DNA of 64,000 nucleotides from assembly GCA_047639555.1 (NCBI GenBank), contig JBLIOE010000001.1, forward strand, positions 45,466 to 109,465. The letters are read 5' to 3'. Positions 1 through 64,000 of the stretch are shown here, piece after piece. The translations under genes were made by a program, and so were the position numbers. Below the pieces are notes generated by a model, which saw nothing but the letters and a program-made list of their open reading frames with translations, was not told the origin of the DNA and ran no database searches. This DNA is from Candidatus Aldehydirespiratoraceae bacterium (GTDB lineage: Bacteria; Actinomycetota; Acidimicrobiia; Acidimicrobiales; Aldehydirespiratoraceae). Numbering within the stretch: the first letter of the stretch is position 1; each line of letters starts with the position of its first letter.

Positions 1-724
1 ACTCGGCGACGGCTTCGACCTCCACGGCGGCGGCACCGATCTGGTTTTCCCGCATCACACCAACGAACGGGCCGAAGCAATCGCGGCGGGCCGCGAGTTC
101 GCCCGCCATTGGATGCACAACGCGATGTTGAACATCGGCGGCGAGAAGATGTCGAAGTCGCTCGGCAACTTCACAACGATCCAAGCACTCCTCGACGAGC
201 ACCCGCTCAACGGACGCGCGCTGCGCCTCCTCCTCCTGCAGACGCACTATCGCAAGACGATGGAGATCAACGCCGATGTGATGGCTCAGGCTCGGGCCGC
301 GATCGAACGTATCGACGCGATGGCTCGCAAGGCCACCGCCGCCGGCGTCACCGCCGACGGACCGGAGCGAGAGACCGCGGCCGTCGACACGTTTCGCGCC
401 GCGATGGACAACGATATGGGCACCCCCGAAGCGGTTGCCACCATCTTCGAGACCGTCCGCCGCGCCAACGCCGCCCTCGATGCAGGCGATGATGCGGCCG
501 CCCTCGTAGCAACCGTTCATGATCTGGCCGGCGCACTGGGTCTGCCCGTGGGCCACACCGCAACCGGTGACGACGACGCGGAAATCGACGAGCTTGTCGC
601 CGCCCGCACCGAGGCAAGATTGGCCAAGGACTTCGCCGAAGCCGACCGCGTCCGAGACGAATTGACGTCTCGCAACATCATCGTGGAAGACACACCATCT
701 GGCCCGGTCTGGCACCGCGGTTAA
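1..724 (+). CDS. cysS: Cysteine--tRNA ligase, 5'-truncated by window edge
   Basis: Frame from nt 2 reads LGDGFDLHGGGTDLVFPHHTNE, then WMHNAML..KMSKSLGN and the C-terminal anticodon-binding FAEADRVRDEL. Confidence 0.97.
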   Translation, partial: LGDGFDLHGGGTDLVFPHHTNERAEAIAAGREFARHWMHNAMLNIGGEKMSKSLGNFTTIQALLDEHPLNGRALRLLLLQTHYRKTMEINADVMAQARAAIERIDAMARKATAAGVTADGPERETAAVDTFRAAMDNDMGTPEAVATIFETVRRANAALDAGDDAAALVATVHDLAGALGLPVGHTATGDDDAEIDELVAARTEARLAKDFAEADRVRDELTSRNIIVEDTPSGPVWHRG

Positions 725-733
725 CGTCGCCCG

Positions 734-1813
734 ATGGCCGTCTTCGATCCGCCAAACCAACTCCTCTCACTCCCCTCGCAACCTGCGGGCACTCCGTGGC
801 CGACGGCTGATTGGCCAATTGGTCCGCTCCCCACGACGGTCGACGCCGCCGCGCTCAACACACTGCTCGATCGAGCATTCGGGGCAAGCCCAGAGCCGCA
901 GTTCGGCGAGTCATACGCCACCGTCGTGATCCAGGGTGGCCGTCTGATCGTCGAGCGCTACGGACCGGGCACCGACGCGTCCACGCCGCTGCTGTCCTGG
1001 TCGATGGCCAAGTCGATCACCCATGCATTGCTCGGCGTACTCGTCGACCAGGGCCGCATTGACCCTGACGGGCCGGCGGGAATCCCCGAGTGGGGACCCG
1101 ACGACCCACGGACGGCCACCACGTTGCGACAGATGCTTCGTATGACCGACGGTCTCGAGTTCAACGAGGCCTACGCGCTCCCCGAAGATGGCGGGGAAGC
1201 CGCCTGGTCGCACTGCATCGACATGCTCTTCGGCGCGGGCATCGACGACCCCGCGGCCTACACCGCGGCACGGCCACTCGCCCATGAGCCCGGCACCGTC
1301 TTCAACTATTCGAGCGGTACCACCAACCTCGTAGCCCGCCGAATCGGCGAGGTCATCGGCCACGGCGACGAAGCCCGCGCCTGGATGCACGAGCATCTGT
1401 TCGCGCCCATCGGCATGCACTCGGCCGATCCGACATTCGATCAGTCGGGGAACTTCGTCGGCTCCTCCTACCTGCATGCCACGGCCCAAGATTGGGCTCG
1501 GTTCGGGCTCCTCTACCTTCGCGGCGGCACCTGGGACGGCCGCCAACTCATCCCGGCCGACTGGGTCGACACGGCCCGAGCCACTCGAGCGCGAGACGAC
1601 AACGGCGGCGAGTACGGCGAACACTGGTGGACCTACCCCGACGGCCGGGGACGGTTCTTCGCGAGCGGCTTCGAATGGCAACGCGTTGCGTGTGTTCCGT
1701 CGCTCGATCTTGTTGTCGTACGCCTCGGAAAGACCTCAGAAGAGGACTACCCGGTGCTTGTTTCCTGGTTCGACGACCTGATCGACCTCTTCGACCCCAG
1801 TGAGGACTGCTGA
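734..1813 (+). CDS. Serine hydrolase, beta-lactamase/AmpC-like family
   Basis: SxxK (SMAKS), FNYSSG, WARFGLLYL and YGEHWW motifs. Confidence 0.9.
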   Translation: MAVFDPPNQLLSLPSQPAGTPWPTADWPIGPLPTTVDAAALNTLLDRAFGASPEPQFGESYATVVIQGGRLIVERYGPGTDASTPLLSWSMAKSITHALLGVLVDQGRIDPDGPAGIPEWGPDDPRTATTLRQMLRMTDGLEFNEAYALPEDGGEAAWSHCIDMLFGAGIDDPAAYTAARPLAHEPGTVFNYSSGTTNLVARRIGEVIGHGDEARAWMHEHLFAPIGMHSADPTFDQSGNFVGSSYLHATAQDWARFGLLYLRGGTWDGRQLIPADWVDTARATRARDDNGGEYGEHWWTYPDGRGRFFASGFEWQRVACVPSLDLVVVRLGKTSEEDYPVLVSWFDDLIDLFDPSEDC

Positions 1814-2703
1814 GATCCACTGAGATCAGCCCGCCGCACGGCGAGTAGCGCGCCGGCGAGGAGCAGTAACTCACCGATCACGAGGGTCGAGCCGGGCAGT
1901 GTCCACGTCGCGAGATGTACGAACACGAACGCCGCCAGCGGCTCAACCACAAGGAGCTGACCGGCCAGCGAGCGCTGCACGTTGACGACCCCGGTGTTCC
2001 ACAGCGTGGCGGCCAGCCACGACGGGACGATTGCCAGAAAAAGTCCACCGATGATCAGGCGTCCGCCGGCCCCGGTCGACCCCGCCAAGAACCCGACAGC
2101 CAGTAGCGGAACCGCCCACACCCCGCACGCGACACCAATCGCGCTGGACCACCGAGCGGGCGAGACCTGCGGGTTCTCCCGGAGGAAGTCAGTCAGGTGG
2201 AACGCATAGGCACAGAACCCGAGGACACCGGCCGCCGCGATGAGCAAGCCTGCGACGAGCACCCATGGAGACGACGCCGGAGCATCGCGAAACGATGACA
2301 CGTGAATGACGAGGTGCGAGACCACCGTAAGGACCAGCGACGGAATGAGTGGGCGGAGCGACTCGCCGTCGCGCCGCGCGCCGAACGACGCGTAGACCAG
2401 CGGGACCGAGCCAACGACCGCAATCGTGGGCCCGGCGCCGACGAGGTCGATCGCAATGACCTCTGACAGATACAACCCGACGGAACCGCCGGCCGCGTGA
2501 AGGATGGCGACTCGCCACGGCACCCAGCCAAAGCCGCCGCTGCGGCTGAGAAGGGCGAGTGACACGAGCCCAAAGAAGCCGAACCGGACGCCGGTGATCA
2601 TCGCGGGGCTGGTGTCGTCGAGCAGCGCCGCGGCCCCAAAAGAGGTGCCCCAGCACACGCCGGCAAGGCTCAGTGCAGTAATCGGACTCGGCGAACGGCG
2701 CAT
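1747..2703 (-). CDS. DMT/EamA family transporter
   Basis: About 10 hydrophobic segments, CWGTSF near the N-terminus, VVEPLAA in the second repeat; divergent from an Lrp regulator. Confidence 0.8.
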   Translation of the reverse strand: MRRSPSPITALSLAGVCWGTSFGAAALLDDTSPAMITGVRFGFFGLVSLALLSRSGGFGWVPWRVAILHAAGGSVGLYLSEVIAIDLVGAGPTIAVVGSVPLVYASFGARRDGESLRPLIPSLVLTVVSHLVIHVSSFRDAPASSPWVLVAGLLIAAAGVLGFCAYAFHLTDFLRENPQVSPARWSSAIGVACGVWAVPLLAVGFLAGSTGAGGRLIIGGLFLAIVPSWLAATLWNTGVVNVQRSLAGQLLVVEPLAAFVFVHLATWTLPGSTLVIGELLLLAGALLAVRRADLSGSQQSSLGSKRSIRSSNQETSTG

Positions 2704-2813
2704 CCGAGCAGTGTGCCCGAAATGGGGCGCACGAACCGTGTGAAATCGCTACACTTCACCCGCTGAGAGCATGATTCTGCTACTTATTCAATTTCTTTGG
2801 CATACTTCTGCGT

Positions 2814-3263
2814 ATGAATACACTCGACGCGATCGATCGACGAATTATTGAAGTCGTACGAGCCGACGGCCGTATTTCCGTCAACGATCTCGCCGAGGCG
2901 GTCGGGCTCTCCCCATCACCCACATTGCGGCGGCTACGCAGACTCGAAGCGGACGGCGTGATCACGGGCTACGCCGCCATCGTTGCTCCCGATGCCATCG
3001 AACGCGGGTTCAGCGTGTGGGTGACGGCTCGCCTCGCCGCCGGTGAGCCGACCGACCAGACCGCCTTCGAGGAAGGCATGCGGTCGATCAAAGCGATCAC
3101 CGAAGCGCACCACGTCACCGGAGACGTCGACTATCTGATCCGGGTCGATGTGAAGGATCTCGCCGCCTATGACCACGTCATCCGTAACGATCTTGCGCTA
3201 CTCCCAGGCAACGCTCACATCACGAGTTATGTCGTGACGAGTTCGGTGCTCGATCCGCGCTAG
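2814..3263 (+). CDS. Lrp/AsnC family transcriptional regulator
   Basis: LDAIDRRII..DGRISVNDLAEAVGLSPSPTLRRLRRLEADGVI HTH; VTGDVDY. Confidence 0.95.
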   Translation: MNTLDAIDRRIIEVVRADGRISVNDLAEAVGLSPSPTLRRLRRLEADGVITGYAAIVAPDAIERGFSVWVTARLAAGEPTDQTAFEEGMRSIKAITEAHHVTGDVDYLIRVDVKDLAAYDHVIRNDLALLPGNAHITSYVVTSSVLDPR

Positions 3264-4798
3264 TTCGTGGCGATCGGGTCGCCGAGCGCATAGATCCAAC
3301 CGGCGCGAGTGCCAACGATGATTCGGCCGTCCCAGACCCCGGGGGTGGACTCGATGCAGCCACCAAGGGTGACCTCCCATAACAACGGAGGGTCGACCGA
3401 GGTATCGCTCACATCGAAGCCGCGCAGGACGCCATTGCAGTCCCCCTGGATCCAGACATCATCAACGATGACCGGCGATTGCCACGTTGGCCCGGCGAGT
3501 TTCTTGGACCAGCGTTCCTCGCCGGTGTCGCGGTCGAGCCCGAGAATCTTCCCAGTGTCCGTGGGCACGATAAGGAGATCGCGATGCAAACCAGGCGTGG
3601 CCCAGACACCCGAGTCGAGCCGGGGACGCTCGTCGACACCCCACACCAACGGATCGTCAGGATTCGACGGATCGAGTTTGATGATCTGACCGACCTCCTG
3701 GCTGCGGGCGTTGCCCCGTTCGTATTCGACGCCGGCATAAATCATGCCTTCCTCGTCGATGACGAGCGTGGCGTCGATGTCGTCGCCGGCCCAGTAGCGG
3801 AACACGCGGGTCGGCTCGACGCCTTCCTTCAATCCGGTGATATCCCAGCCTTGAATCAGGCCACCAGAGTTGGCGAAGTAGACGACGTTGCCCGACATCG
3901 CGACCGAGTTCTCGATCGAGACATTGCCACCGACCGCCCGTAACAACTCGTCGTCCCAGCCTGGCGTATTGAAGACCAGCTCGGGATCCACCTGCACCCG
4001 TCCGTCAGCGTCGTAGCTGCGATTGAGCTTGACGATGTGGAACTGCGAGTTCTCACCGCCGATGAACAAGTGATCGTCGACAATGAGGCCGGCGCCGTCC
4101 CAGTCGTTGTTCCACTTCGTTGGTGAAACATCAGTGGCCGCCAGCGCCCACAGTTCTTCGGGCTCGTCGCGATCAAACGCCACCACCCGGTAGAAGTTGT
4201 CGCGGCTGCCGGTATAGAGCAGCGGATAGCCATCGGGGTCGATCGTGACCGAACCCTTGATGATGTCGCCCGTCGGAAAGTCGGGAAGGAGCCGAGTCCC
4301 GTCGTCGGCGTTTAAGAAATGCACGTCTCGGCTGTACGCACCAACCGCAACCCAGGTCTCCCCTTTGTGCTCGAAGATCGATGGTTGTCCGGTCCACCCC
4401 GACCCGCACCAGGTGATCGACTCACTACCCACTGACGAGTTCGAACACATCGCGCCGTCTTCCGGGAACCGCCAGACAACCTCTGGCGCGACGGGCACCG
4501 GGCCACCGCCATAGAAGGTTCGGGTCGGGTTCCCGCGGAAGGTGAGTAGCCCCTCGACCGTGTCACCCCATGGTTGCCCCGAGGAGGCCGGGTCGACCCA
4601 GCCGTCGTAGGGCGGCTCCGTCGTGGTCGTTGTGGTTGTGGTTGTGGTCGTTGATGCGATGGTTGTTGTTGTTCCCTCGTCGGGCGTGACGGGAGCGGCA
4701 TCGTTCTGGCCCGCCGGTGGCGGCCAGATGAGCGTGAGCCCGAGCAGCGCGCCAACAACCGCAAGACCCACGTTCACGCGGCGGATGAAGCGGCTCAA
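3260..4798 (-). CDS. Exported PQQ-binding-like beta-propeller protein with Thr-rich linker
   Basis: N-terminal TM/signal, poly-Thr linker, TFRGNPTR, repeated Trp-anchored blades (VWATPG, TWQSPV, IESTPGV). Confidence 0.8.
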   Translation of the reverse strand: MSRFIRRVNVGLAVVGALLGLTLIWPPPAGQNDAAPVTPDEGTTTTIASTTTTTTTTTTTEPPYDGWVDPASSGQPWGDTVEGLLTFRGNPTRTFYGGGPVPVAPEVVWRFPEDGAMCSNSSVGSESITWCGSGWTGQPSIFEHKGETWVAVGAYSRDVHFLNADDGTRLLPDFPTGDIIKGSVTIDPDGYPLLYTGSRDNFYRVVAFDRDEPEELWALAATDVSPTKWNNDWDGAGLIVDDHLFIGGENSQFHIVKLNRSYDADGRVQVDPELVFNTPGWDDELLRAVGGNVSIENSVAMSGNVVYFANSGGLIQGWDITGLKEGVEPTRVFRYWAGDDIDATLVIDEEGMIYAGVEYERGNARSQEVGQIIKLDPSNPDDPLVWGVDERPRLDSGVWATPGLHRDLLIVPTDTGKILGLDRDTGEERWSKKLAGPTWQSPVIVDDVWIQGDCNGVLRGFDVSDTSVDPPLLWEVTLGGCIESTPGVWDGRIIVGTRAGWIYALGDPIATN

Positions 4799-5577
4799 AC
4801 GACCAGGCGAAGTTGTTGAACCGTAGGCTCAGACATGTGCAGGCCCGCCCCGTCCCCGAGCGCCGTGTTTTGCTGTGGCGAGGCGCCACTCGAGCCTGCG
4901 CGGTATGTGGCCGCCGGAAGCTGACCCGCCGATGGGTGGCGCTCTGTCCCGAGTGTCCGCGCTGTGGTTTCGTGTTCGAGCGCCAGCCCGGGCACTTCGT
5001 TGGCGCTGTCGGTATGAGCACCATTCTGACCTTTGGGCTGATGTTGATCACTCTCGTCGCTGGAGTGGCGATCATGTTCCCCGACGTCAGAGCGCTTCCG
5101 CTGCTCGCTGTCATGTGGCCGATTGCGATCCTCGTGCCGATCCTCTTCCACCCCACCGCGAAGACGCTCTGGGTGGCCGTCGACCTCCTCATGAACCCGC
5201 TCGAGCCCGGTGAGGCCATCGGAGAAACCGAGGAAAGCGCGTCGGAGTAACGGCGATCGAACCGACGACACCTCGTCGGGAATCGCGTCGAGTTCACGCT
5301 TAGGCGACCAGTCGGCACTCGCTGACGGAGAAACCGATTCGACGGAAACGTCTGCTGCTTCCAGAGCTTCGGCTGGTTCGGGCGGGGGCCGACGGTCGAC
5401 AAGAGTCCAGCCCGACGGCGGTTTGGACCGAGTCAGGTGCAGCTCACACATGGGCGTGCCATAACACTCACCGTCGGGGTCATCGAGGGCAACCACTTCG
5501 GCGCGACGGTCCGCCCGGAGCATCAGGAGCACGCCGGTCCGGGAGCGGGAGCATCCAGGACGAGCACACGAGGCCAT
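4795..5577 (-). CDS. DUF3499-like protein with a long C-terminal extension antisense to DUF983
   Basis: MASCARPGCS...MCELHLTRSKPPSGWTLVD matches the actinobacterial DUF3499 pattern; ATG 5577 lies 6 nt after TACCTT; first in-frame stop is at 4795. Confidence 0.65.
   Translation of the reverse strand: MASCARPGCSRSRTGVLLMLRADRRAEVVALDDPDGECYGTPMCELHLTRSKPPSGWTLVDRRPPPEPAEALEAADVSVESVSPSASADWSPKRELDAIPDEVSSVRSPLLRRAFLGFSDGLTGLERVHEEVDGHPERLRGGVEEDRHEDRNRPHDSEQRKRSDVGEHDRHSSDESDQHQPKGQNGAHTDSANEVPGLALEHETTARTLGTERHPSAGQLPAATYRAGSSGASPQQNTALGDGAGLHMSEPTVQQLRLVV
4837..5250 (+). CDS. DUF983 family protein (Zn ribbon plus two TM helices)
   Basis: CAVCG..CPRCG, ERQPGHFVGA, two hydrophobic helices; GTG at 4837 lies 7 nt after TAGGCT. 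Confidence 0.8.
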   Translation: MQARPVPERRVLLWRGATRACAVCGRRKLTRRWVALCPECPRCGFVFERQPGHFVGAVGMSTILTFGLMLITLVAGVAIMFPDVRALPLLAVMWPIAILVPILFHPTAKTLWVAVDLLMNPLEPGEAIGETEESASE

Positions 5578-5623
5578 GGGCCGAAGGTAATGTCGAGACA
5601 GGCCCAACCGGTGGACGGCCACC

Positions 5624-6322
5624 GTGAGTAACATCGCGACGATGATCGTGGCCTTCGATGCAGACGACACCTTGTGGCACAACGAGGACTTGTTCGACGA
5701 GTCTCACCGCTCGTTGGAGCGCCTGCTGTCGCCGTGGGGTGATGCCGACACGATCTCTTCACTGCTGTTCGAGGTCGAGATGCGCAACCTCGCCCGGTAT
5801 GGCTATGGCGCAAAATCATTCATGCTGTCGATGACCGAGACCGCCATCGACGTGTCCGGCGGCGAAGTCAGCGCCGCGACCATCACCGAAATTCTCGCAC
5901 TCGGTCACGCCATCCTCGACCGCCCAACCGAACTATTACCGGGTGTTCTTGAAGTGCTCGAGTCGCTCCGTCATCACACTCTGATGTTGATCACAAAGGG
6001 CGACCTCTACGCCCAGCACGCCCGGATTGACGACAGCGGGCTCGCCGATCACTTCTGGCGAATCGAGGTCGTTGCCGAGAAGAGCGCCGACACCTATCGA
6101 CGCCTACTCGACCTGCACGATGTGCCCCTCGACGACTTCGTCATGGTCGGCAACTCGTTGCGGTCCGACGTGTTGCCGGTAATCGAACTTGGCGGCCGCG
6201 GCGTACACGTGCCCTATCACCTCACCTGGGCGCATGAGGCCGCCCACGACGACCACCCGCACGACGTTCCCACCCTCGAACGCCTCACCGACCTGCCCCA
6301 ACTTCTGGAGACCTGGACGTGA
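5624..6322 (+). CDS. HAD family hydrolase
   Basis: FDADDTLW motif I, ITKGD, MVGNSLRSD. Confidence 0.92.
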   Translation: MSNIATMIVAFDADDTLWHNEDLFDESHRSLERLLSPWGDADTISSLLFEVEMRNLARYGYGAKSFMLSMTETAIDVSGGEVSAATITEILALGHAILDRPTELLPGVLEVLESLRHHTLMLITKGDLYAQHARIDDSGLADHFWRIEVVAEKSADTYRRLLDLHDVPLDDFVMVGNSLRSDVLPVIELGGRGVHVPYHLTWAHEAAHDDHPHDVPTLERLTDLPQLLETWT

Positions 6323-6522
6323 CGACTTGGCACCTCGCTCAGTTCAATGTTGGTCAGCTCCGCGCGCCGATCGAACATCCCGACTCCGCGGGTTTCGCCG
6401 ACAATCTCGATCCGATCGACACCCGAGCTGAAGACCGATTGACCGCGCTGCAAACCAACGAGCCAAACCACGAAGCGTTCACATTCATGCTGACCTTCTC
6501 GCTGCCCGCCCAATCTCACTAA
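6319..6522 (+). pseudogene. DUF3291-like gene with an in-frame internal deletion
   Basis: Family-like N-terminus (HLAQFNVGQLRAPIEHP..GFADNLDPI) joined directly to a family-like C-terminus (RLTALQTNEPNHEAFTF); only 67 aa. Confidence 0.6.
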
Positions 6523-6902
6523 TGCGGCGCCTCACGCCGGCCGAGCTCGACGCGTACGACGTCATCGATCGCTCGCTCGCCGAACGAGTCCGAATCGTGC
6601 CGGTGCCGTTTTTGGCCCCCGGCGCATCCGGCATGACGATCGGCCGTTTCATTTTCTTGACTAGCGATCCAGATCAGCTCGGCGGGCGCGAGCTCCTCGC
6701 CCACGAACTCGTGCATGTGCGTCAGTTCGCCGAGCTCGGATTCCTGCGATTCCTCTTCCATTACCTACGTGACTACGGCCGATGCCTGCGTGAGCTCCGC
6801 AAACATCGAGCGGCGTATCTCGCGATTCCCGCCGAAGAACGTGCACGAGCGGAAGCCGCCGTGTGGCAGGCCCGACGCAAGGACATCGCCGCTCCCGGGT
6901 GA
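6522..6902 (+). CDS. DUF4157-like zincin (HExxH) protein
   Basis: GMTIGRFIF, LLAHELVHVRQF, distal EERA; TAATG overlap with upstream ORF. Confidence 0.75.
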   Translation: MRRLTPAELDAYDVIDRSLAERVRIVPVPFLAPGASGMTIGRFIFLTSDPDQLGGRELLAHELVHVRQFAELGFLRFLFHYLRDYGRCLRELRKHRAAYLAIPAEERARAEAAVWQARRKDIAAPG

Positions 6903-6954
6903 CGCCCGTCATATCCGCACGCCGTGTCGACCGCGCGCTCCTACCCTCCAAGCG

Positions 6955-8400
6955 GTGAGTTTCCTCGACCCCCCGGCCCGGCAGTTCTCGCCGCGGGTGA
7001 TCCAGGTCGTGGCGCTCATCGGCGTTGCCGCCAGCTCATTCACGATCACCGTGCTGTCGGCCGCCCTCCCTGACATTGCCGACGACCTCGGCTCAACCAC
7101 CAGCACCATCACATGGGTGATCGCGGGGCCACTGCTCGCTTTCGCCGTGTTCACACCTATGGCCGGGAAGCTCGGCGACCTCTACGGCCATCGCCGCATA
7201 TACCTCATTGGTTTCAGCGCGGCCGCGGTGATGTCATTCGTCACGGCGGCCGCGCCGAGCGCAGGCTTTCTGATCGCAGCCCGCATTGTCACGCAAGCCT
7301 TCTCTTCTTCGACCGGGCCGTCCGCCCTCGCGATCATGATGAAGGCATTTCCGGCCGACGAACGCACCTCGGTGGCGGGCGTTTGGAGCGCCGTGCTCGC
7401 AGCATCCCCCGCGCTCGGCGTAATCATCGGCGGTCCACTGATCGACGCGACCAGTTGGCGAACCCTCTTCATCGTGCAGGGAATCGGCATGGCGGTAGCC
7501 GTCATCGTCTGTGCCCGAGTGCTGCCGGAGAGCGAACGTCGAAGCGACCTCACGTTCGATCTCCTCGGCGGGCTGCTCCTTTCTGTCGGCATCGCGACGG
7601 TCCTCGTCCCGCTCAATCGGGCGGGAGCACTCGGATGGGACCACCCCGCCGTTTGGGGTGGCCTCCTCGTCTCGCCGATCGCATTCATCCTCTTCGTTCG
7701 CTGGGAACGAAGAACGCCACATCCACTCATCGAGCTCGAGTTGCTCGCCCAGCGAAATGTGTCGCTGCCGTTGATCAGTCAGCTCTTCCTCAACGGCCCG
7801 TACATGGCCGGACTTGTCCTTACTTCGCTGATGCTGGGCGCCGACGCGACCTTTGCCTTCACAACCACCGCTATCTCACTTCTCATCCTTCCCCGGCCGC
7901 TCATGTTCGCGGTCGGAGCGTGGCTCGCGAACCGATTAGTTGGCCGCTTTGGCGGCCGCAACGTCGTGGTTATTGGGTGCCTTTCGATCGCGGTCGCGTT
8001 GGCGTTGATCGGAGTCGGCGCGGTCAACGGCTCGATCGGGTTCGTGGTCGCCGGTGTCGCCCTCGCGGGCGCGGGCAGCGGCATCGCTCGCCCACCGATC
8101 ATCGCCGCGCTTACCGAAGCCGTTGGCGAACGCGACATGGGCGTCGGCACCGGGATGCTCAACATGACAGGCCAGATCGGCGCTGCGGCCGGAATCAGCT
8201 TGCTCTCAGCGCTCGTCACCGAAGGCTCAACGCCGGAGCGGTTCCTTCTCGTGTTCCTTATTGCCGCCGGCGTCGCCCTGTTATCAATCGTGACGGCGGG
8301 CGGCATCCGATTCCCGGATACCGCCCCAACCTCGAAACCAACGCCGTCGCCGGTCGCTCCTTACACAGCCACAATCGACGATCCGCGTTGGCGTCAGTAG
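6955..8400 (+). CDS. MFS transporter, DHA2 (14-TM) type
   Basis: GKLGDLYGHRR motif A, PALGVIIGGPL motif C, FDLLGG; GTG 6955 follows TACCCT. Confidence 0.9.
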   Translation: MSFLDPPARQFSPRVIQVVALIGVAASSFTITVLSAALPDIADDLGSTTSTITWVIAGPLLAFAVFTPMAGKLGDLYGHRRIYLIGFSAAAVMSFVTAAAPSAGFLIAARIVTQAFSSSTGPSALAIMMKAFPADERTSVAGVWSAVLAASPALGVIIGGPLIDATSWRTLFIVQGIGMAVAVIVCARVLPESERRSDLTFDLLGGLLLSVGIATVLVPLNRAGALGWDHPAVWGGLLVSPIAFILFVRWERRTPHPLIELELLAQRNVSLPLISQLFLNGPYMAGLVLTSLMLGADATFAFTTTAISLLILPRPLMFAVGAWLANRLVGRFGGRNVVVIGCLSIAVALALIGVGAVNGSIGFVVAGVALAGAGSGIARPPIIAALTEAVGERDMGVGTGMLNMTGQIGAAAGISLLSALVTEGSTPERFLLVFLIAAGVALLSIVTAGGIRFPDTAPTSKPTPSPVAPYTATIDDPRWRQ

Positions 8401-9245
8401 TCGTAAAAGCCCTTGCCGGACTTTCGGCCGAGGTGCCCGGCGCTCACCATTCGCCGCAACAGCGGCGGTGGCGCGAGGAAGCGCTCCTGGTATTCGTCGT
8501 AGAGCGACTCAGCGGTCCACAACATGATGTCGAGGCCAATCATGTCGCACAGCGCCAGCGGACCCATCGGGTGACCGGCGCCGAGCTTCATTGCCTCGTC
8601 GATGTCTTCCGCCGTGGCGTGACCGGACTCAAACATCGCAATCGCCTGGCAAAGAAATGGCACGAGCAGGGCGTTGACCACGAAACCGGCACGGTCCTTA
8701 CAGACAACAACACGTTTGCCGAGTACGTCGGTTGCGAAAGCCGCAGCCGCCGTGATCACGTCGGCCGAGGTGCGTTCCGTCTCGATGACCTCCACGAGCT
8801 TCATCACCGTTGCTGGGTTGAAGAAGTGCATTCCGACCACGGACTCGGGCCGGCTTGTTCCCATCGCGATGTCGATGATTGGGATTGACGAGGTGTTCGT
8901 CGCGATCACGACACCTTCGGGGAGCGCAGCATCGAGCTCCTTGAAGATCGACAGCTTGAGCTCGAGGATTTCCGGGGCAGCCTCGATGATCATCTGACAA
9001 CCGCCCATGTCGGCGATGTCGGTGGTCCAGGTGATCGCGCCAATCGCCACGTCACGCGCGGCCTCGTCGAGCTTGCCTCGATCGACCGCCTTGTTCATCG
9101 AACCTTCCACGCGAGCGCGGCCAGCTTCGATGGCTTCCGGACTGATGTCGCGAGCAACGATCGACACGCCGGCCTTGGCAGCGACTTCGATGATGCCGCT
9201 CCCCATGGCACCGGCGCCGACAATGCCCAGCGTGTCGATCGCCAT
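8394..9245 (-). CDS. 3-hydroxybutyryl-CoA/3-hydroxyacyl-CoA dehydrogenase
   Basis: GAGAMGSGI Rossmann motif, TNTSS, GMHFFNP, GHPMGPL, GRKSGKGFY. Confidence 0.95.
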   Translation of the reverse strand: MAIDTLGIVGAGAMGSGIIEVAAKAGVSIVARDISPEAIEAGRARVEGSMNKAVDRGKLDEAARDVAIGAITWTTDIADMGGCQMIIEAAPEILELKLSIFKELDAALPEGVVIATNTSSIPIIDIAMGTSRPESVVGMHFFNPATVMKLVEVIETERTSADVITAAAAFATDVLGKRVVVCKDRAGFVVNALLVPFLCQAIAMFESGHATAEDIDEAMKLGAGHPMGPLALCDMIGLDIMLWTAESLYDEYQERFLAPPPLLRRMVSAGHLGRKSGKGFYDY

Positions 9246-9246
9246 C

Positions 9247-9804
9247 TCAATCAGCCTCTTCGATGGTGACCGACTGGATCACAACATCGGTCGCGGGACG
9301 GTCGCTGCGGTCGGTGTCGACCTGCTGCATCGCCTCGACAACCTCAAGACCCTTGACGACCTTGCCAAAGAGTGAGTACTGCGGGGGAAGGCCGACACCG
9401 CTGGAGCCAGAGATCACGAAGAACTGGCTGCCGTTGGTGTTGGGACCAGAGTTGGCCATCGCGAGCGAGCCGATTTCGTAGCGACCAGGAGCGGGCAGCT
9501 CGTCTTCGAACTTGTAGCCCGGGCCACCGGTGCCGGTGCCCGTCGGGTCGCCGCCCTGGCACATGAAGCCCTTGATGATGCGATGGAAGATGATGCCGTC
9601 GTAGTAGTGGTAACGAGCGAGCGTCACAAAGTTGTTGACAGTCTTCGGAGCGGTAGAGGCATCGAGCGAGATCACCATCTCGCCGAGGGTGGTCTGCATC
9701 GTCGCGGTGTAGCGCTTCGACGAGTCGATGCACATTTCCGGGGCGGAATCGAACTTACGCATCTGCGGGCTGGAGCCGTCGGCGTTGGGGCATGGGGTAG
9801 CCAT
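9247..9804 (-). CDS. Cyclophilin-type peptidyl-prolyl cis-trans isomerase
   Basis: FHRIIKGFMCQGGDPTGTGTGGPGY, AMANSGPNTNGSQFF. Confidence 0.96.
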   Translation of the reverse strand: MATPCPNADGSSPQMRKFDSAPEMCIDSSKRYTATMQTTLGEMVISLDASTAPKTVNNFVTLARYHYYDGIIFHRIIKGFMCQGGDPTGTGTGGPGYKFEDELPAPGRYEIGSLAMANSGPNTNGSQFFVISGSSGVGLPPQYSLFGKVVKGLEVVEAMQQVDTDRSDRPATDVVIQSVTIEEAD

Positions 9805-9928
9805 GGAATTTCCTCTCATTGGACCACCGACACTCGCGGTGGGCACGATGGAGGGTATCCCCGTCAGGACACCAGCTACGGCTGCGGCATCACCCCGTCG
9901 AGGTTTCCATCGTGCGTAGGGTGGATCT

Positions 9929-10111
9929 GTGCAGGAAATGACCGCTCATATCGGCACGGGCCGAGGGCCCGAACACCCATTGCGGTGTGTTCGTTGCGAC
10001 GTTGCGTGGCGCGGTGTCGAGCGTGATGCCTGCTGGGTCTGCGGCGATCCCGGAGACCTGCGCGGCGAGGTGCGGATCGTCGAAGACGAGTCCGCCGAAC
10101 CTGCGGCCTAA
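9929..10111 (+). CDS. Small hypothetical Zn-ribbon-like protein
   Basis: CVRC-x11-CWVC; GTG lies 6 nt after TAGGGT (9917-9922); fills an otherwise empty gap. Confidence 0.55.
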   Translation: MQEMTAHIGTGRGPEHPLRCVRCDVAWRGVERDACWVCGDPGDLRGEVRIVEDESAEPAA

Positions 10112-10312
10112 CCGCACGTCCGTAGGCGACATCTCAACCTGCGAACAGGCGATTCGTCCAGCTCGCCATTGTGATGACACACGTCGCGCGGAGAAACGCG
10201 AGGAATCGATACCGCGGTTCCACTCTCGGTGGGCACGCGCGGAGCCTCGTTTGAAGATGCCAGCGAGCGATCCCGGCGGCGGCGAAGCCGGGCATGACTA
10301 CATTGGCAAGCA

Positions 10313-10921
10313 ATGACTCTTCACTGGGACGACAGCCGCGTCGAGGTTCACCGCCTCGTCGTTGGGCCGATGGACAACAACGTTTTCGTCGTTCGCTGCC
10401 GAGAAACGGGTGAAGGGGTGATGCTCGACGCCGCCAACGAACACGAACGTCTCCTCGAGCTTTGTCAAGCTCTCGATGTCCGCACGGTGCTCGAGACCCA
10501 CGGCCATTGGGACCACATCCAGGCAGTGCCCGCCGTCCGAGAGGCCGGTTATCGAGTCGGGGTCACCGCGGCCGATGCCGAGATGCTCCCGAGCTACGAC
10601 TACCTGCTTGAGGACGAATCGGTCATCGAGATCGGCAAGCTCCGGATCCATACCCATCTCACCCCGGGACACACTCGCGGCTCGATGTCGTTCAGTGTCG
10701 AGGAAACACCCTTGCTCTTCACGGGCGACACACTCTTCCCCGGTGGGCCGGGTGCAACCCAGTTTGACGGCGGCGACTTCGCCACGATCCTGACGAGTAT
10801 CGAAGATCGCATGTTCCGAGTCTTCGACGCCGACACCATCGTCCTGCCTGGTCACGGCGACAACACCACGATCGGCGCCGAAGCACCCAACCTCGATGAG
10901 TGGGCCACCCGGGGCTGGTGA
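10313..10921 (+). CDS. MBL-fold metallo-hydrolase (glyoxalase II-like)
   Basis: THGHWDH, TPGHT, TGDTLF, PGHG. Confidence 0.93.
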   Translation: MTLHWDDSRVEVHRLVVGPMDNNVFVVRCRETGEGVMLDAANEHERLLELCQALDVRTVLETHGHWDHIQAVPAVREAGYRVGVTAADAEMLPSYDYLLEDESVIEIGKLRIHTHLTPGHTRGSMSFSVEETPLLFTGDTLFPGGPGATQFDGGDFATILTSIEDRMFRVFDADTIVLPGHGDNTTIGAEAPNLDEWATRGW

Positions 10922-10940
10922 CCACCGGCACAGGAGGCGC

Positions 10941-10965
10941 TCAACTTCGAGCGTCGGGTGCCGAT
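10941..10965 (+). promoter_or_regulatory. Putative sigma-28 (FliA/WhiG)-like promoter
   Basis: TCAA-N15-GCCGAT, 10 nt upstream of ATG 10976. Confidence 0.4.
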
Positions 10966-10975
10966 TCGAGTAGAG

Positions 10976-11902
10976 ATGATGTTCCCGCCCATCATCGAGA
11001 ATGAGGATGCGCGCCTGACCGCGCTTCATTCCCTCGCCCTTCTCGATACCCCCGCCGAGTCTGCCTTCGACGAAATCGTCGAACTCGCAGCCTGGGCCTG
11101 CCACGCGCCCATCGCTGCGATCACGATGATCGACGAGGACCGCCAGTGGCTCAAAGCGTCGGTTGGTTTCGAAGTGCGAGAAATTGGCCGCGACATTTCG
11201 TTCTGCGGACACGCGATCGTCGACGGCATGACGATGGTTGTCCCCGACCTGCGGCTTGATCCGCGCTTCGTTGACAATCCGCTGGTCACCGACGACCCGT
11301 CAATTCGGTTTTACGCGGGCGTACCGGTGTACGTCGACGGCCACGCCGTCGGCACCCTCTGTGTGCTCGACACCCGACCTCGATCCCTGTTCTGCGACGA
11401 ACGGCGCGCGCTTGAGATCCTCGCCCGCCAGGCTGCAGCGCGACTCGTTGCCCAGCGCCTTGAGTGGCGATCAGTCGACCAACTCACTGGCGTATCAACC
11501 GAGCTTTCTGTCGACCGCTGGATGATCACGCAGGACGCGGAAACACGCCGCGCTGCCCTTCACTTCGGCATCGACGACCTTCAGGGGATCAGCAAAGAGC
11601 ACGGACGCGACGCGGCCGATGACGCCCTGATCGCTACCGCCCGCGCCCTTCGCGCCAATGCCCCCGACGAGGCGCTTGTCGCCCGCGTCGGCGACGAGTT
11701 CGTCGTCCTCATGCAGAACGTCAACAACGAAGCACTCCACGAGCAGATCGACCAATATCGGACGGCGCTCGAGGAGGCCGCACCCGGCCACGTCGACGTC
11801 TCAATCGGTCTCGCCACGGCAGCAGCCTTTGCTTCGGGCCACGATCTGATTGCTGCGGCCGAGCGGGCAACTCAGCTCGAGAAACAGCTTCGCCGCATAT
11901 AG
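10976..11902 (+). CDS. GAF plus degenerate GGDEF domain protein
   Basis: SFCGHAI..DPRFVDNPLV..IRFYAGVP GAF domain; DQLTG and ARVGDEF in a GGDEF-like domain; start could be 10958-10979. Confidence 0.85.
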   Translation: MMFPPIIENEDARLTALHSLALLDTPAESAFDEIVELAAWACHAPIAAITMIDEDRQWLKASVGFEVREIGRDISFCGHAIVDGMTMVVPDLRLDPRFVDNPLVTDDPSIRFYAGVPVYVDGHAVGTLCVLDTRPRSLFCDERRALEILARQAAARLVAQRLEWRSVDQLTGVSTELSVDRWMITQDAETRRAALHFGIDDLQGISKEHGRDAADDALIATARALRANAPDEALVARVGDEFVVLMQNVNNEALHEQIDQYRTALEEAAPGHVDVSIGLATAAAFASGHDLIAAAERATQLEKQLRRI

Positions 11903-11905
11903 TCG

Positions 11906-12283
11906 CTAGCCGTCGACCGAGACGCGGGCGTAGCGCGCGAGATCGACCTCAGTGATCCCACCCCAGCCGACGCGTCGCAGGGTGCCATCGGCGAACACCT
12001 CGATACCGACGTCTCGCCGATAGCCAAGAACCGCGGCACCGCCCCCGATCAGCACCGCCGGGAGAAAGATCCCGACCATGATCATCCCGGCCGAACCCGG
12101 GGCGACGAACGCGGCAACCGCCGCGAACGACGCCACCACCACACCGACACCCATCGCCAGTCGAGCGAGCGCACGCTGCACGTCAGAGAAACGCCGGTGA
12201 AGCGAGAAGAGGACACCCACCCCCTTGCCGCCGCGCGTCGTCGTGATCGCCTCGCGGAGTTCCGTGACGCGGTCGTCGGGCAT
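11906..12283 (-). CDS. Hypothetical membrane protein (two TM helices)
   Basis: Two hydrophobic helices then a beta-rich tail; start uncertain. Confidence 0.55.
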   Translation of the reverse strand: MPDDRVTELREAITTTRGGKGVGVLFSLHRRFSDVQRALARLAMGVGVVVASFAAVAAFVAPGSAGMIMVGIFLPAVLIGGGAAVLGYRRDVGIEVFADGTLRRVGWGGITEVDLARYARVSVDG

Positions 12284-12536
12284 CTTCGGGATCGAGACCG
12301 AGTCGCGGGCCGGCACCGCCCCTGTCTCGTGCCAGCAATTGATCTGCATCCCGGCAGTGAACCAGACGGCGGCACCAACGCTGGGTCGTCCGGTCCAGAT
12401 AGTTGAATCGTTCGGCCCCTTCGCGCGAAGACTGATGCCTCTAACGCCGAAGGTAGTAAGGCCAGGGCCGCCAGGGTCCGAAGTCGGCACGGCGACCGAA
12501 ACTCCACCACCCCGAATACAGAGAGAGCGAGCGACA

Positions 12537-13001
12537 ATGAGCACGAGAAACCAAATCGAAGAGGCTCTCCAGATAATGCTCGAGCCAGGCGAACGGGTCG
12601 AAGCGTTCCGCCCTGTTGTTGCGAACGGCAAGGTCGAAGACCGGGCCTACGAGACCACTCTCGCCCTACTCGGCCCGTCCGTCTTCTCGACGGCGCCACA
12701 AGGTTCGATGACCGGCGCCGGCGAGATGCCGCACCGCACGAATCTGATCGTGATCACCGATCGCCGAGTCCTCTGGTGCCATAAGCACCGCATCGGCAAC
12801 GAGATCGTGGTCGGCGGGTCCGACGCTCTCGGCGCCATGCATTCGGTCGACATTGTTCCCGCCCGGATCGCCCTGGCCAAACTGCGGTTCACTTTTGCCG
12901 ACTGGTCCGTGGTGCAGTTCGACCTGCCGTCTGATCATCGGGCCGCGGACTTCGCCAACGACATCATGAAGCTGCTACTGCGGGTGCCCGCCGCGGTCTG
13001 A
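12537..13001 (+). CDS. Hypothetical protein, possibly bacterial PH-like fold
   Basis: LEPGERV and LIVITDRRVLW patterns; purine-rich RBS; followed by a terminator. Confidence 0.65.
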   Translation: MSTRNQIEEALQIMLEPGERVEAFRPVVANGKVEDRAYETTLALLGPSVFSTAPQGSMTGAGEMPHRTNLIVITDRRVLWCHKHRIGNEIVVGGSDALGAMHSVDIVPARIALAKLRFTFADWSVVQFDLPSDHRAADFANDIMKLLLRVPAAV

Positions 13002-13023
13002 CCGCTTCGCCCGTCTCTCTGAG

Positions 13024-13052
13024 AGAAACCCGCCCGGTGGGGCGGGTTTCTT
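13024..13052 (+). terminator. Intrinsic terminator hairpin
   Basis: AGAAACCCGCCC-ggtg-GGGCGGGTTTCT, 12-bp stem. Confidence 0.75.
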
Positions 13053-13107
13053 CGCGTTCGAGCGCACCGATACCCTCGACACCAACACCGAGAACCCAGG
13101 AGTCCCC

Positions 13108-14295
13108 GTGTCTGACACCGTTATCCTTACCGGCGCCCGCACCCCGATTGGCCGGTTCAACGGCGGACTTTCCAGCCTGAGCGGAAGCCAACTCGGCGGC
13201 TTGGCGATCGAAGAAGCGCTCAAACGGGCCGGGCTCGAAGGCACCCAAATCGACTACGTCTACATGGGCCAGGTTGTCCAAGCTGGAGCCGGGCAGGTTC
13301 CGGCTCGCCAAGCGGCATTCGCCGGTGGCATCCCGCTGACCGTCCCGTCGACTGGGCTCAACAAGGCCTGCCCCTCTGGCCTGAACGCAATCCAGCAGGC
13401 GCACCGAATGATCGCACTCGGCGAAGCCGAGATCGTTGTTGCCGGCGGCATGGAATCGATGACCCAGGCGCCCTTCCTGCTTCCGCAGGCGCGCAACGGC
13501 TACGGCTACGGCAACGCCACAATGTTCGACTCGCTCACCTTCGACGGGCTGTACTGCTCGTTCGAATCCGAACTCATGGGCGCCGGTACCGAACGCCATG
13601 CCGCAGCCGCGAACATCTCCCGCGAGGAAATGGATGCCGTGTCGGCCGCATCCCACGATCGCGCCGCTCGCGCTCAGAAGGACGGCTTGTTCGGGCCAGA
13701 AATCGTTCCGGTCGAGATCCCCCAACGCAAGGGCGACCCGATTGTCATCAAGGATGACGAGGGAATTCGCGTCGGCACCACCGCCGAGTCGCTCGGTGGG
13801 CTTCGGGCCGCATTCGCCGATGGCGGCAACGTCACCGCCGGCAATGCATCCCAGCTCTCCGATGGTGGCGCCGCGGTTGTCGTCACAACAAACGCAATCG
13901 CCAAGAAGCTGGGCATCGCCCCGCTCGCGGAGATCGTCTCGTACGCCGAAGTCGCGGGCCCCGACACCTCGCTGCTCACGCAGCCGAGCCGTTCGACAAT
14001 GAAGGCAGTCGATCGCGCTGGCCTTTCGCTCACCGACATCGATCTCTTCGAGTTCAACGAGGCCTTTGCGGCCGTGTCGATCGCATCAATGGCCGAGCTT
14101 GGGCTGTCTGACGACGTTGTCAACGTCAATGGTGGCGCGATTGCCCTTGGCCACCCGATCGGCATGAGCGGCACCCGACTTGCGATCACCCTGGCCTACG
14201 AGCTCCGGCGACGCGGCGGCGGTCTTGGTGCGGCGGCCCTTTGCGGCGGTGGCGGTCAGGGCGACGCGATGATCCTGCGAGTGTCCGCCAACTAG
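13108..14295 (+). CDS. Acetyl-CoA C-acetyltransferase (thiolase)
   Basis: NKACPSG, GGMESM, NEAFA, GHPIGMSG, CGGGGQG. Confidence 0.96.
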   Translation: MSDTVILTGARTPIGRFNGGLSSLSGSQLGGLAIEEALKRAGLEGTQIDYVYMGQVVQAGAGQVPARQAAFAGGIPLTVPSTGLNKACPSGLNAIQQAHRMIALGEAEIVVAGGMESMTQAPFLLPQARNGYGYGNATMFDSLTFDGLYCSFESELMGAGTERHAAAANISREEMDAVSAASHDRAARAQKDGLFGPEIVPVEIPQRKGDPIVIKDDEGIRVGTTAESLGGLRAAFADGGNVTAGNASQLSDGGAAVVVTTNAIAKKLGIAPLAEIVSYAEVAGPDTSLLTQPSRSTMKAVDRAGLSLTDIDLFEFNEAFAAVSIASMAELGLSDDVVNVNGGAIALGHPIGMSGTRLAITLAYELRRRGGGLGAAALCGGGGQGDAMILRVSAN

Positions 14296-14317
14296 AGCCG
14301 TCTGCGAAACTCTTGGC

Positions 14318-14953
14318 ATGACCCGGGTGCACCTTCTGAACGAGCTCACGCTTGTCGCCGCGAAGCCACTGCTGTCAGGGGACCAGGCGTGGGCTGCCTG
14401 GCTGACCAGCGTCGTCGCTGATCGCGGCGGCTGCCTGTGGAAGGTGGTCGACCCCGGACCCGCCGGTCGACCGGGATCCGGCCACTCCCATGTCGTTCAT
14501 CTGCCCCGCGGTGAGGTCGCGAGCTACGCCCGGGAGATCGAGGCGGGGCGCGTTGGCGGCGCAGCAACCGCCCACGCCGAGATCGACCGCGCCGATTGGA
14601 CGAGAGCCCGCGAGCCAGTGATCGGCGAAGAGGTCGACGCCATCAGCGGGATGATCGTCGCCGAAGTGTTGTGCGCCGACCCGAAGCACGAAGCCGAGTG
14701 GGACGCGTGGTACGACCAACAGCACCTCCCCGACATGATGGCGAGCGGCGCGTTCGTCGCGGGATCTCGATGGCACCGCGCCACATCCCGGCCCGGATCG
14801 ACGAATCATCTGACGGTCTATGAAATCGCCGGCATCTCCGTGGAAGAAGCAATCGAGCGTTCGGCCGCGGTGATGCCGGGAATCGTTGAGCGGGGCCGCA
14901 AACACTCGAGTCATACCGGCGGGCGGACCTGGGCACTCGCTTGCGAATCATGA
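14318..14953 (+). CDS. Hypothetical protein, EthD-like dimeric alpha/beta barrel
   Basis: EAEWDAWYDQQHLPDMMASGAF..LTVYEI pattern. Confidence 0.6.
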   Translation: MTRVHLLNELTLVAAKPLLSGDQAWAAWLTSVVADRGGCLWKVVDPGPAGRPGSGHSHVVHLPRGEVASYAREIEAGRVGGAATAHAEIDRADWTRAREPVIGEEVDAISGMIVAEVLCADPKHEAEWDAWYDQQHLPDMMASGAFVAGSRWHRATSRPGSTNHLTVYEIAGISVEEAIERSAAVMPGIVERGRKHSSHTGGRTWALACES

Positions 14954-15636
14954 GCCGATTCATCAGCGTGATCGTCGCTGTTGCGGCGGTGTTCTCATCC
15001 TGCGCCTCCCCCATCGACGAGTTCGCTCCGCCCTCAACCACGTTTGCCCCCACATCGCTCCCGTCGATCACAACCGCCCCACCACTGACAACCAGCACCA
15101 GTACCAGCACGACATCAACAACGACAACGAGCACGACAACGACGACAACGCTGCCACCAACCCTCATGATCGACGGGTCACCGATGGTTCGGTTCTCCGT
15201 GGAAGTCGGCGACGACGTCGATCTCGACCGAGCCGAACTCGCTCGTTTCGTCGTCGAAACGCTGAGCGACCCCCGAAGCTGGATGAGTGAAGGTGCCGGT
15301 TTCGAACTCGTCGAGGAGGGTGGACTCTTCACGATCATCGTGGCCGAGCCCGGCCGGGTCGATCACCTCTGTGCGCCTCTACAGACCAACGGCCGCTTCT
15401 CCTGTGCCCGCAACGGCTGGATCGCCTTCAACTCGTTGCGTTGGTTCGGGGCTACCGACGACTGGCCCGCCGATCTCGAGACCTATCGCCGCTATCTAGT
15501 CAACCACGAGGTTGGCCACTACATCGTCGGGGGCGGTCACGCTTCCTGTGCGGGCGCCGGAGAACTCGCGCCGGTCATGATGCAACAAACCAAGGGCCTC
15601 GACGGCTGCGAAGCCAACGGCTGGGTCGATCCCTGA
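14950..15636 (+). CDS. DUF3152 family lipoprotein (zincin)
   Basis: Lipobox-like FSSC, Thr-rich linker, LSDPRSW, YLVNHEVGH, PVMMQQTKG. Confidence 0.88.
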   Translation: MSRFISVIVAVAAVFSSCASPIDEFAPPSTTFAPTSLPSITTAPPLTTSTSTSTTSTTTTSTTTTTTLPPTLMIDGSPMVRFSVEVGDDVDLDRAELARFVVETLSDPRSWMSEGAGFELVEEGGLFTIIVAEPGRVDHLCAPLQTNGRFSCARNGWIAFNSLRWFGATDDWPADLETYRRYLVNHEVGHYIVGGGHASCAGAGELAPVMMQQTKGLDGCEANGWVDP

Positions 15637-15741
15637 CTCGCTGAAAGTAGCCGTTCGGCGCTCGTCGTGGCACGCTAACGATCGTTTACTTGTCACGTCT
15701 CGGCGCGCGCCGAGCAGCAATCGCCCCAGGAGGGGTTCCAC

Positions 15742-16677
15742 ATGAGCAAGCTTCTTGAGGGCAAGGTCGCCCTGATCACCGGTGCCGGCCGCGGCATTGG
15801 CCGTGAACACGCCCTGATGATGGCCGAGCACGGCGCGTCAATCGTCGTCAACGACCTCGGCGGCGACATCCACGGCGAGGGCGGCGACGCCTCCCCCGCC
15901 CAGGAAGTTGTGGCCGAGATTGAGGCCATGGGCGGCAAGGCCGTCGTCAATGGTGGCAACGTCGCCAAGTTCGACGAGGCCAAGGCCATGATCGATCAGG
16001 CAATCGACGCGTTCGGCGACATCCACATCGTCGTGAACAACGCCGGCATCCTTCGTGACCGCATGCTCTTCTCGATGACCGAAGACGACTGGGACGCCAT
16101 CATGGCCGTCCACCTGAAGGGCACCTTCGGCCCGGCCCACCACGCCGCCGTTCACTGGCGCGCCAAGGCCAAGGCGGGCGAAGAGGTCTACGGCCGCATC
16201 ATCAACACCGCGTCGCCCTCGGGTATCTACGGCAACGTTGGCCAGACCAACTACGGCGCCGCCAAGGCCGGCATTGCCGCTTTCTCGGTGATCGCCGCGC
16301 AGGAACTCGTGAAGTACGGCGTCACGGTCAACTGTTTGGCCCCGACCGCCGTGTCGCGCCTGACCATCCCGCTCATGGGCGGCGAAGACAACCTGACCGA
16401 CGAGGTCATGGAAGCCATGTCGCCTCGATGGATCGCCATCGTCACTACCTGGCTCGCCTCGGCTGAGGGCGCCAACGTCACCGGTCGAGTCTTCGACATT
16501 CGTGGCCCCCAGCTCGGCATTGCCGAGGGCTGGCACCTCGGCCCCGTCGAAACCCAGACCGACGAGCCCCAGGACCTCGGCCCAGTCATGGCCAAGCTCA
16601 TGGATCGCGCTCGCCTCAACGCCAACATGAACGGCACTGATCACGAAGGCGCCGGTTTCCCCGGCAAGTCCATCTGA
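15742..16677 (+). CDS. SDR family oxidoreductase
   Basis: TGAGRGIG, NNAGILRD, NYGAAK; strong RBS AGGAGG. Confidence 0.95.
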   Translation: MSKLLEGKVALITGAGRGIGREHALMMAEHGASIVVNDLGGDIHGEGGDASPAQEVVAEIEAMGGKAVVNGGNVAKFDEAKAMIDQAIDAFGDIHIVVNNAGILRDRMLFSMTEDDWDAIMAVHLKGTFGPAHHAAVHWRAKAKAGEEVYGRIINTASPSGIYGNVGQTNYGAAKAGIAAFSVIAAQELVKYGVTVNCLAPTAVSRLTIPLMGGEDNLTDEVMEAMSPRWIAIVTTWLASAEGANVTGRVFDIRGPQLGIAEGWHLGPVETQTDEPQDLGPVMAKLMDRARLNANMNGTDHEGAGFPGKSI

Positions 16678-16689
16678 TCCACCCGCACT

Positions 16690-16744
16690 CCGAAATTGAT
16701 GCGAGTCGACCACCTCAAAGGTGGCCAGCTCGCATCAGTTTTGG
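16690..16744. terminator. Long imperfect hairpin between convergent genes
   Basis: CCGAAATTGATGCGAG...CTCGCATCAGTTTTGG with inner CCACCT/AGGTGG stem. Confidence 0.65.
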
Positions 16745-16746
16745 TT

Positions 16747-17388
16747 TTAGGCGTCGGTGAGGTCGAAACTCACCTGGCAGACGCCGTGGTTGCAGTAGCC
16801 GCCGGGATTCCGGTGAAGGTACTGCTGGTGGTACTCCTCGGCGAAGTAAAAGACGGGCGCATCGATGATCGTCGTCTCAATGTCGCCGAATCCGGCACCG
16901 TTGAGGGCGTCCTGATAGCGAACCTGGCTCGTTGCCGCCGCTGAACGCTGATCGTCGTCGTAGACGTAGATCTCGCTGCGGTACTGGGTGCCGATGTCGT
17001 TGTGTTGACGCATGAACTGGGTGGGGTCGTGGACCTCCCAGAACACCTTCAACAGTTCGTCGTAGCTCACGACGGCCGGATCGTAGACAACGAACACCAC
17101 CTCGTTGTGACCCGTGCGACCTGAGCACACCTCTTCGTAGAGCGGGTTGGGCGTGTAGCCGCCGGCGTAGCCGACTGCGGTGGTATGCACGCCGTCGAGC
17201 AGCCAAAAGAACCGCTCCGCTCCCCAGAAGCAGCCGAGCCCGAACATAGCCGTCTGCATCCCTTCCGGGTACGGACCGGCGAGCGCGGTGCCGAGCACCA
17301 AGTGAGCGTCTTGCACGGGGACCGCCTCCGGACGACCCGGCAAGGCGTCGGTGGGATCGGGCATGGTCTGCTTGTCGCGTCCGAACAT
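16747..17388 (-). CDS. msrA: Peptide-methionine (S)-S-oxide reductase
   Basis: [35 protein letters not shown]. Confidence 0.97.
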
Positions 17389-17481
17389 GATTTCCTCATT
17401 TTCCTTGGTCAGGGGTGACCTTACGCTGAGGAAACGCTGGGACTCGCCAAAACGTTCCTACTCACCGCTAGCTTCGCCGCC

Positions 17482-18252
17482 GTGACCGATCTTCCCGCAT
17501 CCCCGCGCAGCCTCCCCTCTCAGATGGGGGCACACATGGGCCCCAACGGCGATGATGTCGACTGCTGGCTACAGGTTTGCGACGATCTCTCAAACCATGG
17601 GCATCCGTACGGGGCGACCCTCGTGATGCTTGTCGATGTGGCAGCAGGATGGGCGGCGGAGGCTACGGCGGGCGACGACTGGACCTTCACGGTCGACATC
17701 GGCATTCGCCGCACACCAGTCCCGACCGAGCGCATAAATGGCCGCCCGATCGTGCAGCGGGCGGGACGAACAATCTCGATCGACTTCCCGATGTGGGATG
17801 CCTCGGGGGCCATCACCGCCACTGGCGTGTCGACGTTTATCCGTCTCCCCCGCCGGCCCAACGACCCGCCTCGACCCGTGTTCCCACTCGACACGATGGC
17901 CGTCTGGTCACCACCCGACGGCCCCCTCGCCGAACTGCTTGGTGCCCGGGCGACTGACCGAGGCCTGGCCGTCGACCACCGGCCCGAACTCCTCAACCCC
18001 GCCGGAATCCTGCAAGGCGGGGTGAGCGCCCTCCTGGCCGAACTCGCCGCGCTGGACGCCCTCGAACAGATCTCCAGCCGATCACTTGTCAGCACGAGCT
18101 TCGACGTTCGTTATGTGACCATGGGGCGCGTCGGACCCTTTGAGGCCGTGGTCGAACCGATTGGCACAGACTCTGCCGTGGTGAAAATTCTCGACCGTGG
18201 TGCTGATGATGCTGTGGTTACCCACAACCTCATCGGCTTCACCGCGGTCTAG
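17482..18252 (+). CDS. Double hotdog-fold (PaaI-like) thioesterase
   Basis: Two PaaI-like motifs: NHGHPYGATLVMLVD and NPAGILQGG. Confidence 0.75.
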   Translation: MTDLPASPRSLPSQMGAHMGPNGDDVDCWLQVCDDLSNHGHPYGATLVMLVDVAAGWAAEATAGDDWTFTVDIGIRRTPVPTERINGRPIVQRAGRTISIDFPMWDASGAITATGVSTFIRLPRRPNDPPRPVFPLDTMAVWSPPDGPLAELLGARATDRGLAVDHRPELLNPAGILQGGVSALLAELAALDALEQISSRSLVSTSFDVRYVTMGRVGPFEAVVEPIGTDSAVVKILDRGADDAVVTHNLIGFTAV

Positions 18253-20777
18253 TTCGGCAGCTGGGCCGCGTCACCCTCCAGGGTGACCGTGACGTCGCCT
18301 GCGAAGTCACGCGACGAGCGACCCACCACGATCCGATACTGGCCGGGATCGACATACCAACCCGGCTCGGCACGATGGAGGCCATCACCGTCGGCCGGCA
18401 CCGGCATGCCAGACTGCAGCCCTTCCCAAATCGGGTCACCGATGTCGTAGTAGGCGAACGCGCGGGCGTCGAGTGCGAGTGTGACGGTCTGCGTCGCGCC
18501 CGGTTCGAGCGTCACCTTTTGAAACGCCTTGAGCTCTCGCACCGGACGAAGAATTGCCGGGTCGATTGGTTCGACGTAGACCTGCACGACCTCAGAGCCG
18601 CGACGGTCGCCCGTGTTCGTGACATCGACGGCGATTGAGAGCGTGTCGCCCGTTGCGGCACGGCTCGCCCCGCGTGGTGCTCCGATTGAGAAGGAGGTGT
18701 AGCCGAGGCCATAACCGAACGGCACCGCGGGCTCGATGTCCATCACGTCGTGGAAACGATGACCGGTGAAGAGGCCTTCGCCGTAGCGAACAATGCTGTT
18801 GTCGCCGGGATAGTTCGGGTAGGCGCCGAAGTGCTCGTAGCGGGCACCGATCGTGGTCGGCGCTCGACCGTTCGGCTCGACATCACCGAGCAGCATGTCG
18901 GCAACGGCGTCGCCCAGCTCCTGCCCACCGAATCCAACGCTCAACACAGCCGCGGGATCTTCGATCCAACTCATGTCGTGGGGAGCACCAACGTTGAGCA
19001 CCACGATTGTGCGGGGATTCGCCGCGCACACTCGACGGATCAACTCGGGTTGATCACCCGGGAGTTCCCAAAGCTCGCGATCGCGTCCCTCCGTTTCCCA
19101 GTCATCGTTGGTGCCGACGACAACAATGGCGACGTCACTCTCCGCCGCCAGCGCTTCGGCCCGGCCCAGGAGATCCTCTTCGACCAGCGACAAGAGACCG
19201 AGCTTGAACCCGGTGAGCAGGATCGCCCCGCGATTCGAGTATTCGGCGACGATCTCGATCGGCGTTCCCGCGACGAGATCGATCTCGCCGGGAATCTCCT
19301 CAGAGCCCATGCCGAAGAACGCCGACCCTCGTGGGTACTCACCTTCGGTTGCGTCGAGGGAGACCTCACCATCCACCATGATCTTGACGCGGCCACTCTG
19401 GATCAAGCGGAACTCGTGCGTTCCGGAGACCGTCGGCACGACGGTGGCCGTCACCCGAACCGAGTAGGCCTCGGACGAGACACCCGGAGCCGGCGTACCA
19501 AAGGCCATGACTTCAAATTCGGGGCGCGTGTTCGAGATGACCACTTCGCCGTCGAGATCGTGGCCGTTGAAGTACTCGGTGACAATCGACCCCTGCACGG
19601 CCGGACGGGCCAGCGCTGGTGTAGTGCGATCGATGTCGCAGCCCTTTTCCCAGCTGACCTCAGCGTTCGGCAGGCGGTCACGCAGCGCGTCGACCGGCGA
19701 TGTCGCTCGATACGAGGCGACCTTCGCCGAGCCGCCGCCCATGACTTTGGCGTTCAACCCGTTCGGGCCGATGACCGCAACCTTGCTGAGCGTCGAGCCA
19801 TCGAGCGGCAACACGCCGTTGTTGCGAAGCAGCACCGAACCCGCCGCGGCCGCCGCTCGAATGAGGGCGCGATCTGCGGGCCGATCGAGCGTTTCTTCGG
19901 TGAAGTCGCCGTCGCCGTCGAGCGCACCGGTGCGCTCCATTGTACGGAGCACATCGAGCGTGATCTTGTCGAGTGCTGCGTCCGTCACGTGGCCGGCTTC
20001 AACCGCAGCAACGAGCTCGGGGCCGTACCACTTACCTTTTCCCGGCATCTCGAGGCTGAGTCCAGCGTTGGCGGTGTCCGCCGTGGACCGCGCCGCGAAC
20101 CAGTCGGTGACCACGAACCCGTCGAAACCCCAGTCATCGCGCAGCACGGAGGTGAGCAGCCACTCGTGTTCGGAACAGAAGGTGCCGTTGAGCCGGTTGT
20201 AGGCGCTCATGATTCCCCACGCGCCTCCGTCCTTTACGACATGCTCAAACGGGACGAGGTATGTCTCGCGCAGGGTTCGCTCGTCTACCTGCGTGTCGAT
20301 CGAGTTGCGCTCGAACTCGGAGTCGTTGCCAACGAAGTGCTTAGCGGTCGTGGCCACACCCTTCGACTGCACGCCACGGACGAACGCGGCCGCGAGCCGA
20401 CCGGTGAGGATCGGGTCCTCGCTGTAGCACTCGAAGTTCCGACCACCCTTCGGCGAGCGATGCAGGTTGATCGTGGGGGCGAGCAGCACGTGAGACTTTT
20501 TCGCCCGTGCCTCGTCGCCCAAGAGCTCGCCCAGCTGCTCGATGAGCGCCGGATCCCAGGTCGAGCCCAACGCCGCTCCGGACGGAATACAGGCCGTCTG
20601 GGCACCGGTGCCCATGAGACCATCACCGCGGGCACCGTTGGGGCCGTCGGTCACCTTCATCGGGGGAATCGCGAGCCGCTCATTGGCGCGGGTATGCCAC
20701 ATGTCGTGGCCCGTGACGATGTCGACCTTCTCGTCGACGGACATCTGGGCGAGGAGGGACTCGATGCGTTCGGGCAT
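18249..20777 (-). CDS. GH3 beta-glucosidase with PA14 and Fn3-like domains
   Basis: TDGPNGARG, GRNFECYSEDP, KHFVGN, VTDW nucleophile, PFGYGLGYT. Confidence 0.95.
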   Translation of the reverse strand: MPERIESLLAQMSVDEKVDIVTGHDMWHTRANERLAIPPMKVTDGPNGARGDGLMGTGAQTACIPSGAALGSTWDPALIEQLGELLGDEARAKKSHVLLAPTINLHRSPKGGRNFECYSEDPILTGRLAAAFVRGVQSKGVATTAKHFVGNDSEFERNSIDTQVDERTLRETYLVPFEHVVKDGGAWGIMSAYNRLNGTFCSEHEWLLTSVLRDDWGFDGFVVTDWFAARSTADTANAGLSLEMPGKGKWYGPELVAAVEAGHVTDAALDKITLDVLRTMERTGALDGDGDFTEETLDRPADRALIRAAAAAGSVLLRNNGVLPLDGSTLSKVAVIGPNGLNAKVMGGGSAKVASYRATSPVDALRDRLPNAEVSWEKGCDIDRTTPALARPAVQGSIVTEYFNGHDLDGEVVISNTRPEFEVMAFGTPAPGVSSEAYSVRVTATVVPTVSGTHEFRLIQSGRVKIMVDGEVSLDATEGEYPRGSAFFGMGSEEIPGEIDLVAGTPIEIVAEYSNRGAILLTGFKLGLLSLVEEDLLGRAEALAAESDVAIVVVGTNDDWETEGRDRELWELPGDQPELIRRVCAANPRTIVVLNVGAPHDMSWIEDPAAVLSVGFGGQELGDAVADMLLGDVEPNGRAPTTIGARYEHFGAYPNYPGDNSIVRYGEGLFTGHRFHDVMDIEPAVPFGYGLGYTSFSIGAPRGASRAATGDTLSIAVDVTNTGDRRGSEVVQVYVEPIDPAILRPVRELKAFQKVTLEPGATQTVTLALDARAFAYYDIGDPIWEGLQSGMPVPADGDGLHRAEPGWYVDPGQYRIVVGRSSRDFAGDVTVTLEGDAAQLPN

Positions 20778-20923
20778 GGCGGCGAGCCTCCCAGGAATGC
20801 TCGCCGATCGCTAGTTCGCTCCAATTGCCCCCCGCACGACACCACGATGAACGTTGACGACTCGTCAGAAACCCGCCCTTTCCCATACGATGAGTCGCAA
20901 TTCTCGAACCGGAGGACGACCAA

Positions 20924-22651
20924 ATGCTCGATGTCATCATTAAGGGTGGAACCGTCGTTGACGGCACTGGTACCGCGGGGGTGCGCGCCGACATCGGCAT
21001 TCGCGACAGCCGCATCGTCGCGATCGGCGATGTCACCGAAGAGGCCCGCGAAATCATCGACGCCACGGGTCTTACGGTCTGTCCCGGCTTCGTTGACCCC
21101 CACACCCACTACGACGCCCAACTCTTCTGGGATCCGCGGGCCACGCCGTCAAACTTCTTTGGCGTCACCTCGATGATCGCGGGTAACTGCGGCTTCACCA
21201 TTGCCCCGCTCGGCGATGCCGAAGACGGCGAATACCTGAAGCGCATGATGGTCAAGGTCGAAGGTATGGCCTACGAGGCGCTCGATCAGGGCGTGCCGTG
21301 GAACTGGAACACCTTCGGCGAATACCTCGACCGCGTTGAAGCCAACCGCACGGCCATCAATGTGGGCTTCCTTGTTGGCCATTGCGCGTTGCGCCGCGTC
21401 GTCATGAAGGACGACTCCGTCGGCAACGAAGCCACACCCGAGCAGGTCGCCGAAATGCGCCAGATCCTGAAGGAATCGATCGAGGCGGGTGGCATGGGCT
21501 TCTCGACCGGTCGATCGTTCACCCACAACGACTGGGACGGCAACCCCGTGCCCAGTCGTTGGGCCGCCGAAGAAGAGGTGCTCGAGCTCTGTCGAGAAAC
21601 GTCTGAACACGAGGGCACCACTCTCGAATGGGTCGCCGATGGCTGCCTCAACGGGTTCAACGACGGCGAAGTCGAACTGATGACCAAGATGTCGGTCGAG
21701 GGAAATCGCCCCCTCAACTGGAATGTCCTCACCATCGACTCCGCTCGCCCCGAGGCCTACCTCAACCAGATCCAGGCCTGCGAAAAGGCCAATAGCGAGG
21801 GCGCCAAGGTCGTAGCCCTCACCATGCCGATCCTCGTTGGCATGAACATGAGCCTCGGCACCTTCTGCGCCCTGCACCAGCTGCCCGAGTGGAAGACCAT
21901 CTTCAACCTCGAATACCCAGAACGCATGGAGAAGCTGCGCGATCCGAAATTGATCACGTGGCTTGAGAATCAGGCCGCACTTCCCGAAGCCGGCGTGTTC
22001 TCTCGGCTCACCGGTTGGGACAACTATCTCGTCGGCGACACCTACAGCGAGGCCAACGAGGGCCTCAAGGGCCGACGCCTCGGCGACATCGCCCGCGAGC
22101 GCGGGCAGCGAGCCTTCCACACGATGGTAGAGATCGCCCTCGAAGACGACCTCAGCACCGTCTGGTGGCCACTGCCCACCGACGACGATCCCGAGAGCTG
22201 GCGTCTGCGGGCCGAGGCCTGGGAGCACGAAGCCGTGATGATCGGCGGTTCCGACGCCGGCGCCCACCTCGATCGGATGGCCGGAGCGTCCTACACCACC
22301 ACCTGGCTCGATGATTGCCTCCGCGGCCGCAAGCTCACCACGATGGAAAACGCCATCCGCCACATCACCGACGTGCCGGCCCGGCTGTTTGGTCTGCGCG
22401 ATCGCGGCCGGCTCGAAGAAGGCTTCTTCGCCGACATCGTGATCTTCGATCCTGACGAGGTCGGCGCCACCGACATCGAGCTCGTCAACGATCTTCCCGG
22501 CGGCAGCCGACGCCTCTACTCCGAGGCCACCGGTATCAAGCGCGTGATCGTCAACGGCCAAACCACGGTCATCGACGGCACCGTCACCGAAGCGCTCCCC
22601 GGCAAGGTGATGCGCTCCGGCACCGACACCGACACCGTGGTTGCCCGCTAA
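20924..22651 (+). CDS. N-acyl-D-amino-acid deacylase family amidohydrolase
   Basis: PGFVDPHTHYD, GNCGF, SDAGAH, RGRLEEGFFADIVIFDP. Confidence 0.93.
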   Translation: MLDVIIKGGTVVDGTGTAGVRADIGIRDSRIVAIGDVTEEAREIIDATGLTVCPGFVDPHTHYDAQLFWDPRATPSNFFGVTSMIAGNCGFTIAPLGDAEDGEYLKRMMVKVEGMAYEALDQGVPWNWNTFGEYLDRVEANRTAINVGFLVGHCALRRVVMKDDSVGNEATPEQVAEMRQILKESIEAGGMGFSTGRSFTHNDWDGNPVPSRWAAEEEVLELCRETSEHEGTTLEWVADGCLNGFNDGEVELMTKMSVEGNRPLNWNVLTIDSARPEAYLNQIQACEKANSEGAKVVALTMPILVGMNMSLGTFCALHQLPEWKTIFNLEYPERMEKLRDPKLITWLENQAALPEAGVFSRLTGWDNYLVGDTYSEANEGLKGRRLGDIARERGQRAFHTMVEIALEDDLSTVWWPLPTDDDPESWRLRAEAWEHEAVMIGGSDAGAHLDRMAGASYTTTWLDDCLRGRKLTTMENAIRHITDVPARLFGLRDRGRLEEGFFADIVIFDPDEVGATDIELVNDLPGGSRRLYSEATGIKRVIVNGQTTVIDGTVTEALPGKVMRSGTDTDTVVAR

Positions 22652-22682
22652 CTCACATCGGGTCCATGGCCGACCAGTTCTT

Positions 22683-23645
22683 CTAGCCGAGGATCCGGGC
22701 GAACTGGCTAAAGCCGATATTGCCGCCCGACAACGTGACACCCACCCGCTCACCGGGGTCCTTCACTCGGCCGGCCATCAGCGCGGCAAGGGCGCAAGCG
22801 CCGCTTGGTTCCACCACAACATTGAGCCGTTCAAAGAGGAACCGCATCGTCGACCGGATCTCGTCGTCGTTCGCCACGACAATCTCATCGACGTACTCCT
22901 GCATGACCGCGAAGGTGAGCGGTCCTACCGCGGTGGTCTGTTGGCCGTCGGCGATGGTGGACGGAGTCTCGATGGTGACGATCTCACCGCGCCGCAACGA
23001 CTGCCGAGCGTCGTCGCCCGTCTCCGGCTCGACTCCCACCACTCGCACTGGTTGATACTCGTTCGCCACGGTCGCACAACCGGAGATCAATCCGCCGCCG
23101 CCCACACACACCACGAGCGTGTCGAGCGACTCGACCTGCTCGAAGAGTTCGAGGGCCACGGTCCCCTGGCCGGCCATCACATCGGGGTGGTTGAACGGAG
23201 GAATCAACGTTCCGCCGCGCCCGGCCACGACCGACGCGCCAACCTCCTCACAGTCCTCGCTGTAGCGGTCGTAGGTGACGATCGTCGCGCCATACCCTTC
23301 GGTTGCGGCACGTTTCGCAGCGGGCGCATCGAGCGGCATCACGATGGTGGCGGCGATGCCGTGCAGGGCCGCGGCCTTGGCCACGCCTTGGGCGTGGTTG
23401 CCCGAAGAAAACGCAACAACACCGCCCGCCCGTTGCTCGCGGGACAACGACGCCACCGCGTTGAACGCGCCTCGGATCTTGAACGAACCCGTCCGCTGGA
23501 AACACTCGGCCTTGAGAAACACCCGCGCCCCGACGACCTCGTCGAGGGTTCGGCTTGTCAGTACCGGCGTGCGGTGGATGACACCGGCCAGTCGCTTCGC
23601 CGCCTGCCCGATGTCATCAATGTCAATCGGGAGAGCGGCCGCCAC
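22683..23645 (-). CDS. PLP-dependent threonine/serine dehydratase family enzyme
   Basis: FQRTGSFKIRGA, SSGNH, GGGGLISG, EPSGA, SGGN. Confidence 0.94.
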   Translation of the reverse strand: MAAALPIDIDDIGQAAKRLAGVIHRTPVLTSRTLDEVVGARVFLKAECFQRTGSFKIRGAFNAVASLSREQRAGGVVAFSSGNHAQGVAKAAALHGIAATIVMPLDAPAAKRAATEGYGATIVTYDRYSEDCEEVGASVVAGRGGTLIPPFNHPDVMAGQGTVALELFEQVESLDTLVVCVGGGGLISGCATVANEYQPVRVVGVEPETGDDARQSLRRGEIVTIETPSTIADGQQTTAVGPLTFAVMQEYVDEIVVANDDEIRSTMRFLFERLNVVVEPSGACALAALMAGRVKDPGERVGVTLSGGNIGFSQFARILG

Positions 23646-23650
23646 GCCGA

Positions 23651-24700
23651 TCAGTTCTCGGCGGAAATCTGGAAACCGCGGGCGACCTCGGGCCGCCGCA
23701 ACTTCCAGATGAGGCCGTCGTAGAACAGGTGCATGCCGCCAATCGTTAAGAACACAAAGGCGTAGACCTCGTAGGAGCCGAAGCTACGAATCGCCCAAAT
23801 CAGCGCAACGATTCCGACGGTATAGAGCACCATCAGCCCAAGGGGCCCAGTGCGACTGCGAACAGCTCGGCCCAGCGGCGCGCCGCCATCGGTGGCGTCG
23901 TCGGGATAACGGTCGGCGAGATGGTTGTGAACAATGAGGTAGTACTCCGCCGCATGCGAGCCGATGTATCCCACGAATCCCGCGAGCGGGGAGATCATCG
24001 TGAGGCCGATGAGGGCTGCCGTCGACCCGAGGTACACCCATTTGGCCGGGTTCACTTCGGTGGCCTGGAACTCTTGTCGAACCCACTGCACCAAAAGCAC
24101 ACCGACCACGATCAGCATGACGGGCACGAGATACTTCGCGATGGGCGCCGCATTGGTCAACACGTCGAGGCCGCGCTGGTTGCGACCGCCAAGACCCGCG
24201 GAGGCAATCCGATCGGGCGTCGAGGCGTCAGCTGCGGCAACGACCAGCGCGAGTCCGAGCATCGACCAGAGCAGGCGGTGCTCGATCGTGCCGTCGCTCT
24301 GCCCGACCTTTCGACCATAGATGCGGGTGATGCCATAGCGCTGCTGCAGCGTGTGGCCCGCGTTCCACACGCCCGCGATCACGGCGATCACCACAGGGTC
24401 GAGCTGCAAGCCGACCAGCACGAGCGCCACAAAGATGAAGGGCGACAACCGAAATACTCGCCGACGCGAATTCATGACATGCGGGTCGGCGTAGACCAAG
24501 GGCATCGTCAAGGGCTGGTGCGAGACCGAGAAGATGAGCGTGGCGCCCACCAACCATTCGAGACGATCGGTTTGGCCGTCCCAGACCAATGCCAGGACCG
24601 CGAACGGAACCCAGGAGAACGCCATCAAGGCATCCCAGGCAGGACGCCGAATCCATCGGGTTCGGAGGCGGGTCGGGGCCGCCGGTTCGAGCGTCTGCAT
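23651..24700 (-). CDS. Uncharacterised polytopic membrane protein with four His motifs
   Basis: 8-9 TM segments; SHQPLT, GHTLQQRYG, SHAAEYY, MHLFYDG. Confidence 0.75.
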   Translation of the reverse strand: MQTLEPAAPTRLRTRWIRRPAWDALMAFSWVPFAVLALVWDGQTDRLEWLVGATLIFSVSHQPLTMPLVYADPHVMNSRRRVFRLSPFIFVALVLVGLQLDPVVIAVIAGVWNAGHTLQQRYGITRIYGRKVGQSDGTIEHRLLWSMLGLALVVAAADASTPDRIASAGLGGRNQRGLDVLTNAAPIAKYLVPVMLIVVGVLLVQWVRQEFQATEVNPAKWVYLGSTAALIGLTMISPLAGFVGYIGSHAAEYYLIVHNHLADRYPDDATDGGAPLGRAVRSRTGPLGLMVLYTVGIVALIWAIRSFGSYEVYAFVFLTIGGMHLFYDGLIWKLRRPEVARGFQISAEN

Positions 24701-25323
24701 TAGGCCCAGACTGCCACGAGGTTGTCGGTCGAGACCACCGTTGCCAACAAACCAATGGAGTTTGCCATCACCGCCTCGCCATAGGCGACCGGAACACCGA
24801 CCACTGCGTCGGACGGAACGACGACCTGATAACCGAGATCGACTGCGGAAAGCACCAGCCCCAAGATCCCCACGTTGATCGAGTTGCCAACCGCGATCAC
24901 CGTCGTCACACCCATGTTGCGCAACAGCTGGTCGAGTTCGGTCGCGTGGAACGGAGTAAGGCCATGTGTGCGTTCGATGCGGAGATCGCTCGGCTGCACA
25001 CTCAATTCAGGAATGTTCTCGGCCCCTGGCCCGCCCACATCGAGGGCATCACCGGCCAACTTCATCGACGCGGCCAGCATGCGGCAGTTTGCAACTGACC
25101 CCTGTCGGTCGGGCCGAAAAACAGCATTGCAGTGCAGGACACGAGCACCGGATTTACGGGCCGCGCCGCAGATACGACCGGCATTCGCCGGCATCCCCAC
25201 CGATATCGCGGCGTCTCGCAGATTGGGAAGGGTCGCGAGATCACCGACGACCGCTCGCTGGAGCTCCATTGTGACGACGGCGGTGTGGTCCGGGGCGACC
25301 AACGTCGCCAGGTCAAGCGGCAC
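24700..25323 (-). CDS. Isochorismatase/cysteine hydrolase family protein with altered catalytic triad
   Basis: TAVVTMELQ, TELDQLLRNMGVTTV, AVDLGYQVVVPSDAV. Confidence 0.85.
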   Translation of the reverse strand: MPLDLATLVAPDHTAVVTMELQRAVVGDLATLPNLRDAAISVGMPANAGRICGAARKSGARVLHCNAVFRPDRQGSVANCRMLAASMKLAGDALDVGGPGAENIPELSVQPSDLRIERTHGLTPFHATELDQLLRNMGVTTVIAVGNSINVGILGLVLSAVDLGYQVVVPSDAVVGVPVAYGEAVMANSIGLLATVVSTDNLVAVWA

Positions 25324-25324
25324 C

Positions 25325-25690
25325 TCAGCCGCCGGTCAGGGCCGACATGTCGAAATAGTCGCGCCAGCGAGCGATCTTTCCGTCACGGAGCTCGAACGTT
25401 CCCATCACCTTGATCGCCGTTGGATTCCCACCAATTACGAAGGTGTCGATCCGCTCGTTCATGACGAGGTTCCCGTCGGCAACCTCGTGCAGGGTCTCGA
25501 ACACGATCGACTCCGCCATACCCACAAAACCGGCGATCACTTCCCTCACCGCGTCAGGCCCCTCGGCCGGCTCCATCGGGATGTTGTGGTACACGATGTC
25601 GTCGGTGAAGTGCCCCATGATCGCTTCGACATCTTGGGCGCCCCAGGCATCCGCTAGGGACTGCACGACGGCTTGATTCTCGTTACTCAT
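25325..25690 (-). CDS. Limonene-1,2-epoxide hydrolase / SnoaL-like protein
   Basis: YHNIP, VMNERID, GKIARWRDYFD. Confidence 0.9.
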   Translation of the reverse strand: MSNENQAVVQSLADAWGAQDVEAIMGHFTDDIVYHNIPMEPAEGPDAVREVIAGFVGMAESIVFETLHEVADGNLVMNERIDTFVIGGNPTAIKVMGTFELRDGKIARWRDYFDMSALTGG

Positions 25691-25979
25691 CTCTCGACCC
25701 TGATCTCTCGTTCGGCGTACTCATCACACTTCGCCCAGCTTCGCGCACCAACATGGGTCGTCCGACCCAGCGGCTTCGGAAAGTTGGGTCCAAAGGCCCA
25801 TGCCACCCGCCAATTTCCTCTACACCTGCGAGCTTCACCGTCCGAAGAAATGGAGTCAAAGAAATCGAGCCGTTCGGATGCGGCTCACGGGAAGGGATCG
25901 GAGGAACACGATGCAACATCTCACCGGCAGCGTGTATCTCGACGCGCCCCATGCTCCCTCCCGCAAGGAGGAGGCCGCG

Positions 25980-26939
25980 ATGGCCCGCCGTCCTCGCACC
26001 ATGATCGCCAGCGTTGCGCTCTTCATCGGACTTCTCTCGTTGACTATCGCCGGGCTGATCGCGGGCGTACGAGCGGTCGTGCTCGACCCCGATCCCGCCG
26101 TGACAGCGCTTGAGGCGACAATCGATGACCCGATCGCTCGGGCGGAGCTCGAACGCGAAGTCGCCAGAGGCATCGAGGAAGACCTCGTTGGTCCAGAGCT
26201 CGTCACTATCGCGACCGCATTCGACCTCGACGTCTCTGCGGAAGCCGACCGCATCTCGCTCCTCGTGTTCGACGACCCCGCCGTGCGGAAAGAACTTCGT
26301 CTGCTTGTCGCCGAGCTCCATGCCCGACTCGTGATCGAGCGGAGTGATCGCAATATCGACCTCGCGCCAATCACGAACGCCGTGATAAATGCAATCGCGG
26401 AAGAGTCGCCTCGGTTGGCGGCCATCATCCCGACCAACTCGACCTTGTGGACCGTTGAACGCACCGCCGTGCCCGATTTCACCGGACCCGCCGACCTCGC
26501 CAATCAGGCGCTCCTCGTCGCCCTGGTGGGAGCCCTACTGGTGCCGATCGCTACGGCGATACATCCACGACGTCATCGCGCCGCTGCATGGGTCGGCCGC
26601 TGGGCGCTCACTATGGCCATCCTGTGTGGCGTTGCCGCAGTCGGGCTTCCCTACGCCGCCGGCAGTCTCTCCGGCTGGAGCGCAGTCGAGATCGCCGTTC
26701 GCGCACTTTCCCTGAAACTTCTTGCTCCTGCAGCCATCGCGGCGGTGTTCGGCACGGGTCTCGTGTCGTTCGCGGCGGTCATCAAGCACCGCGAGAACCC
26801 CCAAACCGCCGATGAAGGCGCGGCCGCGGCCCTGGGCGGCTTTGATGAACCCCCGCTCCTCGGCACACCGAGCGCGCCGACGTTCGATCTCGCCAAGCGT
26901 GGCCTGACCGACGTCAACCACCCCCTCACCAGCATCTAA
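25980..26939 (+). CDS. Hypothetical membrane protein
   Basis: N-terminal TM, helical soluble domain, three C-terminal TMs; AGGAGG upstream of ATG 25980 (25911 is an alternative start). Confidence 0.65.
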   Translation: MARRPRTMIASVALFIGLLSLTIAGLIAGVRAVVLDPDPAVTALEATIDDPIARAELEREVARGIEEDLVGPELVTIATAFDLDVSAEADRISLLVFDDPAVRKELRLLVAELHARLVIERSDRNIDLAPITNAVINAIAEESPRLAAIIPTNSTLWTVERTAVPDFTGPADLANQALLVALVGALLVPIATAIHPRRHRAAAWVGRWALTMAILCGVAAVGLPYAAGSLSGWSAVEIAVRALSLKLLAPAAIAAVFGTGLVSFAAVIKHRENPQTADEGAAAALGGFDEPPLLGTPSAPTFDLAKRGLTDVNHPLTSI

Positions 26940-27077
26940 CCCCGCCTATTCTCGGTTCGGGGTGGGAGTGGCAACACCCTCGACCACGGCACCGGAGGCG
27001 ACCGTCCCGGTCAAGGACCCGTCGGCCATCACCAATCCCGACCGGACCGTTTGAGCTGCCCAGCGCCGAGATCTTTG

Positions 27078-28220
27078 CTAACCCTCTCGGAGCCGCTCGC
27101 CGGCACCATGGGCTCCGAAAATCACGTTGGCCGCCCGCATTCCGCCCTGCAGGCCGTCCATCATTCGGTTCATCACATAGACGACCGTGATCGAGTTCTC
27201 TACGTCGACGACGGCCATCGAGCCGCCCCATCCCGCCCACCAGAGCGTGCGGTCGTTGACGGCAACCGGCATCCCGGGCGAGAGCAGCCCGAATCCGATC
27301 CCGAACTTCGCGTGGGTGCCGAGCACATGGTCGACACCATCGGACTGCACTTCAAAGCAGCGTTCGATGGTTGCGGGCGACAGAAGGCGATGGCCATCGA
27401 CGACCCCGCCCCGAGCGAAGCACGAGACAACCTTGGCGACGGATCGAGCGTTGCCGTGACCACTGCTGGCCGGCTGTTCGAATCGACGCCAGCGGTCGCG
27501 GTTGACCATAGAAGCGTGGGACGGCTCACCCTGAGAGACACGAGCGGCAATCGAATCACCGGGCTGTACGGCGGTGTCAATCTCGTCGGTGCGCATCTCG
27601 GCGACACGAGGGAAAGCCGCGTCGGGCGTGCCGATATGGAAGTCGGCCCCGAGGGGTTCTGCGACTTCATCGCGAAAGAACGTGCCAAGGCTGCGACCGT
27701 CGACGCGTCGCACAATCTCGCCGAGCAGCGGGCCTTGGGTCGAAGAGTGGTAACCCGACGCCGTGCCCGGTTCCCACCACGGCGCCTGCGCCGCGAGCCG
27801 GTCGAGACATAGCGGCGTGTCGTACATCTCCTCTTCGGTGATCGGCGTGTCGAACCCGGGGACACCGGCGGTGTGGCTGAGCACGTGCTTGACGAGCACG
27901 CCACCCTTTCCGTTGGCCGCGAATTCTGGCCAACAGTCGGCAACCGGAGCGTCGACATCGAGCTGGCCACGGTCGTGCAGCATCAGCGTGCAGAGGGCCG
28001 CCATCATCTTGGTGGTCGACCAGACGTTGACGATCGTGTTCTGCTGCCAGGCCTGCGTTCCTGCCGCATCGCAGTGACCCGCCCAGAGGTCAACCACTGT
28101 CTCGTCGCCATGGATCACGGCGCAGGAGGCGCCGAGATCACCGTCGGCAAAGTTCTTCGCAAACCCAGTGCGAACATCTTCAAAGGCGGGTTCACAGAAC
28201 CCGTGGATCTCGGTCTCCAT
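27078..28220 (-). CDS. Serine hydrolase (family VIII esterase, beta-lactamase-like)
   Basis: WSTTK, LSHTAG, WEPGTASGYH, GWGGS. Confidence 0.92.
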   Translation of the reverse strand: METEIHGFCEPAFEDVRTGFAKNFADGDLGASCAVIHGDETVVDLWAGHCDAAGTQAWQQNTIVNVWSTTKMMAALCTLMLHDRGQLDVDAPVADCWPEFAANGKGGVLVKHVLSHTAGVPGFDTPITEEEMYDTPLCLDRLAAQAPWWEPGTASGYHSSTQGPLLGEIVRRVDGRSLGTFFRDEVAEPLGADFHIGTPDAAFPRVAEMRTDEIDTAVQPGDSIAARVSQGEPSHASMVNRDRWRRFEQPASSGHGNARSVAKVVSCFARGGVVDGHRLLSPATIERCFEVQSDGVDHVLGTHAKFGIGFGLLSPGMPVAVNDRTLWWAGWGGSMAVVDVENSITVVYVMNRMMDGLQGGMRAANVIFGAHGAGERLREG

Positions 28221-28236
28221 TAGCACTCCATCTCCA

Positions 28237-30294
28237 TCAGTACTCAAGCCACGTTCCCTGTAGCGGCACCTGACCAACTCCGGGGACCGTGTAGTCACAC
28301 ACTCCTTCGGTGAAGATCGACAGCAACCGGTCCCATTGGGCGTCGGTGAAGTCCGCCGCGTAGTCCGCCGCGTCGGGGGCCTTGGTGGCGCACTTAAGAA
28401 TGTCATTTACAAGATCTTGGCCGGCGGCGGTTCGGGGGTCACCGAAGTACGGGTACGCCTCGGCGCAGGGCTGGCCAGCATCGAAGACATCGTCGCCAAC
28501 GATGCGAACACCATCCACGATGCAGTCGTCGGCCACACCGGCGGGTCGCTCGCCTGTGGTTGCCCACTCGGCGAGCAGATCAGCGATATCGGTCGGCGAA
28601 GGCACGGACCCTTCGCCTTCATCAGCGCTCCCTCCACCGTCGTCGTCGCCACCACCCACAAGCGTCAAGAGCCCGGAGCCGTTGCGGGTCCAGATCACCC
28701 GGTTTCCATGTGGCGTTTCGTCATCACCCGACATTCGAGCACGGATGGTGAAGAGGCGGAATCGGTCGTGAATGTCGTAACCGAGGTCGCTGTAGAGGTC
28801 GACGTCGACGATTGGAATATCGAGCACGCCCGAGTCGCCCCGCAACACTCGGCCGGTGGCGTAGGCAAGTTCAATCAGGTCGGCATCGGCCACCGTTCGT
28901 TCCTCGACGATGTTGCCGTCGAGGTCATAGCCACCAACCGACTCGTTGAGATCCAGGAATTGGTCGACGGTGATCACGCCATTGTTCAGCGCATTCCGCC
29001 CGTACTCAACGCCCGCGTTGTCGAGCGGACGACGCCCAAACCCGTTCTCGTCGACGCCGAAGAGGTTCGATGCGGAGTCTTGAAGCGTGCAGCGAATCCC
29101 GGTGGGGTTGGTGTCGGCGTTGTAGATCTCCTCGACGGGGACGGCACCGTCGCAACCGCGATCGGCGTAGACGCTGGGGAGGAACAGGGCGGCCCAGGCC
29201 CGACAGAACTGCACGGAGCCATGACCGTTGATCGCGAGCCGTTGCTCGGATGTGAACGCCTCGCCCGCGACAGAGTCGTAGTAGGCGAGCAACAGACCGC
29301 AGTCGGTGACGCCGCCAGAGATCGACGCGCTGTCCGGGAAGCTCACGCTGGCATGAACGGCGTCGAGCAAACCCGGGTAGTTCTGGACGATCGAATACTG
29401 TTGGATCGCGCCACCCGAGCCACCGCGCCCGATCGTCAGGTTGATTGGACCAACCGCTTCGTTGACCCGTTCTTGCGTCATCATCAGCGTCTCCGCTGAC
29501 AGCACGTCGTTGCAATGCGCCTGGAAGACGTTGAACGTGGATGTCGCCACGACGTAACCGGCCGCCAGCGCACCCTCGTCAAGCACCGTCCCACCGGCGA
29601 CAATCCCGGGCGACTGAGTGTGGCCGTTGCCGCAACCACCTCCGAATGTGTAAATCAGGTCTTTTCCCGGCGGGATCGGCTCGGCGCCATACGAGGGGTC
29701 GGCGACCGCGATCGAGTAGATCCCTCGATTGATCGTGCCCATCTCAAGGCGAACCACCGTCGAACCCGCAGGGGCGTCGTCGGTCTCAACGAACCCGTCC
29801 TCACCGATGTAGCCGTAACGAACGACCATCTCAGCTGAGCAATTGTCATCTCCGGTCGGCGTGAGTCCGAACGTGTCCAGCGCGCAGAAGAGCTTGTCCT
29901 GGTGCGGCCCGGAGAAGACCGGACCGGTGATCGGGTAGTTGACGACGTCGGTACTCGTTCCGCCGACGGCAATTGTGGAGGCTCCATCGGCCAGGCCAGC
30001 CACGAGGTACACGCCATCTCCTCGAGACTCGAACGAGAGGGCAGCACCGTCGACGGTGAACGACGGCTCCTCACCCGAATAACGAACGAGCACGTCGCCG
30101 CCGGTCACATACTCAGCACGACCAATGACCTCGAACACCGGCGCAGGGCCGTCGGGTTCGATCGGCTCCGAATCGGACGCGGCGTCGTCTGCTGGACCAT
30201 CGGTCGGCGGATCGGGCTCGCTCGAAGTGTCATCGCTGCACGCGGCGGCGAGCAGTGCGAGCGGAAGAAGGCAGAGAGAAAAACGGCGGAACAT
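28237..30294 (-). CDS. DUF6351 / tannase-like alpha/beta hydrolase lipoprotein
   Basis: Lipobox LAAAC, GPVFSGPH, FGGGCG, nucleophile elbow GGSGG, YPGLLD. Confidence 0.75.
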   Translation of the reverse strand: MFRRFSLCLLPLALLAAACSDDTSSEPDPPTDGPADDAASDSEPIEPDGPAPVFEVIGRAEYVTGGDVLVRYSGEEPSFTVDGAALSFESRGDGVYLVAGLADGASTIAVGGTSTDVVNYPITGPVFSGPHQDKLFCALDTFGLTPTGDDNCSAEMVVRYGYIGEDGFVETDDAPAGSTVVRLEMGTINRGIYSIAVADPSYGAEPIPPGKDLIYTFGGGCGNGHTQSPGIVAGGTVLDEGALAAGYVVATSTFNVFQAHCNDVLSAETLMMTQERVNEAVGPINLTIGRGGSGGAIQQYSIVQNYPGLLDAVHASVSFPDSASISGGVTDCGLLLAYYDSVAGEAFTSEQRLAINGHGSVQFCRAWAALFLPSVYADRGCDGAVPVEEIYNADTNPTGIRCTLQDSASNLFGVDENGFGRRPLDNAGVEYGRNALNNGVITVDQFLDLNESVGGYDLDGNIVEERTVADADLIELAYATGRVLRGDSGVLDIPIVDVDLYSDLGYDIHDRFRLFTIRARMSGDDETPHGNRVIWTRNGSGLLTLVGGGDDDGGGSADEGEGSVPSPTDIADLLAEWATTGERPAGVADDCIVDGVRIVGDDVFDAGQPCAEAYPYFGDPRTAAGQDLVNDILKCATKAPDAADYAADFTDAQWDRLLSIFTEGVCDYTVPGVGQVPLQGTWLEY

Positions 30295-30338
30295 GGCCCC
30301 CGCGCTAGTCGCATGCGGGACCGAGGGCAAATGGCAAG

Positions 30339-31160
30339 TTAGCGGTCGAGCAGACCAAGGTCCTTCACGAGTTCTTGGGCGTGAACGATGCCACCCCGGA
30401 ACCGGTCCGCACCGGGATCGGTGCACACCCAGGCGACGGCGGCGCCGATCGCTTGCGGTGTGCCCGCAGTGAAGTTGCCTTCGTACTGTTTGGCCCGGCC
30501 TGCGGCCACTTGTCGCTCGGTGGGGACATGACCGGGATCGATCGAGAACGCCCGCAGGCCGTCGTCCGCGAACTCAACCTGAAGCATTGGCGCAACCCGA
30601 GCGAAAGCTGCTTTTGTCATCGCGTAACCCATGCCCCAACCGCCCGAACCGATCCGATTCTTGGGGGTCGCGTAGGCGGTGGCCGAGATCATGTTGATTA
30701 CTGTGCCGCCTTCTCCTTCGAGCAAGGACGGAATCGCGGCGCGGGTGAGCCCGAGTTGGGCGAAAAGATTTCCCTCGAAGAGACTGGTGAGCATCTCATC
30801 ATCAAGGTCGGCGAACTCCACCATGGCGCCGGGTCCCTGGTAGATCGCGTTGTTCACCAGCACATCAAGCCGGCCGAACGATTCCAACGTCTCGTCAAGG
30901 GCGTTCGTTACTGACGCGCGGTCCAAGACGTCCATGTAGACCGAGGTCACACGTCCACCTCGCTCCACGATCGCGGCCGCAGTGGTATCGAGTCCGCCGG
31001 GCACAACGATCGAGTCGTCGCCTTCGAGCCGGCGGTCACCGTCGACCATCGTACGGGCCGTGATCGCAACGTCGTAGCCGGCTCCGGCCAGCGCGATGGC
31101 GATCGCCTTGCCGAGGCCTCGGCTCGCGCCGGTTACCAATGCAACGGGCCGGGCACTCAT
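30339..31160 (-). CDS. SDR family oxidoreductase
   Basis: TGASRGLG, LVNNA, YAMTK. Confidence 0.92.
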   Translation of the reverse strand: MSARPVALVTGASRGLGKAIAIALAGAGYDVAITARTMVDGDRRLEGDDSIVVPGGLDTTAAAIVERGGRVTSVYMDVLDRASVTNALDETLESFGRLDVLVNNAIYQGPGAMVEFADLDDEMLTSLFEGNLFAQLGLTRAAIPSLLEGEGGTVINMISATAYATPKNRIGSGGWGMGYAMTKAAFARVAPMLQVEFADDGLRAFSIDPGHVPTERQVAAGRAKQYEGNFTAGTPQAIGAAVAWVCTDPGADRFRGGIVHAQELVKDLGLLDR

Positions 31161-31175
31161 CGCCAGATCACAGGC

Positions 31176-32411
31176 TCAAACATCGGCGCGGTCTCCCGGC
31201 GCCTTGTGGAGCTCGAACGCGGCGTGCAGCGCGACGACGGCGTCTTCGGCCTGCGACTCACGCACGACACAGGAGATTCGAATCGCCGATGTAGAGATCA
31301 TCTCAATATTGATGTCGTTAGCCGCCATCGTTTCGAACATCGTTGCGGCAACACCAGGGTTGGTCTGCATACCCGCACCCACGAGGCTGACGCGGGCAAT
31401 GTCGTTGTCGGTGATGACCGCTTCGTAGCCCACCTCATCGCTGATCGAGGAGACGGCGGTGCCGGCGGTGTCAACCTGTTCGTGCGGAAGCGTGAAGCTG
31501 ATGTCGGTGCGACCCTCGGCCGACACGTTCTGCACGATCATGTCGACGTTCACTTCGGCGTCGGCCAGAGTGCGGAACAGTCGAGCGGCGACGCCCGGCC
31601 GGTCATTCACGCCGGAGACGGTCATCTTCGCCTCTGACGTGTCGTGGGTGACTGCCGAAATAATGGCTTGTTCCATGGAAGTCTCCTCGGTAACCCAGGT
31701 GCCCGGGACCCACGAGAAGGCGCTGCGAACGTGCAACGTCACCCCATGAGAGCGAGCGAACTCAACCGACCGCATGGCCGGCTTCGGACAACCGGTTGCG
31801 GTCATCTCAAGTAGTTCGTCGAATGAAACGTGGTCCATCTTGCGCGCATTGGCCACGACCCGAGGGTCGGTGGTGAAGACGCCAGGGACATCGGTGTAGA
31901 GCTCACACGCGTCGGCACCCAGCGCATGGGCGAGAGCAACGGCGGTGGTGTCAGACCCGCCCCGCCCGAAGAAGGTGACGTCGTTCTCGGTGGAGACGCC
32001 TTGAGACCCGCCGACCACGGGAACCTTGCCCGCCGCGAGCGCCTCGCGAATCCGGTACGGATTAACCTCAAGGATCTTCGCGTTTCGGTGCGTCGCGTCG
32101 GTGAGAAAGCCGGCCTGACTACCAGTGAATGAGGCGCTTTCGATGCCCTTGTCGTGAAGCGCCATCGAGACGAGGGCGCACGCCTTGCGTTCGCCGCCGG
32201 TGATCAACATGTCCATCTCGCGACCAGGTTTGCTGGTCGACACTCGATCCGCCATCGCCAGCAGTTCGTCGGTCTCTTTGCCCATCGCCGAAACGACAAG
32301 CACCACTTGGTCACCACGCTTGCGACAACGGGCGACATGATCAGCGACTTCGCGGATGCGGTCGGGGTCACCGACAGAGGTACCGCCGAACTTCTGAACG
32401 TACAGAGCCAC
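31176..32411 (-). CDS. lysC: Aspartate kinase
   Basis: VQKFGGTSV, VVSAMG, GRGGSDTTA, two ACT domains. Confidence 0.97.
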   Translation of the reverse strand: MALYVQKFGGTSVGDPDRIREVADHVARCRKRGDQVVLVVSAMGKETDELLAMADRVSTSKPGREMDMLITGGERKACALVSMALHDKGIESASFTGSQAGFLTDATHRNAKILEVNPYRIREALAAGKVPVVGGSQGVSTENDVTFFGRGGSDTTAVALAHALGADACELYTDVPGVFTTDPRVVANARKMDHVSFDELLEMTATGCPKPAMRSVEFARSHGVTLHVRSAFSWVPGTWVTEETSMEQAIISAVTHDTSEAKMTVSGVNDRPGVAARLFRTLADAEVNVDMIVQNVSAEGRTDISFTLPHEQVDTAGTAVSSISDEVGYEAVITDNDIARVSLVGAGMQTNPGVAATMFETMAANDINIEMISTSAIRISCVVRESQAEDAVVALHAAFELHKAPGDRADV

Positions 32412-32420
32412 GCCAAAAGG

Positions 32421-32960
32421 TTAGCGGCCGCGACCGCCACTCAAGCCCGACTTCTCGATGAAGAGTTCTACGCTCCACGAGCCATCGGCCCGCCGTCCCG
32501 TCGCGAAAGAGCGGGCCGCGTGGGTGATGTCGGTGTCCGCAGGCATGTCGAGGAGCAACGCCAACCGCTTTGCGTCACCGAGAAGAACCACATGAGCCGT
32601 ACGAGCGTCGACTCTTGAAGCTTCGAGCGCATCCGCCAATCCTCGCGGCACGTGAGTGACCTCAACGCCGGGCAACCACTCCGACTCTTGTTGCCAGGTT
32701 GGCTTGTTGTGCCGATCGCGAAGCCCGGCCTGGCGAAGGCGTACGACGAGTTCTCGACTCCCGATCGCAAGCGCGCCAGCACCCAGCGCCCGATCGCGAT
32801 CGACCGTGTGAATGTCGTAGTGATCGCCCTGAAATCCGAGCCGTCGTTTGCCAAGCGCACGGGCAAATTCGTGCAATTCTTCATAGCTTTGATCGCTTAC
32901 GAGGTGCGCCCACTGATGCCCGCGCCACACCCAACGCGCCTCGTCCACCAGAACAGCCAT
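32421..32960 (-). CDS. DUF4031 domain protein
   Basis: MAVLVD..WAHLVSD..EELHEFA..FQGDHYDI. Confidence 0.85.
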   Translation of the reverse strand: MAVLVDEARWVWRGHQWAHLVSDQSYEELHEFARALGKRRLGFQGDHYDIHTVDRDRALGAGALAIGSRELVVRLRQAGLRDRHNKPTWQQESEWLPGVEVTHVPRGLADALEASRVDARTAHVVLLGDAKRLALLLDMPADTDITHAARSFATGRRADGSWSVELFIEKSGLSGGRGR

Positions 32961-33052
32961 CGCCCACAATGGGTCGTGTCGGCCCCCGAGGCAAGGACCG
33001 TCGTCAGGGGCCGCGTACCCGCCGACGATCAGGTCCGTGAAATACTCATCAT

Positions 33053-33442
33053 GTGGTCGAGACCGATGCGAGCGAGATCCTCCTGCGGGTTCCTGCTCGC
33101 GCGCCCTACGCGCGGATCGTCCGAGTCGCAGCAGCCGCACTTGCCCTTCGTCAGGGCATGGGCTTCGGTGAGATCGACGACCTTCGCCTGGCAATCGACG
33201 AGGCAATGATCGCGCTACTCGACGGCCTCGGCGAGGCGGTCGAATCTGACATCGATGTCGTGTTCCGAGTGGCCGATGGCCAATTCGAACTCGAAGCGAC
33301 ACGAAGCGCCGAAGGCCACATCAGCGCCGCGGCGGTACACCGGTTCGACGCTATGGCGAGCGGACTCGTGGATGACTACGACATCGACCCGGGCCACGGC
33401 TGGGTGCGACTTCGGAAAGCCCCGGCCTCCGAAGACGAGTAG
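33053..33442 (+). CDS. RsbW-like anti-sigma factor / HATPase-like protein
   Basis: LRVPA..IVR..IDDLRLAIDEA, GLVDD..VRLRK. Confidence 0.7.
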   Translation: MVETDASEILLRVPARAPYARIVRVAAAALALRQGMGFGEIDDLRLAIDEAMIALLDGLGEAVESDIDVVFRVADGQFELEATRSAEGHISAAAVHRFDAMASGLVDDYDIDPGHGWVRLRKAPASEDE

Positions 33443-33475
33443 CCCAAACTTCCGACTCGCCGGTGCTGGCGGTGT

Positions 33476-33913
33476 TCAGCGTCCGCTGCTGCCGAACCCG
33501 GTCTCGCCTCGTTCGGTGTCGTCGAGCACCGCCACTTCCACGAAGTCGACCGGGGCGACGGCTTGCACCACCAGTTGGGCGATTCGCTCGCCTCGTTCAA
33601 TCTCGAACGGCGTGGTCGGGTCAAGGTTGATGAGGCACACCTTGAGCTCACCGCGGTAGCCACTGTCGACCAAACCGGGCGTGTTCAAGACCGTGACGCC
33701 GTGCTTGACCGCCAACCCGCTGCGCGGTTGCACAAAGCCCGCATAGCCGTCGGGCAGCGCAATGGCGATGCCGGTCGGCACGAGCGCACGCCCGCCGGCG
33801 GGCGGCAATGTGACGGCTTCGCGCGCCCGGAGATCGATGCCCGCGTCGCCGGCCTTGGCGTAGCCCGGGAGCGGAAGGTCAGGGTCGAGACGGAGGACGG
33901 GAAGTTCGATCAC
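33476..33913 (-). CDS. dut: dUTP diphosphatase
   Basis: AGIDL, PRSGLA, GLVDSGYRGE, RIAQL, RGETGFGSSG. Confidence 0.97.
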   Translation of the reverse strand: MIELPVLRLDPDLPLPGYAKAGDAGIDLRAREAVTLPPAGGRALVPTGIAIALPDGYAGFVQPRSGLAVKHGVTVLNTPGLVDSGYRGELKVCLINLDPTTPFEIERGERIAQLVVQAVAPVDFVEVAVLDDTERGETGFGSSGR

Positions 33914-33957
33914 GAGCAGACCCTAGCGACCGGCCGCACGGCGTCTACCCTGGCCCG

Positions 33958-34506
33958 ATGCTCGCCTGGATGGACCTTGAGATGACGGGGCTCGACCCCG
34001 CCCGACACGTGATCGTCGAGATCGCCACGATCCTGACGGACGACAATCTCGAATTTGTTGCCGAGGGGCCAGACCTCATCGTGCACGCCACCGAAGCCGA
34101 ACTGGCCGAGATGGACGAGTTCGTCGCCAACATGCACACCCGCAGCGGCCTTCTCGAAGAGATCCGGGCATCAACGGTGAGCCTCGAAGAAGCCGGCGCA
34201 GCGACGCTGGCCTTCCTCAAGGAGCACATCCCTGAAGAACGAAGCGTGCCGTTGTGCGGCAACTCGATCGGCACGGACCGTCGCTTTCTGGCCACACAAC
34301 TCCCCGAGATCGAGGAATACCTTCACTACCGTTCCATTGATGTCTCAACGCTGAAAGAGCTCGCCCGACGCTGGCATCCAGAGGCGATGAACTCGGCCCC
34401 GAAGAAGGCGGGAGGCCATCGAGCCCTCGATGACATCCGCGAGAGCCTGGATGAACTTCGTCACTATCGAGCGGCCCTTTTCGTGAGTGAGGCAAACGGC
34501 CAATAG
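33958..34506 (+). CDS. orn: Oligoribonuclease
   Basis: WMDLEMTGL, CGNSIGTDRRFL, HRALDDIRES. Confidence 0.97.
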   Translation: MLAWMDLEMTGLDPARHVIVEIATILTDDNLEFVAEGPDLIVHATEAELAEMDEFVANMHTRSGLLEEIRASTVSLEEAGAATLAFLKEHIPEERSVPLCGNSIGTDRRFLATQLPEIEEYLHYRSIDVSTLKELARRWHPEAMNSAPKKAGGHRALDDIRESLDELRHYRAALFVSEANGQ

Positions 34507-34515
34507 GGTGCCCGG

Positions 34516-35595
34516 GTGTCGGAACCCGTGTATACGAAACAAGAACAAGAGCCCGCGTCAGAAGATGTGATCGAGGTAGCACCCGGGGTTCTCCGGATGC
34601 AGCTCCCGATTTCGATGCCGGGCCTCGGCCACGTCAACACCTACGCCCTGGAAGACGACCGGGGCTTCGCGTTGGTCGACCCGGGGCTCCCGGGGCCCGA
34701 GTCGTGGGAAGCGCTGATGCAGCGCCTCGCCACCGCTGGCATTCCGCTCAAACGGGTCCACACCACGATCGTCACCCACTCGCACCCCGACCACTTCGGC
34801 GGCGCCGACCAGCTCGCCGAAGAGGCCGGCGCCGACATTCTCACCCATGAGTCGTTCCGTTCACTCGTGACCGAGACCAACGACGACATCGACATGGATC
34901 TCCTCGAAGCAAACGAGGAAGAGCTCGTCGAGATCTGGAAGCGTCGCTTCGCGTCGTTCGAACCAACCCCGTGGGGCACCACCCGCGAGCCGCCACCCGA
35001 CGATGCGATCCGTCGCTGGATCGTGATGGGCGAGGGTGGCCACAAACGTTTTCGCGGGCCCGACCCCACCATTCGTGTTGCCGACAACGAGGTCGTCCGC
35101 CTCGCGAATCGTGACTGGTTCGCCGTGCACACACCCGGCCACACCATGGATCACCTCTGCCTTTTCGATCCCGAAGAGGGCGTGCTCCTGGCCGGCGACC
35201 ATGTGCTTCCCACCATCACGCCGCACATCGCCGGCACGTCCGACGTGGAAGACCCGCTCGCGACATTCTTTGCGTCGCTCGACAAAGTCGCCGCGCTCGA
35301 TGGCCTCACCTGCGCCCTTCCCGCTCACGGACACCCGTTCGAGGACCTCAGCGGACGCTGCACGCAAATCCGCCACCACCACGACGACCGCCTCCAGTTG
35401 CTCCGCGATGCCGCCGACGCCAACGTCGACGCGCCGGTCCAAGCGTGGATGAAGGTGCTGTTCAAGGAACGGTCATGGGGCGAGATGGCCGCGAGCGAGA
35501 CCTACGCCCATCTCGAGCATCTTCGAGTAATCGGCGAAGCGTCGACTCGACGAGACGACAACGGCCACGTTCGTTTCAGTTTGCCAACGGAGTAA
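34516..35595 (+). CDS. MBL-fold metallo-hydrolase
   Basis: THSHPDHFG, TPGHT, GDHVLP, PAHG. Confidence 0.92.
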   Translation: MSEPVYTKQEQEPASEDVIEVAPGVLRMQLPISMPGLGHVNTYALEDDRGFALVDPGLPGPESWEALMQRLATAGIPLKRVHTTIVTHSHPDHFGGADQLAEEAGADILTHESFRSLVTETNDDIDMDLLEANEEELVEIWKRRFASFEPTPWGTTREPPPDDAIRRWIVMGEGGHKRFRGPDPTIRVADNEVVRLANRDWFAVHTPGHTMDHLCLFDPEEGVLLAGDHVLPTITPHIAGTSDVEDPLATFFASLDKVAALDGLTCALPAHGHPFEDLSGRCTQIRHHHDDRLQLLRDAADANVDAPVQAWMKVLFKERSWGEMAASETYAHLEHLRVIGEASTRRDDNGHVRFSLPTE

Positions 35596-36337
35596 GCGGA
35601 CGAACTCGGGCCACGCTGCCGGCAACACCATCGGTGGTGAGCCACGTATCGATCCCGCCATCGGCCTGCTGCCACTTCAGACGAACATCAGTGCCCCGTT
35701 CGATCCCGGGACCATGCTCAAGCTCAGCTCGAACCGGGTGGGTGGCGATGCCCTCGCGATCCATCGCCTCTTCGACGGCCACCCACTGAGCGGCGTTGTT
35801 GACGTGAGCGAGAACGTCGAGATCGCCAAAGCGCACCGTCCACGGCTCATCGTTGACGTTGTCCGGCCAACGAGACGGAAGCGTGGTGCGGGCGGAGATC
35901 TGGCGATCGCCCGCTGACTCGCCCCAGATCGTGAAGAAGTCGGTTGGAAGCTTCGCGGGGCGGCCGGTCTCGCCATTGACGAACACCCACACCGTTGACG
36001 CTTCGATTTTGGCACCGCGATCGCCCCGTATCTCCGTGCGCCGCTCGGCCCAGCGGGCACCGATGGCGCTGCACCATGTGGTGAGTTCGATCCATTCTTC
36101 GAACATCGGCGGCTGGTGAACCTCGAGCATCGTGCGCCGCACCACCCAATTCATCGGATCGGAAAGCTTGCTGTCGGCCGAGTCGTCGCGGGCGGCATCT
36201 TGAAGATGGCGGACGAGCGCGTCAAGGCGACAACGGCTGGTGGGGTCGACATCGGCGAGGCGAATTCGGCGACCCATCGTGAAGATTCGGCCCGCCTCGG
36301 GGCGGGGAGTGATCTCTACAGCTCCGGGTTCAGCCAT
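35576..36337 (-). CDS. Acyl-ACP thioesterase family protein
   Basis: WVVRR, DLDVLAHVNNA; ATG 36337 follows TACCGT. Confidence 0.88.
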   Translation of the reverse strand: MAEPGAVEITPRPEAGRIFTMGRRIRLADVDPTSRCRLDALVRHLQDAARDDSADSKLSDPMNWVVRRTMLEVHQPPMFEEWIELTTWCSAIGARWAERRTEIRGDRGAKIEASTVWVFVNGETGRPAKLPTDFFTIWGESAGDRQISARTTLPSRWPDNVNDEPWTVRFGDLDVLAHVNNAAQWVAVEEAMDREGIATHPVRAELEHGPGIERGTDVRLKWQQADGGIDTWLTTDGVAGSVARVRPLTPLAN

Positions 36338-36401
36338 GTCGCGAACGGTATCTCTTGTGCCCCAGAACCGCCGTATCGCACCGAAAACGGCAGGTTCTGG
36401 G

Positions 36402-36449
36402 GAAATCTCATTTAATTCAGTTGACGTTCGTGGCGAAACCCGCGACCGT
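36402..36449 (+). promoter_or_regulatory. Putative WhiB7-type promoter (AT-rich element, -35, -10)
   Basis: GAAATCTCATTTAATT followed by TTGACG (36421-36426), 17 nt, then GACCGT (36444-36449). Confidence 0.6.
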
Positions 36450-36488
36450 GTCCCCTGTCGGAACGTCCGGCCGCGACCAGGAGTCGAC

Positions 36489-36647
36489 ATGAACAACTTC
36501 ATGTGCAATGAGCATCACACCGGCCTCAACGCCGCCGCTGCTCATGCGCGCGTCGATGTGCGCGCGGCTCTCACCATTTCGACCTCGTGGGCTTTTGCCA
36601 CGAAGCCGTATGGCAACCAGCGGCCCTCCGGCGCTTCTCCTGGGTGA
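36489..36647 (+). CDS. whiB7 leader peptide (uORF, 52 aa)
   Basis: AGGAG RBS then ATG; MNNFMCNEHH...SGASPG; lies between the promoter and a terminator upstream of whiB7. Confidence 0.65.
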   Translation: MNNFMCNEHHTGLNAAAAHARVDVRAALTISTSWAFATKPYGNQRPSGASPG

Positions 36648-36683
36648 CACCAACGTCACCCGCTACACGGGAGAATGCAATGA

Positions 36684-36716
36684 GGCCGCCGGAAATCCGG
36701 CGGTCTTTCTGCTTTT
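36684..36716 (+). terminator. Attenuator terminator in the whiB7 leader
   Basis: GGCCGCCGGA/TCCGGCGGTC stem followed by TTTCTGCTTTT. Confidence 0.75.
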
Positions 36717-36804
36717 CGGGCGCAAGCCATAGAACCGCTCCACCGCAACACCAGACCCAACCAACTACTCATATTCACAAACCAACAGCGAAGGAGACGA
36801 GGTC

Positions 36805-37191
36805 ATGGGACTCCTCGTCAGCACACTCACCGACACACGAGCCGAGGCTCAGATGGACACGTTCACACATTCGACGGATTGGGAGGCCTATGCGGCCTGC
36901 CGCGCCGTCGAGAACGCGGCCGATCTGTTCTTCAGCGAGGACATCGGGGAGATCGCCGCCGCGAAGCGCGTCTGTGCAGAGTGCCCGGTGCTGGCCCAAT
37001 GCCTCGAGGGAGCGCTCGATCGGCGTGAGCCGGTCGGGGTCTGGGGCGGGCAACTGTTCATGAACGGCAAGATGCTCGCCATCAAGCGTCGTCGGGGCCG
37101 GCCGCCCAAGGTGGCTCGTCCAGAGGACCAGATGCCGGTCATTGCGGTCCCCGCCCACCTCATGGCGCAGGCAGAACGCTTGACGGCGTAG
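36805..37191 (+). CDS. whiB7: WhiB7/WblC-like Fe-S transcriptional regulator
   Basis: Four Cys (C..CAECP..C), GVWGG turn, C-terminal AT-hook KRRRGRPPK; AAGGAG RBS. Confidence 0.88.
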   Translation: MGLLVSTLTDTRAEAQMDTFTHSTDWEAYAACRAVENAADLFFSEDIGEIAAAKRVCAECPVLAQCLEGALDRREPVGVWGGQLFMNGKMLAIKRRRGRPPKVARPEDQMPVIAVPAHLMAQAERLTA

Positions 37192-37406
37192 GCGGCAACA
37201 GATGATTCCGGCGTGGTGCTGGAGTAGATGATTTCCCGGGCCCGGGCAACGGCTTATGCGAGCCCCGGCCTTTTCATCGAAATGGCACCGCGCCGGGAAC
37301 GACTGGTGATCAACGGTCGTTGGAAGCACAACGGCGATCGGCGGGTTTCCCCGCTGACCGCTTCTGCTCGGCCGATGCCGGGTAGCGTTTTCGTGGAGCT
37401 TCCAAG

Positions 37407-37958
37407 ATGCCTTTCCCTCGTATAGCTAGTGTGATCATCGCCCTCGCCTTGCTTGGCGCCGCGTGTGGAAACGACACGACCACCGAGCCAGCCACCACCG
37501 CCGATGTCACGACCCCTTCCTCAGAAGCTCCTTCGTCGGACACTCCTTCATCAGACAATGTCTTCGGGATCGCGTACGAAACCTTCGAGGGCGAACCCGC
37601 TCGCCTCGATGACCATCTCGGTACCCCTTTGGTGATCAACTTCTTCGCTCAGTGGTGTGTGAATTGCGTGCAAGAGATGCCCGATTTCCAGGACGTCTCG
37701 CAGGAGTTCGCGGGCGAGGTCGACTTCGTCGGCTTGTCGATCGACAAGGGGGCAGCCGAGGCGCTCGAGTTGATCGACGCAACCGGCGTCACCTACCCCA
37801 CGGGCTGGGATCCAACCGAGGAGATCTACGCTCACTTTCGCGGCCTTTCGATGCCCACCACGGTGTTTGTTGACGCCGACGGCCAGATCCGACGGGTTTG
37901 GTCGGGGGCGCTCGATGCTGATGCGCTGCGCGACAAGATCAATGAGGAGATTCTGTAA
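37407..37958 (+). CDS. TlpA/ResA family thiol-disulfide oxidoreductase lipoprotein
   Basis: Lipobox LGAAC, NFFAQWCVNCVQEMP, MPTTVFV. Confidence 0.9.
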   Translation: MPFPRIASVIIALALLGAACGNDTTTEPATTADVTTPSSEAPSSDTPSSDNVFGIAYETFEGEPARLDDHLGTPLVINFFAQWCVNCVQEMPDFQDVSQEFAGEVDFVGLSIDKGAAEALELIDATGVTYPTGWDPTEEIYAHFRGLSMPTTVFVDADGQIRRVWSGALDADALRDKINEEIL

Positions 37959-39076
37959 TGGGCGAGTTTGCATGGCCGTTTGGCCTCGGACTGCTGGCCG
38001 CGTTCAACCCGTGTGGATTCGCGATGTTGCCGGCGTACCTCTCGTACTTCTTAGGGATCGAGAGTAAGCAACACGATCAGAGCCGGCTCACCACGGTGAT
38101 CCGCGGTCTCGTGGTCGGCGGGGTGATGACACTCGGTTTCGTCGCCGTGTTTGGTTCGTTCGGCATTCTGATCGGCACGGTGCTCGAGTCAGGTTCAGTG
38201 CTTGAGTACGTGCCCTACGCCATCATCGTGGTTGGTGTCTTGATGATCCCGATGGGCGTGGCGATGTTGATGGGCAAAGACGTCGTCTTACGCCTTCCCA
38301 AAGTGAACAAGGGCACCGGCAGCCGCGATCTCGGCTCGGTCTTCATGTTCGGTGTCAGCTACGCCGTGGTTTCGCTGTCGTGCACCGTGGGCATCTTCGT
38401 ACTGAACATCAGCGACTCGTTTACGAAGGACGGGTTCGCGAAAGGCAGCGGCAACTTCCTCGCCTATGCGATCGGCATGGGGCTGGTAATCACGTTTCTC
38501 ACGATGAGCCTCGCCTTGGCCAAGTCCAACGTGGCCGTGAGCATGCGCAAGGTTCTGCCCTACATCGGACGGGTCTCCGGCGGCCTCCTCGTGCTCGCCG
38601 GCGTCTACATGATCGACTTCGGGATCTGGGATTATCGAGTGCTGATCGCGAACGACTTCACCGCCGGCAATCTGCTGGTCGACCAGGTTGACGAGTTCCA
38701 GGTGGCCACCACTAACTGGATCGCAACAACCACCACCGAACGCATCGGGCTGCTTTCTCTCTTGGGCATTCTCGGCGCCCTGTTGGTGGCGTGGCGCGAT
38801 GACGTCACCGATCAGGCAAAGCGGCTTGGTGTCACCCTTGCCTACGTCACCACATTGATTGCGGTTGAGATCTACAACAGCGGCGATTTCATTCTGTTGC
38901 CGCTCGCCCGGTTCGTCTTCGGCTGGCCGCTACGGGTTGCCCACTGGTTCACCGACCCGCTTCGTTACGGCGTGCCGCTGGAGATCCTCTTCATCGCCCT
39001 TGTCGGTTCGATCGCGGTGCGGCGCGTGATTCGGTATCGTCCGCAGCATGCTCCGGGAGTTGTTAGCGCGGCCTGA
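37958..39076 (+). CDS. ccdA: CcdA/DsbD-type cytochrome c biogenesis protein with C-terminal extension
   Basis: FNPCGFAMLPAY, SLSCT, AYAIGMG; TAATG overlap with the TlpA gene. Confidence 0.85.
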   Translation: MGEFAWPFGLGLLAAFNPCGFAMLPAYLSYFLGIESKQHDQSRLTTVIRGLVVGGVMTLGFVAVFGSFGILIGTVLESGSVLEYVPYAIIVVGVLMIPMGVAMLMGKDVVLRLPKVNKGTGSRDLGSVFMFGVSYAVVSLSCTVGIFVLNISDSFTKDGFAKGSGNFLAYAIGMGLVITFLTMSLALAKSNVAVSMRKVLPYIGRVSGGLLVLAGVYMIDFGIWDYRVLIANDFTAGNLLVDQVDEFQVATTNWIATTTTERIGLLSLLGILGALLVAWRDDVTDQAKRLGVTLAYVTTLIAVEIYNSGDFILLPLARFVFGWPLRVAHWFTDPLRYGVPLEILFIALVGSIAVRRVIRYRPQHAPGVVSAA

Positions 39077-39665
39077 GGTCACCGAGATCTGCGAACTTCG
39101 CAGTTCTTTCGGGATCATGGCGTTTCATGGCGGCAACCTTGAACGCTGCACCGATGTCATCGCCACCGAGGTGGCGGAACGCACCGGAAGCTCGCTCTAC
39201 GCCGTGGTGCAGGCACCGCCCCTGCGGGAACACATTCCGTCGACCGCGTTTGATCCCGCCCATTCCCTCGCCCTCGCAAGCTTCATCGACCATGTCGATG
39301 TTGTCATCGCAATCCATGGCTACGGCCGCAAGGATCGATTCTGGGACCTCCTCCTCGGTGGTCGCAACCGTGAACTTGCGGGCCACATCGGCACCCATCT
39401 TCGGGGCGGCATCGACGAACGGTTCGGCATCATCGACAACGTGGACGAGATTCCCGCCGGGCTCCGAGGGCAACATCCCGACAATCCGGTGAACCTGCCG
39501 ACCGGCGCGGGCGTCCAGATCGAGCTTCCGCCTACCACTCGTTGGAATCGCGAAGAGGCGGAGTGGTCCGACTGGTTGGGCACCGGACGAGCACCACAGG
39601 TCGACCAATTGATCGGCGTGCTCAGCGAGGCCGTATTGAGCTGGTCGACCAACTCGCCCGATTAG
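39048..39665 (+). CDS. Poly-gamma-glutamate hydrolase family (DUF867-like) protein
   Basis: AFHGGNLE, HIPST, IHG, NPVN, GVQIEL. Confidence 0.8.
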   Translation: MLRELLARPEVTEICELRSSFGIMAFHGGNLERCTDVIATEVAERTGSSLYAVVQAPPLREHIPSTAFDPAHSLALASFIDHVDVVIAIHGYGRKDRFWDLLLGGRNRELAGHIGTHLRGGIDERFGIIDNVDEIPAGLRGQHPDNPVNLPTGAGVQIELPPTTRWNREEAEWSDWLGTGRAPQVDQLIGVLSEAVLSWSTNSPD

Positions 39666-39988
39666 GGCGACGCCGCCTCAATCTCCGCCAGCACGGACTC
39701 GAGCGCGGCCATCGAAGCGGCCCGATCGTCTCTGGCGCCGAGAATCGCCTCGGTGATCCGAGTGGTCCACTCGGGTTGGATCACGGCGTCAGTTCCGATC
39801 AGTTCGACCATTGCAAAGAACGGTCGACAGATTGCGATCCGGAATTCCGGATCGTCGGGGAAGGCTTGTCCCTGACCACAGTCGTCTGGGTCGACGACGA
39901 CGACGTCACCCGATGGGTCGGCGTCGTCGCTGCAGCTTGCGCCGAAGAGAGCGAAGACAAGGAGAAGGGGAAGCAGCTTGGTGGTCAT
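39662..39988 (-). CDS. Hypothetical lipoprotein
   Basis: Signal peptide with FGASC lipobox; GAAGGA RBS. Confidence 0.7.
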   Translation of the reverse strand: MTTKLLPLLLVFALFGASCSDDADPSGDVVVVDPDDCGQGQAFPDDPEFRIAICRPFFAMVELIGTDAVIQPEWTTRITEAILGARDDRAASMAALESVLAEIEAASP

Positions 39989-40028
39989 GGTTGGTCCTTC
40001 GGTTCCGGCGGGGCGGACATGAGCGACC

Positions 40029-40661
40029 TCACGGAGCGAGACGTTCGATCAGCCACCGGTCAGCCAATCGCCGATAACGAAGTCGGTCATGCAGTCGATT
40101 GGGTCTCCCCTGCCAGAACTCCACAGAACGCGGCCGTATGAGATAACCACCCCAGTGCGGCGGGCGAGGAATCTCGGCCGGGAAGCGGGCCTCAGTCGCG
40201 GCTTGCGCCGATTCCAACTCGCCGCGATCGGCGAGAACATCGGACTGTGCGCTGGCCCAGGCACCGATCTGTGCCCCTCGGGGTCGCGAGGCGAAGTAGG
40301 CGTCGGATTCATTGTCGGGAAGATGTTCGACATCACCAACCACTCGAATCTGTCGCTCGATCTCGCGCCAGACAAAGGTGAGCGCGGCACGGCGGTTCGA
40401 CTCGATCGCCGCGCCTTTCGCCGAGTTTCGGTTGGTGTGGAAGACAAAGCCGCGCTCGTCGGCGCCCTTCACGAGAACCGCCCGCGAACTCGGCCAGCCG
40501 TCGGCATCAACGGTGGCTACCGTCGCCAGGTTTGCGTCGAATGGGTTTGTCTTGGCCCACGACGTGAACCAGTCTTCAAACTGCTCCATTGGGGTGGGCG
40601 CAAGGTCCGACTCGTCGAGTCCGGCGAGGCCGTACTGTTCGCGCATCGCTGCGAGGTCCAT
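40029..40661 (-). CDS. pdxH: Pyridoxamine 5'-phosphate oxidase
   Basis: RAVLVK, YFASRP..QIGAWAS.QS, EFWQGRPNRLHDR. Confidence 0.97.
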   Translation of the reverse strand: MDLAAMREQYGLAGLDESDLAPTPMEQFEDWFTSWAKTNPFDANLATVATVDADGWPSSRAVLVKGADERGFVFHTNRNSAKGAAIESNRRAALTFVWREIERQIRVVGDVEHLPDNESDAYFASRPRGAQIGAWASAQSDVLADRGELESAQAATEARFPAEIPRPPHWGGYLIRPRSVEFWQGRPNRLHDRLRYRRLADRWLIERLAP

Positions 40662-40683
40662 GCCCGCAGCCTACGGTGCGGCC

Positions 40684-41058
40684 GTGGTTGTACCGAAGCC
40701 ATTCGCCGTCGTGGCTGGCGGAATCACAGGTGCGGCCGGTCGCTGGCTCGTGTTCTCGTTCATCGATCGGCCGACGGTCGCGCTTGTCATCGTGAACACG
40801 GTTGGGTGCGTCGTTCTCGGTGCCGTCGCGCTCAGTGCGTGGCGAGACCGCGGTGAGTACAGCCTGTGGCTTGGTGTGGGTTTCTGCGGCGCCTTCACGA
40901 CCTTCTCGACCTTCTCAGTTGCCATCGCCGAGCGGATGGACGATGGCCAATGGCTGTCGGCCGGTGGCGTGCTCACCTCCGGGCTGGCGCTCGGCATCGG
41001 TGCCATGTTCGTCGGACGGATGATCGGTCGCGCGACCGCCGGGATTCAAGCACAGTGA
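40684..41058 (+). CDS. crcB: Fluoride channel FluC/CrcB, copy 1
   Basis: GGITGAAGRW, VNTVGC, GFCGAFTTFSTF. Confidence 0.9.
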   Translation: MVVPKPFAVVAGGITGAAGRWLVFSFIDRPTVALVIVNTVGCVVLGAVALSAWRDRGEYSLWLGVGFCGAFTTFSTFSVAIAERMDDGQWLSAGGVLTSGLALGIGAMFVGRMIGRATAGIQAQ

Positions 41059-41375
41059 TCATCGTTGCGTTCGGTCTTACTGCGGCCGCGGGCACGCTGC
41101 TTCGATGGCAGGCTGCCGCCAGCCTGGGCCGAGCGGCAGGAACCGCCGCGGTAAATCTTGTCGGCTCGTTCTTACTCGGAATTGCGATCGGTGCTGACGG
41201 AACTGCGGCCACCGTGATTCACGTCGCCGCCCTTGGTTCGCTCACTACCTTCTCGGCGATGGTCCTCGAGATTGTTGATGTCTACGACGAGGCGCCGAGT
41301 CGAGCATGGGCCTATGCGGCCACGAGCATCATCGGTGGCGTGACCGCCGCCTGGCTCGGCCTCCAACTCGCATAG
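41055..41375 (+). CDS. crcB: Fluoride channel FluC/CrcB, copy 2
   Basis: GTLLRW, VNLVGSFLLG, LGSLTTFS; GTGA overlap with copy 1. Confidence 0.88.
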   Translation: MIIVAFGLTAAAGTLLRWQAAASLGRAAGTAAVNLVGSFLLGIAIGADGTAATVIHVAALGSLTTFSAMVLEIVDVYDEAPSRAWAYAATSIIGGVTAAWLGLQLA

Positions 41376-41450
41376 TCAGACCCCCACAATGCTCTCGGTG
41401 GCGGCGCTCCTTCCGGACGCACCCGCCCGCTAGCTCTCGGTCGCGCCCGA

Positions 41451-41666
41451 CTACCGAGCCACACACCAGGTATCGGCGCCGGGAGCGAGAACTCGGTCGA
41501 CCTCGGTCGGAAAGAGCAACATGTTCAGGAGGATGAGAACGTCGACGCTGCGATCGGCGAGCGGGAGGTGGCTTGCGTCGCCACGGGTCCACGGCGCGAA
41601 GCCAGGACAAGCCTCGGCCAACGTTCCTGCGAAGGGCCGGACCGGATCGAGGTGATGGACGATGCC
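41451..41666 (-). pseudogene. Remnant of a class I SAM-dependent methyltransferase
   Basis: Hand translation reads ..RGDASHLPLADRSVDVLILLNMLLFPTEVDRVLAPG|ADTWCVAR*; the glycine-rich motif I and a clear start are missing. Confidence 0.6.
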
Positions 41667-41674
41667 AACCGTCG

Positions 41675-42964
41675 CTACACGGGGGCGGGAATCTCGGTCA
41701 TGTCACCGAGGTAGGGCAGAAGCACCTCGGGCATACGGACCGAGCCGTCGGGCTGACGGTACGTCTCGATGATGGCCGCCCAGACGCGAGGCACGGCGAG
41801 ACCAGAGCCGTTGAGGCTGTGGACAAACTCGGTGCCCTTACCTTCAGTCGGCCGGAAACGAACGTTGGCGCGGCGGGCCTGATAGTCGGTGCACCAGGAA
41901 ACCGAGCTGACTTCAAGCCAGCGATCGGCGCCGGGAGCAAAGACTTCGATGTCGTAGGTGCGGGCGCCGGCCCCGCTGATGTCGCCACACGCGAGGTCGA
42001 GCACACGATGAGCGAGACCGAGATCGGCAATGGCGCTCTCGGCTCGGCCGAGAATCTCCATGTGCATGGCTTGGGCCTGGTCGGGCGTGCAGAAGGAATA
42101 GAGCTCAACCTTGTCGAACTCGTGCACCCGAAGCAGCCCGCGGGTGTCGCGGCCAGCCGAGCCGGCCTCGCGACGGAAGCAGGAAGTGTGGGCCATAAGG
42201 CGGAGAGGCAGGTCCGCCTCGTCGAGAATTTCGCCAGCCACCATGGAGGTGAGCGGCACTTCGGCGGTGGGGATCGCCCAGAGATCGTCGCGTTCGAGGT
42301 GGTAGGCGTCGTCGGAGAACTTGGGCAGGTGGCCCGTGCCGATCATGGTTTCGGTCTTGACGACCGTGGGCGGACGCACCTCTTCGAAGGCATCACGATT
42401 GCGGTCGAGACCGTAGTTGATGAGGGCGCGCAGGAGGCGTGCTCCGGCGCCGCGATACATGACGAACATGGAGCCCGACATACGGACAGCGCGGTCGACA
42501 TCGAGGATGCCGAGCTGCTCGGCGACCTCCCAGTGCGGCACCTTCTGATGATCGCCATAGCTGCCCGGGTGGAAGTTGGTGACCCGCACTTCAACGTTGT
42601 CGTCTTCGGTGAGCCCGTCGGGCGCTTCCGGTGACGGCAGGTTAGAGACGGTGAGCAGCAGGGAGCGGATGCGGGCCTGCAGCTCGTCGGCCTCTTCGCT
42701 AATGGCCTTCTCGCGCTCGCCCAGATCGCGGCTCTTGGTCTGCAGCTCGGTGGCTTCGTCGCCCTTGCCCTCTTTGTGGAGGGCACCGACCTGCTTGGAG
42801 ATTTGCTTCACCTCGGCCCGAATGTCGTCGCGTTCGGTGCCGATGGAGCGCATGCGGGTGTCGAGCACCAGCACTTCGTCGATCGTCGACGAGGACTCGC
42901 CACGACGCGCGATGGCCGCTTTCACAGCCTCCGGATCATTGCGAATCAGCTTGATATCGAGCAT
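41675..42964 (-). CDS. serS: Serine--tRNA ligase
   Basis: MLDIKLIR, IPTAEVP, FRREAGSAGRDTRGLLRVHEFDKVE, LNGSGLA. Confidence 0.98.
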   Translation of the reverse strand: MLDIKLIRNDPEAVKAAIARRGESSSTIDEVLVLDTRMRSIGTERDDIRAEVKQISKQVGALHKEGKGDEATELQTKSRDLGEREKAISEEADELQARIRSLLLTVSNLPSPEAPDGLTEDDNVEVRVTNFHPGSYGDHQKVPHWEVAEQLGILDVDRAVRMSGSMFVMYRGAGARLLRALINYGLDRNRDAFEEVRPPTVVKTETMIGTGHLPKFSDDAYHLERDDLWAIPTAEVPLTSMVAGEILDEADLPLRLMAHTSCFRREAGSAGRDTRGLLRVHEFDKVELYSFCTPDQAQAMHMEILGRAESAIADLGLAHRVLDLACGDISGAGARTYDIEVFAPGADRWLEVSSVSWCTDYQARRANVRFRPTEGKGTEFVHSLNGSGLAVPRVWAAIIETYRQPDGSVRMPEVLLPYLGDMTEIPAPV

Positions 42965-43043
42965 GACCTTGACGGTACCCGTTCAGGGGCCGCGCCCCCG
43001 GCAAATTGAGGCGTGCAGGCCACAGTTCTGCGGCCAACGCATC

Positions 43044-43895
43044 TCAATTTCGAGTGCGAGAGGCGGTGCCGCGTGTGTGGCGGGCGGTCTCGTCGGCCTC
43101 GCGCTCTCGGGCGGCGTACCTGAAGAAACGAATGGCGATCAGGATCCACAGGTAGAAGCCGCCGACGACCTTCATGACGGCCCCCGCAAGCTGCTGGTCG
43201 TCGGTGGGACTCAGGCCCCAGAGATTGGTATCGGTGTCGTAGGCCTCGTAGACCACACCCTCGGCAAAGGTGAGCCAGCCGGCCGGCACTGTCGGCACGA
43301 TCGACATCAAGAACAGATAAATCAACTTTGCGGGCTCGCTGAGATGCACTTCCTTGAGTGGGCCCAGGACCGGAAACCACATCAGCAGTGCGGAGAAGAA
43401 GACACCGAGGTGGATCAGATAGTGGAACGATCCATTCTCAGAGCTGAGGTTGACGACCGCACCCCAGTGGGTGAGCACCTGGAACAGGTTGAAGACGACG
43501 CCCGCCACCACTGGCTTCGTCAGGACGCGAAGCACACGGGAAACGCCACCACCGTCGAGCACCAACAAGCGAGCCAGCCACTCCGGCATCGCCAGGAGCA
43601 GCAGCGGCGGAACGATAAACGCAATGAGCAAATGCTGGAACATGTGCACCGAGTAGAGATACTTCTCGGCGATGTCGTGCATTGGATAGTCGGCGGCGAT
43701 CCAGAGCAGGAGCACGCCGACAGCAAAGAACCGCTTCTGCGATGTGGTGACAACCGGCTGGCCTTCGGCCACCACAAGGGGACCGATCTGGCGAGTGGCA
43801 TAGATCCCAAGGGTGACGATGCCGCCAATGAGGAGCCAAACTTCTGGGTGGGCTTCGAAGGCCCACGCATTCACGGCGAGGAGGGGCGCCAGCAT
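43044..43895 (-). CDS. ctaG: Cytochrome c oxidase assembly factor, caa3-type CtaG family
   Basis: SVHMFQHLL..PPLLLL, DQQLAGAVM. Confidence 0.88.
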   Translation of the reverse strand: MLAPLLAVNAWAFEAHPEVWLLIGGIVTLGIYATRQIGPLVVAEGQPVVTTSQKRFFAVGVLLLWIAADYPMHDIAEKYLYSVHMFQHLLIAFIVPPLLLLAMPEWLARLLVLDGGGVSRVLRVLTKPVVAGVVFNLFQVLTHWGAVVNLSSENGSFHYLIHLGVFFSALLMWFPVLGPLKEVHLSEPAKLIYLFLMSIVPTVPAGWLTFAEGVVYEAYDTDTNLWGLSPTDDQQLAGAVMKVVGGFYLWILIAIRFFRYAAREREADETARHTRGTASRTRN

Positions 43896-43899
43896 GGAG

Positions 43900-44235
43900 C
43901 TATGCCCAGAACTGGAAGGTGCTCAACGCAATGCAATAGACGCCAGTTGCGAGAAACAAGCCACCCACGAACATCCGGGTGAACATGGGGTTGTCCTGCT
44001 TCAAGTGCATGAAGTAGGCCGCAACCATCCAGAACTTCACGACCATCATGAACATCAGGCTGGCAATGACCACGCTGTTGTTCTCAAATATCGGGATCGC
44101 CGACTCAAAGTAGGTGGCCACCTCGACGCCGGTGATGGCCGCAAGAATCAGCGCGATCTTGATGTACGCCCAGTCGGACGGATGATCGTGAACATCGACC
44201 TCGTCGTGGGCCTCGGTGGTGACAGATTCAGTCAT
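43900..44235 (-). CDS. Cytochrome c oxidase subunit IV (prokaryotic COX4 family)
   Basis: YIKIALILAAITGVEV, KFWMVAAYFMHLK. Confidence 0.88.
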   Translation of the reverse strand: MTESVTTEAHDEVDVHDHPSDWAYIKIALILAAITGVEVATYFESAIPIFENNSVVIASLMFMMVVKFWMVAAYFMHLKQDNPMFTRMFVGGLFLATGVYCIALSTFQFWA

Positions 44236-44248
44236 ATGAAGTCTCCGC

Positions 44249-44881
44249 TTACTCGACGGGGATCAGGTAGATGACAGTGAAGATAAAGATCCACACCACG
44301 TCTACGAAGTGCCAATAGAGACCAACGATCTCAACGGTCTCCGTGTGTTTCGGGGTCAGCTTGCCCTGCTGTGACGCCACGAAGAGCGACATCAACATGA
44401 CAACGCCTAGGGCCACATGGACACCATGGAAGCCGGTGAGCGTGTAGAACGCCGAGCTCGCAGGGTTGCCGGTGAAGCCCACGCCCTCACGAACGAACGA
44501 GGTGAACTCGTAGACCTGGCCACCGATGAATACGGCACCAAGCATCGCCGTAGCGAGGAGCCAGGCGCGGGTGGCGGGGTTGTCGCCGCGGGTGAGAGCC
44601 GACAGCGCGAGCACCATGGTGAGCGAGCTCATCAGAAGGACAAACGAACTCACCGAGGTGAACGGAATGTCGAAGATGTCGGTAGGGATCGCCGTGTTGT
44701 CCGGCCCGGGACCACGGCGGGTCTTGTAAAGCAGGTAGGTGGAGATCAAGCCACCAAACAACAAACATTCCGAACCGAGGAACGTCCACATTGCCAACTT
44801 GGTGTTGGAGATGCCGGTGGACGTGCCGTGTTCTTCCTGGCCCGTGGGCGTGTCGTGAACCTCAACGGTTGCCGTGGACAT
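44249..44881 (-). CDS. ctaE: Cytochrome c oxidase subunit III
   Basis: MWTFLGSECLLFG, LTGFHGVHV, LYWHFVDVVW. Confidence 0.95.
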   Translation of the reverse strand: MSTATVEVHDTPTGQEEHGTSTGISNTKLAMWTFLGSECLLFGGLISTYLLYKTRRGPGPDNTAIPTDIFDIPFTSVSSFVLLMSSLTMVLALSALTRGDNPATRAWLLATAMLGAVFIGGQVYEFTSFVREGVGFTGNPASSAFYTLTGFHGVHVALGVVMLMSLFVASQQGKLTPKHTETVEIVGLYWHFVDVVWIFIFTVIYLIPVE

Positions 44882-44883
44882 GC

Positions 44884-46893
44884 TCACTCCCCTCCTTCGG
44901 CGCCGGCGGTGACCGCTTTGGTCTCAGCGCTCTGGTCGTCGCCACTGTCATCATCATCGTGATGATCATCGTGACCGTGGTCGGCATCCGGGTCATCGAC
45001 CGGTTCGAGAGCCCACGAGTAGAGGGCGAGGCCGGAAAGGAGTCCACCAACGACACAGATCCAGAGATTGAAGATCAGGCCATAACCAATGAGCGGCATA
45101 CCAAGGGCGAGCACGAGCGGCCAGAACGATGGCGAGGGGAGATGTACACCCTTGGCCGAGCCGTCTTGGGCGACTTCTTCGATCGTCGCGATCCGGACGA
45201 CACGCTTGTCCTCGTCGTAGCTGTACTTGCGGTGCCACCATTCGTCGAGTCCTTCGACCGTCGGGATGGTGTCGAAGTTGTGCTCCGGCGTGGGCGAAGG
45301 AATCATCCATTCGAGGCTACGAGCGTCCCACGGATCGGGACCCGGCGCTGGCAGGTTCGGGGCATCACGGAGCGACTTCCACACGTTGAAGAAGAAGACC
45401 AACACCGAGAGGGCGATGGTAAACGAACCGATCGTGGCGACCATGTTCCAGAACTCGAAGCCGAAGCCGGGCGAGTAGGTGTCGATACGACGACTCATCC
45501 CCTGCAGGCCGAGTATGTGCATTGGGCCGAACGTGAGGTTGAAACCAATGAGCATGACCCAGAAGTGGACCTTGCCCAATGTTTCGTTGAGCATGTGGCC
45601 GAAGACCTTGGGCCACCAGAAGTAGAGGCCGCCCATAAGACCAAGGACACCGCCACCGAAGATCACATAGTGGAAGTGGGCCACGATGTAGTAGGTGTCG
45701 GTCTGCTGCGTGTCGGCGGGAGCCAGCGAGTGGGTGACACCCGAGAGACCACCGATGGTGAACATCGCCACGGTGCCGACCGAGAACAGCATCGCCGTGG
45801 TGAAGCGCAACTTGCCGCCCCACATCGTGGCGAGCCAATTGAGGATCTTCACGCCGGTCGGGACCGCAATGAACATTGTCGACAGTGAGAAGGCGGCGAC
45901 AGAGAACGGACCAATACCGGATACGAACATGTGGTGCGCCCACACGCCCCAGCCCATGAAGCCGATCGCGATGCCCGAGAACACCATGAACGAGTAGCCG
46001 AAGAGAGGCTTGCGGCTGAACGTGGGAATGATCTCTGAGATCACGCCGAAGGCCGGCAAGATAATGATGTACACCTCGGGGTGCCCGAATATCCAGAACA
46101 AGTGCTGCCACAGAAGTGGATCACCGCCCGTTTCCGGATTAAAGAACTGCGCATCGAAGAGGCGGTCGAACATCAGCAGGAACAGCGCCACCGTGATCAC
46201 CGGGATGGCGAACAGGAGCAGGAACTGCGTGACGAGCAGCATCCAAGTGAGGACCGGCATGCGGAACAGAGACATTCCCGGCGCCCGCATGTTGAGGACA
46301 GTGACGATCAGGTTGATGGCCGAGACCAGCGAAGCAACACCGGCGATCAGCAGACCCAGGGCATAGAAGTCGACACCATGGCTCGGCGAGAAAGCGAGGC
46401 CGGAATTCGGCGAGTAGCAGAACCAACCGCAGTCAGCGCCGCCGCCACCAACGATCCACGACGAGTTCAGGAAGACCGCACCGGAGATCCACACCCAGAA
46501 GCTAAGGGCGTTGAGACGGGGGAAGGCCACGTCTCGAGCGCCGATCTGGAGCGGAATCAGGTAGTTCGCAAACGCCGCCGCGAGCGGCATGATGAACAGG
46601 AACACCATGGTGACGCCGTGCATGGTGAAGACTTGGTTGTACACCTCAGCACTGAGAACCTGGCCTTCCGGAGCCGCGAGCTGCACTCGGATCAGCAGTG
46701 CTTCAATGCCGCCCACCACGAAGAAGAACATCGCGGCAACGCCGTACATGATGCCGATCTTCTTGTGATCGACCGTGCTGAGCCAGTCTCGCCAACCGTT
46801 GCCGCCCTGAGGGCGGGTCAGTGCGCCGAGAGGGCGCTCGACATTGGATACGTCACCCGATGCAAGGGCGAGCGGTTCTTCGGCGATCGCCAT
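44884..46893 (-). CDS. ctaD: Cytochrome c oxidase subunit I (A1 type)
   Basis: All six His ligands present (TMHG, GHPEVY, WAHH, AHFHY); D- and K-channel residues present; two extra C-terminal TMs. Confidence 0.98.
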   Translation of the reverse strand: MAIAEEPLALASGDVSNVERPLGALTRPQGGNGWRDWLSTVDHKKIGIMYGVAAMFFFVVGGIEALLIRVQLAAPEGQVLSAEVYNQVFTMHGVTMVFLFIMPLAAAFANYLIPLQIGARDVAFPRLNALSFWVWISGAVFLNSSWIVGGGGADCGWFCYSPNSGLAFSPSHGVDFYALGLLIAGVASLVSAINLIVTVLNMRAPGMSLFRMPVLTWMLLVTQFLLLFAIPVITVALFLLMFDRLFDAQFFNPETGGDPLLWQHLFWIFGHPEVYIIILPAFGVISEIIPTFSRKPLFGYSFMVFSGIAIGFMGWGVWAHHMFVSGIGPFSVAAFSLSTMFIAVPTGVKILNWLATMWGGKLRFTTAMLFSVGTVAMFTIGGLSGVTHSLAPADTQQTDTYYIVAHFHYVIFGGGVLGLMGGLYFWWPKVFGHMLNETLGKVHFWVMLIGFNLTFGPMHILGLQGMSRRIDTYSPGFGFEFWNMVATIGSFTIALSVLVFFFNVWKSLRDAPNLPAPGPDPWDARSLEWMIPSPTPEHNFDTIPTVEGLDEWWHRKYSYDEDKRVVRIATIEEVAQDGSAKGVHLPSPSFWPLVLALGMPLIGYGLIFNLWICVVGGLLSGLALYSWALEPVDDPDADHGHDDHHDDDDSGDDQSAETKAVTAGAEGGE

Positions 46894-46894
46894 G

Positions 46895-48196
46895 TCACTC
46901 CACCTCCGTGGCCGCAATGCGTTCATCGGTAGGACGAGGGCCCAACGTTTCGAGGAAAGCAATCACGTCATTGATCTGTCGTTCAGAAAGGTTGAGGTTG
47001 GGCATACCCCGGGGCAAGGCGCCGTCCGGCAGATCGTTGGCCAGGTTGGCCTTCACTGCGTCCGGGTCGCGGATCCAGGCCGCGAGATCGTCACGGTTGA
47101 GGGTGCCGTCTTCGTTGTTATAGAGATTGAAGATGCCACCGGCGAACGTGGTGTTGTTCGCCAGGTGCGTGAGATTCGGGGCCGAGCCGGCGAGCGTCGC
47201 GGCGCCGTCGTAGGCCTCACCGTTGACGAGATCGTTGAGACCGCCAACGAGGTGGCACGAAGCGCACTGGATGGTGAACAGGTCGAGGCCGCGGAGCACT
47301 TCATTCTCAACATCGTCGACACTGCCAACGCCGGTTTCGCGGTAGGCATCGACGTAACCCTGGAGGCTCTCGTCGAACGTGGCGTCGGACATCTGCATGT
47401 CGATCCAACCCTGGAAGTCGGCATCAGTCATGGCCACAGCCTGCATACGCATGCGGCTGTGAGACAGACCACAGAACTCCGAGCATTGACCGAAGTAAAC
47501 CCCGGGTTCGTTGGCTTCGATCTTCCACGGCGTGTAGCGACCCGGCACTGCATCTCGGGTGCCGTTGAGGGCTGGGATCTTGTGGGAGTGGATGACATCA
47601 CGGGAGGTGATGATCAGTTCGACCTCGGTGAGGGTCGGGATTGCGAACTGGCCGGAGGTGACGATGTCGGCCGGTGGAAGATCACGGGGGTCGCCAAGAT
47701 CGGCGGTCTTGATCTGTGAGCCGTCGAGGTAGTAACGATATTCCCACCACCATTGCTGGCCGACCACAACGATGGTCGGCTCCCATTCGACCGACTCGCC
47801 GGCAACATCGATGGTGATCGAGTTGTCGTCGGTGCCGTTGATATCGATGTGGGTGATGATCGTGAAGACACCGATCACCGCCATGATGAGCGCCGGAACG
47901 ATGGTCCAGGCGATCTCCAACGAGTTGTTGTGGGAGATCTGCTCGGGGAACTCATCGTCGTCTTCGTAGGAGGAAACGCCGTGCTTGAAGGCGAGGTAGA
48001 GCACCGCTCCACAGATGGCCACGAGGACCACACCGGCAAGAATGAAGACCGGATAGGCGAGGTTCCAGATGGTCTCGGCGACCTCGCTCTGTGGATCAAG
48101 GGTGTCGAGCTCAGCGTCGCTGGCGCAACCAGCGGTGAGCAACCCAAAGAGAAGAAGAAGTCCGACGCCCGGCAGGCGGCCGCGGATCTTGAACAT
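46895..48196 (-). CDS. ctaC: Cytochrome c oxidase subunit II fused to a cytochrome c domain (caa3 type)
   Basis: Lipobox LTAGC, DVIHS, CuA motif CSEFCGLSHSRM, heme c motif CASCH, distal GMP; start 48196 or 48235. Confidence 0.95.
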   Translation of the reverse strand: MFKIRGRLPGVGLLLLFGLLTAGCASDAELDTLDPQSEVAETIWNLAYPVFILAGVVLVAICGAVLYLAFKHGVSSYEDDDEFPEQISHNNSLEIAWTIVPALIMAVIGVFTIITHIDINGTDDNSITIDVAGESVEWEPTIVVVGQQWWWEYRYYLDGSQIKTADLGDPRDLPPADIVTSGQFAIPTLTEVELIITSRDVIHSHKIPALNGTRDAVPGRYTPWKIEANEPGVYFGQCSEFCGLSHSRMRMQAVAMTDADFQGWIDMQMSDATFDESLQGYVDAYRETGVGSVDDVENEVLRGLDLFTIQCASCHLVGGLNDLVNGEAYDGAATLAGSAPNLTHLANNTTFAGGIFNLYNNEDGTLNRDDLAAWIRDPDAVKANLANDLPDGALPRGMPNLNLSERQINDVIAFLETLGPRPTDERIAATEVE

Positions 48197-48197
48197 G

Positions 48198-49049
48198 TCA
48201 CTCACCGTCGTTGTCTCCGTCAGTGTGTTCGGCATCTATTTCGTCGCCGTCTTCGTCGTAGGACTCGTCGGCATCGCCGGCTTCGTCATCGCCCTCGGTC
48301 TCTTCATGTTCGTGGAATTCGCGCTCGCCATCGACTGCGGCCCAGACCCCACCACCAAGCACGGCGACAGCGACAACCACCGAAAGGCCGGCCACGACGT
48401 TCTTGCCGAGCTTGATCGACTCGTTGGCCGCAATAATTGCGATTCCGACGATGATCACCGCAACGACGCCGGCAACAACCACGGCACCGAGCTTCGAAAC
48501 GTTGAGCATGATGCGGGAGATCGCCAGCACCCCGACAGCAACAACAAGACCACCAGCGGCGGGAATCTCGATCGGCGCCATAATGCGATTACGGAGGGCA
48601 CGGTTGGCTTCGGGATCACCCGTGGCCCGATCGGCCCAGGCGTCCATCATCCAGGAGATGGAGACAAGACCCGCAGCCACAAGGCCAGCGATGAAGATCG
48701 CCGTATTGAGAACGAGGCCAACCGCCATGGTGGCAACGGCGAAGGCGCCGATGATCGGCCAATGGCTCGGCGTGACCGGCAAGGTGGGGGCGATGTCGTC
48801 GACCCCCATGTAGTCGGCCTGATCGGCGGGATCCGCGTCGCGGAAGGTGATCAGCGTGAGAGCGATGCCGATGGCGCTGACCCCAAGCCCAACGAGAACG
48901 CCATAGCCGACATGTTCGCCAACACCGCCCTTCCAGCCGAGGCTGAGCGGTCCGACGTGGTTTCCACCAGACGTGTAGCCATAGAGGACGCCGGCGGTCG
49001 CCAGAGCGACACCGATGCCAAAGAAGAATTTGAAGCCCGAGGTGAACAC
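48198..49049 (-). CDS. Membrane protein with CtaF-like (actinobacterial subunit 4) region and acidic tail
   Basis: About 7 TMs, TPSHWPII motif before a helix pair, in the oxidase operon; the family call is tentative. Confidence 0.6.
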   Translation of the reverse strand: MFTSGFKFFFGIGVALATAGVLYGYTSGGNHVGPLSLGWKGGVGEHVGYGVLVGLGVSAIGIALTLITFRDADPADQADYMGVDDIAPTLPVTPSHWPIIGAFAVATMAVGLVLNTAIFIAGLVAAGLVSISWMMDAWADRATGDPEANRALRNRIMAPIEIPAAGGLVVAVGVLAISRIMLNVSKLGAVVVAGVVAVIIVGIAIIAANESIKLGKNVVAGLSVVVAVAVLGGGVWAAVDGEREFHEHEETEGDDEAGDADESYDEDGDEIDAEHTDGDNDGE

Positions 49050-49056
49050 TTGATCC

Positions 49057-49647
49057 CTACTTCGTGACGTAGATGACGTACCAGGCGATCGCCCACATGG
49101 CGACGACTGTGTTCCAGTAGAACGCCGCCGCAGCGACGGAATCGGCCTTGCGAGGACCGAATTGCCCGACCAAAGCCCGCAGGAAGGTCAGAACAATGAA
49201 CACCGTCGCAGCGATAAGGAACGCTGCGAAGGCGCCGTTGACGACGAAGAACATGAACTCAGCGGTGGAACCGTCGAGCGCAAAGCCCGTGTCGTTGATA
49301 ATGAACCACATTTGGTTGAACACCGCGGCGCCGAACACCCCCGAGAGGGCTAGGGCGACGATTGTATTCTTGCGGTCGTCGTTGTTGATTGCCTGCACGG
49401 CCCACTGCACGGTGACAGTCGACAAGATCAGTGTGGCGAAGATGAAGCCGGAAGGGCCGAGCTCAACAACTCCCGACGGGAACCATTCGGTGCCGGCGGT
49501 GCGAGCGGTGCCACGTTCGCTGATGTAGACGATGATGACGCCCACGAAAGCCATGAACGAGGCGGCCGACGCAAACATCGTGCCGACAAGCACGGTGCGG
49601 GGTCGGGTGACCTCCGCGGATGGGAGGCCAGTAGTGGTCGCAGTCAT
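49057..49647 (-). CDS. Degenerate cytochrome c oxidase subunit III paralog
   Basis: Five TMs colinear with CtaE; TLILSTVTVQWA and AAFYWNTVVAMW..YVIY. Confidence 0.8.
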   Translation of the reverse strand: MTATTTGLPSAEVTRPRTVLVGTMFASAASFMAFVGVIIVYISERGTARTAGTEWFPSGVVELGPSGFIFATLILSTVTVQWAVQAINNDDRKNTIVALALSGVFGAAVFNQMWFIINDTGFALDGSTAEFMFFVVNGAFAAFLIAATVFIVLTFLRALVGQFGPRKADSVAAAAFYWNTVVAMWAIAWYVIYVTK

Positions 49648-51324
49648 TTAGGACTCCTCTCCCTCATCGGAGGGTGAATCTGAGGCATCGAGCAGCGGGG
49701 TTTCGGAGGTGACTCGGGCAGGCGCTTCGGTGAACGAACCACCGACGGTGGACCATTCGAGGGTCTGACCATCCCAGGGGTTGTCCGAACCAGGCTCGCC
49801 GGAGCGCATTGCCTTGGCGAGGGCGGCCACGAGGCCGAGGGCGCCGAGTCCGACCAGAAGAATTCCGATCAGCGACACGACGTTGAGCACATCGGCAGCA
49901 TCCTCAGTGACCACTCCGAGAGGGCTATTGGGGGTGTCGAGGAAGCCGTTGGCCACCTGCCCACCACCGAGTAGCAACGCACCACCGAGAAGGCTGAGCG
50001 TCACCATGCGACCCATCATCGAGGGAAGTGCGTGGCCACCGATCTTCGGGGCCCAGAACCAGAATCCGCCGATTGCGGACGCAATCGCACCAAGAAGCAC
50101 GAGGTTCATCACACCAGAGATGGCGATAGTGCCCATGACACCGGTCTGGGTGACGACGGCGCCCAATTCGAGCGGCTCGATCACTCGGGCAACGCCGGCG
50201 ACGACGCCAAGAGCAACGATCAGGACGCCACCGAGGGCGCCGAGCAGGTGCGCAGGCGGGAGTCCGGCGATGTTGCTGCGGCCCCGCAAGAGAGAATCAC
50301 CGATGCCACCGATGAAACCGAGCACCGGGATGATCGCCGCGATGCCGAAGACGATGAAGATGAACTTCTGGTCGTACTGGACGTTGGCCGCAAGGTCGAA
50401 CTGGAAGTAGGGCTGGCTCCAGGCGCCAAATGACACCAGACCGAAGAGACCGATCATCGCCATCGAGAGGCCGTGGCGGGAGGCCTTCACGCCCGCTGCC
50501 ACGGGGGCAACGGAACCCAGAATGCCGAGGGCCGGAATGGCGAAGGCGTAGACCTGCGGCTGTTCGACCAGCCAAGCAACCTGCGCCCAGATGGAGGTGT
50601 CGCCGTTGAGGCCACCGCCGAAGGTGCCAGGGCCGTTGTGAAGGTCGACGTAGGCGACGAGGAGGTTGGCCAACAGCACCGGAAGGGTGAGGAGCCAGAC
50701 CGCCGTAGCAACCAGCATCGACCAGGCAAACAATGGCGTGCGCATCAGGGTCATGCCCTTGACACGCAACGAAACGACGGTGGTGGCAATACAGACCGAG
50801 GCGAGCAGCAGGGAAATGATGACCATGCCCATACCCGTGAGGGTGAGGGCAATGGCGTCACGTTCGTCGCCGGTCGCCCGGTCAAATGCGCCCCAGCCGC
50901 CACCGGCGAACACCGAGGCGATCATGATTCCGGCGCCAAGGACGAAGCCCCAAACCGCGGCCAGAGCGGCACGAGGGAAGGCAATGTTGGTGGAGCCAAC
51001 CTGCATCGGCACGACCACGGTGGCCAGACCAATGAACAGCGGCATCGCAACAAGGAGAGCGAGGCCGATGCGGTACAGGGCCCACATCTGAAGGAAGGCG
51101 TTGTCGCCGCCGAAGATGTCGACCGTGTCGGCATCGAGGCGTTCGAACCCGATGAGCACGCCAACAACGACGGCACCAATCAGGAGAAATACGCCGGATT
51201 TCATCCACATGCGGCCAATGGCCTTGTGGTCCGTCGTGGTGAGCGCGTCGTAGAGCCCAGCCGCCGCGGGCGAGGGGGCCGCCGAGGCAGTATCAGTGGC
51301 CGGCGGTGTGTCGGTCATCGTCAT
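49648..51324 (-). CDS. Cofactor-ligand-less cytochrome c oxidase subunit I paralog
   Basis: TTDHKAIG, PMQVG..AFPR, PQVY and NPWDGQTLEW colinear with CtaD, but all six His ligands replaced; GGAGG RBS. Confidence 0.88.
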   Translation of the reverse strand: MTMTDTPPATDTASAAPSPAAAGLYDALTTTDHKAIGRMWMKSGVFLLIGAVVVGVLIGFERLDADTVDIFGGDNAFLQMWALYRIGLALLVAMPLFIGLATVVVPMQVGSTNIAFPRAALAAVWGFVLGAGIMIASVFAGGGWGAFDRATGDERDAIALTLTGMGMVIISLLLASVCIATTVVSLRVKGMTLMRTPLFAWSMLVATAVWLLTLPVLLANLLVAYVDLHNGPGTFGGGLNGDTSIWAQVAWLVEQPQVYAFAIPALGILGSVAPVAAGVKASRHGLSMAMIGLFGLVSFGAWSQPYFQFDLAANVQYDQKFIFIVFGIAAIIPVLGFIGGIGDSLLRGRSNIAGLPPAHLLGALGGVLIVALGVVAGVARVIEPLELGAVVTQTGVMGTIAISGVMNLVLLGAIASAIGGFWFWAPKIGGHALPSMMGRMVTLSLLGGALLLGGGQVANGFLDTPNSPLGVVTEDAADVLNVVSLIGILLVGLGALGLVAALAKAMRSGEPGSDNPWDGQTLEWSTVGGSFTEAPARVTSETPLLDASDSPSDEGEES

Positions 51325-51448
51325 GGTTGCAGGTGTCCTCCGACAGATGCGCCCGACAGCAGGGGCGCAAACTGTTGCTTCGTTCGTTGGCGCACTTCGA
51401 TCACCGCCGCGGCACGCGACGACACCCGAAGTGCAGTACCGAGACGGC

Positions 51449-51512
51449 AGCCTACAGGGCCGCGCGGCCCCGGTTGTAAACCGGGCGGCAGAGGAATTTT
51501 GGCGGATTTTTC
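51449..51512 (-). promoter_or_regulatory. Candidate promoter of the oxidase operon
   Basis: TAGGCT (-10-like, 51449-51454 on minus), TTTACA and A-tracts upstream; spacing is non-canonical. Confidence 0.35.
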
Positions 51513-51525
51513 ATCCGTCGGCCTC

Positions 51526-52422
51526 TCAGAACCCGTTCCGGATGATTTCGTCGGCCGCCATTGCCCCAAACAGCAGGGTCACATAGGTGATTGACCACCC
51601 AAAGAGACGCATGGCGCGGGCCGGTTCGGGGCGACGAAATACCTGCACCGCGAGGCCGGTAAACACCGCACCCAGCACAATTGCCGCCACGTAGTAGGTG
51701 ATGCCCATGCTGGCGACCGGGCCAAACACCAGCGTGAGCACCCACAAAACGACGGTGTACATCACGATTCGGGTGACCGTGGTCTTCAGCGAAGCAACGG
51801 CCGGCAGCATCGGCACATCGGCCGCTTGATAGTCGTCCTTGTAACGGATGGCCAAGGCCCAGAAGTGGGGCGGAGTCCAGACAAAGATGATGGCGAAGAG
51901 AATGACGGGCGGCCAGTCGAGCCCATTGGTGACTGCGGACCAGCCCACGAGGACGGGCACGGCGCCCGCGGCGCCACCGATGACGATGTTGCTGGAGGAC
52001 GTGCGCTTCAACCACATCGTGTAAACGAACACGTAGAACAGTGTGGCGGAAACGGCGAGCACGGCCGAGAGCAGGTTCACGAAACCCCACAGCCAGACGA
52101 ACGAGACGATCTCGACGACGAAGGCGAAAATTAGTGCTTCGCGAGGCGTGACTTCGCCGGTAACCAGTGGACGGCCTTTGGTGCGTTCCATGAGACGATC
52201 AATATCGCGATCGATGTACATGTTGAACGTGTTGGCACCGCCAGCCGCAAGCGTGCCGCCGACCACAGTGGCAACCATGAGCCAGAGGCCGGGAACGCCA
52301 CCTTCTGCGACCACCATCGTGGGCACAGTGAGGATCAGCAGCAGTTCAATAATGCGCGGCTTGGTCAGCGCGATGAAGGCGAGGGCGCGCGGACGCTGCT
52401 TTGGGGGTGCGGTGGCAGTCAC
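51526..52422 (-). CDS. ctaB: Heme o synthase (protoheme IX farnesyltransferase)
   Basis: LTKPRII, NMYIDRDIDRLMERTKGRPL, WTPPHFWALA. Confidence 0.97.
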   Translation of the reverse strand: MTATAPPKQRPRALAFIALTKPRIIELLLILTVPTMVVAEGGVPGLWLMVATVVGGTLAAGGANTFNMYIDRDIDRLMERTKGRPLVTGEVTPREALIFAFVVEIVSFVWLWGFVNLLSAVLAVSATLFYVFVYTMWLKRTSSSNIVIGGAAGAVPVLVGWSAVTNGLDWPPVILFAIIFVWTPPHFWALAIRYKDDYQAADVPMLPAVASLKTTVTRIVMYTVVLWVLTLVFGPVASMGITYYVAAIVLGAVFTGLAVQVFRRPEPARAMRLFGWSITYVTLLFGAMAADEIIRNGF

Positions 52423-52481
52423 GGATCCGAAGGATACGGCCGACAAGGCACGACCGCCCAATGGGGCCGTAGCCTTTCCAT

Positions 52482-53408
52482 GTGAGTCCGGCCCGATACC
52501 TCTCCCTCACCCGAGCAGCATTGTGGTCGTTGACCATCATCGTCATCACCGGGGCGGCCGTCCGCCTCACCGGCTCGGGTCTCGGCTGCAGCGATTGGCC
52601 GAACTGCGAGGAAGACCAGTTCGTTTCCGATCTGTCCTTTCACCCGGCGATCGAGTTCGGGAACCGGATGTTCACCGGTGTTGTCACCATTGCCGTGATC
52701 GCCGCGGTGCTCGGATCGCTTCGGCGAGTGCCGCGCCGCACAGACCTGGTGTGGCTGTCGTGGGGTCTCGTCGCCGGTGTGCTCGCCCAAATCATTCTTG
52801 GCGGCCTCCTTGTGCGGACCGAACTCGACCCACGGTTCACGATGGGACATTTCCTGCTCTCCATGGTGCTGTTGTGGAACGCGGCGGTGCTGATGCATCG
52901 GGCTGCGCAGCCCGAACAGGTCGCCGTCGCTTCGTGGGAATGGGATATGGACGCGGCCACGTCCCACGCTCGTCTGCTTCGACCCGCGGGGCGAATCGCT
53001 CTGCTTGCCGGCGGGGTCGTGTTGGTGCTCGGCACAATCGTGACAGGCAGCGGCCCACACTCGGGCAGCGACGAAGCCGAAGTCGCAGAGCGGCTGCCGT
53101 TCGCTCTCCGCGAAGTCACTCGGCTGCACAGCCTCGCGGGCCTGATCTTTCTGCTGGGCCTCGCCGGCATTCTTCTTTATGCCCGAAAGCACAACCGGGT
53201 GCGGGTCGTCGCCGCGGCACAGGTGGTGGTGTCGCTTATCGGCGCCCAGATCATCGTCGGTTACTGGCAGTACTTCACGGGGGTGCCGGTATTGCTCGTG
53301 GGTATCCACGTGGCCGTCGCAACGTTGACGTGGATCTCGTTGGTTCGCCTTGAGCTCGAAACGCGCCGGACATCGATGCCCGAATCCGTGCTGGCGAAAC
53401 TGCCATGA
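52482..53408 (+). CDS. ctaA: Heme A synthase (COX15/CtaA family)
   Basis: [30 protein letters not shown], conserved His in TM helices. Confidence 0.93.
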
Positions 53409-53692
53409 CCGCGCCGACAACCATCGAACGTCCAGAAGTTGTCGACGTGACCGATTTGTCGCGGCCGTGGAAAGTGCTTGTTTGGGACGACCCGATCAAC
53501 CTTCAGTCATATGTCGCCTTCGTCTTTCGCAGCCTGTTTGGGTTCTCTGAGGAGAAGGCGCACCGTCTGATGATGGAGGTGCACAACGACGGTCGTGCGG
53601 TCGTCACTTCGGGGCCGAAGGAGAAGGCGGAGATGGATGTGTTCCGTCTTCATGAGCACGGACTCTGGGCGACCATGGAGCACGACTCGTGA
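53405..53692 (+). CDS. clpS: ATP-dependent Clp protease adaptor ClpS
   Basis: [30 protein letters not shown]. Confidence 0.95.
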
Positions 53693-53758
53693 GTGCGACC
53701 CGAGAAACCGAGCACGACTCGTGAGTGCGACCCGAGAAACCGAGCACGACTCGTGAGT
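53678..53758 (+). repeat. 32-bp tandem repeat (2.5 copies), MIRU-like
   Basis: GAGCACGACTCGTGAGTGCGACCCGAGAAACC at 53678 and 53710, plus a 17-bp partial copy at 53742. Confidence 0.95.
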
Positions 53759-54229
53759 CGCAACTGGCCGTTTGCGCGGGAGAACGACGCCGTCGTGGTG
53801 GCGCTGGGCGAGTACGAAGTGGAAGTCCTCGAGAACCTCATCGAAGACATGCGTCACCTTTTGATGGCCGACTCGCACGACACACTGCGGCGTCTGAAGC
53901 CACCGGCCCATCCTGACAACGAAGAGGCCGAGCAGAGTTACCGCAAGTTGGTCGACGACGACCTGTTGCGGAGTCGGCTCGAACTACTCGATGTGGTTGA
54001 GGAAACGATGACGGGCGCAGTCCTCGATGACGCGGGCGTCGCGGCGTGGATGCAGAGCCTCAACAACATGCGCTTGGTGCTCGGCGAACGACTCGCACTC
54101 GACGGGGCCGATCTCGATTCGCACGACCTTCCCGAGGGCCCCGCAACATTTCTTTATGAGTGGATTGGCGAGCTGCTGGAGTTCCTCGTTCGGGCCGCGA
54201 TGCCTGGCCTGGAAGCAAACGACGGCTGA
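53753..54229 (+). CDS. DUF2017 family protein
   Basis: [30 protein letters not shown]; usual partner of clpS in actinobacteria. Confidence 0.85.
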
Positions 54230-54368
54230 ACACCGTCCGGTTCGACCGCCGGATCGGACCCAAACTACATCGCTGTCACCAGATGTGGTATTGACGCCGC
54301 TCTACGTGGTGATCCACAATCTGTGGATAGTTACGGCGAATGTCGCCGGTTCAATTGGGGGGAGACCA

Positions 54369-55511
54369 ATGAACAAGTTCCACACCCGGCGTACCCGGGT
54401 ACGCGCATTTACTCTTGCGATCGCAAGTGTCTTCGGGCTCAGCTTTTTGCTGATCGGCTCCGCAAATGGCGCACCGACAAGCTCTGCGTCACCAACGACC
54501 AACGTCACGTCCGGCACCAGCATCGATGTCAACATTGATGGCAGCGGCGGCTACGACGGCGCTGGACTGCTCGTCGTCACCCAGTGCGGCAACGCCGCTA
54601 CTGATGGCACGCTCCTCGCCGCGACTACCGCGGCCGACTGCTTCGGCGCTGAGGGCCTCGCTGCCGGTCAGCTTTTGCTCCAGATCGGACCGGTTGACGG
54701 AACGGACTACAGCTTCACCTACCCGTGGGTCGACATCGGTATCGGCGTAAATGGCTCCCAGTGTGTCTTCGGCGGCACGATCGGCTGCGCGATCAGCGTG
54801 GCACTGATCGACAACCTCGTCGATCAGAACCTCCTCACGACGGAGCTCATTACTGTCACGCCGCTTGAGGACGACGACGACGGCGACGGCTTCGGCAACA
54901 CGAATGACAACTGCCCGGACGACGCCAACGCCGACCAGGCTGATCTTGACGGTGTCGGCGGCGGCGATGTCTGTGACCCAGACATCGACGGCGACGGCGT
55001 GGCCAACGAGGCCGACAACTGCGTGTTGGTCGAAAATCCCGACCAGGAAGAGACCGATGATCCGACTGACGGCATCGGCGACGCCTGCTCTGGCGATACC
55101 GACGAAGACGGCGTGCTTGACGCCCTCGACAACTGCGTCAACGACGCCAACGCCGACCAGGCCGACCTCGATGAGGACGGACTGGGCGACGAGTGCGACG
55201 CCGACATCGACGGTGACGGCACGGTCGAAGAAGACGACAACTGCCCCGGCGTAGCCAACGAGGACCAAGCGGACCTTGACGGCGACGGCATCGGTACGGC
55301 GTGTGACGACGAGGAAGTCGCTCCGACGACCACGGCTGCTCCGACAACCACTCCTCCCACCACCACGGTGGCCGCGACGGTTGCTGGTGCCCAGGAACTC
55401 GCCGTGACTGGCTCCGATGAGGCACCTGCCCTCCTCGCTGCTGGTGCGCTTGCGCTCCTTGGTCTCGGCCTCACCACGACGTCACGAGCCATCCGGCGTC
55501 GCGAAGACTGA
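54369..55511 (+). CDS. Secreted, probably cell-wall-anchored protein with thrombospondin type-3 repeats
   Basis: Signal peptide, 4-Cys beta domain, repeated DNC..NxDQxDxDxDGxGDxC, Thr/Pro linker, LAVTG plus TM plus RRR tail. Confidence 0.88.
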
Positions 55512-55538
55512 TTGTCTTCTTCAAAGAGTTAATGCCTG

Positions 55539-55568
55539 ATGGGCCGTCGGATTCCTCCGGCGGCCCAT
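55539..55568. terminator. Hairpin between convergent genes
   Basis: ATGGGCCGTCGGA-ttcc-TCCGGCGGCCCAT, 13-bp stem with one G-U pair. Confidence 0.65.
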
Positions 55569-55622
55569 TGGTCGTTTTCGGGCCTGGTCGTTTCAGGCCT
55601 AGTCGTCTTCGAGCCCGGTCGT

Positions 55623-57107
55623 TTACGGCGCCCCGAGCTCCCAGGCGGACTCCGCCGCGGCAACCCCGAGCACACCACGCAGCTCGTCGGCCCGAGCCAT
55701 CGGCAGGTCGACGACCCGCACAAAGTTTGCGGGCCCGATGCCAGCCGTCGACACGACGAGGTCGGCCAGACCAAGGCGCCGCTGGAAGAACGAGGCCGTC
55801 GTAGAGACCGCCTGGACGTTTGTCAGCGGGAGCTGGGTGAGCTGGTGCACCAACACGCCACGACGGGCCACGAGACGCTGAGCGTCGATCGAGATGCCGA
55901 GGCGTTGATAACGGACACGGACGTACCAGATCGTCAACGGCCAGTAGACGACCGACGGCACGATCCCGACCAACAGCGCGGTCTCGAACGAGAGGCCGAC
56001 GCTGGCCGGAAGCATGATGAAGAGATACAGCATGGTCGCTCGCACAAGCGCCCGCCGATTTGTCAGCGGGCTGACCGGCTCAAGCTCGACATCAAAACCG
56101 GGGTCGACGTCGACCGCCCCCTGCACGATCAGCGACACCACATCGGTATGCGCAGCCGGTGAAAGAAGCGGCCGCTGCTTCTGGGCCGCCACGGCCTTGC
56201 CCGTCGCTGCCGCGAACCGAATCTCATGGAGGTCGAGCCATCGAGCGACCGGGCTCGAGGCCACCGTGATGGTCTGGATTCGGTCGGGGCGCACCTCCAC
56301 CTGACGGCGCGAGAGCAACCCGGCCTCGATGGTCAGGGACCGGGGTCCTCGATGGAGAAGGAAACCGCCGTTTTGCATCACCATCGCGCCAACCGATGCT
56401 CCGACGAACAGAACGAACGACGCCACCGCCACCGCCAGCACGAGAAGGCCCGTACGGGCCGTGCTGAGCACCATCGCCACCACCGCGCCGATGAGGAGCG
56501 GTGTGAACACGAGAGCAAGCGCAGGCGTCAGAGTCGCCAACTGAAGGGTAATCAGGTCCCGCAGCGACCCTTCGTGGAGCATTGTCGGAGCGGGTGTCGG
56601 CGCGGGCAACGTTTCACCAGGGACGCTCCCATCCTCGAGTGCAGCCGTCCCATCCGCTCTTGCTGCCGCGAGGGACCGGAGATCCGCGGTCAGCGCTTCG
56701 GCAGCCGATTTACCGAGATATTGGATCTCGATGTCGCCGTCGGCGGAGGCCTCCGACACCTGGACCGACGCCAACCCAAAGGCTCGGGGTATGGCGGCTT
56801 GCGCAACCGTCACCTGCTGAATCCGATTGAGGGGAATCGACTTCTCGTGCCGGTTGAGTACGCCGCTTCGGTACATCACAGCATCGCCGGTCACGACATA
56901 ACGAGTCATGTACCAGCCGAGTCCGCCCGCCCCCACGACAAACACCGCGATCGCGGTACCGACCAGGTTGAACCCGATGCCGCCGCCAACGCCAATCGCG
57001 ATCAGGAAGGGAAAGATGTTGTTGGCGACCATCGTGGCAACCAGGACGATCGTGGTGAGCGGATGCGCCCGGCTCCAATCGATCTCGGCATCCTCAACGG
57101 CGGTCAC
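55623..57107 (-). CDS. YdbT-like membrane protein with bacterial PH (bPH_2) domains
   Basis: Three repeats of GVL/GLL..(R)IQ.V..R.LGL. Confidence 0.88.
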   Translation of the reverse strand: MTAVEDAEIDWSRAHPLTTIVLVATMVANNIFPFLIAIGVGGGIGFNLVGTAIAVFVVGAGGLGWYMTRYVVTGDAVMYRSGVLNRHEKSIPLNRIQQVTVAQAAIPRAFGLASVQVSEASADGDIEIQYLGKSAAEALTADLRSLAAARADGTAALEDGSVPGETLPAPTPAPTMLHEGSLRDLITLQLATLTPALALVFTPLLIGAVVAMVLSTARTGLLVLAVAVASFVLFVGASVGAMVMQNGGFLLHRGPRSLTIEAGLLSRRQVEVRPDRIQTITVASSPVARWLDLHEIRFAAATGKAVAAQKQRPLLSPAAHTDVVSLIVQGAVDVDPGFDVELEPVSPLTNRRALVRATMLYLFIMLPASVGLSFETALLVGIVPSVVYWPLTIWYVRVRYQRLGISIDAQRLVARRGVLVHQLTQLPLTNVQAVSTTASFFQRRLGLADLVVSTAGIGPANFVRVVDLPMARADELRGVLGVAAAESAWELGAP

Positions 57108-57583
57108 CCTCCGAGCTCCGTCCGGATCCGTTCCGCGGTGGCGTCATCAAGATGGGGGATCGACAGATTCGGGGTGTGCGTGCCGGCGGTGTGCACGGTC
57201 ACGGACCGAAGCCCGAGCCAACGATCGAGCGGACCGGTACGAGTCGTGACGGTTTGCACTCGCGAGCGCGGCACCACCTGAGTCGTCCGGCTGATCACGC
57301 CGCTCCGACGCTCGATCCATCGTTCGTCGAGCCCCCATCGCCATTGGCGGTATTGCGCGTCGACCACCAGCAATCTCCCGGCGGCAACCACAACCGCGAC
57401 ACCGAGACCCAACGGAATGACCAACGTGTTGTCGAGAGCGATGGCGAGAGCGACAGAACTGGCGGCCAGAACAAACCCACTCACCAATGCGGAGAGGCGC
57501 CAGAGCTTTCGGACGGACGGCGGAAGCGGTTCAGTCGCGATCGAGAAGGAAGAATCGTTGTTCACCCGACCAGTATCGAACAA
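57104..57583 (-). CDS. YdbS-like PH domain membrane protein
   Basis: GVISRTTQVVPRSRVQTVTTRTGPLDRWLGL..VHTAG; start uncertain. Confidence 0.88.
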   Translation of the reverse strand: MFDTGRVNNDSSFSIATEPLPPSVRKLWRLSALVSGFVLAASSVALAIALDNTLVIPLGLGVAVVVAAGRLLVVDAQYRQWRWGLDERWIERRSGVISRTTQVVPRSRVQTVTTRTGPLDRWLGLRSVTVHTAGTHTPNLSIPHLDDATAERIRTELGG

Positions 57584-57601
57584 GCACCCTCGGCGGCTGT
57601 G

Positions 57602-58438
57602 TCACTCCGCGATCGGATACCAGAAGCCGCCGGCCGTGCCCGGCCCCGTGTGCGCGGCGATCGAGGGGCCGACGCGATAACGCACGATGTCGACGTCCAC
57701 ACTCGAGTCGCGCAGTCGTCGCTCGATACCTTCGGTGAACGGCAGTGTGGCGGGGTCGGCGAGCGCCACCCCGGCCCGGATCGCACGACCCGATTCCAGG
57801 AACGGCGCAACCATTTGATCGCAGAGTTCATCGACTGACGTGCCGCTACTGAGCACGTCAAGGGCGCCACCCATGCCGCCGATCACCATGACGCCGTCGT
57901 GTCCGTCGGGGAGCACAGCCGAGAAGCGCCCGCCCTGTCGCGCGAAGTCGAGCGCTTGAATGATGAACGTGGTGCCCGTCTGCGCTGCGGTCGCTTTGGC
58001 CCGGGCAACAGCTTCAGCCGCCGACCCGCCCGCTATGACAACGCCGGCGGCCTCCCAGGTCGCGCAGGCCACACCAAACGACGCGGTGCCGGAGTCGACG
58101 AGATGGACGGGGATGTCCACATCCGCGGCGGCAAGTCGCGCCGAATTGAGCGTGCCGGAGTGTTCGGCACCGACATGAACCGACACAATTTCTGTCGCAC
58201 CCGCCGCCACCGCTGCTCGATAGTGCTCGGCGATCGTGCCCGGACTCGGCTGCGAGGTCGCGACCTCAGGAAGTTCGCCGCCTTCGAATCGACACCAGAA
58301 GTCGTCGGCGGTGAGGTCAACACCCTCGTGGTAGTCGAGACCGTCAACGGTGACGATGACCGGAACCACATCGACGCCGAGACGCGCCGCAAGGGCGAAG
58401 GGCATCTGTGAGGCGGAGTCAGTGATGACGCGGATCAT
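57602..58438 (-). CDS. DegV family fatty-acid-binding protein
   Basis: ITDSAS, TSQPSPG, SGT, GGR, HTGPG. Confidence 0.93.
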   Translation of the reverse strand: MIRVITDSASQMPFALAARLGVDVVPVIVTVDGLDYHEGVDLTADDFWCRFEGGELPEVATSQPSPGTIAEHYRAAVAAGATEIVSVHVGAEHSGTLNSARLAAADVDIPVHLVDSGTASFGVACATWEAAGVVIAGGSAAEAVARAKATAAQTGTTFIIQALDFARQGGRFSAVLPDGHDGVMVIGGMGGALDVLSSGTSVDELCDQMVAPFLESGRAIRAGVALADPATLPFTEGIERRLRDSSVDVDIVRYRVGPSIAAHTGPGTAGGFWYPIAE

Positions 58439-59076
58439 GCGGCGGCCGCTATGTCCACGACTGACGTGTCGTTGAACGCGTCGACCTTGTCGGCTTCAGC
58501 CGCGAAACGAACGGCGATCACGACCGAGCTGATGAACGCGGCAAGTGGAAGTGAGATCGTCGGTATGACACCACCAGGATTCGCGAGACCCCGCCGCCAC
58601 CAAACCACCGAACATCCGATCCAGGTTGCGCTGGCAACCATGGTCGCCACCCGAGTGCGTTGCCGGAAGAACGGCAACGCCGAGGTGCTCGCGGCCACCG
58701 CGATGTCGACGGGGAGATACGACGGGAACGTGCCGACGACCTGACCGATCGATGCGGCCACGCCCTTGCCGCCAGTGCGGCCAATAGGGAAACAATGGCC
58801 GGACACTGCGGCAGACGATGCGAGGTTCGCGCCGGCCGGTCCGGCCAGTCGCCCACCGACGCGAGCAGCGAGCGCGCCCTTGCCGATATCCATCGCGGTC
58901 ACCGCGAGGCCCCACTTCTTGCCGAGTACATGACTGGCGTTCATTGCCCCCGGATTGTTGGTGCCTTCGGAACGGAGATCAGCCCCCGCAACCCGAGCGG
59001 CGAGGTCCGCTGACGGAAAGTTTCCGATCGCATATCCCGCGGCGCTGGCCGCGAGGAGACGGGCGGTGTCGGTCAT
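58435..59076 (-). CDS. plsY: Glycerol-3-phosphate acyltransferase PlsY family
   Basis: GTNNPGAMN, DIGKG, GHCFP, GGKGVA. Confidence 0.88.
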   Translation of the reverse strand: MTDTARLLAASAAGYAIGNFPSADLAARVAGADLRSEGTNNPGAMNASHVLGKKWGLAVTAMDIGKGALAARVGGRLAGPAGANLASSAAVSGHCFPIGRTGGKGVAASIGQVVGTFPSYLPVDIAVAASTSALPFFRQRTRVATMVASATWIGCSVVWWRRGLANPGGVIPTISLPLAAFISSVVIAVRFAAEADKVDAFNDTSVVDIAAAA

Positions 59077-59226
59077 GCTCGCGACCGTAGCGAGCAAGCC
59101 GTAGCGGGGTGGTAACACACGGACGAGAAACCGTCCGCGGCGGGTGACTATTCCGTTGCGACAAGAATGCTGCGTAACCGCCGCCGCAACCCTCTATCCT
59201 TCTCTGCTGACCGGCTCGCCGGTCGG

Positions 59227-59302
59227 GCCCCGTTCGTCCAGTGGCCTAGGACGCTGGCCTTTCACGCCGGTAACACGGGTTCGAATCCCGTACGGGGTAC
59301 CA
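59227..59302 (+). tRNA. tRNA-Glu(TTC)
   Basis: Acceptor GCCCCGT/ACGGGGT, anticodon loop CT-TTC-AC, GGTTCGAATC, encoded CCA. Confidence 0.96.
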
Positions 59303-59376
59303 CATTTCGGTATCAGGGTCCGCTCATCAGAGCGGGCCCGTCCTCGTTTTAGGCCTACCGATGTAATAGTGAACGG

Positions 59377-60339
59377 GTGACCGTCCGTATGTCTGAGGCA
59401 ATCCGTTTGGAGCCGGCGTTTGATGATCCCGGAGCGATCCGGACGCTGATCGAACGAGCCGGACCGTTCGAGCCGCTCGCCAAGACCGCGCAGACCGACG
59501 AAGAGCGCGAAGCCTCTGATGCCCCGGCCGTCACGTTCGTGCCGCCGTGGTTCCGACGGAACCTTGCGACCGAAGGGGTGTCCCATGTCGATGGCGTCGA
59601 TTTGATACTGCACAACCCGCGCTTCGTCGAGGCCGCGCGTCAGGTGTTCCCCGGTTCGACGATCGTCGAGCCGACCACGGTCTACGTCAACGTCATGGCG
59701 CCCACACCGTTTCCGTTTGTGCCCCATAACGACATCCCCGTGTTCCGCGGCGCCGACCGCTGGAACTGCCCGGTGTGGCTGCTGCAGCGGATGCTGCACT
59801 CTCGTCTGTTTGAGGACGAGCGGGTCACACTCGCCACCGCGGTGACGTGGTTCTACGCTGGCACCGGGGGGTCGTTCTACTACTGGCCGGACGGCCCTGA
59901 GGAAGAGGCGCAGGCCGAACATCCGCCCTTCGGGAACGTGGCAATTGTGGCCGACAACGAGTCGGTCATCCATGGCGTGGGCACTCTCGGCGATGGGGCA
60001 CCGCTCGCCAGCCTGAGTTTCGACGCTATGTGCGATCACGACGCCGCCTCCGGCGATTGGATGATCCACGATCAGGGCGAGTCCGTCACTCACCCGGCGG
60101 CCGATGTGCGCATCACGATCTCATGGAAAGCCGAAGTGTTCGCCGATGAAGCCGAGCGGGCCGCCACCCGAGGGGCGAGCCGGGACCTGCCGATCGAACA
60201 CATCGTGTCGACCTTCCGGGCCGACCTCGCCGCCAACGGTCGAAGCACCACCGCACCGGGCGATCCACTACATGATCTCGAATGGGCCGCGCGGCTCGAA
60301 GAGGCCTATCCGTCGGCCCACGTGAGGATTCCTCGCTAG
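59377..60339 (+). CDS. Hypothetical protein, possible 2OG-Fe(II) oxygenase-like fold
   Basis: PHND (HxD), GGSF, distal VIHGV. Confidence 0.65.
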   Translation: MTVRMSEAIRLEPAFDDPGAIRTLIERAGPFEPLAKTAQTDEEREASDAPAVTFVPPWFRRNLATEGVSHVDGVDLILHNPRFVEAARQVFPGSTIVEPTTVYVNVMAPTPFPFVPHNDIPVFRGADRWNCPVWLLQRMLHSRLFEDERVTLATAVTWFYAGTGGSFYYWPDGPEEEAQAEHPPFGNVAIVADNESVIHGVGTLGDGAPLASLSFDAMCDHDAASGDWMIHDQGESVTHPAADVRITISWKAEVFADEAERAATRGASRDLPIEHIVSTFRADLAANGRSTTAPGDPLHDLEWAARLEEAYPSAHVRIPR

Positions 60340-61058
60340 CCGCGTTCGGCGAGCCGCACGATTGCTTCGTGCTCGATCGCCGCAATCGGTCGACCGTCGA
60401 CGTCAATCCGAATATCGGTCACGACTCGTTCACCAGCTCGGGTCGTGAACCGATCCGTGACCCACGACTCGATCACGGCCGTCTCGCCCGGTCGAGCCAG
60501 GCCGAGATGGCGCACATCGCTTCGGGTGTGCACCCACGGTCCGTCGACCAGTTGTGTGGTGAACACGCGATTGGCCAGCATCGTCCAAACCGCAGGGTGA
60601 ACAATCTGCTCGCGTTCGTAGATCGCGAGGTCCTCGCCGGAGTCTCGGGGCTGGTCGATCCAGTTCGGGCTGAGGACCTCGACCAGTGGCTCGAGCTGAT
60701 CCCCGACGGGATCAGCCACACCATCGTGACCGCGAAAGACGCGAGCGCGGGCCCGCACCTCGCCAGCATGGAGCGCTTCGACCGTCCACCCGTCGTCTTC
60801 CTGCATTGGCACGACGTCGAGCTGCTCATCGGCGAGCGTCGCCGATTTGAAGGCCACCTGGGCGCGGCCCTGCGAAAGCCAGTCGACGCCCCAGGCCTCC
60901 ACGATGGGTCGCGTGAGGTAGCCGTAGACCGTCACCCCCGCGACAACCGCACCGCCGTAACCAGCGGCGATCCCGCCTTCCACGGTGTGGACAGGATTGT
61001 CGGCGTGCACCGGAAGGTTCACAGCAGCGACGGACCACGACTCTAGAGGAGATGACAT
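60336..61058 (-). CDS. Double hotdog (MaoC-like) protein
   Basis: DNPVH..GYGGAVVAG hydratase-like motif, WVHTRS. Confidence 0.75.
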   Translation of the reverse strand: MSSPLESWSVAAVNLPVHADNPVHTVEGGIAAGYGGAVVAGVTVYGYLTRPIVEAWGVDWLSQGRAQVAFKSATLADEQLDVVPMQEDDGWTVEALHAGEVRARARVFRGHDGVADPVGDQLEPLVEVLSPNWIDQPRDSGEDLAIYEREQIVHPAVWTMLANRVFTTQLVDGPWVHTRSDVRHLGLARPGETAVIESWVTDRFTTRAGERVVTDIRIDVDGRPIAAIEHEAIVRLAERG

Positions 61059-61164
61059 AGCGGGAAACTAGCCGCCCGTGAGGAGGAGAGACCGCGGCAA
61101 CTGGGTTGTGATCGCGGTGCTGCTGCCGTACATTTTGTGCTTCGCCCGGTTCGCCGGGCGAGTT

Positions 61165-61242
61165 GGTCCTGTAGATCAGTTTGGAGTGATCGCCACCCTG
61201 TCAAGGTGGAGGCCGCGGGTTCAAATCCCGTCAGGACCGCCA
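61165..61242 (+). tRNA. tRNA-Asp(GTC)
   Basis: Acceptor GGTCCTG/CAGGACC, anticodon loop CT-GTC-AA, GGTTCAAATC, encoded CCA. Confidence 0.96.
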
Positions 61243-61273
61243 CACGGCCACCCTTTTGGGTGGCCGTTTGTGG

Positions 61274-61349
61274 GGTCGGGTAGCTCAGTCGGCAGAGCGA
61301 CCGCCTGAAAAGCGGTAGGTCCGGGGATCGACGCCCCGCCCGACCACCA
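61274..61349 (+). tRNA. tRNA-Phe(GAA)
   Basis: Acceptor GGTCGGG/CCCGACC, anticodon loop CT-GAA-AA, encoded CCA; atypical T-loop ATCGACG. Confidence 0.93.
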
Positions 61350-61355
61350 CCAGTC

Positions 61356-61377
61356 CGACCCGGCCTAGGCCGGGTCG
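61356..61377. terminator. Hairpin after the tRNA pair, facing a convergent gene
   Basis: CGACCCGGCCT/AGGCCGGGTCG palindrome. Confidence 0.55.
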
Positions 61378-61401
61378 TTCATGTTTTCCGCCGCAGTGTT
61401 C

Positions 61402-63558
61402 TTAGCCGACGGCGAGGCCGGCGTGGAAGCCGTCGCTGATGGCACCCTCGATATACCCAATACCGGAGCAATCGCCGATCACCGTGGGTTCGAAGCCGGC
61501 GGCCCGGAACTGGTTAGCGACGGTTTCATCCCCGATCAGACCGGTGGCGATGATCACAGTGTCGGCCTCGATCGAGGCGAGCTGGCCGTCGTCTTCGTCG
61601 CCGAGGGTGTAGCTCACGTTGCCCTCACCAATTTCGGTGACGTCGGCATTGGCAAAGAGCTGGGCGCCGTGATCACGGAGATCGGTGAGCACTCGCCAGC
61701 GCCGAGGGTGGGCCATCTCTTCGGCGAGATGGGCACCGGCTTCGAGTACAACGACCCTGCGGTCGCGATCGACAAGAAACTCGGCCAGCTCGATGCCCAC
61801 GAGCCCGCCACCGATAATCACCACTCGCTTACCGACCGGCATGTAGTACTCGGTGAGCTGGGCCAGACGCTCCGGGTCATTGAGTAGTCCGAGCTTGCGG
61901 CCGACGGTTGCGGCGACCCGAGCGAAGAACGGCAGCTTCTTCAGCGCGCCGGCCACATCGCCGGTGCCGGTGAGCATGGCCCGCAGATCGTCGCCGTCGA
62001 CCACAATGCGTTGCTGCGCCCCGGGGATCGATGAACGCGCTCGAGCCGCGCCGGTGGCAATCACGAGTTCGTCGGGGTTGAGGGCCCGAACCGCTTCGAT
62101 GGTGGCGGGAGTGTTGGTGCGGACGTCGACGCCCAGCTGATCCATTTGCCGATTGAGCCAGTTCAGCAGGCGAAGGTTGGGTTCGTAGACAAGCGCCGCA
62201 AAACGAAGCGAGCCACCCAACCGCGGGGCCGCTTCAAAGATCGTCACCGAATGACCTCTCGTCGCGGCCACGCGGGCGGCTTCCATACCCGCGGGGCCGC
62301 CACCGACCACCACAACCGTTCGGCTAGTGACGGCCTTCGTTCGCTCCACCTCGCCGAGGGCGACCTCGTTGGCGAGCACCGGATTGACTGCACAACGCAC
62401 TCGTTCGTCGAAGAACGGTCGAGCCACACACACGTAGCAATTGATGCACGGACGGATGTCGTCTTCTCGCTGCTCGGCCACCTTGTTGGCCGTCTCCGGA
62501 TCGGCCAACATCTGGCGGCCCATGGCCACCAGGTCAGCCTTGCCGTACGCGATCATGTCGTCGCCCGTCTCCGGGCGGATTCGGCCAACGCCGATCACCG
62601 GCACGTCGACCTTTGTCTTGAGCCGGCCGGTCATCGCCGAATGGGTCGCCTCGCGATGCGGAAGGGTGCCCTCCGTAAAGGCCGACGCCGAAGTCATGTC
62701 GCCGTAGGCGCTCAGGTTGATCGCGTCGGCGCCCGCTTCGACGGCTAGCTGGGCAACCACTTCGGTCTCTTCGAACGTGATGCCATTGGGCGTGGCGTAT
62801 TCAAGCGCATCGAGCCGACACCAGACCGGGAAGTCGTCTCCGACGCGGCGCTTCGTTTCCCGCAGCACGTCACACAACAAGCGAGCGCGGTTCTCAAGGC
62901 AGCCGCCGTATTCGTCGTCGCGAAGGTTCCACTGCCGCGAGATGAACCCCGAGAGTAGATAGCCGTGAGCGCCATGCACCTCGACGGCATCGAACCCCGC
63001 CTTTTTCGCCCGAACGGCGGCCGAGGCGAACAGGTCGATGACGAAGGCGATGTCGTCGGCGTCCATGGGCTTGAGCTTCGGCGCCCCTCCCCCGTTGGCC
63101 TTCGCCATCTTCATCATCTCGTCGACGGTGAGGTCGTTGATCATCGACATCGAGCCGTGCCACTCAGGGATCGACGGCACCAGCACATCGCGCTGTTCCT
63201 TCTGGTCAACACGCGAGACCTTGCCGTGGTGCACGAGCTGCACGGCAATCTTGGCGCCATGTGATTGCACCCGCGAAGTAAGGGTCTTCAGCGGCTCGAT
63301 GAAGGAGTCATCGGAGAGGCCAAGCTGATGGATCGAGTTGGCGCCTCGGGGATACCCCACGGCACACACTTCGGTGATGATGAGGCCAACGCCGCCTCGG
63401 GCCCGCTCCTCGTAGTAGCGAACTATGCCCTCGTTGGCCTTGCCGTCGTGGTCGACAATCTCGACACCCATCGGCGCCATCACCATGCGGTTGCGCACCG
63501 TCATCGAGCCGATAGAAATCGGCGACAACAGGTGACGATATTCAGGGCTCGGCGGCAT
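61402..63558 (-). CDS. NADH:flavin oxidoreductase (OYE / 2,4-dienoyl-CoA reductase-like)
   Basis: NRMVMAPM, HGAHGYL, CINCYVC..C Fe-S motif, GGGPAG; ATG 63558 follows TAGGGT. Confidence 0.93.
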   Translation of the reverse strand: MPPSPEYRHLLSPISIGSMTVRNRMVMAPMGVEIVDHDGKANEGIVRYYEERARGGVGLIITEVCAVGYPRGANSIHQLGLSDDSFIEPLKTLTSRVQSHGAKIAVQLVHHGKVSRVDQKEQRDVLVPSIPEWHGSMSMINDLTVDEMMKMAKANGGGAPKLKPMDADDIAFVIDLFASAAVRAKKAGFDAVEVHGAHGYLLSGFISRQWNLRDDEYGGCLENRARLLCDVLRETKRRVGDDFPVWCRLDALEYATPNGITFEETEVVAQLAVEAGADAINLSAYGDMTSASAFTEGTLPHREATHSAMTGRLKTKVDVPVIGVGRIRPETGDDMIAYGKADLVAMGRQMLADPETANKVAEQREDDIRPCINCYVCVARPFFDERVRCAVNPVLANEVALGEVERTKAVTSRTVVVVGGGPAGMEAARVAATRGHSVTIFEAAPRLGGSLRFAALVYEPNLRLLNWLNRQMDQLGVDVRTNTPATIEAVRALNPDELVIATGAARARSSIPGAQQRIVVDGDDLRAMLTGTGDVAGALKKLPFFARVAATVGRKLGLLNDPERLAQLTEYYMPVGKRVVIIGGGLVGIELAEFLVDRDRRVVVLEAGAHLAEEMAHPRRWRVLTDLRDHGAQLFANADVTEIGEGNVSYTLGDEDDGQLASIEADTVIIATGLIGDETVANQFRAAGFEPTVIGDCSGIGYIEGAISDGFHAGLAVG

Positions 63559-63581
63559 GGCCGTTGACCCTAGATCCAAGC

Positions 63582-63639
63582 CTCCGCTTCTGTGAACCGA
63601 AACCGGCGCTCTGCGCCGGTTTCGGTTCACAGAACGGAG
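63582..63639. repeat. Long perfect inverted repeat (REP-like or terminator)
   Basis: TTCTGTGAACCGAAACCGGCGC-tct-GCGCCGGTTTCGGTTCACAGAA, 22-bp stem extendable by CTCCG/CGGAG. Confidence 0.9.
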
Positions 63640-63643
63640 AGAG

Positions 63644-64000
63644 TTAGGGGCGGATGACGCCGTCGGCGATGGCTTGAGCGGCGACTGCTTCGGCAACGCG
63701 AGGAGCCACGGAACGATCGAACACCGACGGGACCACATAGTCCTTGTTGAGCTCGTCGTCGCTCACGCACTCAGCGATGGCCTTGGCCGCCACGACCTTC
63801 ATGTTCTCCGTCACACTGTGGGCGTTGGCGTCGAGCGCACCACGGAAAATTCCGGGGAAGGCGAGCACGTTGTTGATCTGGTTCGGGAAGTCGGAACGAC
63901 CGGTGGCCATCACCGCCGCGAGGCCGTCGGCCTCTTCCGGACGAATTTCTGGATCGGGGTTCGCCATGGCGAAGACGATCGGATCCTTGGCCATCTTGCG
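63644..64000 (-). CDS. NAD(P)-dependent malic enzyme, C-terminal part
   Basis: FAMANPDPEI, ATGRSDFPNQINNVLAFPGIFRGALD. Confidence 0.95.
   Translation of the reverse strand, partial: RKMAKDPIVFAMANPDPEIRPEEADGLAAVMATGRSDFPNQINNVLAFPGIFRGALDANAHSVTENMKVVAAKAIAECVSDDELNKDYVVPSVFDRSVAPRVAEAVAAQAIADGVIRP

Follow-up and report, generated by a model that had tools for sequence, protein, structure and literature searches.

Why should an operon for a caa3-type oxidase open with full-length copies of subunits I and III, placed ahead of the working subunits, when the copy of subunit I has none of the histidine ligands of its intact neighbor? The question is posed by a locus of Candidatus Aldehydirespiratoraceae bacterium (assembly GCA_047639555.1, contig JBLIOE010000001.1; genome 4.15 Mb, 96% complete). 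The window, the whole stretch of DNA that was analysed, is 64,000 nucleotides long and corresponds to contig positions 45,466-109,465. On the minus strand the gene order is ctaB, PAR1, PAR3, UNK, COX2-cytochrome c, COX1, COX3, COX4 and CtaG. In window coordinates the features are as follows.

52482..53408, plus strand: ctaA, heme A synthase (PF02628, 66 bits), divergent from ctaB
51526..52461, minus strand: ctaB, heme O synthase of the UbiA family (PF01040, 223 bits), upstream of PAR1, a position conserved in same-order loci
49648..51324, minus strand: PAR1, COX1 paralog of 558 residues (PF00115, 123.6 bits)
49057..49647, minus strand: PAR3, COX3 paralog of 196 residues (PF00510, 37.6 bits)
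48198..49049, minus strand: UNK, unannotated membrane protein of 283 residues, matching no Pfam or NCBIfam family
46895..48196, reading frame to 48235, minus strand: COX2 with a fused cytochrome c domain, caa3 type (PF00116, PF02790, PF00034; TIGR02866, 159 bits, above cut-off)
44884..46893, reading frame to 46962, minus strand: true COX1, A-type (PF00115, 527.7 bits; TIGR02891, 702 bits, above cut-off)
44249..44887, minus strand: true COX3, five-helix form (PF00510, 79.5 bits)
43900..44235, minus strand: COX4, prokaryotic subunit IV (COX4_pro, PF03626, 41.4 bits)
43044..43895, minus strand: CtaG, caa3-type assembly factor (Caa3_CtaG, PF09678, 138 bits), the final gene of the run

The first-pass annotation had described a co-directional run with gaps of 13 nt or less, flanked by ctaB and ctaA and headed by three uninterrupted genes. 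All the named genes lie at the minus-strand coordinates it gave, and the three lead reading frames are intact and full length. Spacing from PAR1 through CtaG is 0-13 nt; the single larger gap, 201 nt, separates ctaB from PAR1. The forms of the stop/start junctions (TAA-ATG, 7 nt, TGA-C-ATG, TGA-C-ATG and similar) predict translational coupling over all eight genes from PAR1 to CtaG. Ribosome-binding sites are present, with GGAGGA lying 8 nt 5' of the PAR1 ATG.

The oxidase encoded downstream appears complete. The likely start of COX2 is the Met at 48196, next to a lipobox-like signal, and its translation contains the CXXCH and CuA motifs. The true COX1 retains six of six histidine ligands and carries a C-terminal extension that resembles helices 1-2 of COX3 together with the second half of CtaF (PF12270 positions 69-125). 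Across the genome PF00115 has two matches and PF00116 only one, the COX2 of this operon, so that there is no second subunit II. The earlier statement to this effect is correct for the organism today; it does not extend to the ancestral module, for which a type-1 cupredoxin of its own is reconstructed below.

The six invariant histidines of COX1 serve the low-spin heme (two), the high-spin heme (one) and CuB (three). PAR1 has none of them, which bears out its initial description as cofactor-less: alignment with the true COX1 places Tyr, Gln, Gln, Pro and other non-His residues at these positions, and both low-spin axial ligands and the high-spin proximal ligand are gone. The proton channels, which we take to be marked in A-type enzymes by an entrance Asp, the Glu of the HPEVY motif and a Lys in helix VIII, are altered as well. 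The D-channel Asp is replaced by Asn and the equivalent of Glu286 by Gln, and the K-channel Lys is missing. PAR1 still has the Tyr of the motif.

Membership of PAR1 in the family is clear from its score of 123.6 bits against a PF00115 cut-off of 34.8, and from 24% identity to the true COX1 (BLASTP, E 5e-38), but it fails the equivalog scores for a functional CtaD (TIGR02891, 190 bits against 670.75; NF050116, 165 against 880). An AF2 model (pLDDT 79, pTM 0.85) has the 12-TM COX1 fold. Foldseek searches with this model gave 85 PDB matches at E<=1e-3, the top ones all COX1 (E 1e-17, TM 0.72-0.79), with 6adq_F as the best structural match (TM 0.79). None of the 42 paralog reading frames examined keeps the CuB triad, and the true COX1 of the same loci has all six histidines in every sequence that aligns across the six positions. 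In a comparison of 25 diverse paralogs, conservation reaches 85% or more at 50 positions. The true COX1 shares 41 of these (Gly, Pro, Trp, AFPR, TLEW); besides R38 and E61, the nine paralog-specific positions hold mostly small or hydrophobic residues. PAR1 is most likely a subunit I' incapable of binding heme or CuB.

PAR3 has likewise diverged from its counterpart. It passes PF00510 (37.6 bits, cut-off 23.8) over profile positions 79-255, falls below the cut-off of NF050119 (48.9 bits against 190), and is 24% identical to the true COX3 (BLASTP, E 5e-10). It has the five-helix, CtaE-like form, and the conserved Glu and His of the true COX3 are replaced in the alignment. Passages of PMC8361435 describe the actinobacterial subunit III as split, with a five-helix CtaE and a separate CtaF that contributes helices 1-2.

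UNK had been called CtaF-like, a description that fits its N-terminal half; the C-terminal half is instead the anchor of a blue-copper protein. Of its seven helices, those within residues 1-145 form the CtaF-like part, in which helices 3-4 resemble helices 1-2 of COX3. In CtaF itself, which has four helices and docks on subunits I and III, the last two take the place of that COX3 pair. The likeness is distant: UNK scores 13 bits against PF12270 (CtaF; E 0.24, cut-off 26.9) and three orthologs score 15-19 bits, while a profile built on UNK matches the N-terminus of COX3 in the PDB at E 0.004 and, over positions 4-133, the CtaF chains 6adq_H and 7q21_F (E 0.12-0.17). The top Foldseek match is again the CtaF chain 7q21_F, though weak (E 0.47). 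Residues 146-240 form a 3-TM anchor. Profile positions 142-256 match protein X, with E values of 1e-15 to 2.5e-19 at six loci of sister orders; protein X is a 3-TM anchor bearing a PF00127/PF13473 domain, and its gene closes the caa3 operons of those orders. By homology, then, UNK is a chimera of a CtaF-like half and the membrane anchor of a blue-copper protein, and its CtaF-like half is predicted to supply the two helices absent from PAR3.

The orthologs of UNK in basal lineages carry a blue-copper domain (PF13473) on the 3-TM anchor. These orthologs and protein X share a C-x2-H-x2-4-M motif, give weak matches to SoxE, and are encoded inside the oxidase operon. They are comparable to membrane-anchored blue-copper carriers (sulfocyanin SoxE, halocyanin-type), whereas UNK of the window has no cupredoxin domain; a comparison with the SoxM supercomplex may also apply. 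Type-1 copper ligands are intact in the UNK cupredoxin domain of 6 of 27 same-order loci, and 44 of 51 long UNK representatives keep the domain without the ligands. In the window the protein ends, after helix 7, in an acidic tail of 43 residues with three His and no cupredoxin match. Among 79 short forms, the median content of the final 40 residues is three His and seven Asp or Glu, and the His- and acid-rich tails of many lineages would equally fit a role in metal handling. In three basal loci a gene for a thioredoxin-like protein (WCxPC) lies directly 3' of UNK.

Co-folding of PAR1, PAR3 and UNK gave an ipSAE of 0.79, compared with 0.00 for the best of three controls; at the same mark in calibration, 58 of 80 complexes of known structure pass, as do 2 of 110 mismatched pairs. 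Contacts agreed between runs to at least 78%, and partner pLDDT was at least 66. In the confident interface UNK contacts PAR1 and PAR3 through residues 3-145, within its CtaF-like half only. Because the similar complex of CtaD, CtaE and CtaF has already been solved, the pass may reflect memory of known structures. The model suggests that the three proteins most likely form an I'-III'-UNK subcomplex.

An examination of synteny and phylogeny across the Acidimicrobiia, proposed beforehand, showed the module to be conserved within the Acidimicrobiales (the order being that of the record labels); the other orders of the class that were searched showed no instance of it. Gene order is identical in 30 same-order loci, with intact, full-length reading frames, and the searches made gave no match to full-length UNK outside the order. 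Most genomes of the order, 104 of 151, encode intact UNK. On cross-reading, in genomes that are related and so do not represent independent events, about 101 have both a caa3-type COX1 and UNK, 46 have neither, one has COX1 only, and three have UNK without a full caa3-type COX1. In the lone COX1-only genome the contig ends 750 bp from that gene, and the three UNK-only genomes are fragmented. Module and caa3-type oxidase are therefore present or absent together with almost no exception. Four module-less genomes that were fetched have a different aa3 operon instead. Sister orders possess a similar caa3 operon without the module, and hence a caa3 oxidase does not in itself require the module.

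The suggestion that the paralogs are maintained is upheld by this shared gene order, by dN/dS values of 0.26 (PAR1), 0.25 (PAR3) and 0.24 (UNK), compared with 0.11 for ctaB, over 45 genus-level pairs (0.08 in the closest pair), and by a paralog tree that mirrors the tree of true COX1, with the same basal families. The rate of evolution of the paralogs is roughly threefold that of COX1 (mean Kimura distances of 1.4 and 0.47, respectively). Distances for PAR1, PAR3 and UNK correlate with those for COX1 (r 0.81-0.84, partial r 0.60-0.69) as strongly as COX1 does with COX2, although shared phylogeny confounds this measure and makes it weak evidence. Judged from substitution patterns, the module is under purifying selection and is not decaying.

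In basal lineages, relatives of PAR1 still have two or three heme histidines, which indicates that the cofactors were lost stepwise. From the ligands retained in these lineages, the ancestral module is reconstructed as having its own type-1 cupredoxin and a heme-binding subunit I'. A duplication in the ancestor of the order would have given rise to the module, which early on would have bound two hemes and type-1 copper but no CuB; the cofactors would then have been dropped one by one and the proteins kept. Those basal forms that have both hemes and type-1 copper may be a redox enzyme in their own right or an additional branch for electron entry, undescribed so far.

What, then, does the emptied module do? 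The first-pass annotation offered three possibilities: a pseudo-protomer (asymmetric dimer), a scaffold for the quinol:cytochrome c reductase, or an assembly template. Since every metal- and heme-binding residue has been lost, it is probably a non-catalytic partner of the working oxidase, and we would give an even chance to the specific proposal that this cofactor-less copy of the oxidase core is a structural partner of the caa3 enzyme. PAR1 would serve as subunit I' and PAR3 as a five-helix III', with UNK completing III' and carrying the 3-TM blue-copper anchor as a leftover. The subcomplex would be made alongside the caa3 oxidase and would stay on it as a pseudo-protomer or docking platform; we infer both the attachment and the structural role. 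A bolder form of the proposal, which we advance tentatively and think somewhat improbable, is that in Acidimicrobiales the caa3 enzyme is obligatorily asymmetric, with a dead I'/III'/IV' protomer as the permanent partner of the working I/II/III/IV one. Living lineages would on that proposal preserve the whole path from a CuB-less relative with two hemes and blue copper, through a one-heme form and one with a ligand-less cupredoxin, to an empty scaffold.

It is conceivable, if unlikely, that the dead core acts as an assembly factor or template, present transiently in caa3 biogenesis, for example holding COX2, COX3 or CtaG or passing on copper or heme A, and absent from the mature enzyme. The module has ctaB/ctaA on one side, the structural genes on the other and CtaG in the same operon, a location that would suit such a task, as would the thioredoxin-like gene that follows UNK in those three basal loci and the His-/Asp/Glu-rich tail that lies, in many lineages, on the side of the ancestral cupredoxin. 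However, PAR1 of this lineage has no residue left for heme or copper, and the tail of the window's UNK is mostly acidic with just those three His. Three large, translationally coupled membrane proteins would also make a costly chaperone, and the sister orders build a similar oxidase without them.

We think it quite unlikely that the subcomplex functions on its own, for instance as a proton or ion conduit or a sensor, with only its promoter in common with the oxidase. The co-fold does describe a self-contained complex of three subunits, and the emptied heme and CuB cavities together with the old proton channels might conceivably conduct ions. Yet the 25 diverse paralogs display no new conserved polar site and no conserved intrahelical network of polar or charged residues, and the module was seen only together with the caa3 operon, save in the three fragmented assemblies. 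Very improbable is a residual redox protein, in which PAR1 would bind heme or metal through non-His residues such as Tyr84 at the old heme a site or Gln255 and Gln304 at the old CuB site. The replacements are nearly fixed among the 119 closest homologs (Gln 119/119, Gln 119/119, Pro 118/119, Tyr 106/119), and basal relatives have their two or three heme histidines; but the same columns vary across the order (Val, Ala, Leu, Gly, Thr, Ser, Asp and others), and PAR1 has lost the low-spin axial pair and the high-spin proximal ligand. A neutral, unexpressed remnant of tandem duplication, which faster evolution than that of the true subunits might suggest, can practically be dismissed in view of intact frames in 30 of 30 same-order loci and 104 of 151 genomes, dN/dS near 0.25 (0.08 in the closest pair), and ribosome-binding sites with coupled stop and start codons.

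The module can be set beside several known systems. The A-type caa3 core (I, II-c, III and IV, as in Thermus thermophilus, 2yev, and ctaCDEFG of Bacillus) has an intact example in the same operon. PAR1 and PAR3 are homologous to its subunits I and III and share their fold, but the six histidines and channel residues are missing from the one, the conserved Glu and His from the other, and the module lacks a CuA subunit. Another such system is the CtaD/CtaE/CtaF unit of the III2IV2 supercomplex (Mycobacterium smegmatis, 6adq and 6hwh; Corynebacterium glutamicum, 7q21), whose CtaF corresponds weakly to residues 1-145 of UNK, the part that docks on PAR1 and PAR3 in the co-fold. UNK differs in its three extra helices from another protein and its score below the PF12270 cut-off, and its complex is cofactor-less. 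The α and β subunits of F1-ATPase are a familiar case in which a duplicated catalytic subunit was kept for structure after its chemistry was lost; by analogy, an entire three-subunit core would have been duplicated here.

Heme-copper oxidases are among the best-studied membrane enzymes. Literature searches found no described case of non-catalytic paralogous subunits in them, and the initial impression that no example of this module had been characterised agrees with the lack of any published description in those searches. In the current superfamily survey (Murali et al. 2024, PMC11214002), the portions that bear on the point take the active-site histidines to be all but invariant: in gNOR, sNOR, eNOR, bNOR and nNOR, likewise divergent members recognized from genomics and with changed active-site residues, they are described there as fully conserved but for one His-to-Asp change in gNOR. 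In the module, by comparison with those portions, the CuB triad is gone from every member and the heme ligands from most.

A cofactor-free I/III/IV core kept by selection across an order would imply a scaffold function beyond oxygen chemistry, in the architecture of the oxidase or supercomplex or in assembly. The graded relatives, from hemes with blue copper through one heme site to none, offer a natural experiment on how a pseudo-enzyme arises and on what an empty scaffold contributes. The paralog genes are at present labeled "cbb3-type cytochrome c oxidase subunit I," "cytochrome c oxidase subunit I" or "hypothetical protein," and with such labels metabolic reconstructions of marine and freshwater Acidimicrobiales may count a second terminal oxidase.

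The genes in question belong to a run of nine co-directional genes on the minus strand (43044-52461), next to a divergent ctaA.

52482-53408, divergent from ctaB: ctaA
51526-52461, minus strand: ctaB, UbiA family
49648-51324, minus strand: PAR1, a COX1 paralog (subunit I') of 558 aa; PF00115, 123.6 bits
49057-49647, minus strand: PAR3, a COX3 paralog (subunit III') of 196 aa; PF00510, 37.6 bits
48198-49049, minus strand: UNK, a membrane protein of 283 aa that matches no Pfam or NCBIfam family
46895-48235, minus strand: COX2 with a cytochrome c domain; PF00116, PF00034
44884-46962, minus strand: true COX1; PF00115, 527.7 bits, and TIGR02891 above its cut-off
44249-44887, minus strand: true COX3; PF00510
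43900-44235, minus strand: COX4; PF03626
43044-43895, minus strand: CtaG; PF09678

Between PAR1 and CtaG, neighbouring genes either overlap or lie 0-13 nt apart (among the junctions are TAA-ATG, 7 nt and TGA-C-ATG). GGAGGA stands ahead of the PAR1 start, and ctaB is separated from PAR1 by 201 nt. Scans of 42500-53500 for promoters (2 consensus-like sites, 2.0 expected from shuffles) and terminators (11 sites, 8.1 expected) gave nothing above chance; the limits of the operon are thus drawn from gene spacing alone. The genome (4.15 Mb in 90 contigs, 96% complete) holds two PF00115 genes, both of them here, and one PF00116 gene; its cytochrome b gene is on another contig. The first-pass annotation had described a caa3 oxidase operon headed by a shadow module without a second subunit II, and the gene calls, the junctions and these genome-wide counts bear out every particular of its gene content, order and spacing.

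PAR1 aligns with the true COX1 over its full length (24% identity, E 5e-38). It has Tyr at the position of the first heme a ligand, residues other than His at those of the second heme a ligand and the heme a3 ligand, and Gln, Gln and Pro at the three CuB positions. With non-His residues at all six ligand positions, PAR1 is predicted to be a cofactor-less COX1 paralog, as had been claimed for the lead gene. The D-channel Asp is replaced by Asn and the HPEVY Glu by Gln, and the K-channel Lys is absent; the proton-channel roles of these positions we take from the literature on A-type oxidases. The AF2 model of PAR1 (pLDDT 79, pTM 0.85) has twelve long helices and matches 85 PDB chains at E<=1e-3. 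The top matches are all subunit I (E about 1e-17, TM 0.72-0.79; best, 6adq_F), and on this model the COX1 fold is retained. Among 25 diverse PAR1 paralogs of group B, the larger paralog group in the tree described below, 50 positions are conserved at >=85%. Forty-one of these recur in true COX1 (Gly, Pro and Trp of structural type, the AFPR and R-G-P loops, the TLEW motif) and nine are paralog-specific; no conserved polar cluster stands in place of the active site in these 25 proteins. Such conservation is expected of a scaffold and not of a newly gained site for catalysis or transport.

PAR3 is a five-helix homolog of COX3 (24% identity with the true subunit, E 5e-10) without the conserved Glu and His. 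In actinobacterial oxidases subunit III is made up of CtaE and CtaF, and helices 1-2 come from CtaF (PMC8361435). On that pattern, the helices 1-2 missing from PAR3 would be placed in UNK. The AF2 model of UNK (pLDDT 77.5) has eight helices, one of which is short, and its N-terminal four helices resemble actinobacterial CtaF. PF12270 matches the UNK of the window and three orthologs below the cut-off; the UNK profile matches the CtaF chains 6adq_H and 7q21_F over nearly the whole chain length at E 0.12-0.17; and positions 85-146 match helices 1-2 of canonical seven-helix COX3 at E 0.004. A Foldseek search with the UNK model also placed 7q21_F first (E 0.47), with nothing at E<=1e-3. The Protein Atlas clusters of UNK are unnamed, save one auto-named 'Cytochrome c oxidase polypeptide IV' at 0.91. 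The C-terminal two-helix extension of the true COX1 (44884-45100) matches the second half of CtaF (PF12270 positions 69-125) and would correspond to COX3 helices 1-2, joined here to subunit I. PAR1 lacks this extension, which points to UNK as the source of helices 1-2 for PAR3.

PAR1 residues 20-535, PAR3 and UNK residues 1-250 were co-folded with UNK as the scored partner. The ipSAE was 0.79 (runs 0.79, 0.83 and 0.79) against 0.00 for the best of three controls, a pass that may reflect likeness to the similar solved CtaD/E/F complex; in calibration, 58 of 80 solved complexes reached the mark, as did 2 of 110 mismatched pairs. Contacts agreed between runs to at least 78%, with a partner pLDDT of at least 66, and the confident ones link UNK residues 3-145 to PAR1 helices III-V and VII-VIII and to the first PAR3 helix. 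The anchor half of UNK lies outside this interface and may bind elsewhere, much as the related protein X is presumed to attach to the true oxidase in sister orders.

Protein X is a membrane-anchored blue-copper protein of ~240-260 aa, encoded directly after CtaG in caa3 operons at six loci of other orders (L061:5423-6187, L063:6851-7570, L064:5433-6158 and L065:1656-2444; in L062 and L066 the match lies within a long frame). Its anchor is homologous to the C-terminal three helices of UNK (E 1e-15 to 2.5e-19), and at the C-terminus it has a cupredoxin of plastocyanin/azurin type that matches SoxE weakly; the analogy with SoxM is presumed. UNK orthologs of group A, the smaller paralog group, retain the cupredoxin domain. 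The UNK of L026, L032, L054, L043 and L038 exceeds the PF13473 cut-off, and that of L031 and L033 falls short of it; six of the 27 loci have an intact C-x2-H-x2-4-M motif, which L038 has lost. Among the best 150 of 319 UNK representatives, 130 have at least 250 aa, 51 of these at least 330 aa, and only 7 keep the copper motif. In the last 40 residues of the 79 short, window-like forms the median is 7 for Asp/Glu and 3 for His.

L024:4545-5723 (family f7), and 44 of the 51 long representatives (330 aa or more), have a beta-rich domain of about 100-150 aa at the C-terminus. It is cupredoxin-like, has neither copper ligands nor a Pfam match, and would be an intermediate state of degeneration. Many UNK orthologs carry an invariant GER(E/D)F..H motif followed by low-complexity tails rich in His and Asp/Glu (for example H-x-E-E or H-G-D-D repeats), which suggest metal binding on the outer face; the tail in the window (48198-48330) is mostly acidic with 3 His. 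At three basal loci a thioredoxin-like gene of 182-231 aa, absent from the window, lies between UNK and COX2 (L033:5288-5836, L043:7193-7741, L034:7557-8252). Its product has a WCAPC or TCPPC motif and is TlpA/ResA-like by eye.

Over the class, a PAR1 profile did not separate the paralogs from true COX1, which scored 220-250 bits, so UNK served as marker of the module. In 151 genomes drawn evenly from the order Acidimicrobiales, full-length UNK is present in 104 and a caa3-type COX1 (at least 60% identity to that of the window) in about 102. In our cross-reading of the two tables, both proteins are present in about 101 genomes and neither in 46. One genome has COX1 only (G498, with the gene 750 bp short of the contig end), and three fragmented assemblies (G060, G487, G518) have UNK but no full caa3-type COX1. 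The genomes are related, so this is not a count of independent events, and a few of them are flagged as unpublished. Four of the 46 (L147-L150, from G057, G043, G050 and G054) have a different operon. Its COX2 is short and lacks the cytochrome c domain, its COX1 has 44-47% identity, and in two of them a small ORF with weak COX1-tail and CtaF-like matches comes next; these families, which have no module, lack the caa3-type operon as well. Of 401 genomes sampled across the phylum, 22 are from the same order, and 20 of these have full-length UNK; it was found in none outside the order, where 64 genomes have a partial, anchor-domain match only. Matches in other orders of the class run through positions of about 140-260, with one exception. 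By these searches the module goes with the caa3 oxidase and occurs in one order only. The exception, G071:C13:54428-55045, is the sole match outside the order to reach the N-terminal half of UNK (positions 38-236, E 9e-11), and lies inside a 715-aa frame adjoining the COX1 of that genome. PAR1-like matches at ten loci of other orders (L044-L053) were rejected as paralogs; they belong to a second intact aa3 oxidase with all six His.

It is probable that PAR1, PAR3 and UNK form a non-catalytic I'-III'-UNK subcomplex that would be made together with the caa3 oxidase and remain associated with it. This reading draws on the strict co-occurrence, the translational coupling, the chimeric nature of UNK, and the III-IV contacts that CtaE and CtaF surfaces mediate in actinobacteria (PMC8361435). 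Distance matrices of PAR1, PAR3 and UNK correlate with that of COX1 (r 0.81-0.84; partial r 0.60-0.69) as strongly as does COX2, which we count as weak support since shared phylogeny inflates r. A role in assembly might instead be read from the position of the module between ctaB/ctaA and the structural genes, from the His- and acid-rich tails of UNK, and from the thioredoxin-like gene that follows UNK at three basal loci. We regard it as rather doubtful: in the lineage of the window the module would be unable to bind heme or copper, and it is large for a chaperone. An independent function in transport or sensing is quite improbable, given that the PAR1 paralogs have no conserved polar pathway and that the module was not seen without the oxidase, save in the three fragmented assemblies.

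The module would have lost its cofactors in steps. The CuB triad is kept in no paralog examined. All three heme His are present in the PAR1 orthologs of the group A loci L026, L031 and L043 (the HPEVY Glu is kept in L026 and L043 and is Asp in L031), and at least two in that of L032, where the first position lies beyond the locus end. These four have Arg at the first CuB position, then Ala/Thr and Gly/Pro, and their UNK orthologs end in an intact type-1 cupredoxin (PAR1-to-UNK regions L026:2501-5714, L031:7761-11001, L043:7696-11001 and L032:8011-11007). L030, L037, L039 and L033 keep only the low-spin bis-His pair, several lineages keep one His, and 14 of the 27 tabulated loci and the family of the window keep none. 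Each of the six loci with an intact UNK copper motif has at least one heme His. Homology sets the direction of loss: the ligands are present in true COX1, and the cupredoxin in protein X. With this polarity, the ancestral module would be a CuB-less relative with two hemes and blue copper, and the module of the window its end state. The four basal forms look like an undescribed heme-copper oxidase (HCO) relative of that kind, and may still be redox-active. Residual redox activity through the Tyr or Gln residues is unlikely, because these are fixed only within the family of the window.

Within that family a paralog-grade match to PAR1 was found in 36 of 36 genomes, 35 with E<=1e-75 and 38-73% identity; in G018 the match is in fragments only (43-51% identity) near a contig end. 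Where one contig carries both, the match is about 4.4 kb from true COX1. In each of 30 loci representing other genera and families in the order, a COX1-like gene precedes COX2 and COX1 and shares their strand. The gene order, as far as the contigs reach, is ctaB-PAR1-PAR3-UNK-COX2-COX1-COX3-COX4-CtaG (UNK in L033 and PAR3 in L034, missed by BLAST, were recovered by inspection). Over 45 within-genus pairs (NG86), dN/dS was 0.26 for PAR1, 0.25 for PAR3, 0.24 for UNK and 0.11 for ctaB, and 0.08 for the closest PAR1 pair. These values point to purifying selection, in agreement with the first-pass suggestion that the lead genes are maintained. Neutral decay of the module is contradicted by the order-wide gene order, by dN/dS and by UNK in 104 of 151 genomes.

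A maximum-likelihood tree was built from 73 COX1-like proteins, after exclusion of eight rows from the same genus, a duplicate and two fragments. In it the true COX1s form one clade (SH-aLRT 100) separate from the paralogs, which fall into the small group A (7 rows) and the large group B (26 rows, support 100). End branches measure 0.2-2.9 in the paralogs against 0.05-0.4 in true COX1s, and long-branch joins are possible inside the paralog groups. The families of group A are basal among the true COX1s too, a pattern that vertical co-inheritance from the ancestor of the order would predict; the phylogeny proposed as a check yields the same basal families for both. True COX1 or UNK is in two frames or has a single in-frame stop in L025:6919-9050 and in G405, G041, G060 and G045, either real or an assembly error.

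Databases name the module proteins 'cbb3-type cytochrome c oxidase subunit I', 'cytochrome c oxidase subunit I' and 'hypothetical protein'. No description of a ligand-less COX1 paralog was found in full-text searches of the literature; Dataset S1/SI of PMC11214002 might list such HCO-like sequences. According to that 2024 superfamily survey, active-site His are completely conserved outside gNOR, in contrast to PAR1, which has none of the six.

Against 1.84 billion representative proteins the UNK profile gave 319 matches at E<=1e-30. A run search yielded 24 DNA metagenome runs, from ice, seawater and sediment, and none of RNA. The record titles of 80 related loci name Acidimicrobiales, Acidimicrobiia or Actinomycetota MAGs, including Ca. 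Aldehydirespiratoraceae and Ca. Microthrix; UNK is present in two MAGs labelled Candidatus Microthrix (L082, L094). One UNK relative of 58% identity is in L080 (CAXMSE010000038.1), titled 'uncultured Gammaproteobacteria bacterium' and probably a mis-binned Acidimicrobiales contig.

What the first reader, a model, noticed from the sequence alone, without database searches (positions are those of the whole stretch)
49648..51324. Full-length subunit I pseudoenzyme: all metal ligands and proton channels lost
Seen, by eye alignment to CtaD at 44884-46893 (bovine numbering): H61 TMHG to ALYR; H240/E242 GHPEVY to EQPQVY; H290/H291 WAHH to WSQP; H376/H378 AHFHY to GVMNL; D91 ARDVAFPR to STNIAFPR; K319 PTGVK to PVLGF; the propionate-binding Arg pair GMSRR is absent. 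Structural motifs TDHKxIG, AFPR, FWWPK-like FWAPK and PWDxxxLEW remain over 558 aa. Established: these residues are required for heme a, heme a3/CuB binding and pumping. Inference: it cannot reduce O2 and has a structural, regulatory or transport role.
Basis: partly seen in the sequence, partly recalled or inferred. Interest (0 to 1): 0.82.

Follow-up and report, generated by a model that had tools for sequence, protein, structure and literature searches.

The report
Cofactor-less oxidase subunit I paralogue
A full-length, well conserved copy of the catalytic subunit of cytochrome oxidase that has lost every metal-binding residue sits, with its own partner subunits, inside a working oxidase operon of an Acidimicrobiales bacterium, and most likely serves as a non-catalytic membrane scaffold.

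Summary
The ORF is on the minus strand, 49648-51324, 558 aa. It is a COX1-fold protein (Pfam 123.6 bits; AF2 pLDDT 86; TM about 0.8 to solved subunit I chains). It has no His at any of the six heme or CuB ligand positions and no D-channel or K-channel residues.

It is not recent decay:
- 120 of 120 listed relatives (45-94% identity) lack all three CuB His and the heme a3 His.
- dN/dS in the genus is 0.08-0.26.

It is the first gene of a three-gene cassette: subunit I-like, subunit III-like, and a 283-aa protein that may be subunit IV-like. The cassette lies between ctaB and ctaC-ctaD-ctaE in all 18 Acidimicrobiales loci examined and was not found in other orders sampled.

Distant cassette members keep the heme ligands but never a CuB site, so the loss was stepwise.

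Constraint survives on TM1-TM5 and is relaxed on the catalytic TM6-TM10. A complex model places the three cassette proteins together (0.80, best control 0.00).

Trees reject a local duplication of the adjacent ctaD.

The best reading is a cofactor-free pseudo-oxidase module that works with the caa3 oxidase. I found no paper on it. An analogous "deranged COX1-like" gene beside ctaB is reported in Acetobacter.

The parts
49648..51324 (-). psCox1: 558-aa subunit I paralogue with no His at any of the six heme or CuB ligand positions (the finding)
   Evidence: ORF and translation P0001. Pfam COX1 123.6 bits. AF2 pLDDT 86, pTM 0.90. Foldseek TM 0.79-0.80 to solved subunit I chains. Ligand columns.
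49057..49647 (-). Cox3L: 196-aa subunit III-like protein. Its start codon directly follows the psCox1 stop.
   Evidence: Pfam COX3 37.6 bits, cut-off 23.8. NCBIfam aa3_CtaE_Actin 48.9 bits, cut-off 190. Found next to psCox1 in 17 of 18 loci. dN/dS median 0.25.
48198..49049 (-). unk283: 283-aa polytopic membrane protein with an acidic tail. No curated family. Its N-terminal half may be subunit IV (CtaF)-like.
   Evidence: No Pfam or NCBIfam hit for the window protein. 398 homologues, the named ones all 'hypothetical protein'. 7 of 22 relatives weakly match Cyt_c_ox_IV. hhalign to CtaF: E 0.0071, probability 5%. Full-length hits only in the same order. Modelled against psCox1 and Cox3L at ipSAE 0.80, best control 0.00.
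46895..48235 (-). ctaC: subunit II with a fused C-terminal cytochrome c domain. It is the only COX2 gene in the genome.
   Evidence: Pfam COX2 83.4, COX2_TM 32.3, Cytochrom_C 26.3 bits. TIGR02866 159.2 bits, over its cut-off. One COX2 match in the genome.
44884..46962 (-). ctaD: intact catalytic subunit I with a C-terminal subunit IV-like hairpin. The likely start is the ATG at 46893.
   Evidence: Pfam COX1 527.7 bits. TIGR02891 702.2 bits, over its cut-off. Cyt_c_ox_IV 25.7 bits at residues 596-653. All ligands present.
44249..44887 (-). ctaE: canonical subunit III
   Evidence: Pfam COX3 79.5 bits. CyoC and QoxC 146-150 bits.
43044..43895 (-). ctaG: caa3-type assembly factor, at the end of the gene row
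   Evidence: Pfam Caa3_CtaG 138 bits.
51526..52461 (-). ctaB: heme o synthase, immediately upstream of psCox1
   Evidence: UbiA 223.4 bits. NF003349 heme o synthase 399.8 bits. Adjacent to the cassette in 18 of 18 loci, on the same strand in 16.
52482..53408 (+). ctaA: heme a synthase, divergently oriented
   Evidence: Pfam COX15-CtaA 66.1 bits.
51325..51525 (-). 201-nt spacer between ctaB and psCox1, with GGAGGA 12 nt before the ATG
   Evidence: Sequence read. No promoter or terminator excess. No Rfam match.

Best explanation
psCox1 is a conserved pseudo-subunit I. It keeps the 12-helix heme-copper-oxidase fold but has no canonical ligands for CuB, heme a3 or heme a, and no proton pathways, so it does not reduce O2.

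It is made together with a subunit III-like protein and a 283-aa, possibly subunit IV-like protein. With them it forms a cofactor-free I'-III'-IV' membrane module that has no subunit II of its own.

The module is encoded inside the caa3 oxidase operon and is found only where that operon is found. I infer that it acts as a non-catalytic structural partner of the caa3 oxidase: an extra, scaffold-like part of the complex or of a larger assembly.

Shown: loss of ligands, conservation, purifying selection, fixed synteny, retained fold, and a shift of constraint away from the catalytic core.

Inferred: the three proteins bind each other (model only), and the module attaches to or serves the caa3 oxidase (synteny only).
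For: 1. Fold kept, ligands gone.

2. Not decay.
- 120 of 120 relatives at 45-94% identity lack all CuB His and H376.
- Among the 129 full-length proteins of the best 150 representatives from a 1.84-billion-protein library, none has more than one CuB His and 79 have no His at any of the six positions.
- NG86 dN/dS in the genus (10 sequences, 45 pairs): psCox1 median 0.26, closest pairs 0.08-0.17; Cox3L 0.25; unk283 0.23; ctaB 0.11.

3. Fixed context.
- A subunit I-like gene lies next to ctaB and upstream of ctaC-ctaD in 17 of 18 loci. The 18th contig ends before ctaC.
- Cox3L was found in 17 of 18 loci and unk283 in 17 of 18.
- Spacers from psCox1 to ctaE run from small overlaps to 7 nt.

4. 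Tied to this oxidase.
- Same-order genomes without the cassette carry only a different oxidase, 43-47% identical to the window CtaD.
- Other orders have the orthologous CtaD (54-61% identity) without a cassette.

5. No partner subunit II: the genome has one COX2 gene.

6. Constraint moved. In 16 paired genomes the psCox1/CtaD conservation ratio is 0.50-0.69 in TM1-TM5 and 0.14-0.41 in TM6-TM10 and their loops.

7. Complex model: ipSAE 0.80, 0.80 and 0.54, best of 3 controls 0.00. The runs agree in at least 51% of contacts and the partner's pLDDT is at least 62. The mark was reached by 58 of 80 solved complexes and 2 of 110 mismatched pairs, counts that hold only roughly here. Modelled interface residues are more conserved than the rest, 0.79 against 0.65, and 6 of 515 circular shifts do as well.
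Against: - No expression or protein data. No RNA run holds the stretch.
- No test of contact between the module and CtaC, CtaD or CtaE.
- The complex pass may come from likeness to solved mycobacterial CtaD-CtaE-CtaF complexes. The interface conservation is not independent of the alignments used for the model.
- The unk283 monomer model is poor (pLDDT 51) and its likeness to CtaF is statistically weak.
- Heme ligands are strictly kept in one large subfamily. The ancestral role may have needed heme, so the role may differ between subfamilies.
- Adjacency to ctaB fits an assembly role equally well.
Confidence: 0.45

Rival explanations
1. Assembly or heme-handling scaffold. The module mimics an apo-oxidase core and docks or stabilises heme o synthase (CtaB), heme a synthase (CtaA) or CtaG during biogenesis of the real oxidase. 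It is not part of the finished enzyme.
For: - psCox1 lies directly beside ctaB in 18 of 18 loci. ctaA and ctaG flank the row.
- Basal subfamily members keep both heme sites, as a heme-receiving intermediate would.
- A ligand-less COX1-like gene kept beside ctaB in Acetobacter has been proposed to stabilise CtaB. I read this in passages of PMC10715153, which cites Matsutani 2014. That paper was not held.
Against: - Same-order genomes that use only the aa3-type oxidase also need CtaA and CtaB but lack the cassette.
- In 2 of 18 loci ctaB is on the opposite strand, while the cassette always stays co-oriented with ctaC-ctaD.
- Window-type proteins have lost the heme ligands, so they cannot hold heme in the canonical sites.
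Confidence: 0.22
2. A new, independent membrane function (ion or proton leak, transport, sensing) that merely shares the operon.
For: - There is strong purifying selection and a large, diverse family.
- Several family-specific invariant polar residues occur, mostly near the periplasmic ends of helices, plus an invariant His284.
Against: - D91, E242 and K319 are replaced by N, Q and non-polar or small residues.
- No conserved ionisable residue lies inside the helices.
- The former catalytic and channel helices TM6-TM10 are the least constrained part.
- The module was never found away from the caa3 operon.
Confidence: 0.12
3. Still an enzyme. Alternative ligands (for example Tyr84, Gln255, Gln304, Asn, His284, Cys178) bind heme or metal and give some redox activity.
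For: - Replacement residues are themselves conserved: Y in 106 of 120, Q in 120 of 120, Q in 120 of 120, N in 96 of 120.
- His284 and Cys178 are near-invariant.
Against: - The propionate-binding Arg pair is gone.
- TM10, which carries both axial His in oxidases, is weakly conserved.
- Replacement residues differ between subfamilies. This argues against one alternative site.
Confidence: 0.04
4. Functionless remnant on its way to loss, kept only by operon position.
For: - psCox1 evolves about 2-5 times faster than CtaD.
- Some lineages lost the C-terminal tail.
Against: - The full-length frame is intact across an order-wide family.
- dN/dS is 0.08-0.26.
- 91 positions are at least 97% conserved among 70 relatives.
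- Co-divergence with CtaD implies retention since the ancestor of the order.
Confidence: 0.03

Closest known systems
A-family heme-copper oxidase subunit I (CtaD/CoxA; Pfam PF00115, TIGR02891)
   Same: - Full-length 12-helix fold.
- Best structural matches are mycobacterial aa3, E. coli bo3 and Thermus caa3 subunit I, with TM 0.78-0.80.
- Shared motifs: TDHK, AFPR, the R..GM..R.PLF.W loop, and PW..TLEW.
   Different: - No His at any of the six ligand positions.
- No D91, E242 or K319, and no Arg pair.
- Scores 190 bits against a cut-off of 671.
- No dedicated subunit II.
Classical actinobacterial aa3 core CtaD-CtaE-CtaF, as in solved mycobacterial and corynebacterial III2IV2 supercomplexes
   Same: - The ML tree groups the psCox1 clade with this CtaD lineage (SH-aLRT 98).
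- Cox3L's best curated hit is aa3_CtaE_Actin.
- unk283 aligns colinearly with CtaF and is modelled between subunits I' and III'.
   Different: - No CtaC partner and no cofactors.
- The genome has no actinobacterial QcrC over the cut-off.
- The affinity is not secure: the AU test does not reject grouping with the caa3-like clade (p 0.28).
'Deranged COX1-like protein' of Acetobacter. Reported by Matsutani et al. 2014, as cited in Degli Esposti et al. 2023 (PMC10715153, passages read).
   Same: A subunit I-like gene lacking all metal-binding residues, retained next to ctaB. A structural role has been proposed.
   Different: - Different phylum and, as far as I can tell, an independent origin.
- There the cytochrome c oxidase was replaced by a quinol oxidase.
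- Here an intact caa3 oxidase sits in the same operon, and the pseudo-subunit has its own III-like and IV-like partners.
Nitric oxide reductases and the new NOR-like HCO families (Murali et al. 2024, PMC11214002, passages read)
   Same: Members of the HCO superfamily that do not reduce O2.
   Different: In the passages read, the NOR active site has a high-spin heme and FeB ligated by three His and a Glu (one new family has Asp for one His), and the new families lack the active-site Tyr. psCox1 has none of the metal ligands.

Membership tests
Heme-copper oxidase superfamily, subunit I fold (PF00115) | Sequence match over the curated cut-off and a 12-TM fold | tested here: met
   123.6 bits against a cut-off of 34.8, covering profile positions 2-434 of 436. 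AF2 pLDDT 86. Foldseek finds 86 PDB hits at E<=1e-3, and the chains listed are oxidase subunit I.
Functional heme-copper O2 reductase | Six His ligands: low-spin heme H61 and H378, high-spin heme H376, CuB H240, H290 and H291 | tested here: not met
   The six positions are Y, N, V, Q, Q and P in the window protein. The same holds in most of the 120 relatives.
Functional heme-copper O2 reductase | Cross-linked His-Tyr cofactor and proton pathways (D91, N98, E242, K319) | tested here: not met
   Tyr244 is present but its His240 partner is Gln. D91 is N, N98 is A, E242 is Q and K319 is F.
CtaD/CoxA equivalog (TIGR02891) and actinobacterial aa3 subunit I (NF050116) | Score over the curated cut-off | tested here: not met
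   190.3 bits against 670.75, and 165.1 bits against 880.
Descent from the actinobacterial aa3 CtaD lineage | Phylogenetic grouping with that clade to the exclusion of the caa3-like clade | tested here: inconclusive
   The ML tree gives SH-aLRT 98. The AU test rejects sisterhood with the local CtaD (p 0.0008). It does not reject grouping with the whole caa3-like clade (p 0.28). The groups were named after the tree was seen, and the branches are long.
Nitric oxide reductase (cNOR, qNOR and newer NOR families) | His ligands of both hemes and of FeB | tested here: not met
   Same columns as above.
Subunit III (PF00510), for the neighbour Cox3L | Match over the curated cut-off | tested here: met
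   37.6 bits against 23.8. It is not an equivalog of actinobacterial CtaE (48.9 bits against 190).
Actinobacterial subunit IV, CtaF (PF12270), for the neighbour unk283 | Sequence or profile match to CtaF | tested here: inconclusive
   - The window protein has no hit.
- 7 of 22 relatives match weakly, best E 0.0038.
- hhalign E 0.0071, probability 5.4%, colinear over 113 columns.
- Atlas second hit is named 'Cytochrome c oxidase polypeptide IV', score 0.91.
- The monomer model is too poor for a fold search.
Acetobacter 'deranged COX1-like' protein | Loss of all metal ligands and a position beside ctaB | tested here: met
   This is a likeness in kind only.
Acetobacter 'deranged COX1-like' protein | Common descent with that protein | not tested
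   No Acetobacter sequence was at hand. The primary paper is not held.

The most novel reading that the evidence does not exclude
Acidimicrobiales build their main terminal oxidase as an asymmetric assembly. In it, a complete but cofactor-free pseudo-oxidase core (I'-III'-IV', an old paralogue possibly of the aa3 lineage) is an obligatory structural half next to the catalytic caa3 core. This would be a respiratory enzyme with a dead paralogue as an integral subunit. The heme-only, copper-less forms in basal lineages would be living intermediates of that transition.
Probability: 0.25. Interest if true: 0.8.

Novelty: new variant of a known kind. Interest (0 to 1): 0.66.

Why it matters
Heme-copper oxidase subunit I is one of the most conserved catalytic proteins known, and its six histidines are used to define the superfamily.

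Here a whole bacterial order, common in seawater, ice and soil metagenomes, keeps a full-length copy with none of them. The copy is under purifying selection, has its own partner subunits, and sits inside the operon of its working oxidase.

What this offers:
- A natural series from two hemes without copper, to one heme site, to no cofactor. The series shows what the fold does once catalysis is removed.
- A caution for annotation. These genes are named "cytochrome c oxidase subunit I" or "cbb3-type ... subunit I" by public sources, so oxidase counts in metagenomes are inflated.
- If the module is part of the oxidase complex, it adds a new kind of supernumerary subunit to bacterial respiration.

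Tried and rejected
- **RNA evidence:** no RNA holder is listed among 24 runs.
- **Read laying on four DNA runs:** near-identical contigs in one ice run and a colinear contig about 92% identical in a seawater run. Only 40 of 653 differences were printed, so no pN/pS could be computed.
- **unk283 searches:** the profile search against PDB sequences gave one chance-level hit, E 0.43. The AF2 monomer model was too poor (pLDDT 51) for a fold search.
- **Signals in the operon:** the promoter and terminator scan found no more sites than in shuffles. Rfam gave no match in 43000-54000.
- **Rejected idea 1, recent duplication of the adjacent ctaD:** rejected by the AU test, p 0.0008.
- **Rejected idea 2, psCox1 as the decayed sole copy of the aa3 oxidase:** rejected. 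Four cassette-bearing genomes (G034, G025, G029, G040) also hold an intact aa3-clade CtaD.
- **Rejected idea 3, a bcc-aa3-type supercomplex partner:** the genome has no actinobacterial QcrC over the cut-off. Its cytochrome b locus is a split-b Rieske complex on another contig.
- **Literature:** seven full-text searches found nothing on this family in Acidimicrobiia. Supplements were not consulted. Matsutani 2014 is not held.
Full report
**What is there**

The ORF at 49648-51324 lies on the minus strand and encodes 558 aa (P0001). It aligns end to end with the neighbouring CtaD (P0002) at 24% identity, E 4e-38. It matches Pfam COX1 over nearly the whole profile at 123.6 bits, against 527.7 for CtaD. 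It falls far below the curated cut-offs for real subunit I families: TIGR02891 190 against 671, and NF050116 165 against 880.

An AlphaFold2 model built on 70 relatives is confident (pLDDT 86, pTM 0.90). Its best PDB matches are subunit I chains of mycobacterial aa3, E. coli bo3 and Thermus caa3 oxidases, with TM 0.78-0.80.

| Canonical residue | Role | In psCox1 |
|---|---|---|
| H61 | low-spin heme ligand | Y |
| H240 | CuB ligand | Q |
| E242 | proton pathway | Q |
| H290 | CuB ligand | Q |
| H291 | CuB ligand | P |
| H376 | high-spin heme ligand | V |
| H378 | low-spin heme ligand | N |
| D91 | D channel | N |
| N98 | D channel | A |
| K319 | K channel | F |
| Arg pair | heme propionates | absent |

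**The locus**

The minus strand carries, in order: ctaB, psCox1, a subunit III-like gene (Cox3L, 196 aa), a 283-aa membrane protein (unk283), ctaC with a fused cytochrome c, ctaD with a subunit IV-like C-terminal hairpin, ctaE, and ctaG. ctaA is divergent upstream.

From psCox1 to ctaE the genes are separated by small overlaps or by at most 7 nt. A 201-nt spacer with a GGAGGA precedes psCox1.

The genome (4.15 Mb, 96% complete) holds two COX1 genes, two COX3 genes and a single COX2 gene, all in this row.

**Not a recent wreck**

- A word-indexed search found 504 relatives. The 120 listed are 45-94% identical. Public sources that name them call them subunit I of Acidimicrobiales, Acidimicrobiaceae or Actinomycetota MAGs.
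- In these 120, none has His at H240, H290, H291 or H376. Nine have His at H61 and nine at H378.
- A full HMMER pass over 1.84 billion representatives gave 2,980, 992 and 226 hits at E 1e-3, 1e-10 and 1e-30. I examined the 129 full-length proteins among the best 150; 21 shorter ones were dropped. Of the 129, 118 have no CuB His, 11 have one, none has two or three, and 79 have no His at any of the six positions.
- Within the genus (10 sequences, 45 pairs) NG86 dN/dS has a median of 0.26 for psCox1, with the closest pairs at 0.08-0.17. The medians are 0.25 for Cox3L, 0.23 for unk283 and 0.11 for ctaB.

**A cassette tied to one oxidase**

- All 41 relatives' genomes searched have a match. In nearly all, a psCox1-like hit lies about 4.4 kb upstream of CtaD on the same strand.
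- I fetched 18 loci from other genera and families of the order. A subunit I-like gene lies between ctaB and ctaC-ctaD in 17. The 18th contig ends after unk283.
- By BLASTP, Cox3L was found in 17 of 18 loci and unk283 in 17 of 18. ctaB is on the same strand in 16 of 18.
- A profile of unk283 found full-length matches in 42 of 49 same-order genomes sampled, plus the one same-family genome in the sample and the window's own. In other orders it found only weak partial matches.
- Five other-order genomes and five same-order genomes without the cassette show no tandem COX1 pair. The cassette-less same-order genomes carry an oxidase only 43-47% identical to the window CtaD. Other orders carry the orthologue at 54-61% identity.

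**Stepwise loss**

| Loci | Ligand positions kept |
|---|---|
| L022, L023, L032 | H61, H376, H378; no CuB His |
| L017, L018, L025 | H61 and H378 only |
| L015 | H61 only |
| L029, L031 | H378 only |
| L016, L019, L020, L024, L026-L028, L030 and the window | none of the six |
| L021 | H240 only, by alignment; no heme ligand |

The L022-type is itself a large subfamily, with 120 listed at 52-100% identity. In it H61 is His in 119 of 120, H378 in 120 of 120 and H376 in 100 of 120. H240 is Arg in 120 of 120, and H290 and H291 are never His. It is probably a copper-less hemoprotein.

In the trees these heme-keeping forms have the shortest branches and sit in the basal split of the psCox1 clade. 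The branching of that clade mirrors the CtaD tree.

**Origin**

- The psCox1 clade is monophyletic (SH-aLRT 100) on a long stem.
- With Actinomycetota added, it groups (SH-aLRT 98) with classical actinobacterial aa3 CtaD and with the oxidase of the cassette-less Acidimicrobiales. It does not group with the adjacent CtaD. Loci of three unpublished genomes were left out of this tree.
- An AU test rejects psCox1 as sister of the local CtaD (p 0.0008). It does not reject grouping with the whole caa3-like clade (p 0.28). The groups were named after the tree was seen, and long branches are in play.
- Four cassette genomes also hold an intact aa3-clade CtaD. psCox1 is therefore an old paralogue, not simply the decayed only copy.

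**What is still under constraint**

In 16 paired genomes the ratio of psCox1 to CtaD conservation is 0.50-0.69 in TM1-TM5. It falls to 0.14-0.41 in TM6-TM10 and their loops, which are the most conserved part of CtaD.

A three-chain model was run with psCox1 residues 20-535, Cox3L, and unk283 residues 1-255 as partner.
- It scored ipSAE 0.80, 0.80 and 0.54 against a best control of 0.00.
- The runs agree in at least 51% of contacts, and the partner's pLDDT is at least 62.
- The mark was reached by 58 of 80 solved complexes and 2 of 110 mismatched pairs. Those counts hold only roughly, because my own alignments were used.
- The pass may reflect likeness to solved CtaD-CtaE-CtaF complexes.

The 57 modelled interface residues are more conserved than the rest, 0.79 against 0.65, and 6 of 515 circular shifts do as well.

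The likeness of unk283 to CtaF is suggestive but weak.

**Reading**

The protein cannot reduce O2 by any canonical route.

I put the cofactor-free I'-III'-IV' module working with the caa3 oxidase as a structural partner at 0.45. The main support is that the cassette is found only with that operon and always co-oriented with ctaC-ctaD, and that aa3-only relatives do without it.

An assembly scaffold around CtaB and CtaA is the main rival, at 0.22. It has a published analogue: passages of PMC10715153 report an Acetobacter COX1-like protein lacking all metal ligands, kept beside ctaB and thought to stabilise it. They cite Matsutani 2014, which is not held.

Transport, residual catalysis and pure decay are less likely, for the reasons given under the rival explanations.

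**Limits**

- No expression or protein data exist here.
- Seven full-text searches found no description of this family. Supplementary files were not seen.

Noticed in passing
L022:2920-4548 (G034), also L023 and L032: A large subfamily of the same cassette protein keeps both heme sites but replaces the CuB ligands with Arg, Ala and Gly. H61 is kept in 119 of 120, H378 in 120 of 120 and H376 in 100 of 120. E242 is kept as E or D in 119 of 120. It is probably a copper-less two-heme protein of unknown activity.
   Followed up: partly
window 44884-45100 (C-terminal end of ctaD): The intact CtaD carries a C-terminal two-helix extension that resembles actinobacterial subunit IV (Cyt_c_ox_IV 25.7 bits, just under the cut-off of 26.9). 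The middle of unk283 matches the same segment in CtaD ORFs of three other genomes.
   Followed up: partly
window 51301-51324 and 49651-49700 (N- and C-termini of psCox1): The very N-terminus, MT[ML]T[DE]xxP, is conserved across the whole order-level family. A C-terminal V.SE.PLLD motif is conserved in most members. Four loci of the window's own family (L027-L029, L031) lack the C-terminal tail entirely. No explanation was found.
   Followed up: no
window 51325-51525: A 201-nt G+C-rich spacer lies between ctaB and psCox1, the only long gap in the gene row. It has no Rfam match and no consensus promoter or terminator.
   Followed up: partly
L082 (G000:C5:49000-62000): The genome's cytochrome b locus encodes a 4Fe-4S ferredoxin-like protein, a split cytochrome b (265 + 264 aa), a Rieske protein and a 527-aa cytochrome c. 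No actinobacterial diheme QcrC scores over its cut-off.
   Followed up: partly
G281:C4:779787-786453: Another Actinomycetota genome has two high-scoring subunit I genes about 5 kb apart on one strand (666 and 581 bits on NF050116). I did not check whether either has lost ligands.
   Followed up: no
L020 and L021 (G027, G035): The CtaD reading frame downstream of the cassette is split into two overlapping ORFs in these two genomes. This could be a frameshift or an assembly error.
   Followed up: no
window 54027-55511 and 55623-57107: Two genes lie just beyond ctaA: a 494-aa protein with thrombospondin type 3 repeats (88.5 bits) and a 494-aa protein with three bacterial PH domains (148 bits).
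   Followed up: no
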